11,216 nucleotides of DNA from a bacterium (GTDB taxonomy: Bacteria > Sysuimicrobiota > Sysuimicrobiia > Sysuimicrobiales > Humicultoraceae). The stretch covers positions 1 through 11,216 of the forward strand of contig JBGQGY010000117.1 of the NCBI GenBank assembly GCA_041497675.1, written 5' to 3'. Shown here one piece after another: positions 1-11,216 of the stretch. Below the pieces are notes generated by a model. It was not told where the DNA came from and searched no databases. It worked only from the letters and a program-made list of their open reading frames with translations. The stretch's first letter is position 1, and each line of letters starts with the position of its first letter. A program made the position numbers and the translations under genes.

Positions 1-1
1 G

Positions 2-1252
2 GAAGGCATCGTCTTCCCACCCATGAAGATCCAACTCGACAGGGACTGGGAAGACAGCCCCTTCGGCAAGTTCTTCCGCGCCAACATCCGTGTGCCGGAA
101 AAGACGATCCCGGACTTCAACGCGCAGATCGCCGCGTGCCGAACAGGTGAGGCGCGCGTGGCCGCGCTGTGCCGCAAGTATGGAAAAGCCACGATCGTGG
201 AGTTCCAGCAGGAAATCCAGCACTACTCCGAACGCATCATCCGTGGCGCCATCGACGCCATCCCCGACGGCGACTACTTCGGCGAAGCCTATATGGAGGA
301 TGACGGCACGGGCGCGACCGGGCCGTTCACGATCCGCGTGACGGTGAAGATCCGCGGGTCGGACATGCTCCTGGATTTTACCGGCACCGACGCGCAGGTG
401 AAAGGGTTCATCAACATCCCGGTCGCCTCGACCTATGCGACCTGCCGGACGACAATTATGTCGATCCTGCAGGCCGGGCACCTGCTGGTCAACGCCGGTG
501 CGTTTCGCCCGATCCAGGTCGTAGCACCGCCCGGCACGCTGGTGAACCCGGCGCGGCCTGCGGCGACGCGGGCCCGCACAAGCACTTGCTACAAGATATT
601 TGACGCCGTCAACTATGCGCTGGCCGCGGTCATGCCCGAAAAGGTGATCGCGCCGGGATTTGACTGCCAGACCGGCGTGTCGATGGCCCTACGCCGTGAG
701 GGACGCCTCAGCGTCATCTCGGAGGTCCTCGGCGCCGGTGTCGGCGCGCTCTACAATCAGGACGGCGCCGACGGGATGATCATGCACCTCACCAACGGCA
801 TGAACACCCCCGTCGAATCGGTCGAGATCGAATTCCCCTTCATCGAAATCCTGCGCTACGGGCTGGTCCAAGACTCCGCCGGCCCCGGTAAGTTCCGCGG
901 CGGGCTGGGGATGGAGCGCAAGTACCGCATCCTGGCGGACGGGGTCAACTTCGGCCTGCACTCGGACCGGCACCACCATTCGGCCACGGGCCTCTTTGGC
1001 GGCACCGGCGGCGCGCCGGGCGCCTGTTTCGTGGAACGCGGCGGGCAGGTGATCCATCTCGGCTCGAAGGTCTCGACCACCCTGCGGGCGGGCGACATTC
1101 TCACGGTGCGGTCGGGCGGCGGCGCCGGCTACCGTCCCGTGGCGGAACGCGATCCGGCGTCCATCGAGCGCGATATTCGGGAGGAACGCATCACCGTCGA
1201 GCACGCCGCACGCGTGTACGGCCGCACGGCGCGCGCGGGTGTGCCCGCCTAG
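2..1252 (+). CDS. Hydantoinase B/oxoprolinase family protein, 5'-truncated by the window edge
   Basis: The frame is open from position 2 (EGIVFPPMK, matching the family EGxxxPP motif), so ATG 23 is probably internal. Family motifs include IPDGDY.GE..MEDDG, LDFTGTDAQVKGFIN, GTLVNP.RPA, NTPVESVEIEFP, DSAGPGKFRGGLG and SGGGAGY...ERDP. Stop is TAG at 1250-1252. Confidence 0.92.
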   Translation, partial: EGIVFPPMKIQLDRDWEDSPFGKFFRANIRVPEKTIPDFNAQIAACRTGEARVAALCRKYGKATIVEFQQEIQHYSERIIRGAIDAIPDGDYFGEAYMEDDGTGATGPFTIRVTVKIRGSDMLLDFTGTDAQVKGFINIPVASTYATCRTTIMSILQAGHLLVNAGAFRPIQVVAPPGTLVNPARPAATRARTSTCYKIFDAVNYALAAVMPEKVIAPGFDCQTGVSMALRREGRLSVISEVLGAGVGALYNQDGADGMIMHLTNGMNTPVESVEIEFPFIEILRYGLVQDSAGPGKFRGGLGMERKYRILADGVNFGLHSDRHHHSATGLFGGTGGAPGACFVERGGQVIHLGSKVSTTLRAGDILTVRSGGGAGYRPVAERDPASIERDIREERITVEHAARVYGRTARAGVPA

Positions 1253-1262
1253 CCCCGCCGGC

Positions 1263-2543
1263 ATGCCGCGTTCGCGGCTGACCCCCACCTTTCTGATCGG
1301 CACCGGTCAGACCGTCGTCGGCGCGGCCGTGGCGCCGCTGGTCCCCCTCTATGCCGTGTCCATGGGCGCCACACCGGCTGTGGTCGGGATGGTGGCGGCC
1401 TCGAGTGCGCTCCTGCCGCTGCTGCTCGGCGTCTGGGCGGGCGCGGCGGTCGACGCCGTCGGGTCCCGCCGATTGTCGATCGCCGGCAGCGCAGTGTTGG
1501 TGGTCGCGGTCGCGGTGCTCGCTATGGCGCGCAGCATCGGCTGGCTGATACTGGGTCAGGCGCTGTCCGGGCTGGCCGGCACCATGCTGATCGTCTCGTG
1601 CCAGACCTCGGTGGCTCAGGCCAGCACCGACGATGATCGCGACCGCAACTTCGGGTTCTTCGCGTTCTGGGTCTCGCTGGGTCAGATGATCGGGCCGCTC
1701 ATCGGCGGCTTCGTGGCGGACGGGTTTTCCATCCCAACGGCATTCGCGGTCTCCGCCGTGATGGCCGCGGCGCCAGGAGTGCTGGCGTTCCGCATGCCTC
1801 CGGTCAAGGAGATCTCCGCCACGTTCGATCCCGTCGGCCAGGCGCTGCGCGACCGTAACGCCTACCAGGCGGCCTGGCAACTCGCGCGCCGGCGGGATCT
1901 CATGTTCCTGATGCTGGTGACCTTCATCATCATCTTTGCGTGGAGCATTCGCACGAGCTTCTACCCACTCTATCTGCAATCGGTCGGGCTATCGAAGACG
2001 TCGATCGGGTTAATCTATTCCTTTCTCGGTGGATCGTCGATGATCGTGCGGCCCCTCGTCGGTACCATCACGGGCCGTCTGGGCCGCCGGCGTATCCTCA
2101 TGATCGCGCTGGCGCTGGCGACGTTTGGCATCGGGGTGACACCGCTCTTGAAGACCCTGTGGCCGCTGGCGCTTGCCGTGGCCACGACAGGTGTCGCATT
2201 CGGCTTCACCCAGCCGCTGACGATGAGCATGATGGCGGGAAATGTCGGCCCGCGCGAGCGGGGACTCGCGCTGAGCCTGCGGATGACCAGCAACCGCCTG
2301 GCCGAGGTGGTGAGCCCGGTGCTGTTCGGCGCGGCGGTCGCGTTGGCCGGTCTGGGGAGCGCGTTCTATCTGGCGGCCGGGGTGCTGGCCGCGGGGATCT
2401 GGGCGATCAGCCGCGGCGCGATCGACGCCGTCGCGGCGGGGACGGCGGGAGCGCAAACCGGTACGGCGGTTCCAATCCCTCGGGCACCCCAAGGCGTTGA
2501 GCCGCAAGTGCAGCCTTCACCCGCTCCACCTGATCGCGGATAA
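1263..2543 (+). CDS. Major facilitator superfamily transporter
   Basis: About 12 hydrophobic segments in two halves, with motif-A-like loops GAAVDAVGSRR and GTITGRLGRRR, plus GQMIGPLIGG and ERGLALSL. ATG 1263 is preferred over GTG 1239, which overlaps the upstream gene. No clear RBS, so the start is uncertain. Confidence 0.9.
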   Translation: MPRSRLTPTFLIGTGQTVVGAAVAPLVPLYAVSMGATPAVVGMVAASSALLPLLLGVWAGAAVDAVGSRRLSIAGSAVLVVAVAVLAMARSIGWLILGQALSGLAGTMLIVSCQTSVAQASTDDDRDRNFGFFAFWVSLGQMIGPLIGGFVADGFSIPTAFAVSAVMAAAPGVLAFRMPPVKEISATFDPVGQALRDRNAYQAAWQLARRRDLMFLMLVTFIIIFAWSIRTSFYPLYLQSVGLSKTSIGLIYSFLGGSSMIVRPLVGTITGRLGRRRILMIALALATFGIGVTPLLKTLWPLALAVATTGVAFGFTQPLTMSMMAGNVGPRERGLALSLRMTSNRLAEVVSPVLFGAAVALAGLGSAFYLAAGVLAAGIWAISRGAIDAVAAGTAGAQTGTAVPIPRAPQGVEPQVQPSPAPPDRG

Positions 2544-2616
2544 ACGCCAGGTCGTCGTCGCTCAGCGCGAGCCCGTGCGCCGCGGACTCGCCGCGCCAGT
2601 CACGCTCGGGCGGCAT
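2407..2616 (-). CDS. Small (69 aa) putative amidase partner protein, AtzG/HpxX/GatC-like
   Basis: ATG at 2616-2614 is preceded by AAGGAGG with a 9-nt spacer and overlaps the amidase 3' end by 17 nt. Product MPPERDWRGESAAHGLALSDDDLAFIRDQVERVKAALAAQRLGVPEGLEPPYRFALP... shows an A-x-x-G-L-x-L segment, an amphipathic helix and an EP-x-x-x-F tail, like small amidase subunits. Confidence 0.7.
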   Translation of the reverse strand: MPPERDWRGESAAHGLALSDDDLAFIRDQVERVKAALAAQRLGVPEGLEPPYRFALPPSPPRRRRSRRG

Positions 2617-4030
2617 GGGCCTCTGCCTCCTTGACGGCGGGTCGCCGTTCGTGCCACGACGTGGCCTGCTCGTAGGCGTGCGCGACGCGGAACAGCATGG
2701 CTTCATCGAACGCCTTCGCCGCAAACTGCAACCCGACCGGCAGCCCCGCACGCGTAAAGCCGCATGGAATGGTGATCGCCGGGTGGCCGGACAGATTGAA
2801 CTGCCGCGTCCCCCACGACGTATCCGGTGGACCGGGCTGTTGCTGTTGCACTTCTATGGTGAAGGCCGCGTGGGGCAGCGTCGGCATGACCAGCGCATCG
2901 ACCTTCTGCAGCACCTGATCCACCTCGGCCACCCACAACCGGCGAATCTGAAGCGCGTGCTGATACTCGGCGGCCGAGTAGAAGGCGCCACAGGAGATCC
3001 GGCGCCGCGATCGTGCACCGTAATCGGCGGCCTGCCGGCGCAGCCGCGCCGCATGCGCGCCAAACGACTCGGTCGCGATGATCACCGTATACGCGGGCTC
3101 GAGCTGCCCGGCGCGTGGCAGGCTGACGGGTTCAAGTCGCGCACCCTGCGATTCGAGCTCGCGCAGCGCCGCGCGCACCGCGCGGTCGACCTCGGGGTCG
3201 AGCCCGTCGTAGTAGTGGTGCTCTGGGACGCCGAGGATCATGCCTTTGAGGCCCTTCTTCAAGTCCGCGGTGAAGTCCGGCACCCGCACGCGCGCCGTTG
3301 ACGGATCGAGCGGGTCGAACCCGGCCATGGCGTTCAGCAGCAGCGCGCAGTCGCGGACGGTGCGCGCCATCGGTCCCGCGTGGTCCAGACTCCAGGACAG
3401 CGCGATGACGCCGTGCCGGCTGACGCGGCCGTACGTCGGCTTGAGGCCGACGATGCCGCAGAAACTGGAAGGGACGCGAATCGATCCGCCGGTATCCGAC
3501 CCGGTCGCGGCGACCGCGAGGCCCGAGGCCAGCGCGCTGGCTGACCCTGCGCTCGAACCTCCGGTGTAGTGCGACAGGTTCCACGGATTGCGGGCGACGC
3601 CGAAGACCTCCATGCCCCCGTTGGCAAACTCGGTCGTGTTGGTCTTGCCGAGCATGATCATGCCGGCACGCGAGAGCCGCGCCACATGTGTCGCGTCATG
3701 CTCGGGGACGAACTCGAGCAAGGTGCGCGAATGGGCCGTCGTTCTCACGCCGCGCGTCCACGAGATGTCTTTGTGTGAAATCGGAAGGCCGTGGAGCGGG
3801 CCGCGGCGCCGGCCGGCCCGAATATCGCGCTCGGCCCGCCGCGCGGTCTCGAGCGCCGATTCGCCGCAGACGGTAATGTAACTGTGCAGCGCGCCGTCGA
3901 CGCGATCGATCCGGTCGAGCAACGCGCTGACGATTTCGACCGGAGACACTTTCCGGCGCGCAACCAGTTCAGACAAATGCGACAGAGAGAAAAAAGGCAA
4001 ATCCGATGCTGCCTGTGTCGTGTGCCGCAT
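2600..4030 (-). CDS. Amidase signature family protein (GatA/AtzE-like amidase)
   Basis: Catalytic Lys in GPLHGLPISHKD, GKTNTTEFA, signature GGSSAGSASALASG, nucleophile region GSDTGGSIRVPSSFCGIVGLKPTYGRVS, and C-terminal GLPVGLQF...DEAMLFRVAHAYEQ. Start placed at ATG 4030 because homology begins at DLPFFSLSHLSELV. The upstream ATG at 4105 is less likely. Confidence 0.95.
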   Translation of the reverse strand: MRHTTQAASDLPFFSLSHLSELVARRKVSPVEIVSALLDRIDRVDGALHSYITVCGESALETARRAERDIRAGRRRGPLHGLPISHKDISWTRGVRTTAHSRTLLEFVPEHDATHVARLSRAGMIMLGKTNTTEFANGGMEVFGVARNPWNLSHYTGGSSAGSASALASGLAVAATGSDTGGSIRVPSSFCGIVGLKPTYGRVSRHGVIALSWSLDHAGPMARTVRDCALLLNAMAGFDPLDPSTARVRVPDFTADLKKGLKGMILGVPEHHYYDGLDPEVDRAVRAALRELESQGARLEPVSLPRAGQLEPAYTVIIATESFGAHAARLRRQAADYGARSRRRISCGAFYSAAEYQHALQIRRLWVAEVDQVLQKVDALVMPTLPHAAFTIEVQQQQPGPPDTSWGTRQFNLSGHPAITIPCGFTRAGLPVGLQFAAKAFDEAMLFRVAHAYEQATSWHERRPAVKEAEAHAARA

Positions 4031-4137
4031 GGTGATACGCAACTTCGCCCCGACGCACGCGAGCCCTGCAGGAGTCCCGTGGCCATCAGGGAAGTTCTGC
4101 ATCATTCAGGTGAGCGGCATCGGGAGGGGGGCCCTGC
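4031..4137. promoter_or_regulatory. 107-bp divergent intergenic region (amidase vs ABC operon) containing the RBS of the binding-protein gene
   Basis: It lies between head-to-head genes, so promoters for both directions are expected here. GGAGG at 4123-4127 precedes ATG 4138. An imperfect inverted pair occupies 4032-4046 and 4091-4105. No consensus -35/-10 elements could be assigned. Confidence 0.55.
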
Positions 4138-5706
4138 ATGCGTAACGGACGGTTCTCTGTAGCCATTTGGCTGGTGCTTGTGGCTCTGCTGGTCCTGTCA
4201 TTTGGTCCGAGCTCGGGGGCAGGCCCGGCGCGCGGCACCAAGATCGTGGTCGGCATCGACACCGATCCACCGTCGTTGGACGCACACTCCAACACCAATC
4301 TGGCCAGCGACCAGATGTTCGCCCATCTCTACGACAGACTGGTCATGTTCGACATGCGGTCGAACATCGTGCCGCAGCTGGCGACCGAATGGAGCGTCTC
4401 GAACAACGGTCTCACGTGGACCTTCAAGCTGCGCCGGGGCCACAAGTTCCACGACGGTACGCCCGTCAACGCCGCGGCAGTGAAGGCGAGCTTCGAGCGT
4501 CTGTTCGACCCGCGGAACCCGTTCTCGCGGCGCACGATATTCGAGATGATCAAACGCATCGACGTCGTCGACGAGAACACCGTGGCCTTTACCACCGACA
4601 AGCCCTTCGGCGCTATGCTCAACAACATGGCCAACCCGTCGGCGTCCATCGTGAGCCCCACTGCGGCGGCCAAGCAGGACGTGAACACCTTCGGGCGGTT
4701 CCCAGTCGGCTCGGGGCCATTCTTCTTTAGGGAGTGGGTGCGCGGGACGCGTATCGTGTTGCAGAAGAACCCCGCCCACTGGCTGGCGTCTCAGACAAAC
4801 ATCACGGAGATCGAGTTTCGGCCCATCCCCGACGACGCCACCCGCGCGATCGGGCTAGAGACCGGCGAGCTCGACTTCGTCACGACGATAGCTCCACAGG
4901 AAGCCAAACGGCTGGCCGGTAATCCCAATCTGGTCGTGTACAACCTGCCCCGCGCGCGCATCCAGGGTCTGTATCCCAACCTGACCAAAAAGCCGTGGAG
5001 CGACCTGCGGGTGCGGCAGGCGATGGCGTACGCGATCGACAACCGGGCCATCGTCGACACGTTCCTGGCGGGCTTCGCCCGGGTGGCCGATTCGCCGTTG
5101 GCGCCCGGTGTCTTCCCGTATAAGCCGCAAGCTACCCGCTACAACTACGATCCGGAACGGGCGAAGAAGCTCCTGGCCGAGGCCGGATACCCCAACGGCT
5201 TCTCCGCGTCGATGTGGGTCCCGGTGGGCTCGTACGCGGCGGCGCAGCAGATCTCCGAAGCCGTTGCCGAGATGTTGAAGAAGGTCGGCATCAACCTGAA
5301 GCTCGAGGTAATGGAAAGCGGTCAGTGGCTCGTGCTGCTGCGGTCAAAGGGCCCCAAGGAATCCACACTGGACATGACCTACTACGGTTGGGGGACCCAG
5401 ACCGGCGAGGCGGACTACGCGCTGCGGCTGGTGTTCCACACCGACAACTTTGCGCCGGCCTGCTGCAACAGGAACTTCTACTCGAACCCCGAGCTCGACT
5501 CGCTCCTCGACAAGGCGCTGGGGACGACGAACGTGGCGGAGCGGCGCGCCGCCTACGAGCGCGCGCAGGAGATCCTCTGGCGTGATCTGCCGTGGATCTG
5601 GATCTTCACAGTCAACCACTCGGCGGTCGGCACCAAAGCCCTGACGGGCGCCGCGCTGCTGCCAGTGGAGTTGATTCACTTCAGGGACGCAAATATCTCG
5701 CGCTAG
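4138..5706 (+). CDS. ABC transporter substrate-binding protein, family 5 (DppA/OppA/GsiB-like)
   Basis: N-terminal signal peptide without a lipobox Cys. Family-5 signature PQLATEWSVSNNGLTWTFKLRRGHKFHDGTPVNAAAVKASFER, plus PVGSGPF, VRQAMAYAID and YDPERAKKLLAEAGYPNGF. The segment YYGWGTQTGEADYAL resembles glutathione-binding GsiB-type proteins. Confidence 0.95.
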   Translation: MRNGRFSVAIWLVLVALLVLSFGPSSGAGPARGTKIVVGIDTDPPSLDAHSNTNLASDQMFAHLYDRLVMFDMRSNIVPQLATEWSVSNNGLTWTFKLRRGHKFHDGTPVNAAAVKASFERLFDPRNPFSRRTIFEMIKRIDVVDENTVAFTTDKPFGAMLNNMANPSASIVSPTAAAKQDVNTFGRFPVGSGPFFFREWVRGTRIVLQKNPAHWLASQTNITEIEFRPIPDDATRAIGLETGELDFVTTIAPQEAKRLAGNPNLVVYNLPRARIQGLYPNLTKKPWSDLRVRQAMAYAIDNRAIVDTFLAGFARVADSPLAPGVFPYKPQATRYNYDPERAKKLLAEAGYPNGFSASMWVPVGSYAAAQQISEAVAEMLKKVGINLKLEVMESGQWLVLLRSKGPKESTLDMTYYGWGTQTGEADYALRLVFHTDNFAPACCNRNFYSNPELDSLLDKALGTTNVAERRAAYERAQEILWRDLPWIWIFTVNHSAVGTKALTGAALLPVELIHFRDANISR

Positions 5707-5722
5707 CGACTAACGGCCATAA

Positions 5723-5770
5723 GCGCCACGCGGCAGCCCCGGGCGTTCCTCGGGGCTGTTGCTTAGGCGC
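5723..5770 (+). other. Intercistronic stem-loop after the binding-protein gene (mRNA stabiliser or partial terminator)
   Basis: 5730-5743 (GCGGCAGCCCCGGG) pairs with 5749-5762 (CTCGGGGCTGTTGC): 14 bp including 3 G-U pairs, with a 5-nt loop. An outer stem GCGCC 5723-5727 / GGCGC 5766-5770 extends it. No U-tract follows. Confidence 0.7.
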
Positions 5771-5796
5771 CGGTCGGACGGCAAGGGAGCCCCGTG

Positions 5797-6717
5797 ATGT
5801 CCGCGTTCGTGATACGGCGGTTTGCCGAAGGAATCCTCACCGTCTTCGGCCTGTCGCTGCTGGTGTTTCTCTCCCTCCACCTGGCGCCCGGTGACCCGGC
5901 GGCGATTATCGCGGGAAACCAGGCCAGAGAGGAGGAGCTGGTCATCATCCGCCAGCGTTATGGCTTGAACGACGCGTTGCCCGTGCAGTACCTGCGCTGG
6001 GTCGGCCGCGTCCTGAGGGGCGACTTTGGGATCTCACACTTCGGCGAGCGGCCGATCGGACCGGATCTCGCGCAGGCGTTCCCGATCAGTCTCAGCCTGG
6101 CCCTGGGCGGGCTGGTCGTCGCGGTCGCCCTAGGGATTCCGGCAGGCGTGCTTGCGGCCGTCCGCCGGGACGGCCTGCTGGACCTAGGCATCATGGGCCT
6201 AGCCGTGGCGGGGATGTCCATGCCGGTGTTCTGGGTGTCGCTGCTCGCCATCTTGCTCTTCTCCCTTCGTCTGGGCTGGCTCCCGTCGTCCGGTTGGGGC
6301 ACGCTCCCCCACTACATCCTGCCGATGCTCTCTGTGAGCCTCGCGAGTCTGGCGCTGTTGGCGCGCATGACCCGATCGTTGATGGTCGAACTGCTTCTCG
6401 AGGATTTTGTCCGCACGGCCCGCGCCAAGGGACTGGCGGCACGCGTCGTCTTCTACAAGCACGCGCTGCGAAATGCGCTCCCTCCACTCGCAACGGTCAT
6501 CGGGTTGCGTCTTGGCCTGCTGGTCGGGGGGGCGGTGATCACCGAGACGGTCTTCGCGATCCCGGGCCTCGGGCGGATGATCGTCTACGCGGTGAACACG
6601 CGCGACTTCCCGGTGGTGCAGGGTGGCGTGCTCCTGATCGCGCTGGCGGTGATCGCTGTCAACTTCGCCGTGGACCTCCTGTACCTGCTCCTCGATCCGC
6701 GCATTCGTTACGCTTGA
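5797..6717 (+). CDS. Peptide/nickel-type ABC transporter permease (DppB/OppB-like)
   Basis: Motifs LHLAPGDPA, YGLNDALPVQYLRWVGRVLRGDFGIS, EAA-type loop DFVRTARAKGL...HALRNAL, ITETVFAIPGLG, RDFPVVQG and LDPRI. RBS AAGGGAG at 5783-5789. GTG 5794 is an alternative start. Confidence 0.95.
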   Translation: MSAFVIRRFAEGILTVFGLSLLVFLSLHLAPGDPAAIIAGNQAREEELVIIRQRYGLNDALPVQYLRWVGRVLRGDFGISHFGERPIGPDLAQAFPISLSLALGGLVVAVALGIPAGVLAAVRRDGLLDLGIMGLAVAGMSMPVFWVSLLAILLFSLRLGWLPSSGWGTLPHYILPMLSVSLASLALLARMTRSLMVELLLEDFVRTARAKGLAARVVFYKHALRNALPPLATVIGLRLGLLVGGAVITETVFAIPGLGRMIVYAVNTRDFPVVQGGVLLIALAVIAVNFAVDLLYLLLDPRIRYA

Positions 6718-6726
6718 GGGGACCCG

Positions 6727-7563
6727 TTGCGCTGGACTGCATTGTTCAAATCAACGCCCGGCCTCGTCGGCATGCTCATCGTCGTGCTCTTCCTCGGTAT
6801 GGCCGCGCTGGCACCCGTGATCGCCCCGTCCGACCCGACGTCTCAAACGCTGAGCAAGGCCTTGTCGCCTCCGGGGCGTGGGGGGTACCTGCTGGGGAGT
6901 GATGAGCTCGGCCGCGATACTCTGACCCGCATCATCTACGGGTCGCGGATCTCGCTGGCGATCGGCGTTGCGGCGGTGGCATTCGGCGTGCTCCTCGGCA
7001 TTCCGCTGGGCATCGCGTCCGGATTCTACGGCGGCCTCTTCGACAGCGCGGCGATGCGGATCTCGGACATCCTGCTCGCGATCCCGCGGCTGCTGCTGGG
7101 TATCACGATCGTGGCGACCTGGGGTATCGGGTTCTGGACCCTCGTCGTTGCCATCGGGTTTCCCGACGTGCCCACCTTCGCGCGCTTGGTGCGCGGATCG
7201 ACCCTAACGGTCTCACAGATGGAATACGTGACCGCGGCTCGTGCCCTCGGGTCGCCGGATTCGCGGATCATGCGGCGCCACATCTTGCCCAACCTCATCG
7301 GGCCGATCACCGTGCAATCCACGTTCTCGATGGCCGCGGCCATCCTGACGGCCGGGGGCCTGAGCTTTCTCGGCCTCGGTGTCCGGCCGCCGACGCCCGA
7401 ATGGGGCTACATGCTCGCACAGGCACGGTCATACATGCGCGTCGCCCCTCACCTGATCACGTTTCCCGGCATTGCCCTGGCGATCGTCGTCCTGGGGATC
7501 AACCTTCTCGGAGATGCGCTTCGGCAGGCATACGATCCCCGATTCCGCGGGAAAGAGGCATGA
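6727..7563 (+). CDS. Peptide/nickel-type ABC transporter permease (DppC/OppC-like)
   Basis: Motifs LLGSDELGRDTLTRIIYGSRISL, EYVTAARALG....IMRRHILPN, LSFLGLGVRPPTPEWG and NLLGDALR.AYDPR. TTG start preceded by GAGGGG. Confidence 0.95.
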   Translation: MRWTALFKSTPGLVGMLIVVLFLGMAALAPVIAPSDPTSQTLSKALSPPGRGGYLLGSDELGRDTLTRIIYGSRISLAIGVAAVAFGVLLGIPLGIASGFYGGLFDSAAMRISDILLAIPRLLLGITIVATWGIGFWTLVVAIGFPDVPTFARLVRGSTLTVSQMEYVTAARALGSPDSRIMRRHILPNLIGPITVQSTFSMAAAILTAGGLSFLGLGVRPPTPEWGYMLAQARSYMRVAPHLITFPGIALAIVVLGINLLGDALRQAYDPRFRGKEA

Positions 7564-7635
7564 GAAGACGGTACCACGACCTCGCAGCAGGAGCGCCGGT
7601 CGGTGTACGAGAAGGCCCAAGAGATCTCCCGATAG
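7560..7635 (+). pseudogene. Probable collapsed remnant of a second family-5 substrate-binding protein gene
   Basis: 7576-7635 translates to TTSQQERRSVYEKAQEISR*. It matches TTNVAERRAAYERAQEI (5524-5574) at 11 of 17 residues and then the terminal ISR* (5695-5706) of the intact binding protein. Confidence 0.55.
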
Positions 7636-7681
7636 CCTCACCCACCGATCCCGTATGAACCCCGTTTTTCGGGGAGGAGGC

Positions 7682-8857
7682 ATGACTGTGGCCAAAGAGG
7701 CACCCAGCCGGCAAATCACCTACAAGCCGGTGATGACTGACGAGATGATCGATGCCGCCGTCTCGGTCCTGAAGAGCGGCAAGTACATCCGCAGCTACCC
7801 GTTGGAGGACTCGCACGGCAAGCGGTTCGAGGACGACTTCTGCGCGTACATCGGCTCGAAGCACGCGGTGAATGTCTCCAGCGGCACGGCCGCGATGCAC
7901 CTAGCGCTGTTGGCGGTCGGCGTGGGTCCTGGCGATGAGGTCATCACGGTCCCCAACACCTTTTCCTCGGTGGCCGACGTGATCATCCTCTGCGGCGCCC
8001 GGCCCGTCCTCGTGGACGTGGAGCCGGACACCTACAACATGGACGTCCGGCTCGTCGAGCGCGCGGTCACGCCGCGTACGAAAGCCATCATGCCCGTGCA
8101 CATGAACGGGCACGCGGTCGACATGGACCCGTTGATGGACATCGCGCGCCGCCACACGTTGAAGGTGGTCGAGGACGTCTGCCACGCCGCCGGGGCAAGG
8201 TACAAAGGCCGCGCGCTCGGCACCATCGGCGATGCCGGTTGCTTCTCCTTCGTCCAAAACAAGTGCATCTCGGTCGGAGGCGAAGGTGGCATGGTCGTGA
8301 CCGACGACCCGGTCGTCTGGGAGCAGTGTATGATGCGGGCCAATCACGGGCGCGGCCGCCGATGGTTCGCCGGGCACAAGTCCCAGCACGTGTACCAGGC
8401 GCAGCAGATCGAGGTCGTCGGGTTCAACTTCCGGCAGAACGAGATGCTCTCGGCCATCGGCCGGATCCAGCTGCGCTATCTCGACGAGTGGAATGCGAAG
8501 CGGCGGGCAAACGCCGAGCTCTACCAGCGGCTGCTGCGCGACGTGCCGCACGATCTGACGCTCCCCACGACGAAGCCGTACACGACCCACAGCATGCTGC
8601 GGTTCGTGGCCCAGACCCCTCAACGCGACGCGCTCAAGGCGCACATGGAGCGCAACGGCGTGCACATCATGGTCGAATACGGCACGCCGATCCACCTCGA
8701 CCACGCGTACCAGCCCTACTGCGGCGCGCCTGAAGGTACGTTCCCGGTGACCGAGCGCCTGGCGCAGACTATTCTCACCTTTCCGTGCTACCAAACGCTC
8801 GGTCCAGACGACATTCACTATGTCGTTGACACTATCAAGAGCTTCTACACGCACTGA
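7682..8857 (+). CDS. DegT/DnrJ/EryC1/StrS family PLP-dependent aminotransferase (copy 1)
   Basis: Motifs VSSGTAAMHLAL..GVGPGDEVIT, TKAIMPVHMNG, VVEDVCHAAGA, canonical SFVQNK (Lys at 8261-8263) followed by GGEGG, and GFNFR. RBS GGAGGAGG at 7673-7680 supports ATG 7682 or GTG 7688. Confidence 0.95.
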   Translation: MTVAKEAPSRQITYKPVMTDEMIDAAVSVLKSGKYIRSYPLEDSHGKRFEDDFCAYIGSKHAVNVSSGTAAMHLALLAVGVGPGDEVITVPNTFSSVADVIILCGARPVLVDVEPDTYNMDVRLVERAVTPRTKAIMPVHMNGHAVDMDPLMDIARRHTLKVVEDVCHAAGARYKGRALGTIGDAGCFSFVQNKCISVGGEGGMVVTDDPVVWEQCMMRANHGRGRRWFAGHKSQHVYQAQQIEVVGFNFRQNEMLSAIGRIQLRYLDEWNAKRRANAELYQRLLRDVPHDLTLPTTKPYTTHSMLRFVAQTPQRDALKAHMERNGVHIMVEYGTPIHLDHAYQPYCGAPEGTFPVTERLAQTILTFPCYQTLGPDDIHYVVDTIKSFYTH

Positions 8858-8881
8858 GACAGACCGCCGGGGAGGGTCTTC

Positions 8882-10000
8882 GTGGCAAAGGTTCAGCGTC
8901 GCATCACCTCACGCCTGACTGTCATCGATGACGAGGTCCGCGAGACGGTCTTGCGCGTGCTCGAACGCACCCCCTACTACGCCGGACCTGAAACCGCGGC
9001 GTTCGAATCCGAAGTCGCCGCCTACTGCGGCGTCGGGTTTGGCGTCGCGGCCAATTCGGGCACGTCGTCCCTGCTGCTGGCCCTGCTGGCGCGCGGCATC
9101 GGGGCCGGGGATGAAGTGATCGTGCCGACCAACACCTTCGTGTCGGTGCCAGAGTGCGTGCTCTTCGTCGGGGCGAGTCTGGTGCTGACCGATGTGGAGC
9201 CGGACGGCAACGTGAGCAGCGCCATCATCGAGCGCCACCTGACGCCCCGCACGCGCGCGGTGATCCCGGTGCACATGTTTGGACATCCGGTCGACATGGA
9301 TCCCATCATGGACCTGGCCCGCGATAACGGCCTCTTCGTCGTCGAAGACGCGGCGCACGCCCTGGGCGCGCGCTACAAAGAGCGGCGCGCCGGCTCGCTG
9401 GGACACGTCGGGTTCTTCAGCTTCGCGGGGAAATCGATCACGGTGTGCGGGCAGGCCGGCATGGCGGTGACGGCCGACCCCGACCTCGCCGCGGGCATGG
9501 CGGCGCGGCGCGTCCACGGGTGGAATCAAAAGGTGGGGAACGTCTGGCACGCCGCCGAGCGTCTCGGACTCAACCTGCGCACCAGCGAGCTGCTGTCCGC
9601 GATCGGCCGGGTCAACCTGCGCCGGCTCGACGGGTGGACCGCGGCGCGGGCCTCAAACGCGGCCAGGTACACGGCGCGCCTGTCGGTCGCACGCGTGCCC
9701 GTGATCCTGCCGGCCACGCGCCCGGATCAAGAGCCGGGATGGTTGCACTATGTCATCCGGACGCCGCGTCGAGACGCGTTGCGGGTCTTTCTCAACGACC
9801 GCGGGATCGAAACGCAGATCCACTATCCGGTCCCCCTCCACCGCCAGCCCGCGTTTCAGCACCCGGCGCGAGATTCATCGGCGTTTCCGGTCGCCGAGGC
9901 CATGACCGCCGACATGCTGACGCTGCCGTCGCATCCGTGGATGGCGCCCGATGAGGTCGACGCGGTCGCGGATGCCGTGATCGACTTCTCTCGGGGGTGA
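8882..10000 (+). CDS. DegT/DnrJ/EryC1/StrS family PLP-dependent aminotransferase (copy 2, atypical Lys loop)
   Basis: Motifs NSGTSSLLLAL..GIGAGDEVIVP, AVIPVHMFGHP, VVEDAAHALGA, SFAGKSITVCGQAG, GLNLR and HYPVPLHRQPAF. GTG start with GGAGG at 8871-8875. Confidence 0.93.
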   Translation: MAKVQRRITSRLTVIDDEVRETVLRVLERTPYYAGPETAAFESEVAAYCGVGFGVAANSGTSSLLLALLARGIGAGDEVIVPTNTFVSVPECVLFVGASLVLTDVEPDGNVSSAIIERHLTPRTRAVIPVHMFGHPVDMDPIMDLARDNGLFVVEDAAHALGARYKERRAGSLGHVGFFSFAGKSITVCGQAGMAVTADPDLAAGMAARRVHGWNQKVGNVWHAAERLGLNLRTSELLSAIGRVNLRRLDGWTAARASNAARYTARLSVARVPVILPATRPDQEPGWLHYVIRTPRRDALRVFLNDRGIETQIHYPVPLHRQPAFQHPARDSSAFPVAEAMTADMLTLPSHPWMAPDEVDAVADAVIDFSRG

Positions 10001-10007
10001 GGCGACG

Positions 10008-11135
10008 ATGGCAACCGCGACCCGCTACCGGACGACCTGGACGCCCTTCGACGCTGAGATGCGTGAGGCGATGCTGCGGCCCACGCCGGGGCCGATCTAC
10101 TACGACGGCCCCGAGTGCGACGCCTTCGAGCGCGAGATGGCGGCGTATCTCGGCGCCCGCCACGCGGTGGCCGTGTCGTCCGGCACTGCGGCGCTTCACG
10201 CGGCGATGCGGGCCATGGAGATCGGCCCGGGGCACGAGGTGATCTGCCCCGCCAACGGCTACCTGAGCGCGGCCGAGTGCGTCCTCAACGCCGGCGCGCG
10301 GCCGGTGTACTGCGACGTGCTGGAATCGACTGCGAACATGGACATCACCACGATCGAACCGCTGGTCACCCCGAAGACGAAAGCCATCATCATCATTCAT
10401 ACATACGGGCACGCCGTCGACATGGACCCCATTATGGACCTGGCGCGGCACCGCAACATCTTGGTCATCGAGGACGCGGCGCACGCGTTGGGCGGCGAGT
10501 ACAAGGGGCGCAAACTCGGGACGATCGCGGATCTCGGCTTCGCGAGCTTCGCCCGCAAGTGCGTCACGGTCGCGGGTCAGGGCGGGATGACGTTCACCGA
10601 CAACGCGACGTGGGCGGACCGCATGGTCAGGCTGCGCCGCCACGGGTGGGACCGCACCGACCCGTACCGCAGCGAGGTCTCGCTTATCGGGTTTAACGCC
10701 GTCATGAACGAGAGCCAGGCCGCGGTGGGGCGAGTGTCGCTGTCACGCCTCGACCGGCACAACGCGGCGCGGGCGCAGAACGCGCGCCGCTACACCGAGG
10801 GGCTCTCGACCCGGGGGCTCCCCGCGAAGCCGTTTGCGATCATGCCGTGGGCGAAACACGGCTGGCTGCACTACGTCGTGCGGGTGCCGCGGCGCGACGG
10901 GCTCATGGACTTCCTGGCGGCGAAGGGCACGGAGTGCGCGATCCACTACCGGCAGCCCGTCTACCGGGCGCCGGCCTACGTCGCGCGTGCCGGTGAGGAC
11001 CCCGGGCCGCGACCGGTGACCGACCGGCTCGTGGAAGAGATCGTGACCCTCCCATCGCACCCCGAGATGGGCGATGGCATCGAGATCGTCTTGGATCAAA
11101 TGGCCGAATTCTACGCGCGCCCGGGGCGCGGGTAA
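10008..11135 (+). CDS. DegT/DnrJ/EryC1/StrS family PLP-dependent aminotransferase (copy 3, atypical Lys loop)
   Basis: Motifs VSSGTAALHAAM..IGPGHEVICP, TKAIIIIHTYGH, VIEDAAHALGG, SFARKCVTVAGQGG and GFN. ATG lies 7 nt after the upstream stop, with GGTGAGG as RBS. Confidence 0.93.
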   Translation: MATATRYRTTWTPFDAEMREAMLRPTPGPIYYDGPECDAFEREMAAYLGARHAVAVSSGTAALHAAMRAMEIGPGHEVICPANGYLSAAECVLNAGARPVYCDVLESTANMDITTIEPLVTPKTKAIIIIHTYGHAVDMDPIMDLARHRNILVIEDAAHALGGEYKGRKLGTIADLGFASFARKCVTVAGQGGMTFTDNATWADRMVRLRRHGWDRTDPYRSEVSLIGFNAVMNESQAAVGRVSLSRLDRHNAARAQNARRYTEGLSTRGLPAKPFAIMPWAKHGWLHYVVRVPRRDGLMDFLAAKGTECAIHYRQPVYRAPAYVARAGEDPGPRPVTDRLVEEIVTLPSHPEMGDGIEIVLDQMAEFYARPGRG

Positions 11136-11137
11136 CG

Positions 11138-11216
11138 ATGCCGGCGGCCTGGCAGGATCGCTACATCGATGTCGACGGTATCCGCAGCCACTATCTGGAA
11201 GCCGGTAAGGGCGACA
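11138..11216 (+). CDS. Probable alpha/beta-fold hydrolase, 3'-truncated by the window edge
   Basis: ATG 2 nt after the aminotransferase stop. It translates to MPAAWQDRYIDVDGIRSHYLEAGKGD, the typical N-terminal strands that precede the (V/L)LLHG motif of alpha/beta hydrolases. Only 26 codons are visible. Confidence 0.7.
   Translation, partial: MPAAWQDRYIDVDGIRSHYLEAGKGD

Follow-up and report, generated by a model that had tools for sequence, protein, structure and literature searches.

Three DegT-family aminotransferase genes beside a Dpp-type importer in Sysuimicrobiota: a candidate nitrogen-scavenging gene island

DegT-family enzymes and the layout of the window

DegT-family enzymes are annotated nearly everywhere as amino-sugar builders and, to our knowledge, all characterised members are biosynthetic. 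In this family of PLP-dependent enzymes a lysine is the Schiff-base residue, while an aspartate and a Ser-Gly-Thr stretch contact PLP; in dehydratase members, the lysine is replaced by histidine. The glutamine:scyllo-inosose aminotransferases and NtdA/KabA of kanosamine synthesis, which are biosynthetic enzymes, act on non-nucleotide substrates, so the family is able to handle free cyclitols and sugar phosphates. Among catabolic systems, hydantoinase A/B is an ATP-dependent lactam/hydantoin hydrolase, that is, a ring-opening amidohydrolase; creatinine and N-methylhydantoin are degraded by creatininase, N-methylhydantoinase and N-carbamoylsarcosine amidase, a route in which we know of no DegT step. 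In Pseudomonas jessenii, caprolactam is catabolized by a caprolactamase plus an aminotransferase (PMC6061476).

The window analyzed here is an entire contig of 11,216 nt from the metagenome-assembled genome of an uncultured sediment bacterium of the phylum Sysuimicrobiota (CSP1-3). It carries on one strand a family-5 binding protein gene, two permease genes, three intact DegT genes and the start of a hydrolase gene, with an amidase gene divergently oriented; the genes named in the earlier note are all located where expected in the ORF list and the Pfam and NCBIfam matches:

2-1252, + strand: HydB, Hydantoinase_B/oxoprolinase subunit, truncated 5' where the contig stops (PF02538, 343 bits, profile positions 143-516 of 519)
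1239-2543, + strand: MFS_1 transporter (PF07690, 181 bits), with a 14-nt overlap with the HydB stop
2600-4105, - strand: amidase-signature amidase, divergent from the importer (PF01425, 387 bits), likely start ATG 4030
4138-5706, + strand: SBP_bac_5 family-5 (Dpp/Gsi-type) solute-binding protein (SBP; PF00496, 332 bits) with an N-terminal signal peptide
5794-6717, + strand: ABC permease, DppB/GsiC type (permB; BPD_transp_1, PF00528, 144 bits; PF19300 N-terminal domain)
6727-7563, + strand: ABC permease, DppC/GsiD type (permC; BPD_transp_1, PF00528, 111 bits; PF12911 N-terminal domain)
7564-7681, + strand: 118-nt spacer containing the DegT1 ribosome-binding site and a remnant that looks like the 3' terminus of a gene for a binding protein
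7682-8857, + strand: DegT1, DegT/DnrJ/EryC1/StrS-family PLP aminotransferase (PF01041, 378 bits)
8882-10000, + strand: DegT2, paralogous DegT-family aminotransferase (PF01041, 329 bits)
10008-11135, + strand: DegT3, paralogous DegT-family aminotransferase (PF01041, 325 bits)
11138-11216, + strand: alpha/beta hydrolase, first 26 codons (from translation), continuing on contig C70

From binding protein to hydrolase the genes are co-directional, with intergenic gaps of 87, 9, 118, 24, 7 and 2 nt. Two other contigs overlap the ends of the window: C70 (19.5 kb) shares the window's last 306 nt with 4 mismatches, and a terminal stretch of C157 (6.8 kb) is 100% identical to the window's first 141 nt. 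From these overlaps we infer joins that give about 26 kb of flanking sequence, in which, as in the related loci below, ORFs were picked by a crude GC3-based caller. The hydrolase reported to abut DegT3 is indeed there, separated by 2 nt, but the rest of its gene lies on C70, where it is followed by a GntR/FCD regulator and a convergent gene set that resembles sugar-acid catabolism and includes a second Dpp-type importer. C157 carries the missing N-terminus of HydB (profile positions 1-187) plus HydA. The earlier observation that the window has no nucleotidyltransferase, NDP-sugar dehydratase, glycosyltransferase or flippase proved true of the window and extends to C70 and C157, all three also being free of an initiating transferase (Pfam; NCBIfam for the window). 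With no glycan-synthesis genes past position 11216 on C70, where the earlier note had proposed to look for them, it is supported that no glycan cluster begins around DegT1-3. Nor does the operon, across the window and C70, include a cyclitol-forming enzyme or an inositol/inosose dehydrogenase partner; GFO/IDH/MocA oxidoreductases are confined to different DegT modules, on contigs C22 and C55 of the same genome and in the same-genus genome G001.

The PF01041 matches of DegT1-3 (cut-off 19.8) span profile positions 3/4/19 to 349-359 of 360, and the three proteins share 39-46% pairwise identity. DegT1 starts at an ATG preceded by GGAGGAGG. The top solved relative is 7b0d for DegT1 (2.1e-78) and DegT3 (1.2e-61), and 2oga for DegT2 (8.1e-76). 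Aligned with one another, the three proteins all have K194, D165 and S67-G68-T69 (DegT1 numbering), and none shows the change of lysine to histidine; since the lysine, the aspartate and the Ser-Gly-Thr stretch are kept in all three, DegT1-3 look active, judged by these residues. None can be assigned to a named NDP-sugar aminotransferase: PseC is the best model, at 256.5, 228.7 and 220.5 against an NCBIfam cut-off of 423.5, and all three proteins are likewise under the cut-offs of the ArnB, WecE, LegC, DesI and RfbH models.

With its family-5 binding protein and two BPD_transp_1 permeases, the importer is of the Dpp/Opp/Gsi (peptide/nickel) type. Among named proteins, the binding protein is closest to GsiB/YliB and HbpA, and its top solved relative is YliB/GsiB 1uqw (9.2e-95), while it scores 350.8 against the curated GsiB cut-off of 594 (NF011942) and is under the NCBIfam DppA cut-off as well. 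ATPase genes with the oligo_HPY C-terminal region are absent beside the importer in the window (Pfam). The genome as a whole has an unusual transporter economy, with about 90 binding-protein/permease sets and about a dozen ATPase genes: we counted 93 places for SBP5, 88 for permB and 93 for permC, together 274 Dpp-type places covering 6.75% of bases, and 13 for DppD/F-type ATPases, which lie within 3 kb of permC in 8 of 93 cases. With some 93 importers and just 13 matching ATPase genes in the genome, adjacency alone is weaker evidence than it appears; and because Dpp-type genes make up such a share of the genome, accidental adjacency becomes likelier, its chance not being negligible.

As for the companion enzymes, HydA (PF01968, PF05378) and HydB (PF02538) are paired across the window and C157, and as complete pairs in L025 and L026. 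The top solved relatives of a complete HydB ortholog are N-methylhydantoinase 7hk5 (3.6e-72) and hydantoinase 6yra; the caprolactamase subunit models are the top NCBIfam matches of HydA and HydB, at 507 and 230 against a cut-off of 1000, too low for a caprolactamase assignment. The MFS gene has weak best matches to efflux-type NCBIfam models, all far below cut-off. The amidase resembles peptide amidase 1m21/5ac3 and is not a GatA, its TIGR00132 score of 360 being under the cut-off of 481. The full hydrolase gene (280 aa, L009:18437-19279, - strand) matches Abhydrolase_1 and Abhydrolase_6, and its top solved relatives are meta-cleavage-product C-C hydrolases (4lxg, 4.8e-25). The BphD/HsaD/DxnB2 enzymes of that group have a Gly-Asn-Ser-x-Gly-Gly nucleophile motif, a catalytic Asp and a His-Trp pair; in our protein GNSHGG and the His align, the Asp position is Asn (with an adjacent Glu) and the Trp after the His is His, and the HsaD model scores 88 against 400.

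Conserved linkage across the phylum

We compared 13 related loci (L028-L040), 12 of them with a DegT1 ortholog. The full order HydA-HydB-MFS-amidase(-)-SBP-permB-permC-DegT1-2-3-hydrolase was found in L029, L030 and L035, and in part, interrupted by contig ends, in L028, L034 and L036. Six loci (L031-33, L037-39) have a second order, HydB(-)HydA(-)|DegT1-[DegT3]-amidase-DegT..., and the linkage spans two families of the phylum and two gene orders. MFS orthologs occupy the same place in L029, L030 and L035, hydrolase orthologs come after DegT3 in these three loci and in L028, and in 9 of the 12 loci DegT1 has an amidase ortholog no more than 10 kb away. Among 94 phylum genomes, DegT1 orthologs (threshold at least 71% identity) occur in 17 including our own, those of the 16 others being 71-92% identical. 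A HydB ortholog (E <= 1e-120) is present in 16 of the 17 genomes with a DegT1 ortholog versus 3 of the 77 without, and in 12 relatives DegT1 and HydB sit 2.6-8.9 kb apart on one contig. Drawn at 2600 in the earlier note, the left boundary leaves out two parts that accompany DegT1 across genomes: the conserved unit is wider than 2600-11216 and includes HydA/B and the MFS gene. Outside the lineage, homologs of the binding protein, permeases, HydA/B and amidase were found in 0 of 66 DegT loci of 31-41% identity, read with flanks of up to 10 kb on either side.

Beyond HydA/B and the amidase, the conserved companions comprise D-2-hydroxyacid dehydrogenase, asparaginase, PIG-L deacetylase and a creatininase-family protein, together with regulators of GntR, IclR and LacI type, and one relative has a branched-chain-type (Peripla_BP_6) importer in place of the Dpp type. 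The creatininase-family genes lie in a sister DegT module, and their protein is under both NCBIfam cut-offs; an isochorismatase-family gene lies downstream in L030. Sister modules also contain genes for an NAD-dependent epimerase/dehydratase and a PIG-L deacetylase, enzyme types also found in amino-sugar and aminoglycoside biosynthesis.

The spacer at 7564-7681, which the earlier note had singled out as a place where a separate promoter might lie, has no promoter-like or terminator-like site in a sequence scan, and its fold z-score is 0.88. It aligns with the spacer between the binding-protein end and DegT1 in G001, where the two permeases between these genes are missing. In four relatives the spacer is missing and the junction overlaps or abuts: the permease TGA overlaps the DegT1 ATG (ATGA) in L035, and DegT1 starts 3-5 nt past the permease stop in L029, L030 and L036. 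The importer-DegT synteny that had been suggested for a search is conserved, and tightly packed in relatives.

In a DegT tree of 106 rows (quick IQ-TREE, SH-aLRT support only), whose outgroup rows came from a pattern-based search seeded with DegT1 and hence are a biased sample, DegT1, DegT2, DegT3 and two copies from contig C60 fall into a 24-row clade of this phylum alone (SH-aLRT 98). Six orthogroups make up this clade, and five of them are represented in two families of the phylum; DegT2 forms its own orthogroup, sister to DegT3, and that of DegT3 extends to the second family (L024_9751). Of the genome's 13 DegT genes, nine adjoin Dpp-type importer genes, accompanied by hydrolases, oxidoreductases and LacI/GntR-type regulators; one lies at a contig end, and three belong to classical glycan clusters on C13 and C2, with glycosyltransferases, flippase, Bac_transf and an ABC-2 exporter. 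These three fall in the other half of the tree, among other phyla. A DegT gene lies within 300 nt of a Dpp-type gene in 4 of 8 loci, versus 1.7% of 20,000 random 1.1-kb segments, with the paralogous importer-DegT modules not being independent events.

Direction of the reaction and candidate substrates

On balance, we read the window as a module of a catabolic, nitrogen-scavenging gene island, in which DegT1-3 probably strip nitrogen from an imported compound. As far as sampled, the island is restricted to Sysuimicrobiota (CSP1-3). A private DegT radiation coupled to uptake and hydrolysis genes best explains what we observe: which genes are present, the intact catalytic motifs, the conserved linkage and co-occurrence, and the phylogeny of the paralogs. 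In the mechanism that we infer as to reaction direction, step order and ATPase sharing, the secreted family-5 binding protein would capture a nitrogen-rich compound, which would then pass through the two permeases, with energy supplied by one of the genome's few DppD/F ATPase pairs, whose genes lie at other sites. Hydantoinase A/B, which is ATP-dependent, would together with the amidase and the alpha/beta hydrolase open the amide or lactam bonds that mask nitrogen. The three non-redundant DegTs would then run in the deaminating direction, each taking its own amino group off a secondary carbon and passing it to 2-oxoglutarate or pyruvate, giving glutamate or alanine and keto products for further breakdown, and the GntR/FCD protein may regulate the set. 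Small lactam, amide or ureide compounds fit the companion enzymes as well as amino sugars or aminocyclitols do, and are an equally good candidate; the poly-aminated, aminoglycoside-like sugar or cyclitol put forward in the earlier note stays a conjecture. More tentatively, and with some doubt on our part, at least six phylum-restricted DegT orthogroups may have been recruited from glycan synthesis and, with an ATP-dependent lactamase, amidases and deacetylases, strip nitrogen stepwise from poly-aminated, amide-masked compounds (amino sugars, aminocyclitols, aminoglycoside-like) that enter via ATPase-less Dpp-type importers.

We consider it unlikely that the DegTs work in biosynthesis, aminating keto intermediates on the way to a small aminated product, a metabolite or solute of aminocyclitol or amino-sugar type, that the MFS protein exports, with the importer a neighbour or a re-uptake system. 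In its favour, every matching named family model and solved relative is a biosynthetic enzyme, and the efflux-type matches of the MFS gene, if far below cut-off, and the epimerase/dehydratase SDR and PIG-L deacetylase of sister modules point the same way. However, scaffold-forming enzymes, nucleotidyltransferases, glycosyltransferases and flippases are absent from the window, joined contigs and Pfam-annotated related loci; the DegTs are accompanied by hydrolases (HydAB, amidase, asparaginase, creatininase family) and by GntR, IclR and LacI-type regulators; in four relatives permease and DegT1 overlap or all but touch; and the genome's real glycan clusters use DegTs of other clades.

Still less probable is a mosaic of unrelated operons, in which the DegT triplet landed beside one of the many Dpp-type importers and serves the cell envelope by acting on the cell's own nucleotide sugars. 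The 274 Dpp-type places, the 118-nt spacer as a rearrangement relic and the missing permeases of G001 would suit such an origin, while a linkage kept across two families and two gene orders, absent from the 66 loci outside the lineage, the co-occurrence of HydB with DegT1 and the excess of close DegT-Dpp pairs over random segments all argue against it.

Passages in papers on the phylum emphasise peptide uptake (PMC11962464, PMC11604079). The nitrogen-scavenging reading fares far better than a very improbable use of ordinary peptides or glutathione-like thiols, with amidase and hydrolase as peptidases and the DegTs on amino-acid-like products: this emphasis, the GsiB/YliB and HbpA relatives and the peptide-amidase likeness speak for it, but the GsiB model scores just 351 against 594 and three to six conserved, non-redundant DegT orthogroups are left unexplained. 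Moreover, we know of no DegT-family enzymes that use alpha-amino acids as main substrate.

If nitrogen scavenging is correct, annotations of abundant, uncultured soil, sediment and hot-spring bacteria would mistake it for cell-wall synthesis, and the island would point to a recycling route for amino-sugar-like or lactam nitrogen, a large soil and sediment pool, as well as a source of new transaminases for secondary amines. If a DegT radiation does strip nitrogen stepwise, this would be the family's first catabolic function and a pathway of a new type.

Comparison with known systems

In agreement with the earlier note, our literature searches found no described pathway of such layout, and the island resembles several known systems in part. 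Like the NDP-sugar aminotransferases (PseC, ArnB, WecE, DesV, QdtB, perosamine synthase), DegT1-3 belong to the same Pfam family and keep the Lys, Asp and Ser-Gly-Thr residues, matching solved family members by 27-79 orders of E-value; unlike those in glycan clusters, they are under the named cut-offs, lack a nucleotide-sugar/glycosyltransferase context and form a clade separate from the genome's own glycan-cluster DegTs. A glutamine:scyllo-inosose aminotransferase, 7b0d, is the top solved match of DegT1 and DegT3, at modest identity. Unlike the scyllo-inosose (PDB 7b0d, 2c7t, 5w70) and kanosamine systems, the operon has no inosose-forming or 3-dehydrogenase partner.

The importer shares with E. 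coli GsiABCD and DppABCDF a family-5 binding protein and two permeases of the same families, and differs in that the window's operon has no ATPase genes and its binding protein is under the GsiB and DppA cut-offs. The Pseudomonas caprolactam aminotransferase reportedly belongs to another class than DegT. As in the P. jessenii caprolactam route, a hydantoinase A/B-type ATP-dependent lactamase would open a ring and an aminotransferase take the freed amino group, while that pathway is not known to have a binding-protein importer or multiple paralogous transaminases. Finally, the island is like creatinine/N-methylhydantoin degradation in having a HydB nearest to 7hk5, creatininase-family genes in a sister module and an isochorismatase-family gene in L030.

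Gene content of the window and its joined flanks

The window is one entire contig (C117) of a metagenome-assembled genome of 3.97 Mb in 272 contigs (G000), and its genes were called from six-frame open reading frames combined with Pfam and NCBIfam scans:

2-1252, plus strand: hydantoinase B subunit (HydB), truncated at its 5' end (Pfam/NCBIfam)
1239-2543, plus strand: MFS transporter (Pfam/NCBIfam)
2600-4105, minus strand: amidase, likely start at 4030
4138-5706, plus strand: family-5 solute-binding protein (SBP) with signal peptide, the mature protein expected to begin near residue 29
5794-6717, plus strand: Dpp-type permease permB (Pfam/NCBIfam)
6727-7563, plus strand: Dpp-type permease permC (Pfam/NCBIfam)
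7564-7681: spacer of 118 nt between permC and DegT1
7682-8857, plus strand: DegT-family aminotransferase DegT1, its ATG preceded by GGAGGAGG
8882-10000, plus strand: DegT2
10008-11135, plus strand: DegT3
11138-11216, plus strand: first 26 codons of an alpha/beta hydrolase (translation)

DegT1-3 are 39-46% identical to one another, retain the Lys, Asp and Ser-Gly-Thr positions in all three copies, and score below the cut-off of every named NDP-sugar aminotransferase model in NCBIfam. Two candidate assignments were rejected: the amidase as the GatA of this genome (model score below cut-off, with 12 paralogs in the genome), and an open reading frame at 10743-11216 on the minus strand, which lies antisense to DegT3 and has no family match. 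In the divergent region between the amidase and the SBP gene, the palindrome CCTGCAGG (window 4063-4072) occupies the same column in two related loci (L029 and L035) and is kept in 3 of 4 aligned genomes, making it a possible operator.

Both window ends could be joined to other contigs of the same genome. The reverse complement of C70 overlaps the last 306 nt (C70:19201-19506) with 4 mismatches, while that of C157 (C157:1-141) is identical to the first 141 nt, and the two HydB halves match up, C157 supplying profile positions 1-187 and the window 143-516. Logan contigs from all four public sediment runs extend 1,005-7,477 nt beyond the C70 end and, again in all four, carry non-C70 letters at 2 of the 4 positions where window and C70 disagree. 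Gene order across the joins matches that of relatives. The contig breaks coincide with the 306-nt overlap and the exact 141-nt one, which suggests that they stem from strain variation and the assembler's k-mer ends and are not real gaps.

In the joined neighbourhood (flank and relative reading frames were chosen with a crude GC3-based caller), a Dpp-type importer on the minus strand is followed by D-2-hydroxyacid dehydrogenase, HydA, HydB and MFS genes on the plus strand and the amidase on the minus strand; then come SBP, permB, permC, DegT1-3, the alpha/beta hydrolase and a GntR/FCD regulator, all on the plus strand. To the right lies a convergent set consisting of cupin, DeoC aldolase, DHDPS-family, ApbA and enolase-superfamily genes, together with a complete Dpp-type importer including its two ATPases. 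The full hydrolase gene on C70 (L009:18437-19279, minus strand) encodes the GNSHGG motif typical of hydrolases acting on C-C bonds, with Asn at the catalytic Asp position and His-His replacing His-Trp. The earlier note had seen no glycan-synthesis genes in the window, and the joined flanks agree: none of the genes for a nucleotidyltransferase, an NDP-sugar dehydratase, a glycosyltransferase or a flippase was found across the window, C70 and C157.

Conserved linkage and the permease-DegT1 junction

Conserved synteny of an ABC importer with multiple DegTs, for which the earlier note had proposed a search, was found in relatives. A DegT1 ortholog is present in 12 of the 13 loci compared (L028-L040), with Candidatus Fervidifonticultor quartus (NCBI lineage Candidatus Sysuimicrobiota, former CSP1-3; same family code, f1, as G000) among the closest. 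The full order HydA-HydB-MFS-amidase (minus strand)-SBP-permB-permC-DegT1-2-3-hydrolase occurs in 3 loci, and partially, broken by contig ends, in another 3. Six loci have an alternative order, in which HydB and HydA on the opposite strand are followed by DegT1, sometimes DegT3, the amidase and more DegTs. Pfam scans of two of these six also identified PIG-L deacetylase, D-2-hydroxyacid dehydrogenase, asparaginase and IclR regulator genes, and in one (L039) a branched-chain-type importer takes the place of the Dpp type. Past the hydrolase in Ca. Fervidifonticultor quartus (L030:14248-17089), a DegT, a phosphotriesterase-family gene and an isochorismatase-family gene lie on the opposite strand.

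Across 94 genomes of the phylum, a DegT1 ortholog (at least 71% identity) was found in 17. A HydB ortholog accompanies it in 16 of these 17, versus 3 of the 77 genomes lacking DegT1, one of the three being only 59% complete; we give no p-value for this co-occurrence since kin are not independent. Twelve relatives carry DegT1 and HydB on a single contig, separated by 2.6-8.9 kb. Two genomes flagged as unpublished entered these comparisons: G019 supplied three loci (L014, L036, L040) and rows in the DegT-count, linkage, ortholog, junction and HydB tallies, and G010 contributed tally rows alone; no conclusion depends solely on either. The DegT1 ortholog of the relative G011 (L025:10060-11232, on its contig C145) is broken by one in-frame TAG, so that it is a pseudogene unless the TAG is an assembly error.

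The junction between permease and DegT1 is generally tight: stop and start overlap (ATGA) in L035, are 3-5 nt apart in L029, L030 and L036, and about 26 nt apart in L034. The window, with its 118-nt spacer, is the exception. A scan of 3900-11216 returned one promoter-like and three terminator-like sites, no excess over shuffled sequences and none of them in the spacer, which does not fold better than its shuffled versions (z 0.88). A search for RNA runs containing the locus listed none. A small hairpin at 7655-7681 (CCCCG-UUUUU-CGGGG) reaches with its 3' arm into the DegT1 ribosome-binding site; lacking a U-tail, it is not terminator-like. The spacer aligns with the SBP-DegT1 junction of G001 (L028:1570-1680), a genome of the same genus in which permB and permC are absent, and contains what looks like the 3' end of a binding-protein gene, with its final codons and stop (ATCTCCCGATAG). 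Given this alignment, the spacer looks like a rearrangement relic, apparently left by deletion or duplication through recombination between the binding-protein gene end and the relic.

DegT paralogs and their association with importers

G000 carries 13 DegT genes at 8 loci; seven relatives have 5-12 DegT matches per genome and most others of the family 1-3. Three of the 13 lie in classical glycan clusters (on contigs C13 and C2), one lies at a contig end, and nine are located beside Dpp-type importer genes (C117, C60, C22, C55, C12), accompanied by hydrolases, oxidoreductases and catabolic-type regulators. In G032, a module of the window type and one of the C60 type are fused into one island with six DegTs within the 40 kb fetched, and the two modules adjoin in G001 and G011.

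Dpp-type genes make up 6.75% of G000 bases, with 93 SBP5, 88 permB and 93 permC places versus 13 DppD/F-type ATPase places, and an ATPase of this kind lies within 3 kb of only 8 of the 93 permC places; most of these importers would need to draw on the same few ATPases. Against this background, a DegT sits no more than 300 nt from a Dpp-type gene at 4 of the 8 DegT loci, versus 1.7% of 20,000 random segments. No homologs of the importer, HydA/B or amidase were found at 66 DegT loci from other lineages (up to 10 kb each side), which were drawn by a pattern search seeded with DegT1.

A tree obtained by quick search from 106 DegT rows (13 own, 20 from four relatives, 73 from other lineages, the last again drawn by a DegT1-seeded pattern search) places DegT1-3 and the C60 pair in a 24-row clade exclusive to this phylum (SH-aLRT 98), which splits into six orthogroups with DegT2 and DegT3 as sisters (97); the glycan-cluster copies fall in the opposite half. 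Among 1.84 billion library representatives, the best 150 matches include only 5 with 47-50% identity to DegT1, of which two cover just a portion of the query; the others are lower, so the DegT1 subfamily is rare. Look-alikes in the ESM Atlas were generic DegT clusters and nothing else.

A candidate scavenging island and its closest comparisons

We lean, with some reserve, towards reading the window as a catabolic or nitrogen-scavenging island. An imported compound would first be unmasked by the hydrolases and then deaminated by the DegTs; this order of steps and direction of reaction, as well as the substrate and the sharing of ATPases, are what we infer from the genes. What the comparisons establish directly is the gene content, the linkage and co-occurrence, the conserved motifs and the phylogeny. 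The companion genes do not single out the amino sugars of the earlier note: the HydAB, amidase, asparaginase, creatininase-family and 2-hydroxyacid dehydrogenase genes are just as compatible with small lactams or ureides, and so is the replaced importer of L039.

Among the titles and abstract openings searched, we found no DegT catabolic pathway; the literature search likewise returned no relevant paper on DegT together with hydantoinase and no aminotransferase paper naming 7B0D. The main texts of two papers on the phylum (PMC11604079, PMC11962464) contain no mention of aminotransferase, DegT, amino sugar, hydantoinase or ABC transporter, although their supplementary datasets may list such genes.

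The closest solved relatives of DegT1-3, all matched strongly in sequence, are 7b0d (a glutamine-scyllo-inositol transaminase), 2oga (deposited as 'Transaminase', which we take to be DesV), QdtB and perosamine synthase. Elsewhere in the genome, C22 (L108:8241-16739) holds a DegT pair with M24 peptidase-family and AstE/AspA-family genes, two class I/II aminotransferases and an Ldh_2 gene; the M24 and AstE/AspA genes are similar to the two that break down ectoine, ectoine hydrolase and N-acetyl-diaminobutyrate deacetylase. On C55 (L111:2-7038), a LacI-type regulator, a xylose-isomerase-like TIM barrel, a GFO/IDH/MocA oxidoreductase, a DegT and a family-5 binding protein stand in a row, a layout that resembles inositol or inosose handling.
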